Source: Proteiniphilum sp. (GTDB lineage: Bacteria > Bacteroidota > Bacteroidia > Bacteroidales > Dysgonomonadaceae). From it: DNA of 64,000 bases. Below, piece after piece: positions 1 to 64,000 of this stretch. The stretch spans positions 26,666 to 90,665 of the forward strand of contig DAINAS010000006.1 in NCBI GenBank assembly GCA_036733365.1, written 5' to 3'. The position numbers and the translations under genes are program-made. Below the pieces are notes generated by a model that made no database searches, had not been told where the DNA came from, and saw nothing but the letters and a program-made list of their open reading frames with translations. The first letter of the stretch is position 1. Every line of letters begins with the position of its first letter.

Positions 1-55
1 ATTAATCTGGTTGCTAAAAATCTGTGACAAAGATAGGAGATTATTTTTTATTTTT

Positions 56-643
56 TCAAAAACGCTTCAACTCGCGGTACACTTTGTAAATGGGAAAACC
101 CATCACGTTGAAATAAGAGCCCTCGATCTTTTCCACACCTACGTAACCAATCCACTCCTGCACCCCATAAGATCCGGCCTTGTCTCGTGGGTTGTAACAA
201 TCGAGATAATAATCAATCTCCTGATCGGACAGATCACCAAAGGTTACCCAGGCTGTTTCAGAAAAGGAGTGAGATTTCTCTCTCGAGGAGAGGCAGACAC
301 CGGTAATCACCCTGTGTCGTTTACCGGAGAGCATTCGCAGCATCCGGCGGGCATCCTCTCTGTCGTCAGGTTTACCCAGTATCAACCCGTTCAACAGGAC
401 CACCGTATCGGCAGTGATCAGCAATTCATCCTCCTTCAATGCGTCGGTGTATGCTGTAGCCTTCTTGCGTGCAAGGTACTCCGCCACCTCTTCGCGTGGC
501 AGATCATCGGGAAACGACTCATCAACATCGGGCAGGGTACGCAATTCATATTCCTGGTCGATACCAGAGAGTAGCTCCTGTCTTCTGGGTGAGGCAGATG
601 CCAATATGACCTTATAGTTGGTGATCTTCAACTGTTGTTTCAT
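56..643 (-). CDS. maf: Maf-like nucleoside triphosphate pyrophosphatase (septum formation protein Maf)
   Basis: 195 aa ORF. N-terminal ILASASPRRQELL motif and overall Maf-like sequence and length. Confidence 0.85.
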   Translation of the reverse strand: MKQQLKITNYKVILASASPRRQELLSGIDQEYELRTLPDVDESFPDDLPREEVAEYLARKKATAYTDALKEDELLITADTVVLLNGLILGKPDDREDARRMLRMLSGKRHRVITGVCLSSREKSHSFSETAWVTFGDLSDQEIDYYLDCYNPRDKAGSYGVQEWIGYVGVEKIEGSYFNVMGFPIYKVYRELKRF

Positions 644-791
644 TCAAATGAAAACTTTTGTGGTGCACTTTTTTTAATTCGGGGCGAAAGATACAAAAAA
701 TATTGCATCGCACTCACCACCACATTACACTGTAAACTGACATCGAATCAGTGTCCCTGCTTTGTTGTTTTGCTTTCAGACAAATCGTTTC

Positions 792-799
792 TATCTTTG
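792..799 (+). promoter_or_regulatory. Bacteroidota -7 promoter box TATCTTTG (comB-like gene)
   Basis: Exact TAnnTTTG match 19 nt upstream of ATG 818. Confidence 0.45.
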
Positions 800-817
800 C
801 ATTCAAACTTCAATGGT

Positions 818-1534
818 ATGATCATCGACATTGCCCCATCTCCCGCCCTCTACCCTTACTACCGGAAAGAAAATGACACCGTGATTGTGGTCGATATCTT
901 TCGCGCATCAACCACCATGTGCCGCATGCTCCACAACGGTGCCACAGCAATCATCCCCGTGGCAGAGATTGAGGAGGCAAAGCGTTACAAGAACGATGGA
1001 TACCTGGTGGGTGCAGAACGCCATACGCGAAAGTGTGACTTTGCCGACTTTGGCAACTCACCCTTCGATTACACTCCTGAGAGGGTAGCAGGGAGAGAGG
1101 TTGTCTTCACCACCACCAACGGCACAATGGCCATCAGTGAGGGTGCAAACGCACAGGAGCTGTTGATAGGATCCTTCTCGAACATCGGGGCGTTAAGCCA
1201 CTACTGCATCGAACATGCAGAGCGTATTGTAGTACTCTGTGCGGGATGGAACAACCGGATCAACCTGGAAGATATGCTCTTTGGGGGTGCTCTCCTGGAA
1301 CGTCTCTCAGCCAGCGGAAAGGTCACCATCGGGTCTGATGCGGTGAGGGTAGCCCAACTGTTGTGGTTGCAAGCGAAAGCAGATCCGATGGGTTTTCTAA
1401 AGAACAGTGAGCACTACGGACGGCTCCTGGCCAACGGTGCGGAAGGAGATGCTGCCTACTGCCTGAGTAGCGACACTCTTGAGGTAGTGCCACTCTACAA
1501 CCGCACAGACAAAAAAATAAGGGTCTTCCGCTAA
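818..1534 (+). CDS. comB: 2-phosphosulfolactate phosphatase family protein (ComB-like)
   Basis: VVDIFRASTT motif typical of the ComB family. Start trimmed to ATG 818 (MIIDIAPSP), 19 nt downstream of a TATCTTTG box; the upstream ORF extension is low-complexity. Confidence 0.7.
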   Translation: MIIDIAPSPALYPYYRKENDTVIVVDIFRASTTMCRMLHNGATAIIPVAEIEEAKRYKNDGYLVGAERHTRKCDFADFGNSPFDYTPERVAGREVVFTTTNGTMAISEGANAQELLIGSFSNIGALSHYCIEHAERIVVLCAGWNNRINLEDMLFGGALLERLSASGKVTIGSDAVRVAQLLWLQAKADPMGFLKNSEHYGRLLANGAEGDAAYCLSSDTLEVVPLYNRTDKKIRVFR

Positions 1535-1543
1535 GGAAATCCC

Positions 1544-1951
1544 TTATTCATCCCAATTGAAGAGGTCTTCAGGAATGTTGTCGGCAAACTGGTCCAGGTC
1601 GCGCCTTTCCTTCTTGGTGGGACGTCCCGTACCGCGTTGTCGGTCTACAAACCCGCTAATCCGGTTAAGCTCCAACAACTCATACTGCTCCTGAGGAGTT
1701 ACGTTCTCCATATACTCCGGTACCAATCTCGCTCCCATGCGTTTTTCCGCAAGAGCTAACACCTTGAAGGAATAAGTCACGGGAGGCTTCTTCACTTTGA
1801 TTACCTCCCCCACCCTGACATTCCTGGAAGGCTTCACCCCTGTCTCTCCAATCAGAACCCTCCCCTTTTTGCAGGCCTCTGAGGCGACTGTCCGCGTCTT
1901 GAAGATGCGAACCGCCCAAAGCCATTTATCAATGCGCACTTCATCCATCAT
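1544..1951 (-). CDS. hslR: S4-domain RNA-binding protein, Hsp15-like
   Basis: RIDKWLWAVRIFKTRTVASEACKKGRV S4 motif; 135 aa; sits next to pth as in many bacteria. Confidence 0.7.
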   Translation of the reverse strand: MMDEVRIDKWLWAVRIFKTRTVASEACKKGRVLIGETGVKPSRNVRVGEVIKVKKPPVTYSFKVLALAEKRMGARLVPEYMENVTPQEQYELLELNRISGFVDRQRGTGRPTKKERRDLDQFADNIPEDLFNWDE

Positions 1952-1959
1952 TCAACAGC

Positions 1960-2520
1960 TTACTTATTGTTGTATTGATTCATTGTGTTGTTGATGCCGG
2001 CCAGACAAAAATTCCGGATCATATCCCCCGCTGTTTCAATACGTTCCGGCAACAGCAACTGTTCCTCCGGGGAAAAGGGCTCAAGCACATAATCCACCTG
2101 TCGGCCACGTGGAAAATCATTCCCAATACCGAACCGCAGTCGTGGGTAATCCTGCCCTATCAACTCCTGAATATGCTTCAACCCATTGTGTCCCGCATCA
2201 CTACCTTTTGCTTTGAGACGCAATGTCCCAAAAGGAAGCGCCAGATCGTCCACCACCACCAGCAGCTGATGGTTGTCGATTTTCTCCTTCTGCAGCCAAT
2301 AACGGATTGCATTCCCGCTCAGGTTCATAAAGGTGGAGGGTTTAAGCAACAGCAACATCTTGTTACGTAACCGCATCTCAGCAACAAAGCCGTAACGGCG
2401 ATCCTCAAAAACAGCATTGGACGCTTTTGCTAAAGCGTCCAACACCATAAAACCTATATTGTGGCGGGTTTGCTCATAATCAGGTCCGATGTTGCCCAAT
2501 CCCGCAATCAAATATTTCAT
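1960..2520 (-). CDS. pth: peptidyl-tRNA hydrolase
   Basis: [24 protein letters not shown] signature. Start trimmed to ATG 2520, giving 186 aa. Confidence 0.9.
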
Positions 2521-2536
2521 CACATACCTCGTTAGG

Positions 2537-3115
2537 TTACTGCGCCTTGGCGGCGGCACCTCTTGCTGCACGTGTCAGCTGTACTCTACATACCACTGCA
2601 TTCTTGGCACTGAGAATCTCAAGGTTCTCGAAGTTGAGATCACCTACCTGAATTGATTTACCCAACTCCAGCTTCTCAACATTCACCACCAATTCTTCCG
2701 GCAGATGAGCAGGCAACGCCTTCACCTTCAATTTGCGGCTGTCGAGCGAGAGCTTACCACCGGCCTTCACACCTTCAGCCAATCCTTCAAGTCGTACCGG
2801 AATCTCAATCACAACCGGTGCATTTTCAAATACATGGAGGAAATCGATATGCAGGATGCTGTCTTTCACCGGGTGAAATTGAATCTCCTTTACGATTCCC
2901 ATCAGCTTCTTTGCTCCCAGGTCGAGGTTCACCAGATACACTTCGGGAGTATAAATCAGATTGCGTACATCGCTGTTCTTCACGACAAAGTTGAGATTTT
3001 CGCCGTCATGACCACCATAAACCACACAAGGGATCAGCCCTTCGCTACGGAAAGCCCTGGCCGCTTTTTTTCCGAAATCATCTCTGACTTCGCCTTTTAA
3101 TTCAAATGTTTTCAT
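2537..3115 (-). CDS. rplY: 50S ribosomal protein L25 / general stress protein Ctc
   Basis: [11 protein letters not shown]...PCVVYGG N-terminus typical of L25/Ctc, 192 aa. An in-frame upstream ATG at 3175 would add 20 atypical residues. Confidence 0.85.
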
Positions 3116-3200
3116 TTTTTCAATTGTTGTTTTTGTGTTACTCAAAATAAAGCTGCTTTCTTTATTTCCCATCACACTTGGGAGCTCTCAAAAAGCGGCG

Positions 3201-3208
3201 CAAAGTTA
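3201..3208 (-). promoter_or_regulatory. -7 box TAACTTTG (rplY-pth-hslR transcript)
   Basis: Exact TAnnTTTG on the minus strand in the divergent rplY/nusB intergenic region. Confidence 0.4.
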
Positions 3209-3365
3209 GTGATTTTCTTTTTATTGTGCAATTATTTTTCGGGGGTTCATTTTTTCAACCCGTTAAAGAATCGATTGGAAGATCAGAATAATAAAAAAAA
3301 GAGTTGCTCACTTCATTCGCTCTTTACTTTTCACAATTCCTGCAAGGTAATACCAAAAAAATCAC

Positions 3366-3373
3366 TACTTTTG
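3366..3373 (+). promoter_or_regulatory. -7 box TACTTTTG (nusB)
   Basis: Exact TAnnTTTG about 100 nt upstream of ATG 3477. Confidence 0.4.
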
Positions 3374-3476
3374 CAGTTAGAAATATTGCACAATGCATCA
3401 CCTTTTTCGCTTCGCGATCCACGACTTGAGAAGGGTACATGTTACTGCAACATCATAAAAAAAGCTCATTTAAACA

Positions 3477-4403
3477 ATGATAAACAGAAATTTAATTCGT
3501 ATCCGAATCGTACAGATTGTCTATTCATGGTACCAGAATACGAATAAGGATTTGCGCGGTGCTGAAAAGGAACTCCTTTTCGGTCTGCAAAAATCATATG
3601 ACCTCTATTTCTATTTGCTTTCGCTGATGGTGGAATTGACAAAAGCGTATGAAAGCAGGGTGGAGGCCAAAAAGAACAAGCATCTCCCCTCCTGGGAGGA
3701 TCTCAACCCCAACACCCATCTTATCGACAACAAATTCATGCGGCAGTTGAGCGACAACCGGCAACTTCAGCACCATTTCGCTGAAAGACCAATGGTTTGG
3801 GATGCCGACACCTCTTTTTTGAAAAACCTGCTTGACACCATTCTCGACTCGGACACCTATAAGAATTATATTGAGCTTGCAGCACCCACCTACGAGGAAG
3901 ATCGCGAGTTCTGGAGAAAATGTTTCAAGCAGTATATCTACCTCAATGAGGAGCTCGATGAGATACTGGAGGATGAGTGCATTTATTGGAATGATGATGT
4001 GGAGATCGTCCAGAGCTTTGTCTTGAAAACAATCAAGCGATTCTCGGAGGATGAGGGAGCAGAGCAGCCACTACTGCCCATGTTCAAGGATGAAGAAGAC
4101 CGGGCATTTGCACTGAAATTATTGCATGACACCATTCTCAACGAGGATAAATACAGGAAACTGATAGAGAAGCACACCGAGAAGTGGGATTTCGACCGCA
4201 TCGCTTTCATGGATATGGTCATCATGCAGGTAGCGCTCTCGGAGATCTGTACCTTTGAGTCGATACCGACCAATGTCTCACTCAACGAGTACATCGAGAT
4301 TGCAAAGTCATACAGCACACCCAAGAGCAGCACATTTATCAACGGCATCCTGGATGCGATTGTACAGGAGATAAAAGCAGAAAAAACAATTTTTAAAAAC
4401 TAA
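3477..4403 (+). CDS. nusB: transcription antitermination factor NusB (long Bacteroidota form)
   Basis: NLIRIRIVQIVYSW N-terminus and C-terminal NusB fold motifs (STPKSSTFINGILD); nusB-yajC synteny. Confidence 0.8.
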   Translation: MINRNLIRIRIVQIVYSWYQNTNKDLRGAEKELLFGLQKSYDLYFYLLSLMVELTKAYESRVEAKKNKHLPSWEDLNPNTHLIDNKFMRQLSDNRQLQHHFAERPMVWDADTSFLKNLLDTILDSDTYKNYIELAAPTYEEDREFWRKCFKQYIYLNEELDEILEDECIYWNDDVEIVQSFVLKTIKRFSEDEGAEQPLLPMFKDEEDRAFALKLLHDTILNEDKYRKLIEKHTEKWDFDRIAFMDMVIMQVALSEICTFESIPTNVSLNEYIEIAKSYSTPKSSTFINGILDAIVQEIKAEKTIFKN

Positions 4404-4430
4404 TATTCACACACTTAAAAAATCATTCTC

Positions 4431-4742
4431 ATGAATATTTTATTACAGGCTGCTCAGGGCAGCGGTTTCTCGGGCATGGGCAGCACCCTTTTTATGATGG
4501 TTGCCATCATTGCCGTATTCTATTTCTTCATGATCCGTCCCCAGCAGAAGAAACAGAAAGAGTTGCAAAAAAGTCGCGCTGCGATGAAAGTGGGCGACAA
4601 GGTGGTCACCTCGGGTGGTATCCACGGAAGAATCAAGGAGGTGGGCGAGACTTGGTTCCTCGTAGAGGTTGCCGACGGCGTGAAGATTAAGTTTGAGAAA
4701 GCTTCTGTCTTTGCTTCCTCATCAGATGTGACGACTCCTTAA
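4431..4742 (+). CDS. yajC: preprotein translocase subunit YajC
   Basis: 103 aa with a single TM segment followed by RPQQKKQKE...GDKVVTSGGIHGRI, the canonical YajC motif. Confidence 0.85.
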   Translation: MNILLQAAQGSGFSGMGSTLFMMVAIIAVFYFFMIRPQQKKQKELQKSRAAMKVGDKVVTSGGIHGRIKEVGETWFLVEVADGVKIKFEKASVFASSSDVTTP

Positions 4743-4752
4743 ACATCCGCTC

Positions 4753-5748
4753 ATGGAGGTGAAAGCCATCATTGGAAAATGGAAACCCAAAGCGGCAGCC
4801 TTTTTTTCCACATTCCCGTGGAAGAATATGCTTTTTTTTCTGCTTTTCCTCCTGCTGGCTTTCATCTTCTGGTTGATGCTCTTCTTCCAAAAAGAGAATG
4901 TGGAGGGCACCTATCGCATTCCACTGAAATACCACAACATCCCGCAAGATGTGGTGTTCGACAATCCCCTGCCCGACTATGTGGAGGTGAGTATTACCGA
5001 CAACGGTGCCGCCATCTTCCGCCTCGACCTGAGCAAGAAAGACTCGCTCGAGATCAACGTGGCAGAGCTCACGGAGGAGGGTAATAACACGCTGCAGGGC
5101 GACCAGTACAGGCAGTTGATACGCTCTCGCCTCTTTTCCAGCACCAACATCAGGGGTTATTATCCGATGATCATCAACCTATCCACCTCGAAGCTACAAA
5201 GCAAAGAGCTCAAGGTTGTTTTCGACGGTGAGATTACCACCAGCAGGGCCAACCTCGTGGCCGATAGTGTCACCTTCCTGCCTGAAAAGGTCACGGCCTA
5301 CGGATCACGCGAATCGCTTGGTAAGCTGGAGCATGCCGCCACTGAGTACACGATCTTCAAGAACGTGAAAGCCACCTCACAACTACCGATCCCCATCAAC
5401 AGCGTGGAAGGGATCAAGTTCGTTCCAGATCAGGTGGAAATCTTCATCCCGATTGAGGAGTACACGGAACAAACCTTCGAGGTACCGATCACCGCAACGG
5501 GTCTGCCCGGCAGCCTGGATGTGAAGTTTTTTCCTTCACGAGCCACCGTCTCCTTTTCTGTCACCCTGGAGGAATACCGCAAGATTGCACCCGAAGATTT
5601 TCAGATCAGGCTCAATTACCGCAACTTCCACCGGAACGAAGACGGCAGGGTGGAGCTGCAATTGAGCAAGCGCCCGGAGGCGGCACAGAATGTCCGCATA
5701 TCACCCTCCAGTGTAGAATTTCTCTTTGAAAACAAACCAAATCGATGA
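4753..5748 (+). CDS. YbbR-like domain-containing membrane protein
   Basis: N-terminal TM segment and repeated beta-rich YbbR-like modules; conserved position between yajC and coaE in Bacteroidales (recalled synteny). Confidence 0.55.
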   Translation: MEVKAIIGKWKPKAAAFFSTFPWKNMLFFLLFLLLAFIFWLMLFFQKENVEGTYRIPLKYHNIPQDVVFDNPLPDYVEVSITDNGAAIFRLDLSKKDSLEINVAELTEEGNNTLQGDQYRQLIRSRLFSSTNIRGYYPMIINLSTSKLQSKELKVVFDGEITTSRANLVADSVTFLPEKVTAYGSRESLGKLEHAATEYTIFKNVKATSQLPIPINSVEGIKFVPDQVEIFIPIEEYTEQTFEVPITATGLPGSLDVKFFPSRATVSFSVTLEEYRKIAPEDFQIRLNYRNFHRNEDGRVELQLSKRPEAAQNVRISPSSVEFLFENKPNR

Positions 5749-6338
5749 TCTCTGTTGGCATTACCGGCGGCATCGGAAGTGGCAAATCGGTGGTCAGTGA
5801 GTTGTTCCGTCTGCAAGGCATCCCGGTATTTGACGCCGACAGTGAAGCCAAACAGCTGAACGATACCTCACCGGTCATCCGCAAAGAGCTCACCGCCCTT
5901 TTCGGAAAGGATCTCTATGCAGGAGGTTCACTCAATCGCAAACTGTTGGCGACCCTCATGTTTGGCGACAGGCAAAAGGTGGAGGCGGTAAACGCCATCG
6001 TTCATCCTGTGCTGGCCCAACACTTCATGGATTGGTGCCTCCGCCACCAGAATCATCCGGTCGTGATGATTGAGGCAGCTCTTCTCTTCGAAGCCGGTTT
6101 TATGCGTTATCTCGACAAGGTGATTACCGTCCTTGCTCCTGAAACAATCCGCCTGGCCAGGGTTGCCCAACGTGATCACACCACCAGGGAAGCTGTAAAG
6201 GAGCGCATGAAGCACCAGATGCCGGAGGAGGAGAAATTGGAGCGGTCGGATTATGTGATACGCAACGACGGAAGCCAGTCGCTCATCCTGCAGTCGGCAA
6301 CGATCCTGGAGGACCTTCTACGATTAAAGAAGCAATAA
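5745..6338 (+). CDS. coaE: dephospho-CoA kinase
   Basis: ITGGIGSGKS P-loop at the N-terminus, 197 aa; ATGA overlap with the preceding gene. Confidence 0.85.
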   Translation: MISVGITGGIGSGKSVVSELFRLQGIPVFDADSEAKQLNDTSPVIRKELTALFGKDLYAGGSLNRKLLATLMFGDRQKVEAVNAIVHPVLAQHFMDWCLRHQNHPVVMIEAALLFEAGFMRYLDKVITVLAPETIRLARVAQRDHTTREAVKERMKHQMPEEEKLERSDYVIRNDGSQSLILQSATILEDLLRLKKQ

Positions 6339-6407
6339 GGAGATAACTTACAACCGCTTATCCCAAGGCAACTTCACCAGAAAAATTGTTTTTTGAAAAA
6401 TTAGCAT

Positions 6408-6415
6408 TATCTTTG
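6408..6415 (+). promoter_or_regulatory. -7 box TATCTTTG (small wHTH gene)
   Basis: Exact TAnnTTTG 43 nt upstream of ATG 6458. Confidence 0.4.
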
Positions 6416-6457
6416 CAACATTCAAATTTTAGGTTATTCAAAATAAACAGCAAAGTT

Positions 6458-6655
6458 ATGATTGAGAAAATTGGTATCAACGCCGGTAAAGTATGGACAA
6501 TACTTGATGAAAACGGCCGCCAGAATGTGAAAGAGGTTAAGAAGGCAGCCAAGCTGACCGACAAGGATCTCTACGCTGCCCTCGGATGGTTAGCCAGAGA
6601 AGGCAAAGTGGCGATGGAAGAGGTGGAAAAAGAGATCTTCATCTCGTTGGGTTAA
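6458..6655 (+). CDS. small winged-helix protein (DUF2582-like)
   Basis: 65 aa from ATG 6458 (MIEKIGINAGKVW...LGWLAREGKV). The TATCTTTG box at 6408-6415 lies inside the longer ORF-track version, so the shorter start is preferred. Confidence 0.45.
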   Translation: MIEKIGINAGKVWTILDENGRQNVKEVKKAAKLTDKDLYAALGWLAREGKVAMEEVEKEIFISLG

Positions 6656-6683
6656 AGAAGCTCCACCTTAAAAAAATCAGATC

Positions 6684-6719
6684 AGAGGCTGTCTCAAATA
6701 GAGTCAGCCTCTCTTTTTT
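6684..6719 (+). terminator. intrinsic terminator after the small wHTH gene
   Basis: AGAGGCTG / CAGCCTCT 8-bp stem with a 13-nt loop, followed by TTTTTT. Confidence 0.6.
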
Positions 6720-6780
6720 GTAGAATGGGCGTCATCCTGAAAGAACGTTACTCCAAAAAAGTGAACTTTTCCCAATATTC

Positions 6781-6890
6781 TGGGAAGCTATTCTTTTATT
6801 CTAACCTTATTCCATCTTTATATCCACTCCCATAAATATCGGAGTGGATATAAGGGTGCAATAAGGGTGCAATAAGGCTAGAGCTTCCCA
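6781..6890. repeat. 110-nt imperfect palindrome built from 11-nt modules
   Basis: Arms 6781-6830 and 6841-6890 match at 38 of 50 positions, or 43 of 50 counting plus-strand G.U pairs. The core is a perfect 12-bp hairpin (6819-6830 / 6841-6852). TAAGGGTGCAA occurs twice in tandem at 6851-6872. Confidence 0.8.
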
Positions 6891-6933
6891 AAGCCCATGA
6901 AACTCCCTGTCTCTTCCCTGTCGAGGGATCGGT

Positions 6934-7803
6934 TTACTTCATCTGATCGAATCCTTTGCCATAGACACCCACCACATTGCTTTGTGAGATAAAGGCATTC
7001 TCATCGATTCGTTTTACCAGTCGGAAGATGGAGGTCGATTCGGTCTTGCGCGCCAGGATGATCAGCACCTTCTGCGGTTGCTGGGAATACCAACCAGTTC
7101 CTTCCAGCACGGTACAGCCGCGGTTCAGTTCGGAGTTGACGTGTGAGGCGATCTCATTGTAGCGGGTAGAGAAGATGATGAACTGCACCGACTGACGGGC
7201 ACCGTTGATCACCAGGTCCACGGTGTAATACATCACCGAGACAACGATCAGTCCGTAAATGATCTTCTCAAAGCTCTGGAACAGCAGGTAGGAACTGCCC
7301 ACGATGATCAGGTCGATGTACAGTAAGCCACGTCCCATACTGATGTAGCGATACTTGGTGATGATGGCGCCCAGGATGTCGGTTCCTCCGGTGCTGGCAT
7401 TGCGTGTATAGACCAGCCCAAGGCCTGTGCCACTGAAAACAGCACCGATAATGCTGGCAATCAGTGGGTCGGTATGGATAATCGCCTCGGTGATCAGATT
7501 TTCAGCCACAGCCATCAGCAGGGTCACCCCCACCACTCCATAGAGTGCTTTGAAGACATACCCTTTGCCCAGCACGAACCAGGCCACCACCATCATGAGG
7601 CCGTTCCCCACAAGAAAGGTCATGAAGACCGGCAGCCCGAAAGCGTACTTCATAAGGAGTCCCACACCGCCGAGGCCGCCCACGACAATCTCGTTGGGCA
7701 TGATGAAACCGGTGAAACCAATGGCAAACAGCATCAGTCCTACCGTGATCACAAGGTAATCCTTCCAGTAGAATGATTTGAGATAACGAACCTCTTTGGC
7801 CAT
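6934..7803 (-). CDS. YitT family membrane protein (DUF2179 C-terminal domain)
   Basis: 289 aa with five or more TM helices and a C-terminal soluble domain (LILARKTESTSIFRLVKRIDENAFISQSNV) typical of YitT/DUF2179. Confidence 0.7.
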   Translation of the reverse strand: MAKEVRYLKSFYWKDYLVITVGLMLFAIGFTGFIMPNEIVVGGLGGVGLLMKYAFGLPVFMTFLVGNGLMMVVAWFVLGKGYVFKALYGVVGVTLLMAVAENLITEAIIHTDPLIASIIGAVFSGTGLGLVYTRNASTGGTDILGAIITKYRYISMGRGLLYIDLIIVGSSYLLFQSFEKIIYGLIVVSVMYYTVDLVINGARQSVQFIIFSTRYNEIASHVNSELNRGCTVLEGTGWYSQQPQKVLIILARKTESTSIFRLVKRIDENAFISQSNVVGVYGKGFDQMK

Positions 7804-7850
7804 GAGGAAATCTATTAGTGTGTGATCTTGTTAACGATGGAGGGTGATGC

Positions 7851-10604
7851 TCAGATCACCACATTGACAATCTTCCGGGGGACGATAATCACCTTCTTCG
7901 GCGTTTTCCCTTCCAGCCACTTCTGTGAGCCGGGATGAGCCAATACCGCCTGTTCGATCTCCTCACGGGAGGCATCGGCCGCGAACTCGATCACGAAGCG
8001 CGACTTGCCGTTGAAGGAGATGGCATAAGAGAAGGTATCCTCTTTCAGGTACTCCTCGTTCCATTTTGGCCATACGGCGTCACAGACCGAATTCTGGTTG
8101 CCCAGTGCATGCCACAGCTCTTCCGCAACATGCGGCGCGAAGGGGGCCAGACAGACCACCAGATCGCTCAGCACACTGCGGTTGCGGCATTTCAAAGCTG
8201 TCAGTTCGTTGGCGCAGATCATGAAAGCGGAGACGGAGGTGTTAAAGGAGAACTGTTCGATGTCGGAGGTCACTTTTTTGATCAGCTTGTGCAGTGCCTT
8301 GAGCGCATCGCGCGACGGCTCCTCATCGGTTACTGCAAAGAGCTCTCCCTGGTAAAAAAGGTTCCACACCTTGCGGAGGAAACGATGCACGCCGTCGATC
8401 CCGTTGGTATCCCATGGCTTGGACTGCTCAAGCGGTCCGAGGAACATCTCGTAGAGTCGCAGCGTGTCGGCACCATAACGGGAAACGATGTCATCCGGGT
8501 TCACCACGTTGAACATCGATTTCGACATCTTCTCCACGGCCCAGCCACAGATGTACTTCCCATCCTCGAGGATGAACTCGGCATTTTTGTACTCGGGATT
8601 CCAGTTACGGAACGCCTCAAGGTCGAGGATGTCGTTGTGCACCATGTTCACATCCACATGAATCGGGGTCACCTCATAATCATCTTTCAGGTTGAGTGAC
8701 ACGAAGCGGTTGCTACCCTTGATGCGATAGACAAAGTTGCTGCGTCCCTGAATCATCCCCTGGTTGACCAGTTTCCTGAAGGGTTCTTCCTCACAGGTTG
8801 CACCGATATCGAAAAGGAACTTGTTCCAGAAACGGCTGTATACTAGATGGCCGGTAGCGTGCTCCGTACCTCCTATGTAAAGATCCACGTTACGCCAGTA
8901 GTTGTTGGCCTGTTCTGACACCAGCGCATCTTCGTTGTGGGGATCCATGTAGCGGAGATAGTAGGCCGATGAACCGGCGAAGCCGGGCATGGTGTTCATC
9001 TCCAGGGGGAATCCCTCGCTGGTATGCCAGTTCTTTGCCCGTCCCAGGGGTGGTTCACCTGTTTCGGTGGGCAGGAACTTGTCCACCTCGGGAAGCTCCA
9101 GCGGCAGCTGCTCCTCTGGCAGCGTGTAAGGCATCCCCTCTTTGTAGTAAATGGGGAACGGCTCTCCCCAATAGCGTTGGCGGGAGAAGATGGCATCACG
9201 CAGTCGGTAGTTAACCTTGCGGTATCCGAGGCCCCGCTGTTCCACTGCATCAATAGCCGCTGGGATTGCCTCCTTCACGGTCAGCCCGTTGAGGAAGTCG
9301 GAGTTGATCATCACCCCCTCCTTCGCATCGAAACTCTCTTCAGAAACATCACACCCCTCAATGAGCGGTACGATGGGCAGGTTGAAATGTTTGGCAAAGG
9401 TGTAGTCACGGCTATCGTGTGCCGGCACTGCCATAATGGCTCCGGTACCGTAGCCGGCCAGCACATAGTCTGAGATCCAGATGGGCAGGGGTTCACCCGT
9501 GAAGGGGTGGGCCGCGTAGGCACCTGAGAAGACACCGCTCACCGACCGGTCGGCAATACGTTCCCGCTCGGTTTTCTTTCCTGTTTTCTCAATATATTTC
9601 TTAACGGCATCACGCTGCTCCGGGGTGGTCAGTTGTTCCACCAGCTCACTCTCGGGAGCCAGCACCATGAAGGTGACGCCAAAGATGGTGTCGGCACGGG
9701 TGGTGAAGATGTCGAAGGTGACACCGCTGGTGGTGCTGAAATGCATTACGGCACCCTCGCTGCGGCCAATCCAGTTGCGTTGCGTCTCCTTGAGAGAGTC
9801 ACTCCACGCCACCTTTTCCAGTCCCTCCAGCAGACGGGGAGCGTAAGCAGACACCCGCAGGCACCACTGCCTCATCTTCTTCTGTTCTACGGGATATCCC
9901 CCGCGGATGGAGAGACCTTCGCTCACCTCATCATTGGCCAGCACCGTGCCCAGCTGGGGGCACCAGTTAACCATGGTGTCGCCCAGGTAGGCGATGCGGT
10001 AGTTCATCAATATCTGTTGCTGTTCCTTTTCACTCATGGCATTCCACTCTGCCGCGGTGAAGTTCATCGGTTCACTGCAGGCCAGGTCAAGCCCCTCGCT
10101 ACCCTGCTGTGAAAAAACCTGCTCCAACTCGGCAATGGGTCGTGCCTGGTTGGCCTGATTGCAGTAGTAGGAGTGGAACATACGTATGAAAGCCCACTGG
10201 GTCCACTTGTAGTAGTCGGGATCGCAGGTACGAACCTCCCGGTCCCAGTCGTAGGAAAAGCCAATCTTGTCGAGCTGTTCACGGTAACGGGCAATGTTTT
10301 GCTCGGTAGTGACTGCGGGATGCTGTCCCGTCTGGATGGCATACTGTTCGGCAGGAAGTCCATAGGCGTCGTAGCCCATGGGGTGCAGCACGTTGAAGCC
10401 CTGCAAACGTTTGAATCGGGAAAAGATATCGGATGCGATGTAACCCAGCGGATGCCCCACATGCAGTCCGGCTCCCGACGGATAGGGAAACATGTCGAGC
10501 ACATAGAACTTGGGTTTTGTGCCATCTTCCGTCACCTTGTAGGTCTTATGGTCAGCCCAATATTGCTGCCACCGTTTTTCTATTTCTCCGAAATTGTAGT
10601 CCAT
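7851..10604 (-). CDS. leuS: leucine--tRNA ligase
   Basis: HVGHPLGY (HIGH) and KMSKS motifs, 917 aa from ATG 10604 ([16 protein letters not shown]). TATCTTTG box at 10628-10635. Confidence 0.95.
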
Positions 10605-10627
10605 TCCTAGCCATTTTAAAAAACGGT

Positions 10628-10635
10628 GCAAAGAT
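10628..10635 (-). promoter_or_regulatory. -7 box TATCTTTG (leuS)
   Basis: Exact match on the minus strand 24 nt upstream of ATG 10604. Confidence 0.45.
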
Positions 10636-10722
10636 AGCAAATAAGTTCTGAAGTAGAGCCATTCAGCCGAAGGCTTTTGGATCACGAAAAAGGTTCATGG
10701 ATTTGGTATGCAGCCAACAACT

Positions 10723-12528
10723 TTAATCAGCATACATCTTTTCTATGAGATCCTGATAGTGCTCAAGGATCACCTTGCGACGCAGTTTAAGGGTGTTGGT
10801 CAGCTCACCCTGTTCCATGCTGAAAGGCTGAGAGAGAAGCGTGATACGTTTGATCTTCTCGTAGGAGGTGAATTGCGACTGAAGCAACTCTAACTGTCCG
10901 AAGACAAAATCGATGATTTCCTCATTTTGCACCAGCTCCTCTACAGAACCGTAGGGGATCTGCCGATCACCGGCATAAATCTTCAGCGCCTCAAAGTTGG
11001 GTACTACCAGTGCACTTACGAACTTGCGCTCATCACCGATAACCGCCACCTGATCAATATACTTGTCTTCGCTGACTCTTGTTTCGATCATCTGCGGAGC
11101 GATGTACTTCCCGTTGGAGGTCTTGTAAAGATCCTTGATCCGCTCAGTGAGGATGATCTCGTTGTTTTCTGTCAACAACCCTGCATCACCGGTCCTGAAG
11201 AAACCATCTTCGGTGAATACTTCCGCCGTGGCTTCCGGCTTGTTGTAATATCCCTTCATCACCGTCCCTCCCTTCACCAGTATCTCGCTGTTCTCACCGA
11301 TTTTCACCTCGATGTCAGGCATCACCTTGCCCACTGTGCCAATCCGGAAACCCTTTGCCGGGAAACAGCTCACGGTCGCGGTGGTCTCGGAGAGGCCATA
11401 TCCGTAGATCAGGTGCACATCGATCGACTGCATGAATCGATTGATGTTATCTGAGAGAGGGGCACCCGCAACCGGGAAGAAATTACCGCGGTCGATGCCT
11501 ACCACCCGCTTGATCAGGTAAAAAATGGTGTAGCGATAGAAGAAAAACTTCAGTCGGTTTGCCAGCGGGGGACGCTTACCCTCGTTGCGGTACTCCAGAT
11601 TGTGACGGCGTCCTGTGGTGACTGCATCCTGGAAGAGCCACTTGAGCACTCCCGATGCATTGTTGATGGTCTCCTGCACCCCGTCATACACCTTCTCCCA
11701 GAAACGGGGGACGTTGCTCATCAGGGTGGGGCGCACTACTTTCAGGTTCTTGCGTATCTCATTGGGATCACGATTGATGGCTACAGCCGTCCCCATGTGC
11801 AGACAGTAATAGGTCCACGCCTTCTCAAAAATGTGTGTCAGCGGAAGAAAGCACATTGAGAGATCCTTGTCCGACATACCGGTGATGCGCTGGTCGTGGA
11901 TCACCATAGCCTTCATGTAGTTGGCATGGGTGAGCATCACCCCCTTGGGTTCACCCGTGGTGCCCGAGGTGTAGATGATGGTTGCCATATCATTATCTCT
12001 GAGCTGTTTGAGACGTGCGTTGACCAGTGCGATGGTCTCAGAGTTATCACCCGTGGCGATGAAATCATCAAAATAAACCGACGTGGTGTCTTCTGCTTTC
12101 TTTACCACCTTCCGGTCGAAGATAACCAACTGCTCCAGGCGGTTGTTCTCCTGCTGTACCTTCCATGCGTTGTTGTATTGAAATTGCTCCCCCACGAAGA
12201 GGATGCGGATGGCTGCATCCCGGACGATATAACTCACCTGTGCAGGTGAAGCGGTGGCATACATGGGCACCATCACCGCCCTGTTGGCGTATGCAGCATA
12301 ATCGGTTATCAGGTACTTCTCCATGTTCTGGGAATAGACACCCAGGTTATCACCAGGATTGACCCCCATCTCAGCCATCGCCTGAGCTGCTTTTTTAATG
12401 GTAGAGGAGAACATTCTCCAAGACATGTCTACCCACTTCCCCTCGGGATCCTGATATTTTAACGCAGTTTTATGCTTGTATTTAAGGGCTTGCCGGTGAA
12501 CGACTTCTCCCAGATGATGATATGTCAT
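10723..12528 (-). CDS. long-chain-fatty-acid--CoA ligase (AMP-forming)
   Basis: YTSGTTGEPKG AMP-binding motif and GYGLSET. Start set at ATG 12528; the ORF-track start at 12552 is a TTG. Confidence 0.8.
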   Translation of the reverse strand: MTYHHLGEVVHRQALKYKHKTALKYQDPEGKWVDMSWRMFSSTIKKAAQAMAEMGVNPGDNLGVYSQNMEKYLITDYAAYANRAVMVPMYATASPAQVSYIVRDAAIRILFVGEQFQYNNAWKVQQENNRLEQLVIFDRKVVKKAEDTTSVYFDDFIATGDNSETIALVNARLKQLRDNDMATIIYTSGTTGEPKGVMLTHANYMKAMVIHDQRITGMSDKDLSMCFLPLTHIFEKAWTYYCLHMGTAVAINRDPNEIRKNLKVVRPTLMSNVPRFWEKVYDGVQETINNASGVLKWLFQDAVTTGRRHNLEYRNEGKRPPLANRLKFFFYRYTIFYLIKRVVGIDRGNFFPVAGAPLSDNINRFMQSIDVHLIYGYGLSETTATVSCFPAKGFRIGTVGKVMPDIEVKIGENSEILVKGGTVMKGYYNKPEATAEVFTEDGFFRTGDAGLLTENNEIILTERIKDLYKTSNGKYIAPQMIETRVSEDKYIDQVAVIGDERKFVSALVVPNFEALKIYAGDRQIPYGSVEELVQNEEIIDFVFGQLELLQSQFTSYEKIKRITLLSQPFSMEQGELTNTLKLRRKVILEHYQDLIEKMYAD

Positions 12529-12719
12529 ATCCTTATGTGTTGGTGTTCTCAAATATACGTTTTTTTCTGAAACATGAACGCAAAACTCTTACTTTTTATG
12601 ATAATCTGCATTGTTCATTTCATTTTTACGTCACGACAGGTTTCTTAACAATCTAAAAACAGGGATCTTAATTAACGACACTTAACGTGATTTGAAGCGA
12701 CGAAATAAAACAATGCATA

Positions 12720-12727
12720 TATCTTTG
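12720..12727 (+). promoter_or_regulatory. -7 box TATCTTTG (DUF4294-like gene; near-leaderless geometry)
   Basis: Exact match ending 7 nt before ATG 12735. Confidence 0.35.
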
Positions 12728-12734
12728 TGATGAA

Positions 12735-13379
12735 ATGAATGCTCGCTACTCCATACTCATCGGTCTTGTTGTTCAGCTGATGCCTTTAAACAGTATCGGC
12801 CAGGATTATTATGCTGCTAACATCAACCCGGAGAATAACGGCCCCGTCTCTACCATCTTCCTGATGCCGAACGTCTACCCGGCAGTGGTCATTGAAGGAG
12901 ACACGGTGGCCTGCATGTGGCTGACCGATTTCGTGAAATACTCTCCGATCCGCTTCCGCAGTAACAAGGATAAGATTGCTTACACCAAGCTGGTACGTGA
13001 TGTCAAGAAAACACTCCCTTATGCCAAGCAAATTGCAGGCATCATCACCGAGACCTATGAATACATGGAGACACTCCCCGACGAAAAGACCCGACAGCAT
13101 CACCTCAACCAGATGGAGAAATATCTGATGGATCAATATACGCCTAAGATGAAGAAGCTGACCCGCTCGCAGGGGCAGCTGCTAATGAAGCTGGTAGACC
13201 GGGAGACCAACTCCTCCTCCTACCACATCATCGATGCCTTTATGGGTAGCTTCAAAGCATGGACCTACAATGTCTTTGCCGGCCTGTTCGGCAACAGCCT
13301 CAAGACCCGTTACAACCCTTATGGGGAGGACCGTGTGACCGAGCGGGTCTGCGTCATGGTGGAACAGGGAAACATTTAA
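12735..13379 (+). CDS. secreted protein, DUF4294-like
   Basis: N-terminal signal-like segment. The family name is recalled from similar Bacteroidales proteins, not verified. Confidence 0.45.
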   Translation: MNARYSILIGLVVQLMPLNSIGQDYYAANINPENNGPVSTIFLMPNVYPAVVIEGDTVACMWLTDFVKYSPIRFRSNKDKIAYTKLVRDVKKTLPYAKQIAGIITETYEYMETLPDEKTRQHHLNQMEKYLMDQYTPKMKKLTRSQGQLLMKLVDRETNSSSYHIIDAFMGSFKAWTYNVFAGLFGNSLKTRYNPYGEDRVTERVCVMVEQGNI

Positions 13380-13468
13380 GCGGCAGCAATCTCCTCTCCT
13401 TCTCCGGTTTACTCCCTCTCTTTTCTGAAAATCAGCCCTCTTGAAAGCAAATGCAAAATAAAATTGCC

Positions 13469-13476
13469 TATCTTTG
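13469..13476 (+). promoter_or_regulatory. -7 box TATCTTTG (SulP-ygiQ)
   Basis: Exact match 21 nt upstream of ATG 13497. Confidence 0.45.
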
Positions 13477-13496
13477 CAGCGATTAATGATTAGGTT

Positions 13497-15221
13497 ATGC
13501 GTTTCAATTTTCTGACTGATTTCCAACCGGTGCTTTTTCAAACCCTGAGAACCTACAACAGGGAGAAGTTCATGGCCGATTTAATGTCCGGTCTCATTGT
13601 GGGTGTGGTGGCATTGCCTCTGGCAATCGCCTTTGGCATAGCTTCAGGAGTAACTCCTGAAAAAGGGATCTACACAGCCATCATCGCCGGTTTCATCATC
13701 TCCTTCCTGGGGGGCAGCAGTGTCCAGATAGGGGGGCCCACCGGTGCCTTTATCGTGATCGTATACGGCATCGTGGAGCAGTACGGTGTACAGGGGCTGG
13801 CCATCGCGACAGTGCTGGCCGGTGCAATGCTTCTGATGATGGGTTTCCTGAAGCTGGGCAGCGTAATCAAATTCATCCCCTATCCCATCGTGGTGGGATT
13901 CACCAGTGGGATCGCCCTCACCATCTTTTCCACACAGATCAAGGATCTCTTCGGTCTTACCACTCCTAAGTTACCCTCAGGCTTTCTGGAAAAGTGGGTG
14001 ATCTACTTCCAGCATTTCGACACGGTGGATGGCTGGACATTGTTGCTCGGTCTGGCCAGTATTGCCATAATCATGTTCACTCCAAAGTTATCGAAGAAGA
14101 TACCAGGATCACTCATCGCCATTGTAGTGATCACAGTGGCTGCCTGGTTGATGAAGCATTACGGCGGCATCAATATAGAAACCATCGGCGACCGGTTCGT
14201 GATCAACAAGCAACTGCCCGCTGTGGAGCAGATAAGCCTAAACCTCGAGACTGTCCGGATGCTCTTCCCTGCAGCCTTCACCATCGCCATACTGGGAGCC
14301 ATCGAGTCGCTTCTCTCGGCCACGGTGGCCGATGGGGTGACAGGAAAAAAGCATAACTCAAACATGGAGCTGGTAGCCCAGGGTGCTGCCAATATTATCG
14401 CCCCCTTTTTCGGGGGAATCCCCGCCACGGGTGCCATTGCCCGTACCATGACCAACATCAACAACGGGGGACGCACCCCGGTGGCAGGGATCATTCATGC
14501 CATTGTATTGTTGCTGATCGTGCTCTTCCTGGGCGATCTGACAAAACATATCCCGATGGCCTGCCTGGCCGGAGTGCTTGTGGTGGTGGCTTATAACATG
14601 AGTGAGTGGCGCACCTTCCGCTCACTCCTGAAACAGTCACGATCGACCCTGGCCATCCTGCTCACCACCTTCCTTTTGACAGTCATCTTCGACCTCACCA
14701 TCGCCATAGAAGTGGGTTTGTTGCTGGCGGTTTTCGCCTTCCTGAAACGGAGCAATGAAAGTACACAGATAAGCCATACCACCGGAAAGATTGACATCAC
14801 CAGAGAAATGGAATCACACGCTGCCGATCGGGAGGAGGAGGTGCTTTACCTGCCTCACAACACAGAAGTGTACGAGATTGATGGCCCCTTCTTTTTCGGT
14901 GTAGCCAACAAATTCGATGAATTGATGCGCGAAACTGGAAGCCATCATCGCATACGCATCATCCGCATGCGCAAGGTACCCTTTATCGATTCCACCGGGT
15001 TGAACAACCTCGAGAACCTCTGCCGCAACTCCCGCAAGGAGAAGATACAGGTAATCCTCTCAGGGGTTAGCGAACCCCTGCGCGCAAGCCTCAACATGTC
15101 AAAAATACCCGCTATGGTAGGAGAGGAAAATATCTGTGCCAACATTCACCTGGCGGTAGCCCGGGCAGAGGTAATCGCCGACGAGTTGACAAAAAAAGAG
15201 AAACATCACGAAAAGAGATGA
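13497..15221 (+). CDS. SulP family inorganic anion transporter with C-terminal STAS domain
   Basis: 574 aa, about 10-12 TM helices, SulP-type N-terminus (DLMSGLIVGVVALPLAIAFG) and a STAS-like tail (IRMRKVPFIDSTGL). Confidence 0.85.
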   Translation: MRFNFLTDFQPVLFQTLRTYNREKFMADLMSGLIVGVVALPLAIAFGIASGVTPEKGIYTAIIAGFIISFLGGSSVQIGGPTGAFIVIVYGIVEQYGVQGLAIATVLAGAMLLMMGFLKLGSVIKFIPYPIVVGFTSGIALTIFSTQIKDLFGLTTPKLPSGFLEKWVIYFQHFDTVDGWTLLLGLASIAIIMFTPKLSKKIPGSLIAIVVITVAAWLMKHYGGINIETIGDRFVINKQLPAVEQISLNLETVRMLFPAAFTIAILGAIESLLSATVADGVTGKKHNSNMELVAQGAANIIAPFFGGIPATGAIARTMTNINNGGRTPVAGIIHAIVLLLIVLFLGDLTKHIPMACLAGVLVVVAYNMSEWRTFRSLLKQSRSTLAILLTTFLLTVIFDLTIAIEVGLLLAVFAFLKRSNESTQISHTTGKIDITREMESHAADREEEVLYLPHNTEVYEIDGPFFFGVANKFDELMRETGSHHRIRIIRMRKVPFIDSTGLNNLENLCRNSRKEKIQVILSGVSEPLRASLNMSKIPAMVGEENICANIHLAVARAEVIADELTKKEKHHEKR

Positions 15222-17056
15222 AAGAGGAGAAAACCCTGCAACTAACCGACTGGCTGCCCACCACCAAAAAAGAGATGCTGCTCCGCGGGTGGGAGGAAGC
15301 TGACGTGATCCTCTTCTCGGGGGATGCTTACGTGGATCATCCCTCCTTCGGCACCGCTGTGATTGGACGGCTGCTGGAGAGCGAGGGGTTGCGGGTGGTC
15401 ATCGTACCTCAGCCAAACTGGCGGGATGACCTGCGCGACTTCAAAAAACTGGGCAAACCTCGTCTCTTCTTTGCCGTGACCGCCGGCGTGATGGACTCGA
15501 TGATCAACCACTACACCGCCAACAAGCGGCTCCGATCGAACGACGCCTACACCCCCGACGGACGCTCCGACATGCGTCCCGACCGGGCAGTAACGGTCTA
15601 CACCCGTATCCTGAAAAAACTCTTTCCAGAAGTACCTGTCGTGCTGGGCGGTGTTGAAGCCTCGTTGAGAAGGGTAACGCACTACGATTACTGGGATGAC
15701 TCCCTGCACAAAACAATCCTGGCAGAGACGGGTGCCGATTTGCTGATCTACGGAATGGGGGAACAACCACTGCGCCAATTGATCGCTGAGCTGAAAAGCG
15801 GAAAGAGCATGAATGAAATAAGGGAGATACCCCAGACAGCTTTCCTCTGTTCAAGTACAAACATACCCCCAAACCCCTTCGAGGAGGAGGTGACGCTCTT
15901 CTCCCACGAGGAATGCCTTCAGGAGAAAATCAACCAGGCTCGCAACTTTAGGGTGGTAGAGGAGCAGTCGAACCGTTTACATGCGGCCCGCATCCTTCAA
16001 GAGGTGAAGGGAGAGATGCTCGTGGTGAACCCACCCTTTCCGCCGATGAGCGAAGCGGAGATCGATGCCTCCTACGACCTCCCCTATACCCGCCTGCCCC
16101 ATCCCAAGTATCGCGAAAAACAGATCCCGGCCTACGAGATGATCAAGTTCTCGGTCAACCTGCATCGAGGCTGTTTCGGCGGCTGTGCTTTCTGCACCAT
16201 CTCTGCCCATCAGGGCAAATTTATCGCATCCAGATCAAAAACATCGGTACTCGAAGAGGTGAAAAGGATTACCCGGATGCCGGGATTCAAGGGATACATC
16301 AGTGACTTGGGAGGACCCTCGGCCAATATGTACCGGATGCAAGGGAAGGATCTCTCCATCTGCGAGAAATGCAAACGCCCCTCCTGTATTTTCCCGAAGG
16401 TATGCTTCAACCTCAACACCAACCACGCACCCCTGCTCGACATCTACCGGTCGGTCGACGCCATCCCCGGTATAAAAAAATCGTTTATCGGCAGTGGAAT
16501 CCGTTACGACATGTTGCTGCAAGAAGGAGTTGATACCACAGATCGCGACTCCGCACAAAGCTACCTGCGGGAGGTGATCACCCGTCATGTGTCGGGGAGA
16601 TTGAAAGTAGCACCCGAGCACACATCAGATGCAACATTGTCGCTGATGCGGAAGCCTTCCTTTAAGCTCTTCCACCGGTTCAAGGCAATCTTTGACGAGC
16701 TGAATCGCAAAGAGGGACTCAACCAACAACTGATTCCCTATTTCATATCCTCCCATCCGGGGTGCAGTGAAGAAGACATGGCCGAACTTGCCGCAATCAC
16801 AAAGGACCTGAATTTTAAGCTGGAACAGGTTCAGGATTTCACCCCCTCACCCATGACCCTTGCCACAGAGATCTACTATACCGGCTTTCATCCCTACACT
16901 CTCAAACCGGTCTACACCGCCATTTCAAAGGAAGAGAAAAATGGACAACGACAGTTCTTCTTTTGGCATGACCGGCGTAATAAGCAACAGATCATCCGCG
17001 CCCTTAAAAAGATGAACCGTCAGGACCTGATTCGCAAACTTTACCCGAACGGTTAA
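15218..17056 (+). CDS. ygiQ: YgiQ family radical SAM protein (UPF0313)
   Basis: CFGGCAFC radical-SAM cluster motif and YgiQ-type N-terminus (DVILFSGDAYVDHPSFG); ATGA overlap with the SulP gene. Confidence 0.85.
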   Translation: MKEEKTLQLTDWLPTTKKEMLLRGWEEADVILFSGDAYVDHPSFGTAVIGRLLESEGLRVVIVPQPNWRDDLRDFKKLGKPRLFFAVTAGVMDSMINHYTANKRLRSNDAYTPDGRSDMRPDRAVTVYTRILKKLFPEVPVVLGGVEASLRRVTHYDYWDDSLHKTILAETGADLLIYGMGEQPLRQLIAELKSGKSMNEIREIPQTAFLCSSTNIPPNPFEEEVTLFSHEECLQEKINQARNFRVVEEQSNRLHAARILQEVKGEMLVVNPPFPPMSEAEIDASYDLPYTRLPHPKYREKQIPAYEMIKFSVNLHRGCFGGCAFCTISAHQGKFIASRSKTSVLEEVKRITRMPGFKGYISDLGGPSANMYRMQGKDLSICEKCKRPSCIFPKVCFNLNTNHAPLLDIYRSVDAIPGIKKSFIGSGIRYDMLLQEGVDTTDRDSAQSYLREVITRHVSGRLKVAPEHTSDATLSLMRKPSFKLFHRFKAIFDELNRKEGLNQQLIPYFISSHPGCSEEDMAELAAITKDLNFKLEQVQDFTPSPMTLATEIYYTGFHPYTLKPVYTAISKEEKNGQRQFFFWHDRRNKQQIIRALKKMNRQDLIRKLYPNG

Positions 17057-17197
17057 TCTTCGGCTGTCTGTGGTTGTAGGATTACGACCCCGGAGGCTTA
17101 TGTTAATCTTTGTTAATTGCTCTTTTTTCTCTCTTTCCGGTGCAACGTTTTTTGCAATTCATTCATCTTCCAATTAGTAATCATCGTGTGATTTCAT

Positions 17198-17932
17198 ATG
17201 AGGAAAACGCTTTTGACATTTGCTTTAGTGTCGGCCGGTATCTTACTGGCAATGGTTTCATGTGACGACAATTCTCATTCACTTGGAAGTTTCGGAATCG
17301 ACATAGCAACCGTGAGCCCTGAAGGAGAAGATGCATACTCATTGTTGTTGGACAATGGCAAAAGGCTTTGGCCTGCCGCCAGTGCAGTACCCTACAATCC
17401 CACCTTCAACCAGAGAGTATTTCTGAACTACACCATCCTCTCTGATGCACAAAGCGGTTACGATCATTACATCAAGGTGAATGACATATGGAACATTCTT
17501 ACCAAAGATGTAATTGAACTGAACGCTGAGAATGCTGACAGCATCGGCAATGACCCGGTGAAGTCAAATGCGGTATGGGTAGGGGGTGATTATCTTAACG
17601 TCTCTTTCATGTTCAATTATGGTGGGGTGAAACCTCATGCCATCAACCTTGTAAAAAACAATGCCTCGGCAGTATCATCGGATGACCCTATCAATCTGGA
17701 ATTCCGTCACAACGCTTACCAGAGCGATCGGACAAAACTTTTCGAAGGGTTTGTCTGCTTCGACCTGAAACCACTGAGAAGCAGTACTGCAGATTCGGTT
17801 ATGTTGTCCGTGAAAGTAAAAGAATGGGATAAAGATGTCACATATGATGTGATTTACAGGTACAACGAGGCTTCGGTCAACACACGCACCGAGATCCCGA
17901 TACCCGTAATCTCATCAGATGAATACTATTAA
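17198..17932 (+). CDS. lipoprotein, NigD-like
   Basis: Lipoprotein signal peptide ending in SC (LLAMVSCDDN). Pattern GxFGIDIATV ... IKVNDIWNILTKDV resembles the NigD-like family (recalled). Confidence 0.5.
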   Translation: MRKTLLTFALVSAGILLAMVSCDDNSHSLGSFGIDIATVSPEGEDAYSLLLDNGKRLWPAASAVPYNPTFNQRVFLNYTILSDAQSGYDHYIKVNDIWNILTKDVIELNAENADSIGNDPVKSNAVWVGGDYLNVSFMFNYGGVKPHAINLVKNNASAVSSDDPINLEFRHNAYQSDRTKLFEGFVCFDLKPLRSSTADSVMLSVKVKEWDKDVTYDVIYRYNEASVNTRTEIPIPVISSDEYY

Positions 17933-17993
17933 ATATAAAAAAACCACAAGACAATAGTTCTATTTCTTATATGACTTTTTGATTTTCCAAAAA

Positions 17994-18023
17994 CCGGCCG
18001 GACACTGTGAAGCGTCCGGTCGG
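17994..18023 (+). terminator. hairpin after the NigD-like gene
   Basis: CCGGCCGGAC / GTCCGGTCGG 10-bp stem (one G.U) with a 10-nt loop and no clear U-tract. Confidence 0.4.
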
Positions 18024-18178
18024 TTGCTATTTGGAGCGTTGCAATAGCCACCCCCACATCAATAAGATTTCATCTGATGTGTTGCACAACATATCGGATC
18101 ATTTTTTTTGTTGCAAGTTTGATTCTATTTTTACAGTCGGTTAGCACAGTACAGCACAGTACTATAAACCGGAATAAG

Positions 18179-19162
18179 ATGAACCTGCAATTTACCAACA
18201 GAAACTCGAAAGTACAACAGCTAGTAGATTATATCCAAAATTTAATCGCTTCCAGTGAATTGAATTATGGAGATAGGCTTCCCTCCATCAACCAGTTGAG
18301 CAAAGATTTTCACATTTCACGCGACACAGTTTTCAAGGCATTTTCTGATTTAAAAAATAGGGGGATTATAGAATCAGTACATGGTAAAAACTATTATGTC
18401 TCGTCTGTCAACAGGAACATCCTTTTGCTTCTGGATGAATATTCTCCATTCAAGGAGGTACTTTATAACACACTTCGCAATAATCTTCCGGACAACTACC
18501 AAATCGATCTCTGGTTTCACCAATACAACGAACAGCTCTTCAATCAGATCATCGACGATGCAGCAGGCATGTACAACCATTACATTGTCATGAACTACCA
18601 CAATGAGAATTTTGCGGATTCATTGGGAAAACTCGACAAGAAGAGATTACTTCTGCTCGATTTTGGGAAATTTGCCAAAGATGATTTCTCCTATCTCTGT
18701 CAGGATTTCGACGAAGCACTTTACCAAGCGCTGGAAAGTATTAAGGATCGTCTTCGAAACTACCGAAAACTATATTTTGTATTTAACAAGAGTCACAAAC
18801 ATCCCGCCAGTAGCAAAGAGTACTTCAGTAAGTTTTGTATCGACAATGATTTCGACTTTGAGATCCTGGATGAGGTGAATGAAGAGAGTACCATCAGCAC
18901 CAGTTCCTTCTATCTGGTGATCAAACAGGAGGACATCGTGAACATCATCAGGCAGGGACGCAAAGAAAAGCTCCGGATGAAATATGATTATGGGTTGCTG
19001 GCGTACAATGAAAATCCTTTTTATGAAGTGATAGATGTCGGTATCTCCAGCATCAGCATTGACTTTCGTCGCATGGGAGAACTGGCAGCTGCATTTGTGA
19101 CTTCGGGAGAACCAATTCAGACATATTTACCAACGACCATTACAGAACGAAATTCTTATTAA
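18179..19162 (+). CDS. fucR: GntR-type HTH regulator with sugar-binding-like effector domain (FucR-like)
   Basis: [44 protein letters not shown] GntR wHTH. It sits immediately upstream of fucI, as B. thetaiotaomicron fucR does. Start at ATG 18179. Confidence 0.6.
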
Positions 19163-19190
19163 CAGAAACAATTATAAATATATATTCTTT

Positions 19191-20960
19191 ATGCATAACT
19201 ATCCAAAAATCGGAATTCGACCGGTAATTGACGGCCGACAGGGAGGTGTCAGGGAGAGCCTTGAAGATAAAACGATGAACCTGGCCAGGGCGGTATCAGA
19301 TCTCATAAGCAGCCACCTGAAGAATGGTGACGGCAGCCCCGTAGAGTGTGTAATTGCAGATGGCACCATCGGACGTGTGGGTGAGAGCGCCGCCTGTGCA
19401 GAAAAGTTTGAACGCGCAGGTGTAGGTGCAACCATCACAGTCACCTCCTGTTGGTGTTACGGGACTGAGACAATGGACATGAACCCGCATTATCCGAAAG
19501 CAGTATGGGGTTTCAACGGTACCGAGCGACCCGGTGCAGTATACCTTGCTGCGGTGTTGGCTGCACACGCGCAGAAAGGGTTACCCGCTTTTGGCATCTA
19601 CGGGCGTGACATCCAGGACATCAGTGACAACAGCATTCCAGACGATGTACAGGAAAAGCTGCTCCGCTTTGCCCGTGCGGCACAAGCGGTTGCAACCATG
19701 CGCGGCCGCTCCTACCTCTCCATCGGCAGTGTCTCCATGGGTATCGCCGGATCGATGGTTAATCCCGACTTCTTTCAGGAGTACCTGGGCATGCGCAACG
19801 AGTCCGTTGACTCCACCGAGATATTGCGTCGCATGGAAGAAGGCATCTACGACCGGGCTGAATTTGAGAGGGCAATGGCCTGGACGGAAGAAAAGTGCAA
19901 GCCCAATGAGGGCGAGGACTTTAACAGTGAAGCAAAAAAGAGATCGCGCGAGGTGATGGATGCCGACTGGGAGTTTGTGGTGAAGATGACCCTGATCATA
20001 CGCGACCTGATGACCGGCAATCCGAAACTGCGGGAGATGGGGTTCAAGGAGGAAGCTATCGGACACAACGCCATCGCCGCCGGTTTTCAGGGTCAACGAC
20101 AGTGGACCGATTTCCGTCCAAATGGAGATTTCTCAGAAGCGATTCTTAACAGCTCATTCGACTGGAACGGAATCCGCGAAGCATTTGTCGTGGCCACCGA
20201 GAATGATGCACTCAACGGAGTGACGATGCTTTTTGGACACCTCCTCACCAACACGGCGCAACTCTTCTCGGATGTACGCACTTACTGGAGTCCCGAAGCG
20301 GTTAAAAGAGTAACCGGCAAAGAGCTCACCGGGAGGGCTGCAAACGGCATCATTCACCTGATCAACTCAGGCTCCACCACCCTCGATGGTACCGGCAGAC
20401 AACGCCTCAACGGGAAGCCGGCGCTGAAACCACACTGGGAGATCACCCCGCAGGAAACAGATGAGTGCCTTGCGGCTACCACCTGGTATCCTGCCAACCG
20501 TGATTATTTCCGTGGTGGCGGTTACTCCTCCAATTTCCTGTCGGAAGGAGGTATGCCGGTGACCATGTCGAGAGTGAATCTGGTGAAAGGGGTGGGACCC
20601 GTGTTACAGATCGCTGAAGGGTGAACCGTGGAGATTGAAGCTGAGGTGCACAAGATTCTGAATGAGCGTACCGACAAGACCTGGCCCACCACCTGGTTCG
20701 TGCCGCGCCTCACCGACAAGCCCGCCTTCCGGGATGTCTATTCGGTGATGAATAACTGGGGAGCCAATCATGGTGCCATCAGCTACGGCCATATCGGTAA
20801 AGATTTGATTACGCTGGCATCGATGCTGCGCATCCCGGTATGCATGCATAACATTGTTGATGATGATATCTTCAGGCCCTCCGTGTGGAACGCTTTCGGC
20901 ATGGAGAAAGAGGGGGCTGATTACCGTGCTTGCAATAGTTTCGGACCCATCTATCAATAA
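19191..20960 (+). pseudogene. fucI: L-fucose isomerase, full length but interrupted by one in-frame TGA at 20622-20624
   Basis: ORFs 19191-20624 and 20628-20960 are in the same frame. Together they span 589 sense codons plus the internal TGA (E. coli FucI has 591 aa), with [17 protein letters not shown] and WPTTWF motifs. The stop replaces the Trp of the IAEGW motif. Confidence 0.85.
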
Positions 20961-20982
20961 AAACCACAAACACGGGATTGTT

Positions 20983-21408
20983 ATGCTGAAAAAAATACCA
21001 AAGATTCTGTCACCGTTGCTGGTAAAAACATTGATGGAGATGGGCCATGGCGATGAGATTGTAATTGCCGACGCAAATTTCCCCTCTCACACCTGTTCCT
21101 CCAATGTGATCAGGGCCGACGGTCTCTCCGGCACGGAGATCCTGGAAGCACTGTTGGAGCTGTTTCCACTTGACAGTTATAGTGAACATCAGCTTTTTCT
21201 GATGAATGTGGTTCCTGGTGACAATTATAAACCGGTAATCTGGGAGGACTATTTAAACCTCCTGCAATGTTCCGGTGAACCCTGCAGGATTGGCTACCTC
21301 GATCGGTTTCCTTTTTACCAGAGAGCCAGAGAAGCCTATGCAGTAATTGCCACGGGCGAAGAGGCTTTGTACGCTAATATCATCCTGAAAAAAGGGGTGG
21401 TCAAATAA
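20983..21408 (+). CDS. fucU: L-fucose mutarotase (RbsD/FucU family)
   Basis: 141 aa, MLKKIPKILSPLL...MGHGDEIVIADANFP motif of FucU. Start trimmed to ATG 20983. Confidence 0.8.
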   Translation: MLKKIPKILSPLLVKTLMEMGHGDEIVIADANFPSHTCSSNVIRADGLSGTEILEALLELFPLDSYSEHQLFLMNVVPGDNYKPVIWEDYLNLLQCSGEPCRIGYLDRFPFYQRAREAYAVIATGEEALYANIILKKGVVK

Positions 21409-21419
21409 AAAACAGAATC

Positions 21420-22748
21420 ATGAATAAAACAATACTACCCTTGCTGCGACACAACGGTGTCAACTACCTGATTCCTTTCATCATCATCACATCCTGTTTT
21501 GCCCTATGGGGATTTGCCAACGACATCACCAACCCGATGGTGAAAGCATTCTCTAAGATTTTCCGGATGAATGTTACCCAAGGAGCACTGGTACAAGTGG
21601 CTTTCTACGGAGGCTATTTTGCGATGGCCTTTCCGGCTGCAATCTTCATCAAGAAATTCTCCTACAAATCGGGTATCCTGATGGGGCTGGCACTCTATGC
21701 CATCGGTGCATTTCTCTTCTTCCCGGCGAAAATGATGGGTAGTTATTGGCCGTTTCTGTTCGCCTACTTTGTGTTGACCTGTGGATTGTCGTTTCTGGAA
21801 ACCAGCGCCAACCCCTATATCCTCACCATGGGTCCGGAGGAGAATGCCACGCGCAGGCTCAACCTGGCACAGTCGTTCAACCCCCTCGGATCGCTGATGG
21901 GTATGTTCGTAGCCATGCAGTTCATTCAGGCACGTCTCAACCCGATGAGCTCAACCGAACGGGCAGCACTTCCGGAGGATGAATTCATACTTCTCAGTCA
22001 ATCCGACCTCTCCATCCTCATCACACCATACCTGGCCATCGGGCTGGTAGTGGTCCTCATTTTCCTGATCATTTTCTTCACCCGCATGCCGGTGAACGGA
22101 GACAAGGAGAAGACATTTTATTTCGGCAGCACGATCAGGCGGATCTTCTCCGTCCCCAACTACCGGGAGGGGGTAATTGCCCAGTTTTTTTATGTGGGGG
22201 CTCAGATCATGTGCTGGACCTTTATCATTCAATACGGCACCCGTGTGTTCATGGCACAGGGAATGGATGAACAGGCAGCCGAAGTATTGTCGCAGAAGCA
22301 CAACATCGTGGCCATGTCACTTTTTATCGTGAGCCGTTTCGTAGCAACCTATCTGATGAAATTCTTCAACCCGGGAAAGATGCTGCGTACGTTTGCCGTC
22401 ACAGCAGCCATCCTTTCCCTGGGTGTGATATTCTTCAGAGATGTATGGGGTCTTTACTGTCTGGTGGCTATCTCCGGTTGTATGTCGCTCATGTTCCCCA
22501 CCATTTACGGTATTGCGCTGAAAGGAATGGGTGAGGATGCCAAGTTCGGCGCAGCGGGGTTGATCATGGCCATCTTGGGCGGATCACTGCTACCTCCCCT
22601 GCAGGCCAGTATCATCGACATGGGAATTATCGGCACTGACTTCCCGGCGGTCAATGCTTCATTCATTCTTCCACTGATCAGCTTTCTGGTAGTGGCATGG
22701 TATGGCAGGAAAGCCTACCGGAGAAGCTTCGCTGTTCATCACGCGTAA
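21420..22748 (+). CDS. fucP: L-fucose:H+ symporter permease (MFS)
   Basis: 442 aa, 12-TM MFS with FucP-type N-terminus (FALWGFANDITNPMV); fuc locus context. Confidence 0.85.
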   Translation: MNKTILPLLRHNGVNYLIPFIIITSCFALWGFANDITNPMVKAFSKIFRMNVTQGALVQVAFYGGYFAMAFPAAIFIKKFSYKSGILMGLALYAIGAFLFFPAKMMGSYWPFLFAYFVLTCGLSFLETSANPYILTMGPEENATRRLNLAQSFNPLGSLMGMFVAMQFIQARLNPMSSTERAALPEDEFILLSQSDLSILITPYLAIGLVVVLIFLIIFFTRMPVNGDKEKTFYFGSTIRRIFSVPNYREGVIAQFFYVGAQIMCWTFIIQYGTRVFMAQGMDEQAAEVLSQKHNIVAMSLFIVSRFVATYLMKFFNPGKMLRTFAVTAAILSLGVIFFRDVWGLYCLVAISGCMSLMFPTIYGIALKGMGEDAKFGAAGLIMAILGGSLLPPLQASIIDMGIIGTDFPAVNASFILPLISFLVVAWYGRKAYRRSFAVHHA

Positions 22749-22834
22749 ACTTTAATCACGATTGAAAAATTGAACCTGAAGATGAAGAATTGGATACAAA
22801 TTGTTCAATTGCACTAACGAAAACAACAACCACA

Positions 22835-25060
22835 ATGATCAAGAAATTCCTACTCAGTTCTTCAATTATGCTGTTGTCGTTCTTTCTCCCGGCACAACAG
22901 ACCATCACACCAGCACAAACCATCAGAATAGATGAAGGGGACAGCCATGAGCTGATCATTGCAAAAGCCGCGCATGTGATTCCATCAGACAATCAGTTGG
23001 AAGCACTCCGGAACGAGTTCATCGCATTCATCCACTTTGGCCCGAACACCTTCACACGCAAGGAGTGGGGCAGCGGTATGGAGGACCCCGGTGTCTTCGA
23101 CCTGAAGAACCTGGATACCGACCAATGGTGCCGTGCAATGAAAGCCGCAGGCATGAAAATGGTCATCCTCACCGTGAAGCATCATGATGGCTTTGTCCTC
23201 TGGCAGAGTCGTTATACCGACCACGGCATCATGTCCTCGGGTTATCGTCACGGAAAGGGAGACATTCTCAGGGAGCTGTCTGAGTCCTGCAAGAAACATG
23301 ACCTGAAGCTCGGGGTTTACCTCTCACCGGCAGATCTCCACCAGATTGAACATCCGGAAGGGCTTTACGGCAATCTCAGTGCATACACAAAACGAACCAT
23401 CCCCCGCCAGGTGCCGGGACGACCGTTCAAGAACAAGACCACCTTCACCTTTGAGGTGGATGACTACAACGAATATTTCCTGAACCAGCTCTTCGAGATC
23501 CTGACCGAATATGGAGAGATTCATGAAGTATGGTTCGACGGGGCACACCCTAAAAGGAAGGGGGGACAGACTTACAACTATCCTGCGTGGCGGGAGCTGA
23601 TCCGCACCCTGGCGCCCAAAGCAGTAATTTTCGGGCGTGAAGATATCCGCTGGTGTGGGAACGAAGGGGGAGCCACCCGTGACACCGAGTGGAATGTGAT
23701 CACCTATCCCGATGATCCGGGCAACTCCTCCCTCTTCCCCGACCGTACAGAAACGGATCTCGGCTCCCGTAAGATACTTTACCAAGGTAAATACCTGCAC
23801 TACCAGCAAGCTGAGACCAACACCTCCATTCGTGAAGGATGGTTCTACCGCGACGACACCCATCAGAAGGTCCGAAGTGCCGACGATGTGTTTGATATCT
23901 ACGAACGCTCTGTGGGTGGAAACTCTACTTTCCTGCTCAACATTCCTCCCAACCGCGAAGGGATGTTCTCCCCTGAAGATGTGGCTGTACTGGAAGCTGT
24001 AGGCAAACGGATCAGGGAGACCTATGAAGTGGATTTGCTACAAGGTGCCGAAGGAGCTGCAGAGTTGCTGGACTGCGATCCTGATACATATCTCCTGTTG
24101 GATGAGGGATCGCGTGAACTGATTCTGACGCTGCCTGCTCCCGTTACAATCAACCGCCTGATGCTGCAGGAGGCTATCGCCACCCACAGTGAACGGGTAG
24201 AGGCGCACGCTGTAGATGCCTGGATCGGGGACAGATGGGTGGAGGTTGCAACGGCAACCAACATTGGTTACAAGCGGATCCTCCGATTTCCGGACGTCAC
24301 CACGGAGAAGATCCGTATCCGTGTGACTGCGGCACGTCTTGACCCGGCCATCAGCCACGTTTCCGCCCATTATTACCAAACGCGGCCGCCACAGCTCACA
24401 TTCTCGCGAGACATAGAAGGCATGGTCACCATCGCACCCCGCCAGTCAGACTTCAACTGGAATCAACATGGAGAGAATGCTGCCGTCAACCTGAGCAAAG
24501 GGTATGAAATATATTACACGCTCGACGGTAGTGAACCTACCCAAGCCTCCCACAGATACACCCAACCGGTAAGGGTTGAACGAAACGAACTGAAAGCGGT
24601 TTCATTTGCGAACGACATGAAGGGTCTGGTGCATCAGGAAGCGTTCGGGCTCGTGAAAAAAGAATGGACATTGCTCAGCGCAAGCAGTCAGCAGGAGAGC
24701 CAAGCCGCTCATTTTGCTTTCGATGCCGACCCACACAGCTACTGGCAATCGGACGAGAATTCCGAACCCCACTATATTGCCATTGACCTGGGATCGACAC
24801 AGCAGTTAAATGCAATGGTCTATGCCCCGCAAACCGTTCATGGTGATGGGATGATGGCAGAGGGAATCCTGCAGGTCAGTATGGACGGAGAACGGTGGGA
24901 AACGGTGGAGAAATTTCTGTTCGGCAACCTGATCAATGATCCCACACCCCGGACACATCGCTTGACACAACCGGTAACAACCCGATATATCCGGATCGAA
25001 GCGACCGGGATTGCAGGAGATGGGAAATCATTGGCAATCGCGGAACTGGATTTTTTATAA
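22835..25060 (+). CDS. alpha-L-fucosidase (GH29) with C-terminal F5/8 type C (discoidin) domain
   Basis: Signal peptide from ATG 22835. GH29 core motifs (KHHDGFVLW, EVWFDG). C-terminal discoidin-like module (YWQSD...YIAIDLG). Confidence 0.8.
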   Translation: MIKKFLLSSSIMLLSFFLPAQQTITPAQTIRIDEGDSHELIIAKAAHVIPSDNQLEALRNEFIAFIHFGPNTFTRKEWGSGMEDPGVFDLKNLDTDQWCRAMKAAGMKMVILTVKHHDGFVLWQSRYTDHGIMSSGYRHGKGDILRELSESCKKHDLKLGVYLSPADLHQIEHPEGLYGNLSAYTKRTIPRQVPGRPFKNKTTFTFEVDDYNEYFLNQLFEILTEYGEIHEVWFDGAHPKRKGGQTYNYPAWRELIRTLAPKAVIFGREDIRWCGNEGGATRDTEWNVITYPDDPGNSSLFPDRTETDLGSRKILYQGKYLHYQQAETNTSIREGWFYRDDTHQKVRSADDVFDIYERSVGGNSTFLLNIPPNREGMFSPEDVAVLEAVGKRIRETYEVDLLQGAEGAAELLDCDPDTYLLLDEGSRELILTLPAPVTINRLMLQEAIATHSERVEAHAVDAWIGDRWVEVATATNIGYKRILRFPDVTTEKIRIRVTAARLDPAISHVSAHYYQTRPPQLTFSRDIEGMVTIAPRQSDFNWNQHGENAAVNLSKGYEIYYTLDGSEPTQASHRYTQPVRVERNELKAVSFANDMKGLVHQEAFGLVKKEWTLLSASSQQESQAAHFAFDADPHSYWQSDENSEPHYIAIDLGSTQQLNAMVYAPQTVHGDGMMAEGILQVSMDGERWETVEKFLFGNLINDPTPRTHRLTQPVTTRYIRIEATGIAGDGKSLAIAELDFL

Positions 25061-25130
25061 CGAGATAAATGATGATGGGTGCCGCCTCAAAAGACATACC
25101 TCTAACTGATACTTTTTTAATTGAGAACTG

Positions 25131-27557
25131 ATGAAAAAATTTCCTTTGATTTCCCTGATGGCGTTACTGCTGTTATCAACAAGTTGCAACAACCAACCAA
25201 ACGGACAGGAGCTTTCATTACACTACGACACACCTGCCAATAGCTGGGAAGAGACGCTGCCTCTGGGCAATGGACGCATAGGCATGATGCCTGACGGGGG
25301 AGTAGAGCAGGAGATGATTGTGTTGAACGACATCACCATGTGGTCCGGCAGCGAGGATCCCGAAGCACTCAATCCCGAAGCCATTGAATATCTGCCGGTG
25401 ATCAGACAGCTGCTGCTGGATGGCAACAACCTGGAAGCTCAGAAAGTGATGTATGAACATTTCAGGTGTGGTGGTCAGGGATCAGCTTACGGCAATGGCA
25501 AAGATGCTCCATACGGCTCCTTCCAAATGGTTGGGGAGTTACATATCACCCACAAATACCAGGAAGGGGACAGCATCCGGGATTACAAACGGGAACTCTC
25601 ACTGAACGATGCGGCAGCTACCACACGCTTCACCGCGGGAAGTACCACCTACACACGGGAATACCTGGCATCGCACAGCGATGACCTGCTGCTGATTCGG
25701 ATTGGGGCGGACAAGAAAGAGGCGGTCACCTTTGATCTGGAGCTCAGTCGTCGCGAGAGAGCTACTATTACTCTCGAAGAAAAGGGACTCCGGATGGAAG
25801 GACAACTGAACGACGGCAACAACGGTGACGAAGGAGTGCGTTACCTCACCCGCCTGAAGATGATCAACAAAGGGGGAATCACTTCGCAGGAGGGACAGTT
25901 GCTCAGGGTTGAGGGTGCCGATGAGGTACTGTTGGTTATTTCAACCGCCACCGATCTACTGGAAAGTGATTATCATACCATGGTTGACAGCTTGCTTGAA
26001 GCAGCAGATTCCAACTCCTTCAAAAAACTGAAAGAAAATCACATTGCAAAGTACCGGGAGAAGTTCGATCGTGTGGAACTCTACTTGGGTGAACAAGATA
26101 ACAACAGTACAACACCGGAACGTCTGTCAGCATTCCAGCACAACGACGATCCTGCCTTCGCCGCCCTCTATTTTCAGTATGGGCGCTACCTGATGATCAG
26201 CGGCACCCGTGAGCACAGCCTGCCGCTCAACCTGCAGGGATTGTGGGCCAATCAACTGCAGACTCCCTGGAACGGTGATTACCACCTCAACATCAACCTG
26301 CAGATGAACTACTGGCCGGCAGAGGTATGCAATCTTGCCGAGCTGCACAAACCGTTGACCCGTTACACCACATCGCTGGTTGAATCGGGAGAAGCCACTG
26401 CATCCACCTTCTATGGTGCGGAGGGATGGGTTGCCCATATGATGAGCAATCCCTGGCAATTCACCGCACCCGGTGAGCATGCCTCCTGGGGAGCCACCAA
26501 CACCGGCGGGGCCTGGCTCTGCCAGCATCTCTGGGAACAATATGCTTTCAGCGGTGACCAGGACTATCTTCAATCAGTATACCCCGTCCTTGAAGGTGCT
26601 GCCCGGTTTTTCCTGAGCAGCATGATTCGTGAACCCAAAAATGGGTGGTTGGTAACTGCTCCCTCCTCCTCACCCGAAAACGCCTTTTATCTCCCCGGCA
26701 ATAGTGAACCGGTTTATGTATGCATGGGACCCTCCATGGATGTGCAGATCATCCGGGAACTGTTCACCAATATCATTTCGGCAGCTGAAATCCTTGGAAT
26801 TAACAATGAGACAGTTGATCAGATCAGGGAAGCACTGCCACAGCTGCCACCAATGCAGATCAGTCCCGCGGGCTATTTACAGGAATGGCTGGAGGATTAC
26901 GAGGAACAGGATCCCCATCACCGACATGTGTCACATCTCTACGCATTGCATCCCTCCAACCAAATCTCACCGGTTACCACACCGGAGCTGGCCGATGCGG
27001 CGAGGAAGACGCTGAACCGCAGGGGTGATGAGGGTACAGGCTGGTCACGCGCCTGGAAGATCAACTTCTGGGCCCGTTTGCATGATGGCAACAGGGCCTA
27101 CAAATTGCTGAAAAGCCTGTTGGAACCGGCGATGGAAAATGCCAGCATGAGGGCAAAAGCGGGCACCTACCCCAACCTCTTTTGTGCACACCCACCCTTT
27201 CAAATTGACGGGAACCTGGGGGGTACAGCCGGCATTGCGGAGATGCTCATTCAGAGTCACGACGGGTATATCCATCTGTTGCCTGCATTGCCTGATAACT
27301 GGTCGGAGGGCAGCTTCCGTGGGTTACGCGTACGGGGAGGAGCAGCGGTAGATGCCGTTTGGCAGGATCATAAACTGACCAACATTCGGTTCGTAGCCAC
27401 TCAATCCAATATGTTCACGCTCAAAGTACCCTCATATGTTTCTGAAGTTGAAATAAACGGAGAAATGGTACCGATGGAAGAGGGTTTTGTGTCATTCAAC
27501 TTGCAAAAAGGCGAAGAGGGAGTAATCCGGATGAGACACGAAAATAGAGACAATTAA
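25131..27557 (+). CDS. glycoside hydrolase family 95 (alpha-L-fucosidase type)
   Basis: Lipoprotein-like signal (LLLSTSCNN), N-terminal LPLGNGRIGMM motif and 808 aa size typical of GH95. Confidence 0.75.
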   Translation: MKKFPLISLMALLLLSTSCNNQPNGQELSLHYDTPANSWEETLPLGNGRIGMMPDGGVEQEMIVLNDITMWSGSEDPEALNPEAIEYLPVIRQLLLDGNNLEAQKVMYEHFRCGGQGSAYGNGKDAPYGSFQMVGELHITHKYQEGDSIRDYKRELSLNDAAATTRFTAGSTTYTREYLASHSDDLLLIRIGADKKEAVTFDLELSRRERATITLEEKGLRMEGQLNDGNNGDEGVRYLTRLKMINKGGITSQEGQLLRVEGADEVLLVISTATDLLESDYHTMVDSLLEAADSNSFKKLKENHIAKYREKFDRVELYLGEQDNNSTTPERLSAFQHNDDPAFAALYFQYGRYLMISGTREHSLPLNLQGLWANQLQTPWNGDYHLNINLQMNYWPAEVCNLAELHKPLTRYTTSLVESGEATASTFYGAEGWVAHMMSNPWQFTAPGEHASWGATNTGGAWLCQHLWEQYAFSGDQDYLQSVYPVLEGAARFFLSSMIREPKNGWLVTAPSSSPENAFYLPGNSEPVYVCMGPSMDVQIIRELFTNIISAAEILGINNETVDQIREALPQLPPMQISPAGYLQEWLEDYEEQDPHHRHVSHLYALHPSNQISPVTTPELADAARKTLNRRGDEGTGWSRAWKINFWARLHDGNRAYKLLKSLLEPAMENASMRAKAGTYPNLFCAHPPFQIDGNLGGTAGIAEMLIQSHDGYIHLLPALPDNWSEGSFRGLRVRGGAAVDAVWQDHKLTNIRFVATQSNMFTLKVPSYVSEVEINGEMVPMEEGFVSFNLQKGEEGVIRMRHENRDN

Positions 27558-27573
27558 AGTTTCTTATGTATGT

Positions 27574-27609
27574 TATGTTGAGATGGAAATGCCATATTCC
27601 ATCTCAACA
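27574..27609 (+). terminator. hairpin immediately after the GH95 gene
   Basis: ATGTTGAGATGGAA / TTCCATCTCAACAT, a perfect 14-bp stem with an 8-nt loop, 17 nt after the stop codon. Confidence 0.5.
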
Positions 27610-27619
27610 TTTCGCTTCA

Positions 27620-27696
27620 CTTTGTTCGGTATTTGTTCGGTACTCGTTCTAATCTCGTTCTAATATGGTTCTAATATGGTTCTAATCTCGTTCTAA
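27620..27696. repeat. seven tandem 11-nt units (three unit types)
   Basis: TTTGTTCGGTA x2, CTCGTTCTAAT x2, ATGGTTCTAAT x2 and CTCGTTCTAAT x1, contiguous with exact 11-nt phasing. Confidence 0.9.
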
Positions 27697-27714
27697 TCTA
27701 TTAGAACGAGATTA
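27681..27714. repeat. perfect 16-bp inverted repeat closing the 11-nt array
   Basis: CTAATCTCGTTCTAAT-CT-ATTAGAACGAGATTAG. Confidence 0.9.
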
Positions 27715-27792
27715 GAGTCAGTTAGGTCTGAATTAAGGTGAAATAAAAACCCAGATGCGGCCAATGCTCCGACAAGAGAATGATTGCGCCGG

Positions 27793-28212
27793 CTATATAC
27801 GGTCGTAGGGCAACCGTGACAACGCCTCCGACATCTTCTCCAGCATCTCCTTCATCGGCTTTTCCACCATGCCCCGGAGAAAGGGATTCAGTTCGGCGCG
27901 GAGTGTCAGACGCAGTCTGGTATCCTTCTCTCCTTTTGCAACCAGCTGTATCCAAAGGAAGACATCAAAGGGGAGCTTTTCAGATTTCAGTTTCACCACC
28001 TTGTTCGGTTCCCGCTCAGTCAGCAGGAATCGCACCGAACCAATCGGATTTACACTAAAGGAGATGCTATCCTCATCAAAAGAAAGGTCCCGAATCTGAT
28101 CTTCAGGGATCTCATTTTTCACCTTCTCCAGGTTGCGGGGATCAGAGAGTACGCGGTACACATCAGCATCACTGTACAGGATTGTTTTTACGTCGCTTAC
28201 GAATTCTGTCAT
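27793..28212 (-). CDS. SRPBCC-like small protein (function unknown)
   Basis: 139 aa from ATG 28212, forming an ATGA overlap with the pyrE stop. Family assignment is tentative. Confidence 0.4.
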   Translation of the reverse strand: MTEFVSDVKTILYSDADVYRVLSDPRNLEKVKNEIPEDQIRDLSFDEDSISFSVNPIGSVRFLLTEREPNKVVKLKSEKLPFDVFLWIQLVAKGEKDTRLRLTLRAELNPFLRGMVEKPMKEMLEKMSEALSRLPYDRI

Positions 28213-28862
28213 CGTTTGCCTTTTTTGGGTGTCTGACCCCACTGGTCGGGATTCCTGCGCCAGTCCTGTAGTGTTTTAAGCTCCGATTCATCGATGTAAT
28301 CGGTGGCCACTGCCTCGTCGAGGATTGCATCATAGTTGCAGAGCGTGGTGAGCTCCACCCTTGCATCATGCATGCTCTCTAGCGCGAGAGGGAAACCGTA
28401 AGTGAAGACTGCCACCATTCCCAGCACATCCGATCCGTCACGGCGGATTGCCTCCACCGCCTTGAGGCTGCTGCCACCGGTGGAAACCAAATCCTCGATC
28501 ACCACAACCTTCTGTTTTGGCTTCAGGTCACCTTCGATAAGATTCTCCAGGCCATGATCCTTGGGTGTAGCACGAATATAGACAAAGGGGAGTCCCAGCA
28601 GATCAGCGACCAACACTCCCGGAGCGATGGCACCTGTAGCCACACCCGCGATGGCATCGACTTGGGGATACTTTTCAAGTATCAGCCTGGCAAACTCCAC
28701 CTTAATGAAGTTGCGAATGGCAGGATAGGACATCAGTTTTCGATTGTCGCAGTATATGGGTGATTTCCAGCCCGAAGCCCAGGTGAAGGGATTGGAGGGC
28801 TGCAATTTGATAGCTTTTATTCGCAGCAGTTTTTCAGCTGTCAGTTTTTGAACGTCATGCAT
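28209..28862 (-). CDS. pyrE: orotate phosphoribosyltransferase
   Basis: PRPP-binding motif VVVIEDLVSTGGS, 217 aa; TACTTTTG box at 28891-28898. Confidence 0.9.
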   Translation of the reverse strand: MHDVQKLTAEKLLRIKAIKLQPSNPFTWASGWKSPIYCDNRKLMSYPAIRNFIKVEFARLILEKYPQVDAIAGVATGAIAPGVLVADLLGLPFVYIRATPKDHGLENLIEGDLKPKQKVVVIEDLVSTGGSSLKAVEAIRRDGSDVLGMVAVFTYGFPLALESMHDARVELTTLCNYDAILDEAVATDYIDESELKTLQDWRRNPDQWGQTPKKGKR

Positions 28863-28890
28863 AGTGTTGCAGGTTTTTTGAGATGAATCA

Positions 28891-28898
28891 CAAAAGTA
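28891..28898 (-). promoter_or_regulatory. -7 box TACTTTTG (pyrE)
   Basis: Exact match on the minus strand 29 nt upstream of ATG 28862. Confidence 0.45.
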
Positions 28899-28938
28899 CG
28901 CTTTTCATCCGTAAGTGAGATTTATTTCAGAAAAAAAA

Positions 28939-29634
28939 TCAGTACACCTCGCCGAGGGTGGCGATGCTGATCTTCACTCCCCGGCAGCAGGTAAGCGCTA
29001 TGCCGCAGGCCTCCAGGGTAGAACCGGTGGTGATGACATCGTCTACCAGCAGCAGATGTTTGTCCTGAAACGCCTCCGGGTGGGAGACACGGAAGATGTC
29101 ACGCACATTCTCCCAGCGTTGTGTACGGGTTCGAACTGTTTGCGTGGGATTGTAAACCTCACGGATGAGATTTCCAACGGAAAGGGGAAGAGCGGTAGCC
29201 TGTGAAAGTCCTTGAGCTATCAGTTGCGACTGGTTGTAACCCCTGGATTTTTCCTTTCGCGGATGGAGTGGTACTGGCACGATTAGCTGAACGGGTGCAA
29301 GGAAGTCGCTCCCCAACAGATCTTCACCGAAGAGGCGCCCCATCAGGAGACCAACTTCCTGTCGTTGATGGTACTTCAACTGGTGAATCAGTGGAGGCAG
29401 TACCCCTCCTTTGGTGTAGACACAGAAGCTGGCAATCCGTTCAAAAGGGATGCGGCCGGCCATCAGTTTCTCGGCAGCATTGTCCTTCTCCTGATAGTTA
29501 TTTGTTCGGGGTAATTTGTACAAGCAGCGCAGGCAAAGAGCCTCTTCACCGGAGAGTAACGCTTCACCGCATACGGCACACACCTTCGGAAAAAAAAGTG
29601 AAGAGAGAATACTCATCAAGTCATTGCGTCTCAT
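28939..29634 (-). CDS. comF: ComF family protein (phosphoribosyltransferase-like)
   Basis: N-terminal CxxC...CxxC zinc-finger-like pairs and C-terminal LLLVDDVITTGST PRT motif. Confidence 0.75.
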   Translation of the reverse strand: MRRNDLMSILSSLFFPKVCAVCGEALLSGEEALCLRCLYKLPRTNNYQEKDNAAEKLMAGRIPFERIASFCVYTKGGVLPPLIHQLKYHQRQEVGLLMGRLFGEDLLGSDFLAPVQLIVPVPLHPRKEKSRGYNQSQLIAQGLSQATALPLSVGNLIREVYNPTQTVRTRTQRWENVRDIFRVSHPEAFQDKHLLLVDDVITTGSTLEACGIALTCCRGVKISIATLGEVY

Positions 29635-30121
29635 CTGGGCTTGAATCGAGATCCATCATTTTCAGGCATTGACCAATTTCATCGACAGTGAATCCTCTTC
29701 CCAACGCATAGCGAAGTAACTTCATTCTCCGCTCAGGCACAGATCGTCCGGAAACACTCTTAAGCTTTTTTTGAAGCAACAACAACAGTAGTTCGGAAAA
29801 CTGGCTTTCGGAAAATTGAGCGAAGGCATCACCGACCACATCCGGTGAAATTCTCTTTTGGGCGAGATGCAGTTCAATTTTTCGTTTACCCCATTTGTTA
29901 AACTGAAGCTTGTCGCGAATGTAACTCTCCGCGTAACGCCGCTCATCGATATACCTCTCTTTGATCAATCGTTTCACAAGCTTATCCACCACGTTGTCAG
30001 CGAGTCCCAACAACAACAGCTTCTGTCTGATTTCGTACGGTGCATACTCTTTCCTGGCACAGATGCGTGTCATACGGGCATATGCCTGTTTCTGAGTAAC
30101 ATTTTTCGCTTTTTGTTTCAT
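29621..30121 (-). CDS. recX: regulatory protein RecX
   Basis: 166 aa helical-repeat protein with RecX-like pattern (RMTRICARKEYAPYEIRQKL...YIDERRYAESYIRDK). Confidence 0.7.
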   Translation of the reverse strand: MKQKAKNVTQKQAYARMTRICARKEYAPYEIRQKLLLLGLADNVVDKLVKRLIKERYIDERRYAESYIRDKLQFNKWGKRKIELHLAQKRISPDVVGDAFAQFSESQFSELLLLLLQKKLKSVSGRSVPERRMKLLRYALGRGFTVDEIGQCLKMMDLDSSPDETQ

Positions 30122-30966
30122 CGTTGTTCACATTTTATCGCCCTAATCATACGCTCATTTCCGGAAAGATCCTTTCTCAGCTCGATCTCCCGGTATCCCA
30201 TTTCGTGCAATTTCGCACACACCTCGTCGCCTCTGCTACGGTGAATCTCAAAGAAAAGCCGTCCACCCTCCTTGAGCAGATCCTCACCCAGCATGGCTAT
30301 GCGCTCGTAGAAAAGGATAGGATCCCTGTCAGGCACAAAAAGTGCTTCCCCCGGTTCATAAGCAGTCACAGTACGATCCATCGTTGTTTTCTCCGACTGG
30401 GTGATGTAAGGTGGATTGCTAACAACAATGTCATACCGGCTCTCCTCAGTGAAGGGTTTCAGGATGTCTCGTTGTCCGAAGTGCACCTCCACATGATTGA
30501 GCTGAGCATTCCTCTGCGCCACCTGCAAAGCGGCGTCAGAGATGTCCCAGGCATGCACCTTCACCTGTGGCAACTTCACGGCCAGGGCTATAGCGATGCA
30601 ACCGCTGCCAGTACCAATGTCCAGAATGTCTGTCGCTCCATCTCCACAATCTGCGATGACCCACTCCACCAGCTCTTCTGTTTCGGGACGGGGAATCAGC
30701 ACCTCACGCCCCACCTGTAAGTCGATGCCATAAAAGGTTGTTTTCCCCATCACATATTGATAAGGTTCTCCCTTTTTCAGTCTGGAGAGAATCTCTTGCA
30801 GTTTACGCTCCTGGCAATCGGATAAATTGCTAAATTTGCCGGAGGTTAAGTAAGCATAAGAAAAGCCACTCAACTCTTCCAGGATGATCCGTGCCAAAAG
30901 GGAAGTTTCGGAAGGGGAATAGTGTTCACTCAGTGCTTGCCGGATATAGCGAATGATCTGATGCAT
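30118..30966 (-). CDS. prmC: peptide chain release factor N5-glutamine methyltransferase
   Basis: SAM motif ILDIGTGSGCIA and catalytic NPPY. Confidence 0.85.
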   Translation of the reverse strand: MHQIIRYIRQALSEHYSPSETSLLARIILEELSGFSYAYLTSGKFSNLSDCQERKLQEILSRLKKGEPYQYVMGKTTFYGIDLQVGREVLIPRPETEELVEWVIADCGDGATDILDIGTGSGCIAIALAVKLPQVKVHAWDISDAALQVAQRNAQLNHVEVHFGQRDILKPFTEESRYDIVVSNPPYITQSEKTTMDRTVTAYEPGEALFVPDRDPILFYERIAMLGEDLLKEGGRLFFEIHRSRGDEVCAKLHEMGYREIELRKDLSGNERMIRAIKCEQR

Positions 30967-31038
30967 AACAGGTCCATTATATGAGGTATTGATCCTCCGT
31001 CAAACAACGGGGGTATCACCAAAGCAAAGATAGAAAAA

Positions 31039-32109
31039 ATGAGCATACAATCTATCTACATGGAGCGATCTCTTCAGCTGGCCCGGAAGGGCAAGGGTTA
31101 CACCGGCTCCAATCCCATGGTAGGAGCGGTCATAGTCCACAGCAACAAGATCATTGGCGAAGGGTATCACCGCAAATACGGTGAACCACACGCCGAGGTG
31201 AACGCCATCGCCTCTGTCAAGGATCCCTCCCTTCTCAGCGAAAGTACACTCTACGTTACACTGGAACCTTGTGCCCATCAGGGTAAGACACCCCCCTGTG
31301 CAGCATTGATTGTTTCACGACGTATCCCACGGGTGGTGGTGGCGGTGACAGACCCCAATCCGATGGTTGCAGGCAAGGGGATTGCCATGATGAGAGAAGG
31401 AGGTGTTGAAGTCTCTGTTGGATTGATGGAACAGGAAGCCCGTGAACTCAACAGATCCTTTTTCGTCAACCAGCTTCAAAAAAGGCCATACGTGATTCTC
31501 AAATGGGCAGAAAGCCGCGACGGATATATGGACCACCTGCGTTCATCGCTTACGGAAAGAACTCCAGCCATCATCTCCAATCCTATCACACAAACAATCG
31601 TACATAAGTTTCGCACAGAGGTGGCAGGCATCATGGTGGGGACAAACACCGCACTGCTGGACAACCCACAGCTTACCGCAAGAAAATGGTTTGGAGCAAA
31701 TCCCACGCGGGTAGTGATTGACCGGGATCATAAAATCCCATCCAATGCGGCACTCTTTAACGGAGAAGCACCTACCATCCTCTTTAGTGCTATTTCTCGT
31801 GAGCCTTTCCCCTCTTCGGCTGGTGTTCAAGTTGTCAACATAGACTTCCAGGGCGATGTCAACAGCCAGATATTAGATCATCTCTATAATGAAAATATAC
31901 ACTCACTGCTGGTGGAGGGTGGATCCCGATTGTTGAGCAGCTTTATTGATGCCCGATTGTGGGATGAAGCCTATGTAGAGCGATCGGAGATAAAACTCGG
32001 CAGGGGCGTAAAAGCACCTGAGATACAAGGTGAAATCATCCAGGTAAAAAATTTCGCAAGTTCGTTGCAGTTTCATTTAAAGAGTAAAATAACTCGAAAT
32101 TTTCTTTAA
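31039..32109 (+). CDS. ribD: bifunctional riboflavin biosynthesis deaminase/reductase RibD
   Basis: Cytidine-deaminase zinc motifs HAEVNA and PCAHQGKTPPC, plus a C-terminal reductase domain. Confidence 0.9.
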   Translation: MSIQSIYMERSLQLARKGKGYTGSNPMVGAVIVHSNKIIGEGYHRKYGEPHAEVNAIASVKDPSLLSESTLYVTLEPCAHQGKTPPCAALIVSRRIPRVVVAVTDPNPMVAGKGIAMMREGGVEVSVGLMEQEARELNRSFFVNQLQKRPYVILKWAESRDGYMDHLRSSLTERTPAIISNPITQTIVHKFRTEVAGIMVGTNTALLDNPQLTARKWFGANPTRVVIDRDHKIPSNAALFNGEAPTILFSAISREPFPSSAGVQVVNIDFQGDVNSQILDHLYNENIHSLLVEGGSRLLSSFIDARLWDEAYVERSEIKLGRGVKAPEIQGEIIQVKNFASSLQFHLKSKITRNFL

Positions 32110-32146
32110 ATATTCATTTTAATATGGTTAAAGCGAAAAATCTTCC

Positions 32147-32154
32147 TACTTTTG
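32147..32154 (+). promoter_or_regulatory. -7 box TACTTTTG (lipoprotein - bamA block)
   Basis: Exact match 40 nt upstream of ATG 32194. It overlaps the TTG that the ORF track used as a start. Confidence 0.45.
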
Positions 32155-32193
32155 CAATTACTTAAACCTGGTTTACAATATTTTTTGAAACAA

Positions 32194-33540
32194 ATGATAT
32201 CAAAATATTTCCCCTTGGCATCGGTGCTCGTCATGACCTTGTTGTTCCTCTCCTCTTGCCTGAATTCATCGACTGACAATGTGGAATATTCACCTGATGC
32301 ACAGATCTATTCCTTCTCACTCTCCTCAAAAACGGACACGACTGATTTGTTGTCTGCAACCAAATTCACCATCGATCAGATTAATGGGAGGATTTTTAAC
32401 GACGAGCCACTGCCCTATCTTTTTCATGTAGACAGTGTGGCGCTGGAGATTAGCGGTTCCAACCTTTACAATCCTTTTTCACAGGTAACGCTGACTCTTG
32501 ATGAGGATAGCACCTACCTCTGGCAAGCGTCTGACTCGGTGGCAATCAATCGGCTCAGCTTGATCACTACAACCGCTCCTGATGGGATTTCGAAAAAAGA
32601 ATATCGTTTTGAACTGAACATTTACCAGGAAGATCCATACATCCTCACCTGGCAAGAAATGGCCAGTGATTATCTGCCTGCTCCTTTCATCTCACAGCAT
32701 TCAGTGCTGCTGAACGGTCGGCTAATCACCTACCTTCAGACAAATAACGGAATTGAAGCTGTGATGGCAGAAACAGGTGAGAATCTTGTCTGGAACACCC
32801 TCAACCTTGTGGGATTACCTTCCACAATCAATCTCACTACCCTTACCACAACAAACAATGGTGTCATCGGGCTGAATAGCCTGACCAATACGCTCTATCA
32901 TTCATCGGATGGGATCATCTGGAACAGCCTATTCCCCGACCTGAATGTGCAAGCGATTTATGGCACACTACCTACCATAGAAGGTGACAAGATATTGCTT
33001 GCCATAGCACAGGGTGAGAAACTCCATTTTGCAGTAACAACTGATTTCACGGATGTGGTGGTGATGAATAACCTTCCCGAAAATTTCCCGCTGAGTGATT
33101 TTTCTGTAACACAGGTGAATGACCCCGCATCCTACTCCATCAAGCACCTCTTGCTCGCAGGAGGAATACCTGCGAACAGCAGTCACAGCAATCTCTTATG
33201 GATGCTGCAGCAAAAAGAGGACCAGATCAGTTGGATTTTTTCAAGGGTGCCGGAATCACTCGTGCTGCGGGGTAGCAGTCTGTTCTATTATGACAGCAAG
33301 CCCTACCTGATGACAGCCACAGCGGAAGGAAACAGCCTCTACCACTCCAACAATCACGGATTGGATTGGGTCAAAACAGGGGAGAACCAGTCACTTCCGG
33401 AAGAATTCACAACGAGGACAAATGCATCGGTATCGACCGATGCGGAAAACTATATATGGATATTCGGCGGAATATCTTTACAGGAATCACAAATTGCCGA
33501 TGTATGGAGGGGTCGCCTCAATAAATTTTCAGGAATGTAA
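32194..33540 (+). CDS. lipoprotein of unknown function (beta-propeller-like)
   Basis: Start at ATG 32194 downstream of a TACTTTTG box (32147-32154). Lipobox LFLSSCLN. No recognisable catalytic motifs. Confidence 0.4.
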   Translation: MISKYFPLASVLVMTLLFLSSCLNSSTDNVEYSPDAQIYSFSLSSKTDTTDLLSATKFTIDQINGRIFNDEPLPYLFHVDSVALEISGSNLYNPFSQVTLTLDEDSTYLWQASDSVAINRLSLITTTAPDGISKKEYRFELNIYQEDPYILTWQEMASDYLPAPFISQHSVLLNGRLITYLQTNNGIEAVMAETGENLVWNTLNLVGLPSTINLTTLTTTNNGVIGLNSLTNTLYHSSDGIIWNSLFPDLNVQAIYGTLPTIEGDKILLAIAQGEKLHFAVTTDFTDVVVMNNLPENFPLSDFSVTQVNDPASYSIKHLLLAGGIPANSSHSNLLWMLQQKEDQISWIFSRVPESLVLRGSSLFYYDSKPYLMTATAEGNSLYHSNNHGLDWVKTGENQSLPEEFTTRTNASVSTDAENYIWIFGGISLQESQIADVWRGRLNKFSGM

Positions 33541-33542
33541 AA

Positions 33543-34229
33543 ATGCGCTCCTTTTGGATCATCCTCTCCTGCTGGTTCATCTTCTCCATAACACTCCAAG
33601 CACAGGAGTACCGTTATGAGATTGGAGGTGCTGCCGGTACTTCGTTTTACATGGGTGATGCCAACAAGAATAGCCTCTTTAAATATCCTGGCATTGCAGG
33701 CGGCTTGCTGATGCGTTACAACATCAGCCTTCATTGGGCTGTTAGAGCAAACGTGCTGGCAGGCAGAGTCACCGGCAACACTGCCGGCAGCGGTAACAGT
33801 TTTCCTTATGGGGCCGATCATGCCTTCAGCAGGACCTTTGCCGAGACGGGTGCACAGGTAGAATTCAACTTTCTGCCATACAGTGACCGGCAGGGATATC
33901 TTCAAACCAGTCGCTACACACCTTATCTGCTGGCCGGCGCAGGTTTGACAGCCGCCTCTGGTGAGCGGTTATTTTCAAGCATGAGTATCCCAATAGGTGC
34001 CGGAGTGAAGTATAAAATAAAAAACAGGATGAATATCGGAATTGAATTCTCGATGAGAAAGTTGTTCGGTGATGACTTTGATGTGACACGCAATGGCAAA
34101 GAGCCGGATCTGGAATATCCCTACGGCATTCGGGGTTCTCTTTTGAAGAATCAGGACTGGTATTCGATTACAATGATTTTCCTGACATGGGATTTCGGCT
34201 TGCGTCGTGATCCCTGTTGTGGCAACTAA
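33543..34229 (+). CDS. outer-membrane beta-barrel protein (DUF6089-like)
   Basis: Signal peptide, alternating amphipathic beta-strand pattern and aromatic C-terminal region. Family name recalled, not verified. Confidence 0.45.
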   Translation: MRSFWIILSCWFIFSITLQAQEYRYEIGGAAGTSFYMGDANKNSLFKYPGIAGGLLMRYNISLHWAVRANVLAGRVTGNTAGSGNSFPYGADHAFSRTFAETGAQVEFNFLPYSDRQGYLQTSRYTPYLLAGAGLTAASGERLFSSMSIPIGAGVKYKIKNRMNIGIEFSMRKLFGDDFDVTRNGKEPDLEYPYGIRGSLLKNQDWYSITMIFLTWDFGLRRDPCCGN

Positions 34230-34247
34230 CAAAACAACCAACAAGAG

Positions 34248-34997
34248 ATGTCGTTGATTGACAAACTGGATCATAACCGACTTCCTGCACATATAGCCAT
34301 TATCATGGATGGTAACGGACGATGGGCTAGAACCAGGGGTCTGGACAGAAGTGAAGGACACAGGGAGGGAGTTGAGGCGATCAGGAGAGTAGTAGAAGCA
34401 GCTTCAGCCGCATCGATTCAATACCTGACGTTATATGCGTTCTCAACTGAGAACTGGCATCGTCCTGCAGAAGAGGTGAGTGGATTGATGGATCTGATGG
34501 TCTACGCCTTGACACGTGAGACAGCAGAACTAAAAAAGAACGGTGTACGGATTGTCGCAATCGGTAATCTTGATCGTCTTCCAGAAAATGTCAGAAAGAT
34601 CCTGCAAGATTGTATTCAGGAAACAGCAGGAGGGAAAAAGCTCACTCTTGTGATTGCCCTGAGCTATTCATCGAAATGGGAGTTGACACAGGCTGTGAGA
34701 AAGATCAGTGACGACATTGAGTCAGGGATTCTACACAAGGAGGATATCTGCGAGGATACACTTAACAGCTACCTCACCACCAACGCATTGCCCGATCCGG
34801 ATCTATTGATTCGCACCGGCGGTGAAAAGCGTATCAGCAATTTCCTTCTGTGGCAGTCGGCCTACGCCGAATTCTATTTCACCGAAACATTCTGGCCAGA
34901 TTTCAATGATGAGGAGCTTTTCAAAGCGATCCTCGATTACCAGAAAAGGGAGAGACGGTTTGGCAAGATCAGTGAACAAATTGAATCGGAACAATAA
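34248..34997 (+). CDS. uppS: isoprenyl transferase (undecaprenyl diphosphate synthase)
   Basis: IIMDGNGRWA and RTGGEKRISNFLLWQSAYAEFYF motifs. Confidence 0.9.
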   Translation: MSLIDKLDHNRLPAHIAIIMDGNGRWARTRGLDRSEGHREGVEAIRRVVEAASAASIQYLTLYAFSTENWHRPAEEVSGLMDLMVYALTRETAELKKNGVRIVAIGNLDRLPENVRKILQDCIQETAGGKKLTLVIALSYSSKWELTQAVRKISDDIESGILHKEDICEDTLNSYLTTNALPDPDLLIRTGGEKRISNFLLWQSAYAEFYFTETFWPDFNDEELFKAILDYQKRERRFGKISEQIESEQ

Positions 34998-35049
34998 TAA
35001 ATCTACACTGCTCCTGCGGGGAGTAATCGAAAAGAATAATCACATCACA

Positions 35050-37752
35050 ATGTTGAAGAGAACATTACCATTATTGATACTAGCCATTGCTCTTTCACAG
35101 GCAACATTGCCGGCACAACAGAATGACACCATTACTGAAGGTCAGCCTGCAGAACTGAATGTGAACTACACAGCCCCTCCCAAAAAGTACATCATTGCCG
35201 ATATCGACATTACTGGTGTGGAGGGAACCATGTATGAAGATCAGAAGTTTGTTCTAGTAGGCTTCTCTGGTCTGGCAAAGGGTCAGGAGATTCAGATTCC
35301 CGGAGAGGAGATCACCGGTGCACTGAAGCGTTTTTGGCGGCAAGGGCTCTTCTCCGATGTCAAGATCCTGCAGAACAAAATCGAGGGCGACAGCGTATGG
35401 CTTGAAATCCGACTCACCGACCGGCCAAGAGTAGCCAACATTCGCTATTTGGGCATGAAGAAGAGTGAACAGGACGATATAGAGAAGAAGATCGGTTTTG
35501 TAAAAGGTAACCAGATCACCCCTCCACAGATTGCACGGGCTGAGACCATCATCAAAAGTTTTTACGATGAAAAGGGGTTTGGTGATGCCGAGGTACGCAT
35601 TTTTCAACGACCTGATACTACACAACTGAATCAGGTGGTACTGGAGATCAATGTGGACAAGAAAGAAAAGCTGAAGGTCAACAGCATTTTGATAGAGGGC
35701 AATGAAGCTCTCAGCGACAACCAGCTCAAATGGGCGATGAAGAAGACCAATGAGAAAGGGAGGTTGCGCAACCTATTCCGTGCGAAGAAATTTGTGGAGG
35801 AACTCTATGAAGAGGATAAAAAGAACCTGATTGGCAAGTACCACGAAAAAGGATACCGTGACGCTGAGATAACCCGCGACACTGTTTTTAAACACGACGA
35901 GAAAACAGTCAACATCGAGATTGCTCTTGAAGAGGGACCCTTGTATCATATCCGCTCCATCAACTGGGTGGGCAACACACAATATTCCTCCGCGCAGCTG
36001 GAGCAGCTGCTCAACATGGCTCCGGGGGATGTATACAACCAGAAGAAATTGCAGGAACGACTGATTGTAGATGAAGATGCAGTGGTCAACCTATACCAGA
36101 ACAACGGTTACCTGTTCTCCAACATCGACCCTGTAGAGATTAACATTGAGAAGGACTCCGTAGATCTCGAATTGCGGGTGATGGAAGGACCCAAGGCAAC
36201 CATCAAGCGTGTAATCATCCAGGGCAACGACCGCCTCTATGAGGATGTGATTCGGCGTGAATTACGTACCAAGCCGGGAGCAGTCTTCAGTAAGGAGGAC
36301 CTTCTTCGTTCGGTTCGTGAGATCGCACAAACAGGCCACTTCGACCCAGAGGCCCTCTCTGCGGACATCTCAGGCGGCATCAATCCCAATCCTGAAGATG
36401 GCACGGTAGATATCACCTACCCGCTCACATCGAAAGGCAACGACCAGATTGAGTTCTCCGCCGGATGGGGTGTAACAGGTCTGGTAGGCAAGCTAAGCCT
36501 GAAGCTAAACAACTTCTCACTTCAGAACCTGCTCAACCCCTCCATGCACAGAGGTATTATCCCACAAGGTGAGGGACAGACATTGGTGTTGAGTGCCCAA
36601 ACCAACGGTCGCTACTACCAATCATATCAATTCCAGTTCATGGAGCCATGGTTCGGTGGAAAAAGGCCAAACAACCTCTCCGTAAGTGCATATTACTCGC
36701 GATATACCGGCTTAAACAGCGATTATTATTCTCAGAACAGCTACTACAATCCCTACATGTCGGGTTATGGCAGCTATGGCGGGTATCCATATGGCGGATA
36801 CGGTGGTTATGGCGGATACGGTGGTTATGGTGGTTATGGCGGATACGGTGGTGGATACCAGGATATGGCCCAATATGCCTCTGACCCCAATCAGGTGTTT
36901 AGCATGCTGGGAGCCTCACTGGGGTATGGCAAGCGGTTAGACTGGCCTGACGACTACTTCCAGTTCATGGGTGAGTTGGGCTTCCAGCGTTACGGACTGA
37001 AAAACTGGGCATGGAATCAGTTCCCCTTTCAGACAGGTGTCAGCAATAGCATCACCCTTGGCTTCACCCTTTCACGTATCTCAACCGACAATCCTATTTA
37101 TACACGTACCGGGTCTCAATTCACACTAAGTGTAAGTGCTACCCCGCCCTTCTCCCTCTGGGATGGGAAGGATTATGATGCACTGGCCTATAACAATCCG
37201 GAGAAATATCGCTGGAACGAATACCACAAATGGAAACTGAAGATACGAACCTTTACCCCACTCACCCCATCCACGGTCACCCGTACACCCGTAATCGCCA
37301 CCCGGGTAGAGTTTGGTATTCTAGGACATTATAACAAGAACAAACTTACGCCCTTTGAAACCTTCGACGTGGGTGGAGACGGCATGAGTGGTTACACTTC
37401 ATCTTTTGCTACAGAGAACATTGCCCTGAGGGGTTATGAAAACAACTCCATCGCACAACAGGCGCGTGCCTACACCCGTCTGGGTCTTGAGTTGCGTTAC
37501 CCTTTCATTCTTGAGCCCAACTCTACTATCTACGGTGTAGCTTTCCTGGAAGCAGGGAATGCCTGGTATGAGGTGAAAGACCTCAATCCCTTCGATCTGA
37601 AACGGTCGGCTGGAGTGGGTGCCCGTATCTTCCTGCCTATGATTGGGTTGATGGGGATCGACTGGGCCTACGGTTTCGACACTGTCTTTGGCACGGGCAA
37701 TAGGCAACGAGGTGGCAGCCAGTTCCACTTCATCATTGGTCAGGAGTTCTAA
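35050..37752 (+). CDS. bamA: outer membrane protein assembly factor BamA
   Basis: Signal peptide from ATG 35050, POTRA repeats, C-terminal barrel ending in FHFIIGQEF; uppS-bamA-skp synteny. The upstream ORF extension overlaps uppS and is rejected. Confidence 0.9.
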   Translation: MLKRTLPLLILAIALSQATLPAQQNDTITEGQPAELNVNYTAPPKKYIIADIDITGVEGTMYEDQKFVLVGFSGLAKGQEIQIPGEEITGALKRFWRQGLFSDVKILQNKIEGDSVWLEIRLTDRPRVANIRYLGMKKSEQDDIEKKIGFVKGNQITPPQIARAETIIKSFYDEKGFGDAEVRIFQRPDTTQLNQVVLEINVDKKEKLKVNSILIEGNEALSDNQLKWAMKKTNEKGRLRNLFRAKKFVEELYEEDKKNLIGKYHEKGYRDAEITRDTVFKHDEKTVNIEIALEEGPLYHIRSINWVGNTQYSSAQLEQLLNMAPGDVYNQKKLQERLIVDEDAVVNLYQNNGYLFSNIDPVEINIEKDSVDLELRVMEGPKATIKRVIIQGNDRLYEDVIRRELRTKPGAVFSKEDLLRSVREIAQTGHFDPEALSADISGGINPNPEDGTVDITYPLTSKGNDQIEFSAGWGVTGLVGKLSLKLNNFSLQNLLNPSMHRGIIPQGEGQTLVLSAQTNGRYYQSYQFQFMEPWFGGKRPNNLSVSAYYSRYTGLNSDYYSQNSYYNPYMSGYGSYGGYPYGGYGGYGGYGGYGGYGGYGGGYQDMAQYASDPNQVFSMLGASLGYGKRLDWPDDYFQFMGELGFQRYGLKNWAWNQFPFQTGVSNSITLGFTLSRISTDNPIYTRTGSQFTLSVSATPPFSLWDGKDYDALAYNNPEKYRWNEYHKWKLKIRTFTPLTPSTVTRTPVIATRVEFGILGHYNKNKLTPFETFDVGGDGMSGYTSSFATENIALRGYENNSIAQQARAYTRLGLELRYPFILEPNSTIYGVAFLEAGNAWYEVKDLNPFDLKRSAGVGARIFLPMIGLMGIDWAYGFDTVFGTGNRQRGGSQFHFIIGQEF
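36763..36858 (+). repeat. in-frame GGY tandem repeat inside bamA
   Basis: Encodes GYGSYGGYPYGGYGGYGGYGGYGGYGGYGGGY. There is a perfect 18-nt duplication GGCGGATACGGTGGTTAT at 36793-36810 and 36811-36828. Confidence 0.9.
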
Positions 37753-37911
37753 TAACAAAAGTTGAATTGTCTCATAGAAAATTCACCCCAATGTTGAAAC
37801 GGCTCCAGAAAGTATTTTAACAATTTTTACACAGGCAGGTCTAAACGTTATACCTTAAAAATCGTCTTTATTAGCAGGATCACTTGTATTAAACACCTAA
37901 AAAAGAAAAAT

Positions 37912-38424
37912 ATGAAACGAGTATTATTGGTTTTCGGGCTATTGATGATGATTTCTATGGGACACAGTTTTGCACAGAAATATGCACTGATTGACATGGA
38001 ATATATTCTCAAACGCATTCCCACCTACGAAAGCGCCAACAAGCAGTTGGAAGCCATGTCAGAAGAATGGCAAGCTGAAGTGGACAAAGAGGTGGAGAGC
38101 GTAAATGCCATGTACAAGAAATACCAGGCCGACATTGCTTTCCTGGCTGGCAGCGAGAAGACCAAACGGGAAAATGAGATCGTGGCCAAAGAGAATGCCA
38201 TCCAGGAGCTCCGCAATCAGTACTTCGGGCCGCAGGGAGCACTCTTCGAGCAACAAGAGAGACTCATCAAGCCAATCCAGGATAACATCTACGAGGCAAT
38301 CAAAGAGCTGTCCACTGAGCAGGGATATGCCCTTGTGGTGGATCGAGCCTCAGCTACTTCGGTGATTTTCGCCTCGCCTTCAATCGATATCAGTGATCTG
38401 GTACTCGCCCGGTTAGGCTATTAA
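37912..38424 (+). CDS. skp: OmpH/Skp family periplasmic chaperone
   Basis: 170 aa with signal peptide and coiled-coil-rich sequence; directly after bamA. Confidence 0.75.
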   Translation: MKRVLLVFGLLMMISMGHSFAQKYALIDMEYILKRIPTYESANKQLEAMSEEWQAEVDKEVESVNAMYKKYQADIAFLAGSEKTKRENEIVAKENAIQELRNQYFGPQGALFEQQERLIKPIQDNIYEAIKELSTEQGYALVVDRASATSVIFASPSIDISDLVLARLGY

Positions 38425-38492
38425 AAATAAAAGCTTACCTTTGTAAGCTCTTTGAACACTGCATTATTCATTAAAAATTGAGAAATAAAAAC

Positions 38493-39002
38493 ATGTTGAA
38501 AAAATTATTGATCTGTATGATTGCACTGGCCCCTCTCGCGGCCGTGGCACAGGATGTGAAAATCGCGTATGTAAACGCACAGGAGATATTCTCCGCCATG
38601 CCGGAATTGGCCGGGATCGAAACCCAATTGAGCACAAAACAGGAAGAGATCTCCAAGAACGGTCAGGCTCTGGTAGATGAATTCAACAAGAAAGCGGAGG
38701 AGTTTGACAAGAACAAGGCCACATCCGACGCTGTACTTCAGGATCAGCAACGACAACTGGCCCAGATCCAGGAACGCTATCAGGTCTATCTGCAGAACAG
38801 CCAGCAGGAGATGCAGCAAATGCAACAACAGTTATTGGAACCGGTGAACAAAAAGATTGCCGATGCAATCAAAGCAGTAGGTGATCAAAACAGTTACACC
38901 TTTGTCTTTGATGTCTCCACCATGCAATCTCCCATTGTTTATGTGAGCCCTACAGCAGTAAACATCACACCCCAGGTGAAAAGTAAACTGGGTATACAGT
39001 AA
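38493..39002 (+). CDS. skp: OmpH/Skp family periplasmic chaperone (second paralog)
   Basis: 169 aa from ATG 38493. Signal peptide ...AVAQDVKIAYVN and a Q-rich coiled coil. Confidence 0.75.
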   Translation: MLKKLLICMIALAPLAAVAQDVKIAYVNAQEIFSAMPELAGIETQLSTKQEEISKNGQALVDEFNKKAEEFDKNKATSDAVLQDQQRQLAQIQERYQVYLQNSQQEMQQMQQQLLEPVNKKIADAIKAVGDQNSYTFVFDVSTMQSPIVYVSPTAVNITPQVKSKLGIQ

Positions 39003-39030
39003 AAGCTATAGTAGCTTACAGTACTATAAA

Positions 39031-39066
39031 AAATGGGCCCCTTACAACGGAGGCCCATTTTTTTAT
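39031..39066. terminator. bidirectional terminator between skp and the usp gene
   Basis: AAATGGGCC / GGCCCATTT stem flanked by an A-run and a T-run, between convergent genes. Confidence 0.6.
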
Positions 39067-39080
39067 TGCAGCAATCGTTG

Positions 39081-40217
39081 TTACAACCCCTTTATCACCA
39101 GCAAGGGAGTGTCGGAGTGGAACAACATGCGACGTGCAATACCGGGGTTAAACATTCGTGCGAAAATATTCCTCCGGGAGCTTGAAAGAGAGATCATGTC
39201 GATCTGATGTTCTTTCACGAACTGCTCAAGTGATTCTTCAAGTCCCATGTTCTGGTCAATCAAGCGATACTCTGTCTCCAAGTGCGGATAGAGCTCAGTA
39301 AACCGCTTCTGAATACCTGACAGCTTGATCTCGTTCCACACATCCTCTTTTTTTGCGATGTGTGCCAGGTAAATCTTCACCTGATAGGGTTTGAGAAACT
39401 GCATCATGATATCGAACGCCTTAAACTCACGTTCCTGAAAATTAGTCAGGAAGACGATGTGCTTCATCTCTGCCACTCCTTGCACCTGCGTGCCTTCCGG
39501 TATGGCGAATACCGGTGTGTGGCATCCATCCATCACTTCAGCGGTAACACTGCCAATCAGATCCATCTCTTTGGCATTTCGTCCCCGGGTGCCCATGACA
39601 ATTGCTGTAGGCCTGAACTTCTTAGAGTATGAGATGATCTCTTCTTCCGGGAGACCCTCTACAAGGAGAGTCTGGAACGGCACATCCGGTAGAATACCGG
39701 TTTCAACCTGGATTCTGATTCTATCAACCAGATGATTCATCTCTTTCTCCGTTTTGCTCTTCACATCCAGATAAATGCTTTTGTCCGCCGGTTGTATGGT
39801 GAAAGAGTCACCAAAAGGAACAGATGCGGGATAAAAAGGAGTGAAGAAGGCATTCATCAGCTTCACCTCACATTCGAGGTCGCGTGCCAGTCGAAAGGCA
39901 AAAGCACAAGCAGTAAGTGAATAATCAGAGAAATCGACCGGAACAAGAATCTCTTTTTTAGTCTCCTTTTTTATCGCTTTGGGGTCTTCTTCGCTGAAAT
40001 CGAGTTCTTCAATGATGCGCAGCGCACGCGGCAAGTCGCTCTCATTGATTCTCACCCGCACATTGCCCGGAATCACCGGCTCAATCATCCTGACACCGTG
40101 GATCACAGCCGGGATCCCTTCCGACTCAAGAACTGTCTTCAGAATATGGGCTTTTTCATAGGTATGAATGGCCACAGTGACCATTTTCTCTTCGTGATTT
40201 TTGTGATCTTTATCCAT
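39081..40217 (-). CDS. universal stress protein family protein (tandem Usp domains with N-terminal small domain)
   Basis: Two Usp-like halves (ILVPVDFSDYS...; IVMGTRGRN; LSSSRRN...SDTPLLVIKG). Confidence 0.6.
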   Translation of the reverse strand: MDKDHKNHEEKMVTVAIHTYEKAHILKTVLESEGIPAVIHGVRMIEPVIPGNVRVRINESDLPRALRIIEELDFSEEDPKAIKKETKKEILVPVDFSDYSLTACAFAFRLARDLECEVKLMNAFFTPFYPASVPFGDSFTIQPADKSIYLDVKSKTEKEMNHLVDRIRIQVETGILPDVPFQTLLVEGLPEEEIISYSKKFRPTAIVMGTRGRNAKEMDLIGSVTAEVMDGCHTPVFAIPEGTQVQGVAEMKHIVFLTNFQEREFKAFDIMMQFLKPYQVKIYLAHIAKKEDVWNEIKLSGIQKRFTELYPHLETEYRLIDQNMGLEESLEQFVKEHQIDMISLSSSRRNIFARMFNPGIARRMLFHSDTPLLVIKGL

Positions 40218-40273
40218 ACTGTAATCAATTGAGACATGTGCAGCCGAGAGCCGCAGATGTCAGTGAGTTGTAC

Positions 40274-40319
40274 AAAAAAACCCAATCACATGTTTTCAAT
40301 CAAACGGTCATTGGGTTTT
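40274..40319 (-). terminator. intrinsic terminator after the 98-aa gene
   Basis: Minus strand AAAACCCAAT ... ATTGGGTTTT 10-bp stem followed by extra Ts. Confidence 0.5.
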
Positions 40320-40329
40320 ATGTGATATT

Positions 40330-40626
40330 TTACTCTTCCTCTTCTGTCACCTCGGGTTGGTGTTCTGGTTCGGGGTAACTTTCAAGCCCCAGGATCTTGA
40401 GGGCCTTGTCGAAAATGGTGGTATCGTCCAGTACAACTATACCACCATTTGGTCCCGGCTCAATATGTATCCCCACACTTTTACCTTCCTTAAAATTGTA
40501 TCCGCCAAAATAGTTGCGCACGGTTTCGGGTTTCATTTCCAGTTCTGCGGCTATTTGGTGGATACTTCCATCAGGGAGTTTGTCTTTCAGTTCTCTCAGC
40601 TCATTAAAGGTAATTGTTCTTGCCAT
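40330..40626 (-). CDS. small conserved hypothetical protein, possible HTH DNA-binding
   Basis: 98 aa with its own TAAATTTG box (40657-40664) and terminator (40274-40319). HTH-like segment SIHQIAAELEMKPETVRNY. Confidence 0.35.
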   Translation of the reverse strand: MARTITFNELRELKDKLPDGSIHQIAAELEMKPETVRNYFGGYNFKEGKSVGIHIEPGPNGGIVVLDDTTIFDKALKILGLESYPEPEHQPEVTEEEE

Positions 40627-40656
40627 GGCTTTTTATTTTAGTTGATAATTCCGTAA

Positions 40657-40664
40657 CAAATTTA
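40657..40664 (-). promoter_or_regulatory. -7 box TAAATTTG (98-aa gene)
   Basis: Exact match on the minus strand 31 nt upstream of ATG 40626. Confidence 0.4.
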
Positions 40665-40758
40665 TTTGATGCCTTAAACTTACGGAAAAAAAAAGAGATT
40701 CCAAACTTTTTCCTCAAAATCTTTGTGAAAAGAGGAGTAAACGGCCGGGCTTAATTTT

Positions 40759-41457
40759 TCAGTGTGGCAGAGATGCCATCAGGGGGCTGAATAGAGTCAA
40801 CAGAAAGAGGTAGGCAAGAATGAACATTGCCAGCCAATTGCCCTGTTTTCTGTAGTAAAGTGTGCCGGCTGAAAGATCTTGAGTTGCAGGCAGTCGGCTT
40901 AACAGAAGTATCATCAGCCGATAGAGCAGAAAAGCCAGCAATGAACCGGCCAGCATACCCGCCACAATGTCGGAGATGAAGTGTACCCCCAAATAAATTC
41001 GGGTGTAGCTGTTGAGTAACGCCCAGCTGAGTGCTGCAAGTGTTACACCACGGTGACGAAAGAGCAGTGAGAGGAAGACGGCCAATCCGAAGCTGTTGGT
41101 GGCATGTCCTGAGATGAATCCGTACCTGCCTCCACGATAGCCGTTGACGATGTCCACAAGCTCTTTAAAATCGGGATGATGTGTGGGCCGAAAGCGCTCA
41201 AAAAAAGGCTTGCAGAAACCAGATGAGAGTTGATCACTCAGCACGAACACCAGGATGAAGAAGAGGGTGACAAGCAACGCTTGCTTGCGTGGTGTCCTGT
41301 AAAAGAAGAGGAATAGAATTGCCAGAAAGAGCGGGATCCAGACAAAACGGCCGCTCACGGTCCACATCCAGTCATCCAGGAAGGAGGAGTCACTTCCGTT
41401 CAACAGAAAAAAGAGATCTCTTTCCAGGGGTATTAAATTCTCTATTGCCTCTTTCAT
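40759..41457 (-). CDS. PAP2 superfamily phosphatase
   Basis: PAP2 motifs (KPFFERFRP, SGHATNSF, SRIYLGVHFISD-like). Start at ATG 41457 matches typical N-termini (ERDLFFLLNG). Confidence 0.75.
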   Translation of the reverse strand: MKEAIENLIPLERDLFFLLNGSDSSFLDDWMWTVSGRFVWIPLFLAILFLFFYRTPRKQALLVTLFFILVFVLSDQLSSGFCKPFFERFRPTHHPDFKELVDIVNGYRGGRYGFISGHATNSFGLAVFLSLLFRHRGVTLAALSWALLNSYTRIYLGVHFISDIVAGMLAGSLLAFLLYRLMILLLSRLPATQDLSAGTLYYRKQGNWLAMFILAYLFLLTLFSPLMASLPH

Positions 41458-41504
41458 ACAGTCAGCTATTATTCGGTATTGGACAGATGACAGTTGCCAT
41501 ATTG

Positions 41505-42350
41505 TCAAATTACCTCCACATTTTTTTGCTCTGTCCAGCCAACGCTGCCGTTGGCAATTTCTACCTCATACCAGTTCCCGTCGCTATTTCTGATGCTCAC
41601 CTTCGTCCCTTCATGCAGTTCAAACAGACGGTTGCTGTTCATATCGGGAGAAGCATTCACAGCTGCAGCACCCACCATTACGATGGCTTCGTTTCGTTGC
41701 GTACGCTCTCTTTTCTGGCTGAAAGAGAAGGAGGTGGTAACAATTATCAGCAGGAGAAACAGAATACCGCTGTAAAATGCGGTTTTTCTTGCCCATAATA
41801 AACGTAAGAAAAGGAAGAGGGCAACACAAGAGAGAAACAGCAAATAGAAGATGAGACTTATCACTGCCCAACGGTTGGAGCTGTTAAGGTCTCTCACCGA
41901 CTTGAACCAATCTTGCAGGAAGAAGATACCGACATGTTCAATACGATCTTCCGTCATGTTTTGTGCAAAACGTAGGTTGTGACGAATGTCGCCATTACCG
42001 GGTTCAAGAAGGTAGGCCCGCTCATAATTCAGGATGGCTTTTGCCAATTGGTTATCCCTGAAATAGGCATTCCCAAGGTTGTAGTACAGCGTTGCCGACT
42101 CACTGTTCCGGGCAAGTGCCTCTTTCACCAGCAATTCATACTGTTGAATGCTTTTGCGGAAATCTCCTGCCCTGTATGCCTCTGCTGCTTCCTCCACCGC
42201 AGAAACAGATCTCTGTTCCATTGCTGTGGCAGCGCTATCAAGCGGTTGCTGTGGTGTGGCAATGTTCTCCTGGGCAGATATCTTGGTCAAGGGTAGACAC
42301 ATCAACAAGAGGCTGAGGCCCATCAAATGAAATAAGTTAAGCCGCATCAT
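41505..42350 (-). CDS. batE: BatE-like TPR plus SH3-domain protein
   Basis: Signal peptide, TPR repeats, TM segments and a C-terminal SH3-like domain (GTKVSIRNSDGNWYEVEIANGSVGW). Last gene of the Bat operon. Confidence 0.65.
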   Translation of the reverse strand: MMRLNLFHLMGLSLLLMCLPLTKISAQENIATPQQPLDSAATAMEQRSVSAVEEAAEAYRAGDFRKSIQQYELLVKEALARNSESATLYYNLGNAYFRDNQLAKAILNYERAYLLEPGNGDIRHNLRFAQNMTEDRIEHVGIFFLQDWFKSVRDLNSSNRWAVISLIFYLLFLSCVALFLFLRLLWARKTAFYSGILFLLLIIVTTSFSFSQKRERTQRNEAIVMVGAAAVNASPDMNSNRLFELHEGTKVSIRNSDGNWYEVEIANGSVGWTEQKNVEVI

Positions 42351-44185
42351 TTTGATTTCTTTAATCTGTTTTCCATTTCTCCAATTGCATCCAGTGTATC
42401 CTGATAAAGTTTATCCATGGCAGCATCCCCTTCTGAAGGTGCGTAGCGTGCAAATTCACAACTGTCCAGGATTTGCAGGAAGCGGTCTGTAAGCTGCCCG
42501 GAGATACCATAACTCCTCAACTCAGTCTCCACATTGTCACGCGAAAGACGTGCCACCGGTATGGAGAGCTTATCACTGAAGTAGCCCCAAAGGGCACGCA
42601 GCAATTCTTCATAGAAGTTTTCACGCTTCTGCCCCCTGAGATACTGCTCTGCTTTTTTCAGTCGCTTAAAAGCGATCTTGTTGGCTTTGCGGTTACGCAT
42701 CAGCACCACATTGGCATTCTCTCGTACCTGTTTGCGATAAATCAGGTACAACGTGATAAGCAGGAGCAGCGGGAGTAGGATCCATAGCCAGTAGCCTGTT
42801 GAACCGACAAAGAAGCTGTCTTTCCGCTGGTAGTTGGGGTCACCGGTAATCAGGAAGCGAATATCCTGTTCTACCTTCACATCCTGACGGTTCACGAAAG
42901 CTGTCGCAGGAGCAGAACCGGGTTCTCCTTTTGCAATATTCAATTGATATTCAGGAGTGGTCAATCTTTTGTAACTGCCACTTCGGGGATCAAAGTAGGT
43001 GAATTCAACAGGGGGGATGTTGTATGTCCCCTCGTAACGTGGAATGACCATATACTCAATCCGACGCATCCCCGTGAGACCGTTCGTGGTTGCGTTAACG
43101 ATGTTGTCCACCTTTGGGTCGTACTGTTCGAAATTATCAGGGAAAGGGATCTCAGGGTTTCGTATCAGCTTCAAATTACCGGTACCCGATATCTCAAGTT
43201 GCAGTGTGATCGCCTCATTTGCCCTGCTTTCTGTTTTACTGAGCACAGGCTTCAGGGTGAAGCTGCCCACAGCATTGGCATAGTTAACCGGTTTAGGCTC
43301 CGGCAGCGGTTTCACATCAATGTCAAGCGGATTGGTCCTCAATGCTTTCTTCACATCCACCATCATCTCCTGCGGACCAAAGAAGGAGGACACCTTCTTA
43401 CCGGAAGGCACCGAGAAGACCATCTCCAGACTGCCTGAGGGAATGGTAATCTTTCCGGGACGTTGTGGAAAAAGTAGTGTCTTGCGCAAATCGGCGGTAT
43501 AGTAGTTTCTGCCGTTGTATCGTTCCATCTCCAACTGTTTGTTCACCGGCAGATCGATCTCCTCCACCATAAATCCCTCAAACTCCGGAAACTGGATCTT
43601 TCCGAAATTGACCACGTTCAGGGTAGTGTACAACCGAAAAGTTACGGTGAAACCCTCCTGTTCATACAGATTGCTCTTAGAAACTATCGCCCTGATAAAG
43701 GCATCGCGCTCGGAAACTGTTGCACTTCCGCTGGCTCTCTCCGGTTGGCGATCACCACCCGGTGAAGAATCAGCCACAGTCTCATCAGGCGGCAACACTT
43801 TTATTTGCAGGCTGTTCGACTGATAGTTACTGCGATCCACGGTGATAGATGCAGCCGGGATGGTGTAGCTGCCAGCTTTACTCGCCATCAGGATATAGGT
43901 GTAGGTCACCGACATCTCAGATGTGCTTTTCCCGTTGATGATGCTTTGGCTGTAACTGGTGGAGGTGCTGGGTCCGAAAAGCAACTCTAATCCCTTTAGT
44001 TCGGGCAGTCGCAGATCACGGCCCTCCTTGTTGAGGTGATAACTAAGCCTGAACTGTTCCCCTTCAACCACTGTAGCCGGGGCAGTTGCCTTGAAAGTTA
44101 CCTGCGCCACACTCAATGGGGCGTTGGAGGCAAGCATTCCCAAAAGTAAGATAAGAATGAACTCTATATTTTTCTTCTGTTTCAT
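42347..44185 (-). CDS. batD: BatD-like oxygen-tolerance protein
   Basis: Start at ATG 44185 (MKQKKNIEFILILLLG signal peptide), a large beta-rich ectodomain and a C-terminal TM helix. 612 aa. Confidence 0.7.
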   Translation of the reverse strand: MKQKKNIEFILILLLGMLASNAPLSVAQVTFKATAPATVVEGEQFRLSYHLNKEGRDLRLPELKGLELLFGPSTSTSYSQSIINGKSTSEMSVTYTYILMASKAGSYTIPAASITVDRSNYQSNSLQIKVLPPDETVADSSPGGDRQPERASGSATVSERDAFIRAIVSKSNLYEQEGFTVTFRLYTTLNVVNFGKIQFPEFEGFMVEEIDLPVNKQLEMERYNGRNYYTADLRKTLLFPQRPGKITIPSGSLEMVFSVPSGKKVSSFFGPQEMMVDVKKALRTNPLDIDVKPLPEPKPVNYANAVGSFTLKPVLSKTESRANEAITLQLEISGTGNLKLIRNPEIPFPDNFEQYDPKVDNIVNATTNGLTGMRRIEYMVIPRYEGTYNIPPVEFTYFDPRSGSYKRLTTPEYQLNIAKGEPGSAPATAFVNRQDVKVEQDIRFLITGDPNYQRKDSFFVGSTGYWLWILLPLLLLITLYLIYRKQVRENANVVLMRNRKANKIAFKRLKKAEQYLRGQKRENFYEELLRALWGYFSDKLSIPVARLSRDNVETELRSYGISGQLTDRFLQILDSCEFARYAPSEGDAAMDKLYQDTLDAIGEMENRLKKSK

Positions 44186-44198
44186 CTGTTTTGCAACG

Positions 44199-44921
44199 CT
44201 ACCAGTTTCTGTTGTTACGTCTGTTATCTTCCGCTTTCTGCTCTCTCTCCTGAGCCTTGATCTGCTGTACCTTCTCCTGTGTCTGTTGCTCATCCTGCTC
44301 GATTGCCTGAAGCAATTGACGGGCATTGTCGCGTGACATTTGTTCCGGTTGCTCGGGTTGTTCCGCCCGCTGTTCCTGTTGATCCTGTGGCTGGCTCTGC
44401 GGCTGTTGATCCTCTTGCTGCTCTTGCTGTTGGTCCTGTTGATCCTCACCCTGATCCTGCTGATCATCCTGCTGATCCTGAATCATCTTTTGCACCACCG
44501 CCAGGTTGTAACGCGACTCATCGTCTTGTGGATTGAGTCGAAGTGCCATCTTATAGGCTTCCATGGATTGCTGCAGCTCTTTCTTCTGTAACAGCGTATT
44601 GCCGATGTTGTGCCACCCCGCTGATGCCTCTTCCGGGTTCTCCTGTTCCAAACCTACAAAATGCTGATACTGTTCTGTAGCTTTGTCCCACTCCTTCTGT
44701 CGATAAAAGGTATTGCCCAGGTTGAAGATGGCCTCCTTTGATTCCGGATTCTCCTCTGCCGCCTTCCCATAAAAGCCGGCTGCATCAGAGTACTTCTGCT
44801 GTTCATACTGCTTGTTCCCTTTTCGGATGTTTTTCCTGACCTCTTTCTGCGCAAACAGCGAGAAGGGAAGAGATGCCGTTATCAGAAAAAAAAGGGCTTT
44901 TATGATTACTGTTCGTCTCAT
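44199..44921 (-). CDS. batC: BatC-like TPR protein with Q/D/E-rich tail
   Basis: Signal peptide, TPR repeats, then a QDQQDDQQDQGEDQQDQQQEQQ low-complexity tail. Confidence 0.7.
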   Translation of the reverse strand: MRRTVIIKALFFLITASLPFSLFAQKEVRKNIRKGNKQYEQQKYSDAAGFYGKAAEENPESKEAIFNLGNTFYRQKEWDKATEQYQHFVGLEQENPEEASAGWHNIGNTLLQKKELQQSMEAYKMALRLNPQDDESRYNLAVVQKMIQDQQDDQQDQGEDQQDQQQEQQEDQQPQSQPQDQQEQRAEQPEQPEQMSRDNARQLLQAIEQDEQQTQEKVQQIKAQEREQKAEDNRRNNRNW

Positions 44922-45940
44922 CTGAATAACCTCACGTTTCTGAACAATCTATTTTTCTTGTCGTAAATGAGCACCTCCACCAGGAGGATAATCAACAAAA
45001 CCCACCCAAGCAAGGGGAATTGCTCGTCATATTCGGAATAGGAAAGCGAAGCGGTGCGTGTCGTTTCCAACTCATCCAAATGTACTTCCAGTGCTCGGAT
45101 AGCCCTGTTCGAGTTATCGGCGCGAACATAAAGACCTCCACCAAGGCGGGCAATCTCCATCGCCATCTCCTCGTTCAGTCGTGAGACCACAACGTTCCCT
45201 TCACTGTCGGCAAGATAATTGCTGTTATTGTCTCCGCCAGGAAGAGGAGAGCCCTCGGGAGAACCAACTCCCAACACGTTGATCATCACTCCCGCCTCGG
45301 CAGCCTTGGCAGCTTGTTCAGCAGCGTTACCTTCATGATCCTCTCCGTCGGTGATGATCACCATCGCACGGCTCACCTCTTCATCCGCAGAGAAGGAGGT
45401 CATGCCCAGGCTGATGGCTTGCGCAATAGCGGTACCCTGTACCGGTACAAGCGAAGGGTCGATTGTATTGAGAAAGATCTTCGCCGACTGTGTGTCAGAG
45501 GTGAGGGGCATCTGGACATATGCCTCCCCCGCGAAGACGATCAGTGCCACCTTGTCGTTCCGGCGCACGTCAATAAGGCGAGAGAGAATCTGGCGTGCCC
45601 GGCTCAACCGGTCTGGTGAGAGATCCCTGGCAAGCATCGAATTGGAAACATCAATGGCGATTACCAGCTCGATGCCCTCCTTCTCAACGGTTTCCACTTT
45701 GGTACCGAATTGCGGGCGGGCAACCAGTAAAATACCGGTACAGAGGGCTGCGAAAATGAACCAGAATTTCAGGTATGAGCGTTTCAGCGAGAGCTCGGGC
45801 ATCATCAATCTGAGCGTGTTGAGACTTCCCATCTTCTGCACATCTTTTCGCTTCCTGATGTTCAGATAGAGGTAAACAGCCAGCAACAGAGGCATGGCAG
45901 CAAATAGCCACAGATATTCCGGATTTCCGAATCTAAACAT
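44918..45940 (-). CDS. batB: VWA domain protein BatB
   Basis: N-terminal TM helices, MIDAS motif DVSNSM, C-terminal TM helix. Confidence 0.8.
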   Translation of the reverse strand: MFRFGNPEYLWLFAAMPLLLAVYLYLNIRKRKDVQKMGSLNTLRLMMPELSLKRSYLKFWFIFAALCTGILLVARPQFGTKVETVEKEGIELVIAIDVSNSMLARDLSPDRLSRARQILSRLIDVRRNDKVALIVFAGEAYVQMPLTSDTQSAKIFLNTIDPSLVPVQGTAIAQAISLGMTSFSADEEVSRAMVIITDGEDHEGNAAEQAAKAAEAGVMINVLGVGSPEGSPLPGGDNNSNYLADSEGNVVVSRLNEEMAMEIARLGGGLYVRADNSNRAIRALEVHLDELETTRTASLSYSEYDEQFPLLGWVLLIILLVEVLIYDKKNRLFRNVRLFR

Positions 45941-46002
45941 TCTATTTACACTTCTCTTGTTTCATTCATACTCAATCATTCCTGCTGCCGTCACTTCAAT
46001 GG

Positions 46003-46992
46003 TCACGGTATGCTTCTCAACCAGGTACGTCTCAACAGCAGTTCCAGCAAAATCAATGCCAGGGCAGCCAGTGCCCATGGAAGAAACAGCTCCTGTCGTC
46101 TCGTCACATTCTGTACACTGATCAGATACTTCTCCATTTCGTCAATCTCATTGTAGACCTGACGCAGTCCTTCGGTATCCTGTGCACGGAAGTATTGGCC
46201 ACCGGTCATGGCTGCAATCTCGGTGAGCGTTTCCTCATCGATGTCTACCGGCATGTTCTGCATACGGATGCCATAGGGTGTATTGACCGGTGTTGGGGCC
46301 ATTCCCTTGGTACCGACACCCACCGTGTAGACCCTTATCCCGTAAGAGCGTGCCAGGTCGGCTGCCGTGAGCGGCGCAATCTGACCGCTGTTATTGGTGC
46401 CGTCGGTAAGCAGGATTACCACCTTCGACTGCGACTGGCTATCCTTCAGTCGGTTCACTGAGGTGGCCAGTCCAAGACCGATGGCAGTACCGTCGTCGAT
46501 CATGCCGAAGTTAATCTCGTTGAGCAGGTTCAGTAACACCTTGTGGTCGGTGGTGAGAGGACATTGTGTGAAACTCTCTCCCGCGAAGATCACCAGTCCG
46601 ATGTTGTCGTTGCTGCGATCGGTGATGAACTCGGCAGCCACCTTTCTGGCAGCTTGTAGTCGGTCTGGCTGCAAATCCTGCGCCAGCATGGAGCCGGAGA
46701 CGTCGAGTGCCATCACGATGTCGATTCCCTGTGTTTCTGACTCTTCCCAGCTGCTTACCGACTGGGGACGGGCAATGACCACGATCACCAGCGTTATAGA
46801 GAGGAGCCGAAGAACGAAGGGGAAGTGTCGCATGTAGACCCTGAAACCGGGTTTCATGCCTTTGAAAGCATTTGCCGAGGCAAGCCTGAAGGAGGCCTGC
46901 GCCTTTGAAAGGCGCACCACGTACCAGGCCGTCAACGGTATTAGCAACAGCAGCAGATAGAGATATTCAGGATGCAAAAATTCCATGTCCAT
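46003..46992 (-). CDS. batA: VWA domain protein BatA
   Basis: N-terminal TM helices, MIDAS motif DVSGSM, C-terminal TM helix. Confidence 0.8.
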   Translation of the reverse strand: MDMEFLHPEYLYLLLLLIPLTAWYVVRLSKAQASFRLASANAFKGMKPGFRVYMRHFPFVLRLLSITLVIVVIARPQSVSSWEESETQGIDIVMALDVSGSMLAQDLQPDRLQAARKVAAEFITDRSNDNIGLVIFAGESFTQCPLTTDHKVLLNLLNEINFGMIDDGTAIGLGLATSVNRLKDSQSQSKVVILLTDGTNNSGQIAPLTAADLARSYGIRVYTVGVGTKGMAPTPVNTPYGIRMQNMPVDIDEETLTEIAAMTGGQYFRAQDTEGLRQVYNEIDEMEKYLISVQNVTRRQELFLPWALAALALILLELLLRRTWLRSIP

Positions 46993-46998
46993 TCACGC

Positions 46999-48042
46999 TT
47001 ATTCATTTTCCGAATACGAACTGTCCGCTTTTCCTCCATTCTGTTTAGGATCGGGCAGGAGCTCATCTTCTTTTGTCTGATTCACGAAGAAATAGGCATT
47101 CACCATGCTCAGATCGTTCTCATCAGAATAGGGCTTGTATTTTGCAAACTTCACCAGGTCGGCGGTAGTGAGGATCTGCTTCAGGTTGTCGTATATGGAG
47201 TCGGTTTCAGCCACCTTGCGTATAGATCGCAGTATCTCCCCTGAAGTCATCTCCATAGCTTGTATCCCTTCCCGCTCCCAAATGTAGGATCTCAGGATAT
47301 CCGTCAGCCGGCTGTAGAACTCTTTCTCCCGACCCTGCAACCATATCTTCTCCTGTTTGAGCTTGTCGAGCTCTCTCACGGCGCGAACGTGTGCAGGGAG
47401 TATCTCGGGCGGCTTGAAGAAATAGCCTTTTCTTTTTTTCCGCAGCACCAGGTATATTGCCAGACCTATCAATGCCAATAAGAGCATTACACCCATCAGG
47501 ATCCACAGCAGCCAAAGATAATCGGTCCAGACGAAAGGGGCTTTGCGGACTGCCTTTATATCGTTGAGCTGCAACTGATCGAAATCTATGGAGTCAGTCT
47601 CACCCTTGTTGATTCGCTCAAGGTAGGCCAGCGTAGAGTCAGAGAGCTGAGGTGAAGTCACCTTCAGACCGAACGAGTTGGAGAGGATGGTATCCTTCCC
47701 GTCGAAGATGGGAATATGGGGAACATGATAGAGGGTAGAGTCGAATGAGGTGATCAGGTAGCGGAAATTGAGCGTCATCACGTTGTTCTCGATGGTGGTG
47801 TCCGGTGGCAACATGGCAATCACCTCGATTCCGGGAATGATCTCTTTCTCATACACCGGGAAATGGATGGTTTTCTCTTTGGGTGTGATCACTTTCAGAT
47901 TGATCACCGCCTGCTCCCCGATCAGGATCTCGGAAGGCTGCACGGTGGCATTCACAGATGCACGCTGGGCCTGGAGCCCTCCCCCCAGCAGGAAGGAGAG
48001 CGATGCAAGTATCACTTTGAGCACCCATCCATTATATCTCAT
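46999..48042 (-). CDS. Bat-operon membrane protein of unknown function
   Basis: Signal peptide, beta-rich N-domain, central TM helix (LWLLWILMGVMLLLALIGLAIYLVL) and a helical C-domain. ATG at 48042; the ORF-track start at 48054 is a TTG. Confidence 0.5.
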   Translation of the reverse strand: MRYNGWVLKVILASLSFLLGGGLQAQRASVNATVQPSEILIGEQAVINLKVITPKEKTIHFPVYEKEIIPGIEVIAMLPPDTTIENNVMTLNFRYLITSFDSTLYHVPHIPIFDGKDTILSNSFGLKVTSPQLSDSTLAYLERINKGETDSIDFDQLQLNDIKAVRKAPFVWTDYLWLLWILMGVMLLLALIGLAIYLVLRKKRKGYFFKPPEILPAHVRAVRELDKLKQEKIWLQGREKEFYSRLTDILRSYIWEREGIQAMEMTSGEILRSIRKVAETDSIYDNLKQILTTADLVKFAKYKPYSDENDLSMVNAYFFVNQTKEDELLPDPKQNGGKADSSYSENE

Positions 48043-48056
48043 CTTTGTATCCAAAT

Positions 48057-48926
48057 CTATCTTCTTTGTTGGAGTAGTTGCAACAATGACTTCACATAAT
48101 CACTCTCGGTAGAAACTGAGACACTGTCCACCCCGCTTTGGCGGGTGGCAGTTATCATCTTCTCCTGTAGCCTTTTCCACCAGTCGCGGTATTGCACTTG
48201 TACCCGTTTCGATGAACTGTCGATCCACTGTTCACCGCCTGTCTCAGGATCCCACACCTTCATCAGTCCCACCGGTTGGAGAGCAGTGCTTAGTTGGTCA
48301 TACACCTGAATGGCCATCAGGTCATGCTTACGGCTGGCAATCTGCATCGCTTTCTGGTAGTCATCTGTATCAATAAAGTCAGAAATCAGAAAGGCAGTGC
48401 AACGCTTCTTGATGGCATTGGTCATGTAACGCAACGCCATGTTGAGGTCTGTACCGTTGCTCTCGGGTGTAAAACCCAGGATTTCCCGAATGATGAAGAG
48501 GATATGTTTCCTCCCCTTCTGTGGTGGGATAAACTTCTCCACCTTATCGGTGAAGAAGATCACGCCTATCTTGTCGTTATTCTGTATCGCCGAGAAGGCG
48601 AGTGTGGCAGCTATCTCCGCCACCATGTCACGTTTAAGTATTGACCGTGACCCGAAGCCAAGACTTTCCGACACATCAATCATCAACATCACTGTTAGCT
48701 CACGCTCCTCTTCAAAGATCTTGATGTAGGGACGGTTGTAACGAGCGGTCACGTTCCAGTCGATGTCGCGCATATCGTCGCCGTAACGGTACTCCCTCAC
48801 CTCTGAAAAAGCCATGCCACGTCCCTTAAAAGCAGAATGGTACTCACCCGCGAAGATGTTTCGCGAGAGACCCCTTGCTTTTATCTCAATGTGACGTACT
48901 TTCTTGATCAGGTCGGTTGCTTCCAT
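48057..48926 (-). CDS. DUF58 domain protein (MoxR-associated)
   Basis: GEYHSAFKGRGMAFSEVREYRYGDDMRDIDW motif typical of DUF58; follows moxR. Confidence 0.75.
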   Translation of the reverse strand: MEATDLIKKVRHIEIKARGLSRNIFAGEYHSAFKGRGMAFSEVREYRYGDDMRDIDWNVTARYNRPYIKIFEEERELTVMLMIDVSESLGFGSRSILKRDMVAEIAATLAFSAIQNNDKIGVIFFTDKVEKFIPPQKGRKHILFIIREILGFTPESNGTDLNMALRYMTNAIKKRCTAFLISDFIDTDDYQKAMQIASRKHDLMAIQVYDQLSTALQPVGLMKVWDPETGGEQWIDSSSKRVQVQYRDWWKRLQEKMITATRQSGVDSVSVSTESDYVKSLLQLLQQRR

Positions 48927-48997
48927 ATAGAATTGCAGTTTCTCCCCGTGGGATGTTACAGCGTTGAGTAAATCATCTCTGTTCTGTCTCTTGCCGA

Positions 48998-49993
48998 TCA
49001 GGGTACCTCCACCTTGTTGAGTATCTCGCTGACAATCTCCTCGCTGGTCATGTTGTTGGCTTCTGCTTCATAGGTGAGCCCAATACGATGGCGCAGCACG
49101 TCGTGACAAACAGCCCGAATATCTTCGGGAATCACGTAGCCGCGACGCTTGATAAAGGCAAAGGCGCGTGCGGCCAATGCCAGGTTGATCGAAGCACGGG
49201 GTGAGGCACCGAAGCCAATCATATCTTTTAGGTGTGCCATACCGAACTGTTCGGGGAAACGTGTTGCGAAAACGATGTCGACGATATACTTGCTAATCTT
49301 CTCATCAATATATACCTCTCGCACCACCTTGCGTGCTTCCAGGATCTCCTGGGTGGTAATGACCGGCTTATCGGTGGTCAACGGCTCAAAGATGTTCTGC
49401 CGGATGATCTGCTTCTCCTCCTCACGTGAGGGGTAACTGATCACCACTTTCAGCATAAAACGGTCTACCTGTGCCTCCGGCAGCGGGTAGGTTCCCTCCT
49501 GCTCGATAGGGTTCTGGGTAGCCATCACCAGAAAGGGACTGGGGAGGGAATAGGTCTCCTCGCCAATGGTCACCTGCCGCTCCTGCATTGCTTCCAGGAG
49601 GGCACTCTGCACCTTGGCGGGGGCCCTGTTGATCTCATCGGCCAGCACAAAATTGGCGAAGATGGGACCATGTTTCACCTGGAACTCCTCCTTACGCTGA
49701 CTGTAAATCATGGTGCCCACCACATCGGCAGGCAAGAGGTCGGGTGTGAACTGAATGCGGCTGTAGTCGGCATCTATCAGCTGCGACAGCGTTTTGATGG
49801 CTAACGTTTTGGCGAGACCCGGCACTCCTTCCAGCAGGATATGACCGTCGGAGAGAAGTCCGATCAGCAGTGATTCCACCAGATGCTTCTGCCCCACAAT
49901 CACCCTGTTCATGCCGGTGACGAGGGTCTGCACGAAAACACTCTTCTGTTCAATTCTATCGTTTAGCTCTTTGATATCGACAACTTGGCTCAT
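48998..49993 (-). CDS. moxR: MoxR family AAA+ ATPase
   Basis: Walker A GVPGLAKT, Walker B LADEINRA, 331 aa. Confidence 0.9.
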   Translation of the reverse strand: MSQVVDIKELNDRIEQKSVFVQTLVTGMNRVIVGQKHLVESLLIGLLSDGHILLEGVPGLAKTLAIKTLSQLIDADYSRIQFTPDLLPADVVGTMIYSQRKEEFQVKHGPIFANFVLADEINRAPAKVQSALLEAMQERQVTIGEETYSLPSPFLVMATQNPIEQEGTYPLPEAQVDRFMLKVVISYPSREEEKQIIRQNIFEPLTTDKPVITTQEILEARKVVREVYIDEKISKYIVDIVFATRFPEQFGMAHLKDMIGFGASPRASINLALAARAFAFIKRRGYVIPEDIRAVCHDVLRHRIGLTYEAEANNMTSEEIVSEILNKVEVP

Positions 49994-50033
49994 TTTGTTG
50001 ATTGTTAAAAATTGGTTCTCAGGATATGGGATA

Positions 50034-50041
50034 CAAAAATA
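50034..50041 (-). promoter_or_regulatory. -7 box TATTTTTG (Bat operon, moxR first)
   Basis: Exact match on the minus strand 41 nt upstream of ATG 49993. Confidence 0.4.
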
Positions 50042-50124
50042 GAAATGTTAAATCGGTTTTCGGTGGAATCCCCGTTAAAAATGTTTAAGTGACAGGGCTT
50101 TCTCAACGCACTCTCAATATCAGA

Positions 50125-50814
50125 TCAGCGTACTGTAAGTTCCATGCCGAACAGCTCCTGGAAAGCATGTTTCATGCCCTCTGAGACCTCTTTAAAATCG
50201 ACCTCCCGCCCCAGCTCCTTTTGCATGGAGGTGACCCCTCGGTCGGTGAATCCGCAGGGATTGATGAAGTTGAAGTAAGCGAGGTCACTGTTGATGTTGA
50301 GTGCCAGGCCGTGCATGGTGACAAAGCGGCTGGCACGAACCCCAATGGCGCAGATCTTCCGTGCCCGCTGAGGATCATCCGGATCGATCCAGACACCCAT
50401 GGCTTTTTCATCTTTCACACCCCGTATCCCATAGGGTCTCAGCGTCTCTATCACCACATCCTCCAGCAGGTCGATATAACGCTTGATGCCAATACCAAAT
50501 TCTTCCAGGTCGATAATCGGATATGCCACCAGCTGTCCGGGACCATGATAGGTGATGTCGCCCCCCCGGTCAATCTCATGCAGGTCTATTTGCCTGCTCT
50601 CACATACCTGCCGCGTGATCAGCAGGTTCTGCCGGTCACCGCTCTTGCCCAGGGTGTAAACATGTTCATGCTCACAGAAGAGCAGATATTGCTCTTTCTC
50701 CTTCTTCTGCTCCTGCTTGGCACGGATCAGTTCTGCGAACAACTTGGCCTGGTAGTCCCACGCCTCCTTGTAACGAATGCGCCCCAGATCTTCAAAAATC
50801 ACTTTTCTGCTCAT
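50125..50814 (-). CDS. lipB: lipoyl(octanoyl) transferase
   Basis: RGGDITYHGPGQLV motif. ATG at 50814; the ORF-track start at 50823 is a GTG. Confidence 0.85.
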   Translation of the reverse strand: MSRKVIFEDLGRIRYKEAWDYQAKLFAELIRAKQEQKKEKEQYLLFCEHEHVYTLGKSGDRQNLLITRQVCESRQIDLHEIDRGGDITYHGPGQLVAYPIIDLEEFGIGIKRYIDLLEDVVIETLRPYGIRGVKDEKAMGVWIDPDDPQRARKICAIGVRASRFVTMHGLALNINSDLAYFNFINPCGFTDRGVTSMQKELGREVDFKEVSEGMKHAFQELFGMELTVR

Positions 50815-50819
50815 CACCC

Positions 50820-51680
50820 TCACACATGTTTTTCTGCATGATAGGAGGAGCGTACCAGCGGGCCGCTCTCCACGAAACGAAATCCTTTATCGAGTGCCAC
50901 CTCCCTGTAACGTGCAAACTGCTCCGGTGAGACATATTCCTTCACCGCCAAGTGCCTGCGCGTGGGTTGCAAATACTGTCCCACGGTGAGTACGCTACAT
51001 CCTACAGCCAGCAGGTCGTCCATCGTCTCGTAAATTTCCTCTTCTGTTTCACCAAGGCCCACCATCACACCCGACTTGGCCCTCACCTTGCCGCTGGCAG
51101 CGATGATACCGATGGTTTTGAGGCTCACCTCATACTTTGCACGGCTACGTACCTTGGGGGTCAACCGCCGCACCGTCTCCATGTTATGCGACACGATGTT
51201 GGGACCGGCATCAATAACCTTGCGGATCAACTCCTCCTGACCGTTAAAATCGGGTATCAGGGTCTCAATGGTCACCTGAGGACAGCGCTCCTTGATTCGT
51301 CTTACAGTACGCGACCAAATCTCGGCTCCCCCGTCCTCCAGATCATCACGATCGACACTGGTGAGCACCACATGTCGTAGGTTCATCTGTTCGATCGTGT
51401 CGGCCAGCCGTGCCGGTTCATCCCAGTCCACACCCAGCGGTGTGCCGGTCTTCACATTACAGAAGCGACAGGATCGGGTACAGACCTCTCCCAGGATCAT
51501 GAAGGTGGCGGTACCTCTTCCCCAGCATTCTGCCATGTTGGGACATTTTCCGCTCACACAGATCGTGTGCAGTTTCTTCCTGGCGATGATCTCCTTCACA
51601 TCGAGGTATTGTTTGCCCTGCGGCAAAGATATTTTCAGCCATTCAGGCTTGCGTTGCATTGTTTCAGCTTTTTTCTCCAT
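50820..51680 (-). CDS. lipA: lipoyl synthase
   Basis: CTRSCRFC radical-SAM motif plus an N-terminal Cys cluster (CVSGKCPNMAEC). Confidence 0.95.
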   Translation of the reverse strand: MEKKAETMQRKPEWLKISLPQGKQYLDVKEIIARKKLHTICVSGKCPNMAECWGRGTATFMILGEVCTRSCRFCNVKTGTPLGVDWDEPARLADTIEQMNLRHVVLTSVDRDDLEDGGAEIWSRTVRRIKERCPQVTIETLIPDFNGQEELIRKVIDAGPNIVSHNMETVRRLTPKVRSRAKYEVSLKTIGIIAASGKVRAKSGVMVGLGETEEEIYETMDDLLAVGCSVLTVGQYLQPTRRHLAVKEYVSPEQFARYREVALDKGFRFVESGPLVRSSYHAEKHV

Positions 51681-51785
51681 AATGATGATATCTGTGCATG
51701 CTGCTACAGCTGTTCAGGGATCATCCCATCATGCATCGGCAGACAGCGTCAAGCTATTTGTAATTGTTTAAAATGTAAAACAGCA

Positions 51786-51793
51786 CAAAAATA
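51786..51793 (-). promoter_or_regulatory. -7 box TATTTTTG (lipA-lipB)
   Basis: Exact match on the minus strand about 105 nt upstream of ATG 51680. Confidence 0.35.
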
Positions 51794-51895
51794 GGATTTT
51801 CTTCGGGGATATACGAATTTGAGAGCTACATTCGCTTCTTTTACCCCGTAACTATTTTTAAACCGTTACACTACTGTTTATAAAGCCAAAAAATA

Positions 51896-51903
51896 TATCT
51901 TTG
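51896..51903 (+). promoter_or_regulatory. -7 box TATCTTTG (tgt)
   Basis: Exact match. Its last bases are the TTG at 51901 that opens the ORF-track version of tgt, which argues for the downstream TTG 51931 start. Confidence 0.45.
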
Positions 51904-51930
51904 CGCCTTAAACCGAAGAACAGACACAAT

Positions 51931-53061
51931 TTGGATTTCCAGTTATTACATACCGACCCGAGGTCCGACGCGCGGGCAGGGCTCATCACAACCGACCACG
52001 GAACAGTGGAGACTCCTGTCTTCATGCCGGTGGGTACGGTGGGCAGTGTCAAGGCGGTACACATCAGCGAGCTGAAAGAGGACATAGGGGCAGAAATCAT
52101 CCTGGGCAACACCTATCACCTCTACCTGCGCCCCGGCCTGGAGATCATTCAGGCGGCGGGGGGATTGCACCGTTTCAACAGTTGGAACCGTCCGATACTG
52201 ACCGACAGCGGGGGGTTCCAGGTATTCTCGCTCACCGAGAACCGGAAGCTGACGGATGAAGGTGCTGTTTTTCAGTCGCACATTGACGGATCCAGACATT
52301 TCTTCACCCCCGAGAAGGTGATCGACATACAACGCATCATCGGTGCAGACATCATCATGGCGTTCGATGAGTGCACTCCCGGCGATGCTGACTACGGCTA
52401 CGCGAAACAGTCGCTGGAGCTGACCGAACGTTGGCTCGACCGCTGCATCACCCGCATGGGTGAGACAGAATGCCCCTACGGACATAGCCAGGCGCTCTTC
52501 CCCATCGTGCAGGGATGTGTCTACCCCGATCTGCGGCAGCGTGCCGCTGAAAAAGTGGCATCCCTGGGCGCCGACGGCAACGCCATCGGTGGACTGGCGG
52601 TGGGGGAGCCCACTGAGAAGATGTATGAGATGGTGGAGCTGGTGAACGGCATCCTGCCAAAGGATAAACCCCGTTACCTGATGGGCGTGGGCAAACCGGA
52701 GAACATCCTGGAGGCGATTGAACGGGGTGTGGACATGTTCGACTGCATCATGCCCACCCGCAACGGCCGCAACGGCCAGATTTTCACCAAGGAGGGAATT
52801 ATGAACATGCGCAACGAGCGCTGGAAAAATGATTTCTCACCCATCGAGGAGGATGGTGAGTCGTTCGTGGACCGTCTCTACAGCAAGGCATATCTACGGC
52901 ATCTTGTCAACACGAACGAGATCCTGGGACTGCAGATCGCCTCGATTCACAACCTGGCATTCTATGTCTGGCTGGCAAAGGAGGCACGCAAACATATCAT
53001 CGCCGGAGATTTCACCCAGTGGAAACCGCAGATGATCGAAAAGGTGACACGAAGATTATGA
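51931..53061 (+). CDS. tgt: tRNA-guanine transglycosylase (queuine tRNA-ribosyltransferase)
   Basis: GTVETPVFMPVGT, TDSGGFQ and FDCIMPTR motifs. Only a TTG at 51931 gives the canonical N-terminus (376 aa; E. coli 375 aa). Confidence 0.9.
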   Translation: MDFQLLHTDPRSDARAGLITTDHGTVETPVFMPVGTVGSVKAVHISELKEDIGAEIILGNTYHLYLRPGLEIIQAAGGLHRFNSWNRPILTDSGGFQVFSLTENRKLTDEGAVFQSHIDGSRHFFTPEKVIDIQRIIGADIIMAFDECTPGDADYGYAKQSLELTERWLDRCITRMGETECPYGHSQALFPIVQGCVYPDLRQRAAEKVASLGADGNAIGGLAVGEPTEKMYEMVELVNGILPKDKPRYLMGVGKPENILEAIERGVDMFDCIMPTRNGRNGQIFTKEGIMNMRNERWKNDFSPIEEDGESFVDRLYSKAYLRHLVNTNEILGLQIASIHNLAFYVWLAKEARKHIIAGDFTQWKPQMIEKVTRRL

Positions 53062-54161
53062 AAAAGATCCTCTCCATACTGAACCTGAAACGTCTGGACT
53101 GGTACATCATCAAGAAGTTCCTGGGGACCTACCTCTTCATGATCGCGTTGATCATCTCCATCGCGGTGGTATTCGACATCAACGAGAAGATTGACAAGTT
53201 CATGACCAACAACGCTTCGCTGGAGCAGATCATCTTCGACTATTACCTCAACTTCATCCCCTACTACACAAACCTCTTCAGCCCCCTCTTTGTCTTCCTG
53301 GCGGTAATCTTCTTCACCTCCAAGATGGCAAACAACTCGGAGATCATCGCCATCCTCTCCAACGGCATCGGGTTCCGGAGGATGATGAAACCTTATATGG
53401 TGGCTGCAATGGTCATCGCCATCTTCACCTTCATCTTTGGTGGTTACATCATCCCCCCTGCCAACGCTACCCGCATCGAGTTTGAACAGACCTACGTGGA
53501 TCCAAGGAAGAAAAAAACCGGCGATCGTGACATCCAGTTTCGGGTGGGCCCCGGCACCATCGTCTACTTCGGCAACTTCGACATGAAAAGCCAAACCGGT
53601 TACAACTTCTCAATCGATCACTTCGACAGCCTACAGCTGGTCTCCCGACTCACGGCCCAATCCATCCGCTACGATTCGGCTTACCAGTGGACCATTCACA
53701 ACTACCAGGTGAGGGATTTTAACGGCGCCAGGGAAACCATCACCAAAGGCAGTTCTATTGACACCACCCTTCAGATTGTACCTGACGACTTTATCATCGC
53801 CAAGACCGACCAGCAAATGATGACATCTCCCCAGCTCCGCCACTATGTGAAGAGCCAGAAGGAGCGGGGGATGGGCAACATACAGGCTTTCCAGATTGAG
53901 TATCACTCGCGCATCGCCAATGTCTTCTCAGCTTTCATACTCACACTGATTGGTGCTTCCCTCTCGGCGAAAAAAGTTAAGGGAGGCATGGGGCTTAACA
54001 TTGGTATGGGACTGGGACTGAGTATGGCCTACATTCTTTTCATGACGGTCAGCTCCACCTTCGCGGTAAAAGGGAGTATGAGCCCCTTCATTGCGGCATG
54101 GGTACCCAATATCTTCTTCATTCTGATTGCGATATTCCTATACCGGAAGGCCCCAAATTAG
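53058..54161 (+). CDS. LptF/LptG family permease (YjgP/YjgQ)
   Basis: MKKILSILNLKRLDWYIIKKFLGTY N-terminus typical of the family, six TM helices, large periplasmic loop; ATGA overlap with tgt. Confidence 0.75.
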   Translation: MKKILSILNLKRLDWYIIKKFLGTYLFMIALIISIAVVFDINEKIDKFMTNNASLEQIIFDYYLNFIPYYTNLFSPLFVFLAVIFFTSKMANNSEIIAILSNGIGFRRMMKPYMVAAMVIAIFTFIFGGYIIPPANATRIEFEQTYVDPRKKKTGDRDIQFRVGPGTIVYFGNFDMKSQTGYNFSIDHFDSLQLVSRLTAQSIRYDSAYQWTIHNYQVRDFNGARETITKGSSIDTTLQIVPDDFIIAKTDQQMMTSPQLRHYVKSQKERGMGNIQAFQIEYHSRIANVFSAFILTLIGASLSAKKVKGGMGLNIGMGLGLSMAYILFMTVSSTFAVKGSMSPFIAAWVPNIFFILIAIFLYRKAPN

Positions 54162-54225
54162 GAAGGTCAGCTTTCAGTTAACAGCAATCAACCGGGCATC
54201 AACAAATCATCAAAATCAACCGGAA

Positions 54226-55029
54226 ATGAAAAAAACAGCTCTTGCTTTACTTCTGGGCTGTGCAGCGATACTGCAGGCACAAACGAAATATCCTACCATC
54301 GTGATTGAGACCAATTATGGCACCATGAAGGCAATGCTCTATGAAGACACACCTCGGCACAGCGATCATTACATGCGGTTGATCCGTCAGGGATATTTCG
54401 ACGGCACACTTTTTCACCGGGTGGTAAAAAACTTCGTGATTCAGGGTGGGGCTCAGGACTCGCGTAATGCCCCATCCGGGGCACAAATCGGTGGTGGCCG
54501 CACCGACATGGAGCTGATGCCGGAGTTCCGGGAACATCATATTCACAAGAAGGGTGCGCTGGCAGCACCACGGAAAGGAGACAACGAGAATCCGCAAAAG
54601 AAATCGGATGCTTCACAGTTGTACATCGTACATGGAAAGGTATACACACAAGGGCGCCTCGACAGCACTGAAATGAGTGTGAACATCCCCATCAAGAATG
54701 AAATTATCCGCACACACTATTCACCTGTCAAGGAGGAACTGGCACGCCTAAAGGAGAGTGATCCGTGGAAATTCAACGCGCTGCTTGATTCGGTGTTGAC
54801 CCTGGTGGATTCACTATACCTAGAGGCTCCCGGCAAGTTCTTCTGGCCGGATGGCCTGAAGGAAGCCTACACAACCATCGGCGGCGCCCACCATCTCGAC
54901 GGTGAGTATACCGTTTTTGGTGAGGTGACCGACGGTCTGGAGGTGATCGACAAGATCGCTGCCCTCGAGGTGGATGGCAATAGCCGCCCCAGCCAGGATG
55001 CAAAGATCATCCGCATCTATACCGAGTAA
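54226..55029 (+). CDS. cyclophilin-type peptidyl-prolyl cis-trans isomerase (secreted)
   Basis: Signal peptide and the FHRVVKNFVIQGG cyclophilin motif. Confidence 0.8.
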   Translation: MKKTALALLLGCAAILQAQTKYPTIVIETNYGTMKAMLYEDTPRHSDHYMRLIRQGYFDGTLFHRVVKNFVIQGGAQDSRNAPSGAQIGGGRTDMELMPEFREHHIHKKGALAAPRKGDNENPQKKSDASQLYIVHGKVYTQGRLDSTEMSVNIPIKNEIIRTHYSPVKEELARLKESDPWKFNALLDSVLTLVDSLYLEAPGKFFWPDGLKEAYTTIGGAHHLDGEYTVFGEVTDGLEVIDKIAALEVDGNSRPSQDAKIIRIYTE

Positions 55030-55100
55030 CGGGAGGAAATATTCTGTGTAACCCTATTTCAGTGATTGAAAGAGAATACATTGGTAAGACATCGACAGGT

Positions 55101-55160
55101 ATCCCCTCATTATCCCTTCATGATCCCCTCATAAAAGTATGAGGGGATCATGAAGGGATA
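55101..55160. repeat. three 11-nt phased repeats plus a perfect 23-bp hairpin (probable bidirectional terminator)
   Basis: ATCCCCTCAT, ATCCCTTCAT and ATCCCCTCAT start at 55101, 55112 and 55123. TATCCCTTCATGATCCCCTCATA-AAAG-TATGAGGGGATCATGAAGGGATA spans 55111-55160. Confidence 0.9.
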
Positions 55161-55168
55161 GTTGCGCA

Positions 55169-55942
55169 TTACTGAATATTGATGCGCACCTCCGTCAAGA
55201 AAGCCTTCATTCGTTCAGAGTCTTTGGTTTCGATGATTCCCAGCAACTCCTTCAGTTTCTCACGTATATTGGTCAGCTGCCCCGGGGTATAAGGGTTGAA
55301 GAGAATCTCGGTGAGCAGGAAGTCATCTTCCGAAAGCAATCCCTGTGCAATATGCATGTGTTTCTTGAAAGTGGTACCGGGTGCATCCTGGTGCTTCATC
55401 ACCGAGGCAAACACCAGGGTGGAAGCAAACGGAATGGAGAGCGAATAGGCGATGGTTTCGTCATGCTCCCTGAAAGAGTATTCAAACACATTCAGCTTCA
55501 GGTGATGGTACAGATCACGAAAAAAGACTTTGCCCAGGTGTGACGACTCGGCAATAATGATGGCGCTCTGGCTGCTCAGGTCGTTCAGACTGGCAAAGGT
55601 GGGTCCAAACATGGGGTGTGTGGATACATAGGGGCGGGTGCGCTCCCGGTAGAACGCCTCCAGCCCGGTCTTCACCGAGGCGATATCGCTCAGGATGCAA
55701 GTCTCCGGCAGATAGGGCAGCACCGCCTCAAAAGCAGGGATGGTGTACTTGAGCGTTGCGGCATTGATCACCAGCTCCGGTGCGAAGGCCTCAACCTCCC
55801 GCGGATCGGTCATCCGCTGCGTGTTGTAAATGAACCGCAGCTTCTGCGGATCGGTGTCGAGCACAGCCACTTCGTGGTCGAAGCTAAGCACATCGGCAAA
55901 GAAGGAACCCATCTTACCGGCTCCAAGGATTAATATTTTCAT
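55169..55942 (-). CDS. tyrA: prephenate dehydrogenase
   Basis: N-terminal Rossmann motif ILGAGKMGSFF, HPMFGP motif; last gene of the aromatic operon. Confidence 0.75.
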   Translation of the reverse strand: MKILILGAGKMGSFFADVLSFDHEVAVLDTDPQKLRFIYNTQRMTDPREVEAFAPELVINAATLKYTIPAFEAVLPYLPETCILSDIASVKTGLEAFYRERTRPYVSTHPMFGPTFASLNDLSSQSAIIIAESSHLGKVFFRDLYHHLKLNVFEYSFREHDETIAYSLSIPFASTLVFASVMKHQDAPGTTFKKHMHIAQGLLSEDDFLLTEILFNPYTPGQLTNIREKLKELLGIIETKDSERMKAFLTEVRINIQ

Positions 55943-55959
55943 CGCTTAACTTTCATCAG

Positions 55960-57030
55960 TTATTTCTTCGCTCTCTCCATCACCACCATCTGCTGACGGA
56001 CCGACTCGGAGTGGATCGACTCCAGAACCTTCTTCACGAAGTCGCCCGACATCTCCAATCGTTCACCCTGATAGGCACGGTCGGTCAGGATCTGGTCGTA
56101 GCGCTGCGTCTGCAGGATTGGCATGTCATGCTCCAGCTTGTACTGGCCAATCTCCCTCGATACACGCATACGCTTAGCCAAAAGCTGCAACAGTTCATTG
56201 TCCAGGTCGTCTATCTGGTCACGCAGCACCGACAGATCTTCCGTCGTCTGCACCGTATCACGGATCACGATGGTATCGAGGATCTCCTTGAGTGCAGCCG
56301 GAGTGACCTGTTGAGCCTTGTCGCTCCACGCCTCGTCGGGGGAACAATGAGATTCGATGATCAATCCCGCGTAGTTGAGATCCAACGCCTGCTGACTGAT
56401 TTTGAAGATCAGGTTGCGGTCGCCGCCGATATGGCTTGGGTCGCAGATCATGGGAAGAGTGGGAAAGCGTCGTTTCAGTTCAATGGGAATGTGCCATTGC
56501 GGTAAATTGCGGTATATGGTCTTATCGGTAGTGCTGAATCCACGGTGTATCACCCCCAGCTTGCGAATACCAGCGTTGTAAAGTCGCTCCAGAGCTCCGA
56601 TCCAGAGCTCCAGGTCGGGATTCACCGGGTTTTTGATCAGGATGGGGATATCCACCCCCTTGAGGGTATCCGCAATCTCCTGCACTGCAAAAGGGTTGGC
56701 AGCGGTACGCGCTCCAATCCAAAGGATATCGACCCCATATTTCAACGCCTCATAGACATGTTTCTCTGTAGCCACCTCGGTGGCCATGTACATGCCGGTC
56801 TCCTTCTCCGCCTGCATCATCCATTTCAGCGCCGGACTACCAATCCCCTCAAAACCGCCTGGCTTCGTACGGGGTTTCCAGACCCCTGCACGGTAGATCT
56901 TTACTCCCACTGCCGCCAGCTGGCGCGCGGTGGTCATCACCTGTTCCTCTGTCTCGGCACTGCAGGGTCCCGCAATCACCAGCGGTCTCTTCGCGTCAAT
57001 GCCCGGCAATAAAATTGATTCGAATTCCAT
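55960..57030 (-). CDS. bifunctional 3-deoxy-7-phosphoheptulonate synthase / chorismate mutase
   Basis: N-terminal KDO8P/DAHP-synthase-like TIM barrel (IAGPCSAE...DPSH) and a C-terminal chorismate mutase type II helix bundle (LRDQIDDLDNELLQLLAKRMRVSREIGQYK). Confidence 0.8.
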   Translation of the reverse strand: MEFESILLPGIDAKRPLVIAGPCSAETEEQVMTTARQLAAVGVKIYRAGVWKPRTKPGGFEGIGSPALKWMMQAEKETGMYMATEVATEKHVYEALKYGVDILWIGARTAANPFAVQEIADTLKGVDIPILIKNPVNPDLELWIGALERLYNAGIRKLGVIHRGFSTTDKTIYRNLPQWHIPIELKRRFPTLPMICDPSHIGGDRNLIFKISQQALDLNYAGLIIESHCSPDEAWSDKAQQVTPAALKEILDTIVIRDTVQTTEDLSVLRDQIDDLDNELLQLLAKRMRVSREIGQYKLEHDMPILQTQRYDQILTDRAYQGERLEMSGDFVKKVLESIHSESVRQQMVVMERAKK

Positions 57031-57114
57031 ATCTTTTGTTTTTTAATTTTTGTCTCAATTAATATTCACTCCATGATTTACATTCAACACCAAGCTAATC
57101 CTCAAAACGACCAA

Positions 57115-58284
57115 TCAGCGATTCCCCATATATTCCTCAATACGCCTGTAAGCCTCCTGCAGCTTCTCAACAGAGGCCCCCAGCGAGATGCGGATAAACC
57201 GTTCACCGTTGCTGCCGAAGATAAAGCCAGGGGTAAGAAATACTCTTGCCTTTTCAAGCAAATCATTCACAAGCTTTTCACTACCCGATACCTCTGCCGG
57301 CAGCTTACCCCATACAAACAATCCCACCTGCCGGGGATCGAAACTACAGCCAAGCAGCTGCATGATTTTCTCGGCCCAGTCGCGTCGTTCACGATAGATG
57401 CGGTTCATCCCGGCATGCCACTCATCACTGTTCGACAGTGCAGCGACCGTTGCCAGCTGCATCGGTTTGAACTGACCGCTGTCGATGTTGCTCTTGGCCT
57501 TGAGCACCCACTGCACAAATTGCGCGTTGGATGCCAGCATCCCCATGCGCCATCCCGACATGTTATGCGACTTGCTCAGCGAATTGAGCTCGATGCATAT
57601 CTCCTTTGCCCCCGGCACTGAGAGGATGCTCATCGGATGGTCGTTCAAGATAAAACTATAGGGGTTGTCGTGACAAATCACGATCTGATGCTTTTTGCCA
57701 AAGGCTACCAGCTTCTCAAATAGTTCCACCGATGCATTGGCCCCTGTAGGCATGTTGGGGTAGTTGACCCACATCAGCTTCACCCTGCTCAGGTCTCTTT
57801 TCTCCAGAGCCTCGAAGTCGGGCTCCCACCCCTTCTCCTCCAGCAGGTCGTATTCCATCACCTCAGCCCGCAACAGTTGAGATACGGACCGGTATGTGGG
57901 ATAACCGGGGTTGGGAACCAGTACCGCATCTCCGAAGTTCAGGAAAGTCATCGAGACATGCAGGATCCCCTCCTTCGAGCCTATCAACGGCAATATCTCG
58001 GCAGGTGTCAGCGTCACACCATAGAAACGCTCGTACCAATTGGCATATGCTTTTCGCAACTCAGGGATTCCGGTATATGGCTGATAGGCATGCACATCAG
58101 GTTGGCGGGCACTATCGCATAGCATCTCAATTGTCTCCTGCGACGGCATCCGGTCGGGTGCTCCCACCGCGAGGCTGATCACGTTTTTACCTTCGGCATT
58201 CATACGGGCTACCTCAGCCAGCTTCACCGAGAAATAGTATTCTTCTATCGATTTGATATGTGCTGCGGGTTCAATCTTTTTCAT
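57115..58284 (-). CDS. class I/II PLP-dependent aminotransferase (aromatic pathway context)
   Basis: SLSKSHNMSGWRMG PLP-lysine motif, 389 aa. Confidence 0.8.
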   Translation of the reverse strand: MKKIEPAAHIKSIEEYYFSVKLAEVARMNAEGKNVISLAVGAPDRMPSQETIEMLCDSARQPDVHAYQPYTGIPELRKAYANWYERFYGVTLTPAEILPLIGSKEGILHVSMTFLNFGDAVLVPNPGYPTYRSVSQLLRAEVMEYDLLEEKGWEPDFEALEKRDLSRVKLMWVNYPNMPTGANASVELFEKLVAFGKKHQIVICHDNPYSFILNDHPMSILSVPGAKEICIELNSLSKSHNMSGWRMGMLASNAQFVQWVLKAKSNIDSGQFKPMQLATVAALSNSDEWHAGMNRIYRERRDWAEKIMQLLGCSFDPRQVGLFVWGKLPAEVSGSEKLVNDLLEKARVFLTPGFIFGSNGERFIRISLGASVEKLQEAYRRIEEYMGNR

Positions 58285-58305
58285 TGCTGTTTTCGTTTCA
58301 TTCGG

Positions 58306-59154
58306 TTACTGTTCATCGGCATTCTTCTCCTCCCGGTACTCACCCAACTGCTTCAGCTTACTGATCAGCGGCGTGATGGCATCGATCGACTGTTGGTAGC
58401 GCTGATAATCGGTAAAGGTGAGATCAACATAAAACTGGTACTCCCACTCACTACCGATGATGGGCAGCGATTGTATACGGGTCAGGTTGATCCCATAGAA
58501 AGAGAGGACCGACAACACCTTCGAGAGTGAACCCTCGTTGTGTGGCAGGACAAATACCAGCGACGACTTGTTGATGTGGTTATCCTTCTGAAGCTCCGGT
58601 AGCATCTCCTCACGTGCCAGGATAAAGAAACGAGTGAAATTGCGTTTGTTCGTTTCAATCCCATGGGCCAGGATCTCCAGACCATACATCTCCGCTGCCA
58701 GCCTGCTGCAGATGGTGGCCGTGCCCTTCATCTCCCGCTCACGAATCTCTTTCGCCGCGAGAGCGGTATCATCATGCTCTACGATCTTCACCCCGGGTAA
58801 TCTTTCCAGAAAATCCTCACACTGCATCAAGGCCATGGGGTGCGACATCACCTCACCAATTTCATCGATGGTGGTGCCGGGAAGGGCTGCCAAGGTATGT
58901 GTGATTCGAAGTTTATGTTCCCCTGCGATACGGAGATGATATTGTTTCAACAAATCATGATTGGGCAGAAGGCTTCCGGCGATCGTATTCTCAATGGCCA
59001 TCACCCCTATCAGTTGCGGATCCTTCTCCGCTTCCTTGAAAATATCGCGGAATGTCTGGCAGGGAACAATCTCCAGCTCTTCACCCTTGAAATAATCGCG
59101 TGCAGCAATCTCATGATAGGCTCCCGGACCTCCTTGAATAGCAACTCTTTTCAT
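58306..59154 (-). CDS. pheA: prephenate dehydratase
   Basis: PDT domain with TRF motif (NFTRFFIL) and a C-terminal ACT domain. Confidence 0.85.
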   Translation of the reverse strand: MKRVAIQGGPGAYHEIAARDYFKGEELEIVPCQTFRDIFKEAEKDPQLIGVMAIENTIAGSLLPNHDLLKQYHLRIAGEHKLRITHTLAALPGTTIDEIGEVMSHPMALMQCEDFLERLPGVKIVEHDDTALAAKEIREREMKGTATICSRLAAEMYGLEILAHGIETNKRNFTRFFILAREEMLPELQKDNHINKSSLVFVLPHNEGSLSKVLSVLSFYGINLTRIQSLPIIGSEWEYQFYVDLTFTDYQRYQQSIDAITPLISKLKQLGEYREEKNADEQ

Positions 59155-59182
59155 TTCTTTTTGTAATTTGCCATATTGTCAT

Positions 59183-59219
59183 AAAAAAATCCCATCGTGT
59201 GATCGACAGGATTTTTTTT
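59183..59219 (-). terminator. candidate attenuator terminator in the pheA leader
   Basis: Minus-strand RNA AAAAAAAUCCUGUCG-AUCACA-CGAUGGGAUUUUUUU forms a 15-bp stem (2 G.U) ending in U7, 28 nt upstream of the pheA ATG. Confidence 0.55.
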
Positions 59220-59268
59220 ATCTGATATGACTTTTAATTTCTTCTCATTTTACATAAAAATCCTGCCT

Positions 59269-59325
59269 TTACCTGCTAAAATAAAAGTAAAACCAGAAAG
59301 AATATGCAAATGTAGAACTGTTCAC
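59269..59325 (-). CDS. candidate leader peptide MNSSTFAYSFWFYFYFSR (aromatic-codon-rich)
   Basis: GTG at 59325, TAA at 59271-59269; 9 of the last 13 codons are Phe/Tyr/Trp. The stop lies 1 nt before an antiterminator arm. Needs experimental or comparative support. Confidence 0.4.
   Translation of the reverse strand: MNSSTFAYSFWFYFYFSR
59307..59314 (-). promoter_or_regulatory. second TACATTTG box (P2) inside the leader ORF
   Basis: Exact TAnnTTTG. The 13-nt context AGTTCTACATTTG matches P1 at 12 of 13 positions. Confidence 0.3.
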
Positions 59326-59353
59326 TTTGTTATCTTTTCATTGTGATAGGGCA

Positions 59354-59361
59354 CAAATGTA
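59354..59361 (-). promoter_or_regulatory. -7 box TACATTTG, P1 of the pheA leader (with TTTG at 59380-59383 as a possible -33)
   Basis: Exact TAnnTTTG on the minus strand 28 nt upstream of leader GTG 59325, with an upstream TTTG 18 nt away. Confidence 0.4.
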
Positions 59362-59478
59362 CAACTTTTTTCGAATACACAAATAAAAATGACAAAAAAA
59401 GAGCAATCCTTCTGTTTCATGCCCCTGAAAAGAACTTCTTTTTATGATAATCCACCGCTAATTTCTGTAAAAAATCTC

Positions 59479-59486
59479 TATATTTG
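59479..59486 (+). promoter_or_regulatory. -7 box TATATTTG (POT transporter)
   Basis: Exact match 49 nt upstream of ATG 59535. Confidence 0.45.
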
Positions 59487-59534
59487 CAGCTTAAATACCG
59501 AAAACTAATATTAGTCACTCTAAAATTACAGAGA

Positions 59535-61070
59535 ATGTTTAAAAATCATCCTAAAGGACTGCTCGCCGCATCACTGGCGAACATGGGGGAGCGATTTGGT
59601 TTTTACACCATGATGGCGATCCTGACACTCTTCTTAATGACCAAGTTCGGACTGGACGAGACCACCACCGGTATCATCTACTCCATCTTTTATGCATCCA
59701 TCTACCTGCTGGCTCTCGTGGGTGGGTTGCTGGCCGACAAGACCCGCAATTACAAGGGAATCATCATGACGGGCCTGTTGCTGATGTCAGCGGGTTACGT
59801 GATCATTGCCATCCCTACCCCGACACCGGTACCGGCTGACAAGTTCGCCCTGTTCCTTGCAATCAGCTGCTTGGGATTACTGGTGATCGCTTTTGGAAAC
59901 GGCCTCTTCAAGGGGAACCTCCAGGCGCTTGTGGGGCAGATGTATGACGACCCTAAGTACAGCAAGATGCGCGACTCAGGGTTCCAACTCTTTTATATGT
60001 TCATCAATGTGGGAGCTATCTTCGCTCCCTTCCTGGCGGTAGGTGTCCGCAACTGGTGGGTTGAGAAGAATGGTTTTCTCTACAATGCCGACCTGCCGAC
60101 GCTGGCGCATCAGTACCTGGGCAACACCATCACGGCCGAGGGAAGCGAACGTTTTCAGCGACTGGCCGGAGAAGTGGGTTACAGCGGCAGCGACATGACA
60201 GCTTTTGCCGGTGATTATCTCAACGTCTTCACCACCGGCTTCCACTATGCCTTTGCGGTAGCCATTGTTGCGATGCTAATCTCACTAGTGATCTACATGA
60301 TCAATAAGAACCGTTTCCCCGATCCGGCGAACAAACATGCTGCAGCAGCAGGAGGTACAGCGGTGACAGAGATGGACATCAAAGAGGTGAAGCAACGCCT
60401 CTATGCGCTTTTCGCTGTCTTCGCGGTGGTAATATTCTTCTGGTTCTCGTTCCACCAGAACGGGCTCACCCTCACCTTCTTCGCAAAAGATTACACCGAC
60501 CTGAGCCAGATAAGGCTAGACCTGGGCTTCGCGACACTGGAAGGAGCCGAGATCTTCCAGTCGATTAACCCCTTCTTCGTGGTGTTCCTCACTCCAATCA
60601 TCGTGGGACTCTTTGGATGGCTTCGCTCCAGAGGCAACGAACCCTCCACACCACGCAAGATCGCGATCGGTATGGGGATTGCCGCCATTGCCTATGCCGT
60701 AATGGCACTGGGCTCGATGGGACTTCCACTCAAAGGTGAGCTGGATGCTATGGGCGGACTGCCTGATGCTGCCCGTGTCACCCCCTGGTTGCTGATCGGC
60801 ACCTATTTTATTCTGACCGTGGCCGAGCTGTTCATCAGCCCCCTGGGCATCTCTTTCGTTTCGAAGGTAGCCCCTCCCAAATACCAGGGAATCATGCAAG
60901 GAGCATGGTTGGGTGCCACCGCCGTGGGCAACAGCCTGCTTTTCATTGGTGCCATCTTCTACAAATCGATCTCCATGAGTGCCACCTGGATGATCTTCGT
61001 GGTTGCATGTCTCATCTCCATGTTCACCATGCTGGCGATGATCAAATGGCTGGAGAGGATCGCAAAATAG
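59535..61070 (+). CDS. POT/PTR2 family di-/tripeptide:H+ symporter
   Basis: ERFGFYTMMAIL, GGLLADK and FYMFINVGAIFAP PTR2 signatures. ATG at 59535 downstream of a TATATTTG box. Confidence 0.85.
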   Translation: MFKNHPKGLLAASLANMGERFGFYTMMAILTLFLMTKFGLDETTTGIIYSIFYASIYLLALVGGLLADKTRNYKGIIMTGLLLMSAGYVIIAIPTPTPVPADKFALFLAISCLGLLVIAFGNGLFKGNLQALVGQMYDDPKYSKMRDSGFQLFYMFINVGAIFAPFLAVGVRNWWVEKNGFLYNADLPTLAHQYLGNTITAEGSERFQRLAGEVGYSGSDMTAFAGDYLNVFTTGFHYAFAVAIVAMLISLVIYMINKNRFPDPANKHAAAAGGTAVTEMDIKEVKQRLYALFAVFAVVIFFWFSFHQNGLTLTFFAKDYTDLSQIRLDLGFATLEGAEIFQSINPFFVVFLTPIIVGLFGWLRSRGNEPSTPRKIAIGMGIAAIAYAVMALGSMGLPLKGELDAMGGLPDAARVTPWLLIGTYFILTVAELFISPLGISFVSKVAPPKYQGIMQGAWLGATAVGNSLLFIGAIFYKSISMSATWMIFVVACLISMFTMLAMIKWLERIAK

Positions 61071-61104
61071 CGGAAGGCACGACATTTCAAACGAACGAAT
61101 CAAG

Positions 61105-61131
61105 CCGGAGGAAAACCCTCCGGTTTTTTTT
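61105..61131 (+). terminator. intrinsic terminator after the POT transporter gene
   Basis: CCGGAGG-AAAAC-CCTCCGG followed by T8. Confidence 0.7.
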
Positions 61132-61234
61132 GTGTGGAATCGATTCGCGAATCAAAGAAGCTCTCCCAATGAGAGATAGATTCTATGGTTGATAACTTGT
61201 TGCGATAAGCGGAAAAAACTACCCCCTTTTTCAG

Positions 61235-61242
61235 TATATTTG
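61235..61242 (+). promoter_or_regulatory. -7 box TATATTTG (dnaE)
   Basis: Exact match 33 nt upstream of ATG 61275. Confidence 0.45.
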
Positions 61243-61274
61243 CCCTATATAACCCACGGCAACAATTCAGAAAC

Positions 61275-64000
61275 ATGCATCCATTTGTTCATCTTCACGT
61301 CCACTCCCAATATTCGCTGCTCGACGGTCAAGCCAGCATCCAACGGCTGGTAGACAAAGCCATGAGCGACGGCATGCCAGCCATCGCCCTGACCGATCAT
61401 GGAGCGATGTACGGCATCAAGGAGTTCCTCAACTACTGCAACAAGAAAAACGGGCCACACAAGACGGAGATAGCCAAGCTGAGGAAAGAAATCGACTCAC
61501 TCGTGAAGGCAGACGATGCAACCGGCAGGAAGGAGGCACTGCAACAACAGTTGAAGGCGGTAGAGCAAAAACTCTTCAAGCCAATCGTGGGGTGCGAATG
61601 TTACCTGGCACGGCGCGACCGTTTCTCACAGTCGGAGAAGATCGATGGCAGCGGATGGCACCTGGTAGTGCTGGCCAAGAACCTGACAGGGTACAAGAAC
61701 CTGGTGAAGCTGGTCTCCAAGAGCTGGACCGAGGGATTCTACTACCGTCCCCGCATCGACAAGGAGCTGCTGGAACAACACAGCGAGGGGCTGATCGTCT
61801 CATCCGCCTGCCTGGGAGGCGAGATCTCCCGCAAGGTGGACAGCGGTCAGATCAGCGATGCCGAGGAGGCGGTTCAGTGGTACAAACGGGTGTTCGGCGA
61901 CGACTACTATCTGGAGCTGCAACGCCACAAGACCAATCGTCCCGATGCCGACCAGACCACCTACCCCAAGCAGGAGCGGGTGAACCAGGAACTGATTCGC
62001 ATCGCCCGCAAATACGACGTGAAGCTGATTGCCACCAACGATGTGCACTTCGTGAATGAAGAGGATGCCGATGCACACGACCGACTCATCTGTCTGAGTA
62101 CCGGGAAGGATTTCGATGATCCCGATCGGATGCGCTACACCAAACAGGAGTGGTTGAAGAGCACCGCCGAGATGAACCGGATCTTCGCCGACCTACCGGA
62201 GGTTCTCACAAACACACTTGATGTGGCTCACAAAGTGGAGTTTTATTCTATTGACAACCCACCGCTGATGCCTTTTTACCCCATCGATCCCGCTTTCGGT
62301 ACGGAGGAGGCATACCGCGAAAAGTATCCCGAAGAACTTTTAAAGCAGGAGTTCGGAGAAGCAACCTTTCACCGGTTGGGGGATTACGACAAGGTGATAA
62401 GGGTAAAGCTGGAGGCGGACTACCTGGCACATCTCACCTTTCAGGGAGCACGCCGCCGCTATGGGGAGGAGCTGACGGAGGAGATCCGTGAGCGGCTCAC
62501 CTTTGAGCTGGAGACCATCAAGCACATGGGCTTCCCGGGCTACTTCCTGATAGTACAGGATTTCATTAACGCCGCCAGGGAGATGGAAGTGGCAGTGGGA
62601 CCGGGACGCGGCTCGGCTGCAGGTTCTGCGGCAGCCTACTGCCTTGGCATCACCGACATCGACCCGTTGAAATATGACCTGCTTTTCGAGCGCTTCCTGA
62701 ACCCGGATCGTATCTCAATGCCCGATATCGACATCGATTTCGACGATGAGGGACGTGGCAAGGTGTTGCGCTGGGTTACCGAGAAATATGGCAGTGAGAA
62801 GGTGGCTCACATCATTACCTATGGCACCATGGCAACAAAATCGTCCATCAAGGATGTGGCACGGGTGCACAAGCTGCCGCTCTCAGAGTCGAACCGCCTG
62901 GCCAAACTGGTGCCGGACAGGATACCCAACGTGAAGAAGGTGAACCTGAGGGCCGCCATCGACAATGTGCCGGAGCTCAAAGAGGCGGCCAACAGCAGCG
63001 ATCAGCTGTTGAGGGACACCCTCAAATATGCAATGATGCTGGAGGGGAACGTGCGCAACACGGGGGTGCATGCCTGCGGTGTGATCATCGGTCAAAGCGA
63101 TATATCGGACGTGGTACCCATCAGCACAGCCGAAGACAAGGAGACCCGCGAGAAGCTACTGGTCACCCAGTACGAGGGGTCGGTGATCGAGGAGACCGGG
63201 CTCATCAAGATGGACTTCCTGGGACTCAAAACCCTCTCCATCATCAAGGATGCACTGGTCACGATTGAGCAGACCAGGGGTGTTAAGATCAACATCGACA
63301 CCATCGACATGAACGATCCGGTCACCTACAAACTCTACTGTAACGGGCAAACCACCGGTACCTTCCAATTTGAATCGGCAGGCATGCAGAAGTACCTCAA
63401 GGAGCTCCAGCCAAGCAAGTTTGAGGATCTGATTGCCATGAATGCCCTCTATCGCCCCGGACCGATGGATTACATCCCTTCCTTCATCGCGCGCAAGCAT
63501 GGCAGGGAGGAGATCAGCTATGACCTTCCAATAATGGAGAAGTATCTGAGTGAGACCTATGGCATCACCGTCTACCAGGAGCAGGTGATGCTCCTGTCAC
63601 GGTTGCTGGCAGGCTTCACCCGTGGCCAGTCGGACGAGCTTCGCAAGGCGATGGGCAAGAAGCTGATCGACAAGATGACCGCCCTGAAGGAAAAATTCCT
63701 GGCAGGCGGCAAACAAAACGGATACCAGGAGAAGATCCTCAACAAGATATGGGCCGACTGGGAAAAGTTTGCCTCATACGCCTTCAACAAATCGCATGCC
63801 ACCTGTTACTCCTGGGTTGCCTACCAGACCGCCTGGCTGAAGGCCAACTACCCCTCTGAATACATGGCTGCTGTGCTCTCCAACAACCTGAACAACATCA
63901 CCGAGATCACCAAGTTCATGGATGAGTGCAAGGCAATGGGCATGAATGTGCTCTGTCCCGATGTAAACGAGTCGTTCCTCAAGTTCTCGGTCAACAGCGA
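61275..64000 (+). CDS. dnaE: DNA polymerase III subunit alpha, 5' partial (runs off the window)
   Basis: Read by eye from ATG 61275: MHPFVHLHVHSQYSLLDGQASIQRLVDKAMSDGMPAIALTDHGAMYG (PHP domain). I translated about the first 60 codons; that the frame stays open to position 64000 is inferred, not checked codon by codon. Not in the ORF track, presumably because it has no stop codon in the window. Confidence 0.9.
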   Translation, partial: MHPFVHLHVHSQYSLLDGQASIQRLVDKAMSDGMPAIALTDHGAMYGIKEFLNYCNKKNGPHKTEIAKLRKEIDSLVKADDATGRKEALQQQLKAVEQKLFKPIVGCECYLARRDRFSQSEKIDGSGWHLVVLAKNLTGYKNLVKLVSKSWTEGFYYRPRIDKELLEQHSEGLIVSSACLGGEISRKVDSGQISDAEEAVQWYKRVFGDDYYLELQRHKTNRPDADQTTYPKQERVNQELIRIARKYDVKLIATNDVHFVNEEDADAHDRLICLSTGKDFDDPDRMRYTKQEWLKSTAEMNRIFADLPEVLTNTLDVAHKVEFYSIDNPPLMPFYPIDPAFGTEEAYREKYPEELLKQEFGEATFHRLGDYDKVIRVKLEADYLAHLTFQGARRRYGEELTEEIRERLTFELETIKHMGFPGYFLIVQDFINAAREMEVAVGPGRGSAAGSAAAYCLGITDIDPLKYDLLFERFLNPDRISMPDIDIDFDDEGRGKVLRWVTEKYGSEKVAHIITYGTMATKSSIKDVARVHKLPLSESNRLAKLVPDRIPNVKKVNLRAAIDNVPELKEAANSSDQLLRDTLKYAMMLEGNVRNTGVHACGVIIGQSDISDVVPISTAEDKETREKLLVTQYEGSVIEETGLIKMDFLGLKTLSIIKDALVTIEQTRGVKINIDTIDMNDPVTYKLYCNGQTTGTFQFESAGMQKYLKELQPSKFEDLIAMNALYRPGPMDYIPSFIARKHGREEISYDLPIMEKYLSETYGITVYQEQVMLLSRLLAGFTRGQSDELRKAMGKKLIDKMTALKEKFLAGGKQNGYQEKILNKIWADWEKFASYAFNKSHATCYSWVAYQTAWLKANYPSEYMAAVLSNNLNNITEITKFMDECKAMGMNVLCPDVNESFLKFSVNS

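Follow-up and report, generated by a model that had tools for sequence, protein, structure and literature searches.

The stretch upstream of pheA in the 64-kb window (the whole piece of DNA that was analysed) is predicted to be a classical ribosome-mediated (leader-peptide) transcription attenuator of a four-gene operon, sensing charged tRNA-Phe and tRNA-Tyr. This reading, drawn from sequence comparison and folding, was given a probability of roughly 85%. The operon described 3' of the leader in the preliminary description was verified by NCBIfam assignment. Its genes, all on the minus strand, are pheA (prephenate dehydratase, first structural gene, 58306..59154; NF008865, E = 3e-59), a PLP-dependent aminotransferase gene (57115..58284), a gene for DAHP synthase fused to chorismate mutase (55960..57030) and tyrA (prephenate dehydrogenase, last operon gene, 55169..55942). 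The next listed ORF 3' of tyrA lies on the plus strand and is convergent with it. The 84-nt gap that separates the aminotransferase and DAHP synthase genes has no TAnnTTTG box, and an internal promoter there was rejected on that ground. The 5' neighbour of pheA is a divergent peptide permease gene (plus strand, start 59535). Homologues of pheA were 67-98% identical.

The leader ORF (pheL-like; 59269..59325, minus strand) was read from GTG at 59325-59323 to TAA at 59271-59269 and encodes the 18-codon peptide MNSSTFAYSFWFYFYFSR, matching the reading made initially. Of the last 13 residues, five are Phe, three Tyr and one Trp, nine aromatics in all, as had also been claimed. By conservation, the putative regulatory aromatic codons are F6 A Y8 S F10 W11 F12 Y13 F14 Y15 F16 (59278..59310, minus strand), ending in an FYFYF core (59292-59278) that is nearly invariant among related leaders. 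It had been cautioned that T-rich DNA could inflate such a count by chance. When the intergenic region was dinucleotide-shuffled 2000 times, nine aromatics in 13 codons recurred just once. The ORF ranked first of 850 short ORFs by aromatic content (50%; runner-up 36%), and in none of the six frames of the 64-kb window was a 13-codon stretch with at least eight aromatics found outside it. A chance ORF in T-rich DNA, followed by a hairpin that is an ordinary terminator or a functionless structure, can therefore be practically discounted, although the intergenic region is A/T-rich, the helices are A/U-rich and the start codon is GTG. Besides the rarity of such aromatic density in shuffles, the comparative data contradict it, with conservation and covariation across relatives at 39-98% PheA identity. 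The peptide permease gene is moreover divergent, so no gene ends at the 59218-59183 terminator; on the same ground the hairpin was rejected as a terminator for an upstream gene.

The aromatic ORF was found 5' of pheA in each of the 78 related genomes whose upstream sequence was long enough. Start codons were ATG (56), GTG (16) or TTG (3), stop codons were TAA (38), TGA (20) or TAG (19), and 72 of 75 ORFs were 16-18 aa long. Indels within the ORF were of -3, +9 and -6 nt, all multiples of three; the short leader ORF has been kept as a coding unit. The GTG start, initially listed as a caveat, was confirmed, and proved to be a clade variant in a family that mostly uses ATG. Loci L030 and L040, read directly, both carry the leader ORF. 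The Trp codon that had been counted among the operon signals is present, but W11 is clade-specific (W, G, Y, F or C occurs at that position) and Trp sensing was rejected because the codon is not conserved. The conserved signal is alternating Phe/Tyr (FYFYF), a cluster of codons for operon-product amino acids that matches the products of pheA and tyrA. The 3-codon mini-ORF ATG AAA AGA TAA was confirmed at 59341-59330. It was rejected as a regulatory part, since, of the leaders inspected closely, only that of the window and L001 had it.

Four pairing regions were delimited on the minus strand. Region 1 (59285..59317; MFE fold) lies inside the ORF and is the 5' arm of a predicted 1:2 hairpin, a candidate anti-antiterminator and possible pause site. 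Region 2 (59242..59274; folds and covariation) is its 3' arm. The region 2 core, GGCAGGAUUUUU (59267-59256), begins 2 nt past the leader stop codon, with 1 nt in between, and forms the 5' arm of the antiterminator by pairing with AAAAAUCCUGUC (59216-59205). Region 3 (59204..59218), which covaries with both partners, is the arm shared by antiterminator and terminator. Region 4 (59183..59197; fold and covariation) is the 3' arm of the terminator, with CGAUGGGAUUUUUUU at 59197-59183, and ends in U7 (59189-59183). The predicted intrinsic terminator (59218-59183) is a 15-bp hairpin with loop AUCACA (59203-59198) followed by U7; it lies between the ORF and the first structural gene, and 28 nt separate the U7 tract from the pheA ATG (59154). 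The positions of both antiterminator arms, the terminator arm with its loop and U7, and the 28-nt distance all agreed with those first proposed. Both helices are A/U-rich, and the 59218-59183 hairpin went undetected in a simple terminator scan.

The leader had a folding energy of -46.3 kcal/mol, with z = -4.84 relative to shuffled sequences. The energy comparison suggested at the outset was run and gave -12.5 kcal/mol for 2:3 and -16.4 kcal/mol for 3:4 in the window; the 1:2 helix was at -21.6 kcal/mol. With the terminator more stable than the antiterminator at equilibrium, antitermination would have to be under kinetic control, like that of the E. coli trp leader. The preliminary description had held that no segment sequesters the first antiterminator arm and had warned of readthrough by default. 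The former was wrong, the ORF's own 59317-59285 being predicted to pair with region 2 (59274-59242). Given this hairpin, the locus would hold a complete 1:2 / 2:3 / 3:4 attenuator in which the untranslated default would be termination, not readthrough, and the warning was set aside. Termination by default would depend on folding order, since in 40 of 77 leaders the MFE favoured 2:3 over 1:2 when neither the ribosome nor region 4 was present.

In the proposed mechanism, transcription would start from a Bacteroidota-type promoter about 20 nt 5' of the leader ORF and its outcome would be set by the position of the ribosome. With Phe and Tyr plentiful, the ribosome would reach the stop codon at 59271-59269, its footprint extending over the 5'-most bases of region 2 (from 59267 on). 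Region 3 would be left free because the footprint of the ribosome at the stop covers region 2; it would then pair with region 4, and the 15-bp hairpin and U7 would end transcription 28 nt before pheA. With Phe or Tyr scarce, the ribosome would stall on the alternating Phe/Tyr codons at 59298-59278, melting 1:2 and exposing region 2. Region 2 would take region 3 before region 4 was synthesised, the terminator would not form and the operon would be transcribed. If there were no translation, region 2 would stay locked in the 1:2 hairpin and transcription would terminate by default. For the window locus we infer termination at the U-tract, ribosome stalling and a starvation response.

A putative Bacteroidota -7 box, TACATTTG (consensus TAnnTTTG), was located at 59354..59361 on the minus strand. 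A putative -33 element, TTTG (59380..59383, minus strand), was read from the sequence 18 nt 5' of it. The transcription start site is probably near 59347-59348, i.e. about 20 nt 5' of the leader ORF. Related leaders carried TAnnTTTG in 74 of 75 cases, mostly 27-28 nt 5' of the leader start codon, and a -33 TTTG 15-23 nt 5' of the -7 box in 52 of 74. A sigma-70 consensus scan was uninformative; its sole promoter-like site (59471-59444) differs from the conserved box.

Covariation and folds were counted over 77 aligned leaders. The terminator helix was 89% paired, with five pairs changed on both sides (slid controls, 42-58%); double-sided changes numbered 79 cells against 24 in shuffles, a shuffle statistic inflated by shared descent. 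The antiterminator helix was 87.5% paired, with four pairs changed on both sides, including column pairs 84/160 (GC 33, AU 17) and 87/157 (AU 72, GC 3). Region 3 columns 157, 159 and 160 covaried with both region 2 and region 4, as befits an antiterminator that shares the terminator arm. Compensatory changes in relatives, named initially as a check, were thus found for both helices. Partners were also swapped among 137 distinct leaders. Own partners gave -15.6 kcal/mol for 2:3 (foreign, -11.5 +/- 0.2) and -17.3 kcal/mol for 3:4 (foreign, -12.4), and the observed value was reached in 0 of 200 permutations for either helix. In all 77 leaders the full-length MFE contained the 1:2 helix as well as the terminator. 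The inner part of 1:2 was 93% paired over the 77 sequences and varied only between U-A and U-G. The outer part showed one compensatory pair only (GC 39, AU 25, GU 3) and was scored by per-sequence folds instead of MAFFT columns, because MAFFT was judged to be out of register there in the Paludibacter clade.

Ribosome positions were mimicked by masking, with a footprint size assumed from general knowledge. Under a stalled ribosome the antiterminator formed in 76 of 77 leaders; with the ribosome at the stop, all 77 formed the terminator and none the antiterminator. For 97 metagenomic leaders the corresponding figures were 88/97 (stalled, antiterminator), 97/97 (stop, terminator) and 0/97 (stop, antiterminator). 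On the same assumed footprint, the spacing fits a region 2 that is masked by a ribosome at the stop and exposed by a stalled one; the distance from the last aromatic codon to the start of region 2 was 13-20 nt in 97/97 metagenomic leaders, whether the ORF stopped before or after region 2. Ribosome-mediated attenuation, first suggested from the geometry of the window leader, is supported by conservation of ORF, start and stop over 77 leaders, by helix covariation and by mask folding.

These coding features also bear on who sets the switch. The switch could be real and yet be set by a TRAP- or PyrR-like RNA-binding protein or by a small-molecule riboswitch, the ORF being a by-product of a U-rich 1:2 strand. 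The UUUUACUUUUACUUU core, which contributes to 1:2 pairing, hardly varies, synonymous positions included, so RNA constraint alone could preserve it, and weak sub-threshold matches to the PyrR and rnk leader models were obtained. We consider this very unlikely: start identity, three stop types, triplet indels and the 13-20 nt spacing are predicted by coding and not by RNA structure alone. The segment that links regions 2 and 3 also varies in length and sequence, and hence offers no conserved pocket. Rfam searches at gathering thresholds found no family at the locus or elsewhere in the window; with E values up to 10 allowed, the locus gave sub-threshold noise only (rnk leader 24.6, Phe_leader 20.0 and PyrR 19 bits). 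Considered as a riboswitch, T-box or protein-dependent leader, the element matched no curated family and had no conserved ligand-binding core.

Alternatively, the leader ORF might work mainly by translational coupling or re-initiation that raises pheA translation, without termination. Re-initiation has been proposed for leader genes, Bacteroidetes included, where stop and start are very close, about 11-14 bp apart (PMC4833913). The leader stop of the window lies 114 nt from the pheA ATG, with a strong hairpin and the U-tract in between, and the folds leave the pheA start unsequestered, which makes this alternative extremely improbable beside ribosome-mediated attenuation.

A close textbook counterpart of the predicted attenuator is pheL-pheA of E. 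coli and other gammaproteobacteria (RF01859). Both have a short Phe-rich ORF, mutually exclusive 1:2, 2:3 and 3:4 helices and a terminator before pheA, and both would follow the same logic of termination with the ribosome at the stop and readthrough with the ribosome stalled. The resemblance is mechanistic only, with no detectable sequence or model homology; the RF01859 match at the locus (20.0 bits, E = 1.5) is below the 55-bit gathering threshold and the element is not a member. The window codons alternate Phe and Tyr, whereas those of E. coli pheL are for Phe only. The window operon adds tyrA, the aminotransferase and DAHP synthase/chorismate mutase, and its leader has a Bacteroidota-type promoter, a GTG start and no Shine-Dalgarno context. 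Multivalent attenuators are known from the E. coli thr (Thr and Ile) and ilvGMEDA (Leu, Val and Ile) leaders, in which mixed regulatory codons likewise sense several amino acids, matching an operon with several end products. Those leaders use other amino acids, whereas the window strictly alternates two codon types (FYFYF).

Within the phylum, Vitreschak et al. (2004) reportedly predicted attenuators in Bacteroidetes/Chlorobi. The preliminary description had rated such attenuation in Bacteroidota as only predicted. This was slightly too low: prediction is part of the record, but transcript data exist for Flavobacterium psychrophilum (PMC9723704) and a possible pheL in 'Bacteriodes' was mentioned by Gurvich et al. 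2010 (PMC3082878). For F. psychrophilum, Guerin et al. 2021 (PMC9723704, Table S7, SI D9) report the pheA-aspC3 leader THC0290_N_0195 as an attenuation element that acts through a leader peptide, and its TSS was mapped. The TSS lies 6 nt past a TAnnTTTG box and 20 nt 5' of the leader ATG, readthrough is condition-dependent and operon expression is highest in minimal nutrient media (PMC9723704). It shares with the window the phylum, the order pheA then aminotransferase, F-Y-F-Y codons, a TAnnTTTG box about 25-28 nt 5' of the leader ATG, an antiterminator (GGGAUUGU / ACAAUCCC) and a terminator (AAUCCCGUC...GCGGGAUUUUUUUUU). The two PheA proteins are only about 45% identical, and the F. psychrophilum element is backed by TSS and expression data, whereas the window element is known from sequence. 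A second leader in the phylum, Bacteroid-trp (RF01692), was proposed as a candidate cis-regulatory leader in Bacteroidetes from comparative genomics (Weinberg et al. 2010, PMC2864571) and described as a tryptophan peptide leader RNA by Guerin et al. (PMC9723704). It too precedes an aromatic amino-acid operon, but that operon is trp, the RNA family is separate and it had no match in the window. The FYFYF peptide string was not found in a relevant sense in the literature searched. The B. thetaiotaomicron transcriptome paper mentions only generic leader-like sORFs, and the text of its supplements contains neither the leader peptide nor 'prephenate dehydratase'. The pheA leader family in Bacteroidota has been noted before and never dissected, and no Rfam family covers it.

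Specialists will not be surprised by the attenuation mechanism as such. It is a textbook mechanism, known in detail almost wholly from Proteobacteria and from a small number of Gram-positive bacteria. For Bacteroidota, the locus and its relatives, human gut genera included (Bacteroides/Phocaeicola, Barnesiella, Alistipes, Muribaculaceae), offer an example that is clean, conserved and constrained in its geometry, and a handle on two questions in that phylum, the tightness of transcription-translation coupling and the control of aromatic amino-acid synthesis. Translation initiation in Bacteroidota proceeds largely without Shine-Dalgarno pairing, and we know of no demonstration of tight coupling there. 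If the proposed mechanism is true, the Bacteroidota ribosome would be coupled to RNA polymerase closely enough for classical attenuation despite that largely Shine-Dalgarno-independent initiation. The leader also lends itself to curation as a new RNA family and could possibly serve as a Phe/Tyr-responsive regulatory part in Bacteroides engineering.

The family was defined by a TAnnTTTG box, an F/Y-alternating ORF and CNGGAU / AUCCYG / RGGAUUUUU helices directly 5' of pheA-aminotransferase, with F. psychrophilum THC0290_N_0195 as type example; the window element has all of these features. A DNA pattern built on the leader only matched 120 metagenome contigs, 97 of which encode a PheA homologue immediately 3' of the match, at 39-72% identity. 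The source names of these PheA proteins included Barnesiella, Muribaculaceae, Bacteroides/Phocaeicola, Alistipes and Puia; the pattern also matched a Flavobacterium-like leader. Predicted pheA leader attenuators occur phylum-wide in Bacteroidota, and common descent rather than convergence is the likelier origin of the family. Somewhat over even odds are given to the fuller proposal that the window element is a copy of this phylum-wide uncurated family with strictly alternating Phe/Tyr codons, acting as a dual sensor in which shortage of either amino acid alone opens the operon.

Two layouts were found. In the short type, to which the window belongs, the ORF stops before region 2 (1 nt before it in the window). 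In the long type, such as the 27-codon Flavobacterium ORF, it runs through region 2 and stops after it. The extensions bear on whether the product itself has a function, as an aromatic micro-peptide or as a trans-acting sRNA (the leader transcript of about 165 nt left by termination), besides or in place of cis attenuation. FYFYF is strongly conserved, and PMC6614838 and PMC7298713 give precedents in rnTrpL and peTrpL of Sinorhizobium. Such a function is nevertheless very unlikely, as the peptide is not conserved beyond the aromatic run, the C-terminal extension of long ORFs merely translates region 2 and is clade-specific (VKREF, AERDV, SSRVVF, KSGLGL), and the element is always directly 5' of pheA. 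Under the preferred reading as a cis-acting attenuator, the short and long layouts may be alternative answers to one timing problem. One leader-only pattern match, L150 (MITNNTFFSNNSFYFYWKIGRDCRIVI), encodes a peptide near-identical to that of the F. psychrophilum leader.

The 380-nt intergenic gap upstream of pheA on the minus strand is bounded by a divergent oligopeptide/H+ symporter (peptide permease) gene (plus strand, ATG 59535, family TIGR00924). pheA (prephenate dehydratase, 59154-58306, ATG at 59154) is followed on the minus strand by genes for a PLP-dependent aminotransferase (58284-57115), a DAHP synthase fused to chorismate mutase (57030-55960) and prephenate dehydrogenase (tyrA, 55942-55169), separated by gaps of 21, 84 and 17 nt. 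All four gene identities in the preliminary description were borne out by NCBIfam. A single four-gene operon is the simplest reading, because the gaps are short, a sequence scan found no Bacteroidota -7 box in the 84-nt gap between the aminotransferase and DAHP synthase genes, and the next listed ORF past tyrA lies on the plus strand, convergent with tyrA.

The minus strand was re-read and every leader element described earlier was located. The leader ORF runs from GTG 59325 to TAA 59271-59269 and encodes MNSSTFAYSFWFYFYFSR. It is followed by the 5' arm of the antiterminator (the core of region 2; GGCAGGAUUUUU, 59267-59256), the region 3 segment (AAAAAUCCUGUC, 59216-59205) and the 3' arm of the terminator (region 4; CGAUGGGAUUUUUUU, 59197-59183). 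The terminator loop is AUCACA, and the U-tract is 28 nt from the pheA ATG.

A six-frame search of the 64-kb window found 13-codon windows with at least eight aromatic residues only in the leader ORF. The ORF ranked first of 850 short ORFs (50% aromatic; runner-up 36%), and when the intergenic sequence was shuffled 2000 times with dinucleotide composition preserved, its nine aromatic codons in 13 were matched just once. Its aromatic density thus exceeds chance, which weighs against the earlier caveat about T-rich DNA.

The nearest PheA proteins (up to 98% identity) came from Proteiniphilum-like Dysgonomonadaceae. Scanning one genome per GTDB species gave 80 pheA loci (67-96% identity) from Proteiniphilum, Fermentimonas, Petrimonas, Seramator, Dysgonomonas and Paludibacter. 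A leader of this kind was present in every locus with enough upstream DNA (78 loci, including L030 and L040, which were read by eye); the aromatic ORF proposed earlier was recovered in all 78, and in the 77-sequence alignment the helices carried compensatory changes. The aligned start (alignment A2) was ATG (56 leaders), GTG (16) or TTG (3); the window's GTG, rightly noted before but held against the ORF, therefore represents clade variation in an ordinary start codon. Stop codons in the same alignment were TAA (38), TGA (20) and TAG (19); stop function is retained while the sequence drifts. Peptide length was 16-18 aa in 72/75 leaders, with in-ORF indels of -3, +9 (an additional FYF) and -6 nt. 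These features support reading of the ORF as codons. A 1-nt frameshift near the ORF end was seen in three leaders (L052, L073 and L079, the last from Dysgonomonas hofstadii). From their peptides, the frameshifted ORFs of L052 and L079 cross region 2 and stop behind it, an arrangement that does not alter the attenuator logic.

Among relatives the N-terminal residues differ without constraint, and the peptides share the consensus M-x(3,4)-F-[AT]-[YF]-x-F-x-F-Y-F-Y-F-[SNTK]-[RK]-stop. Position 11 is Trp in the window and W, G, Y, F or C in relatives, so Trp sensing is not a conserved feature. Of the Phe, Tyr and Trp sensing first proposed, Phe and Tyr stand: their alternation is the invariant signal, as suits an operon that contains pheA as well as tyrA.

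A Bacteroidota -7 box (TAnnTTTG) was found in 74/75 leaders, in most cases 27-28 nt ahead of the leader start; 52 of these also have a TTTG 15-23 nt upstream of the box. In the window, the box is TACATTTG (59361-59354, minus strand) and a -33-type TTTG lies at 59383-59380 (minus strand). The mapped transcription start site (TSS) of the published Flavobacterium psychrophilum pheA leader follows the same box by 6 nt and precedes the leader ATG by 20 nt (PMC9723704). By analogy, the window TSS would lie near 59347-59348, upstream of the leader ORF. TAnnTTTG occurs 42 times in the whole window versus 26 ± 5 in shuffles (42 reached by 0/100), an excess that fits a Bacteroidota genome using this promoter box; one copy (59479-59486, plus strand) lies approximately 50 nt before the permease ATG. 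A second exact TACATTTG (59307-59314, minus strand) falls within the leader ORF, at its Ser-Thr-Phe-Ala codons. Transcripts starting from this copy would lack the leader start codon; among leaders read in detail it was present only in the window and the related locus L001, and is probably due to chance. A three-codon mini-ORF (ATG AAA AGA TAA, 59341-59330, minus strand), approximately 6 nt from the predicted TSS, was likewise, among those leaders, confined to the window and L001; in L002-L004 the corresponding position is ACG.

The 196-nt leader had a minimum free energy (MFE) of -46.3 kcal/mol versus -28.5 ± 3.7 for shuffles (z = -4.84). The MFE fold comprised the terminator and a second long hairpin (1:2), previously missed, in which ORF codons 59317-59285 pair with 59274-59242, spanning the stop codon and the entire antiterminator arm. 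Both alternative helices proposed earlier were found on refolding (antiterminator 2:3, -12.5 kcal/mol; terminator 3:4, -16.4 kcal/mol), to which the 1:2 hairpin (-21.6 kcal/mol) was added. With this hairpin, the predicted fold of the window leader includes all four segments known from the trp, phe and his attenuators.

Ribosome positions were modelled by making bases under the ribosome, at an assumed footprint size, unavailable for pairing up to 12 nt beyond the first base of the A-site codon. With the ribosome stalled at Phe12 or Phe16 and region 4 not yet made, the antiterminator formed in 76/77 genomic leaders; with the ribosome at the stop codon, the terminator formed in 77/77 and the antiterminator in 0/77. 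Full-length transcripts without a ribosome folded into 1:2 plus terminator in 77/77. Before transcription of region 4 and with no ribosome present, the window leader still folded 1:2, contrary to the earlier expectation that the antiterminator forms by default without translation. Across partial transcripts without a ribosome, the MFE favoured 2:3 in 40/77, so default termination depends on co-transcriptional folding order. At equilibrium the terminator exceeded the antiterminator in stability in all 77 leaders; antitermination must therefore be kinetic, as in classical systems. In the predicted mechanism, a stalled ribosome would permit 2:3 and readthrough, a ribosome at the stop would permit the terminator, and an untranslated leader would adopt 1:2 plus terminator.

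In the 77-sequence alignment the terminator was 89% paired, with five pairs altered on both sides (e.g., UA 44/CG 26/UG 7; CG 58/UA 14; GC 50/CG 19/AU 5) and 79 double-change cells versus 24 ± 4 in shuffles; moving partners by 1-3 columns reduced pairing to 42-58%. The antiterminator was 87.5% paired (slid controls, 37-54%), with four pairs altered on both sides (e.g., GC 33/AU 17; AU 72/GC 3). Region 3 columns 157, 159 and 160 covaried with both region 2 and region 4, the expected signature of one arm common to two exclusive helices. Among 137 distinct leaders, 2:3 energies were -15.6 kcal/mol with a leader's own region 3 versus -11.5 ± 0.2 with that of another sequence, and 3:4 energies -17.3 versus -12.4 ± 0.25; observed values were reached by 0/200 permutations, although these covariation and swap controls ignore shared descent and give strong indications, not probabilities. 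The 1:2 hairpin is less well supported comparatively than the other two helices. Its inner helix was 93% paired, varying only between U-A and U-G, and its outer helix had one compensatory pair (GC 39, AU 25, GU 3), joining the first base of an Ala/Thr codon (GCA or ACA) to C or U approximately 50 nt downstream. Mask folding, covariation and the conserved ORF together support the ribosome-mediated attenuation first proposed, as the probable function of the pheA leader.

A leader-only DNA pattern (TTTTAYTTYTAY, gap, ATCCYG, gap, RGGATTTTT) matched at least 120 metagenome contigs. In 97 of them a PheA homologue (39-72% identical) began 12-231 nt past the match; three of the remaining matches (L090, L094, L199) had a family-type leader peptide on contigs ending within 100 nt. 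Source names in the PheA clusters were Barnesiella, Muribaculaceae, Bacteroides sp. CAG:443/Phocaeicola, Bacteroides luti, Alistipes indistinctus and Puia (Chitinophagaceae). Two layouts occurred among the 97 (L108, L111, L113, L117 and others): the ORF stopped just before region 2 in 42, as in the window, and 6-26 nt behind it in 55, where C-terminal tails such as VKREF, AERDV, SSRVVF and KSGLGL are plain translation of region 2. In the Dysgonomonadaceae set, this long form arises through 1-nt indels (cf. L079, 2333-2485; L052; L073). Region 2 began 13-20 nt after the last aromatic codon in 97/97, just past a stalled ribosome. On mask folding, stalling produced the antiterminator in 88/97, and a ribosome at the stop codon produced the terminator in 97/97, the terminator being partly guaranteed by the search pattern and the pheA link and spacing being independent of it.

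No Rfam family reached its gathering score on either strand of the 64-kb window, and Rfam 15 has no family for this leader. The Phe_leader model scored 20 bits, below its gathering score of 55; the window leader is not a member. From sequence and folding, it would function like the E. coli pheL, trpL and hisL attenuators. Vitreschak et al. in 2004 reportedly predicted attenuators in Bacteroidetes/Chlorobi. Outside Proteobacteria, only 'Bacteriodes' and Desulfobacterium were considered potential users of pheL (Gurvich et al. 2010, PMC3082878). A Bacteroid-trp leader was listed by Weinberg et al. (2010), and leader-like sORFs in B. thetaiotaomicron were noted in general terms only by Ryan et al. 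(2020). The F. psychrophilum element, without an Rfam match and conserved in Flavobacteriaceae, had its TSS mapped and showed readthrough under specific conditions, with operon expression peaking in minimal nutrient media (Guerin et al., PMC9723704). The window leader groups with this element, whose peptide MNTNNTFYSNNSFYFYWNIGRDCYMVI is nearly identical to that of metagenomic locus L150, MITNNTFFSNNSFYFYWKIGRDCRIVI. No mutational or biochemical dissection of such a leader in Bacteroidota was found in the literature. Given the F. psychrophilum data, prior knowledge goes slightly beyond the purely computational prediction assumed in the preliminary description. Its observation is confirmed and its interpretation supported, with three corrections: a 1:2 hairpin is predicted as well, the putative sensor reads Phe and Tyr, not Trp, and the family, which had been described in part before, spans the phylum. 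The attenuation mechanism as such is textbook; what merits experiment is the alternation of two codon types, the pair of ORF layouts and the ribosome-polymerase coupling implied in a phylum without Shine-Dalgarno-led initiation.

In the MFE fold, an outer helix GUCAUAU/AUAUGGC (59225-59231 with 59170-59176, minus strand) brackets the terminator and U-tract; GTCATAT...ATATGAC was seen in close relatives L002 and L005 and not in L017. The terminator (59183-59218) is symmetric (A8 tract, stem, U7), its A8 tract also supplying the A-U part of the antiterminator. On the plus strand it reads as a hairpin then T8, and could stop antisense transcription exiting pheA. In five related loci (L047, L051, L053, L061, L035), 200-280 nt of extra unrelated sequence separates the leader stop from pheA, versus approximately 115 nt in the window; the extra sequence was placed downstream of the terminator because the switch length is normal. 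In L051 and L053 it contains GGGGGTTAGGGGGC repeat-like sequence.
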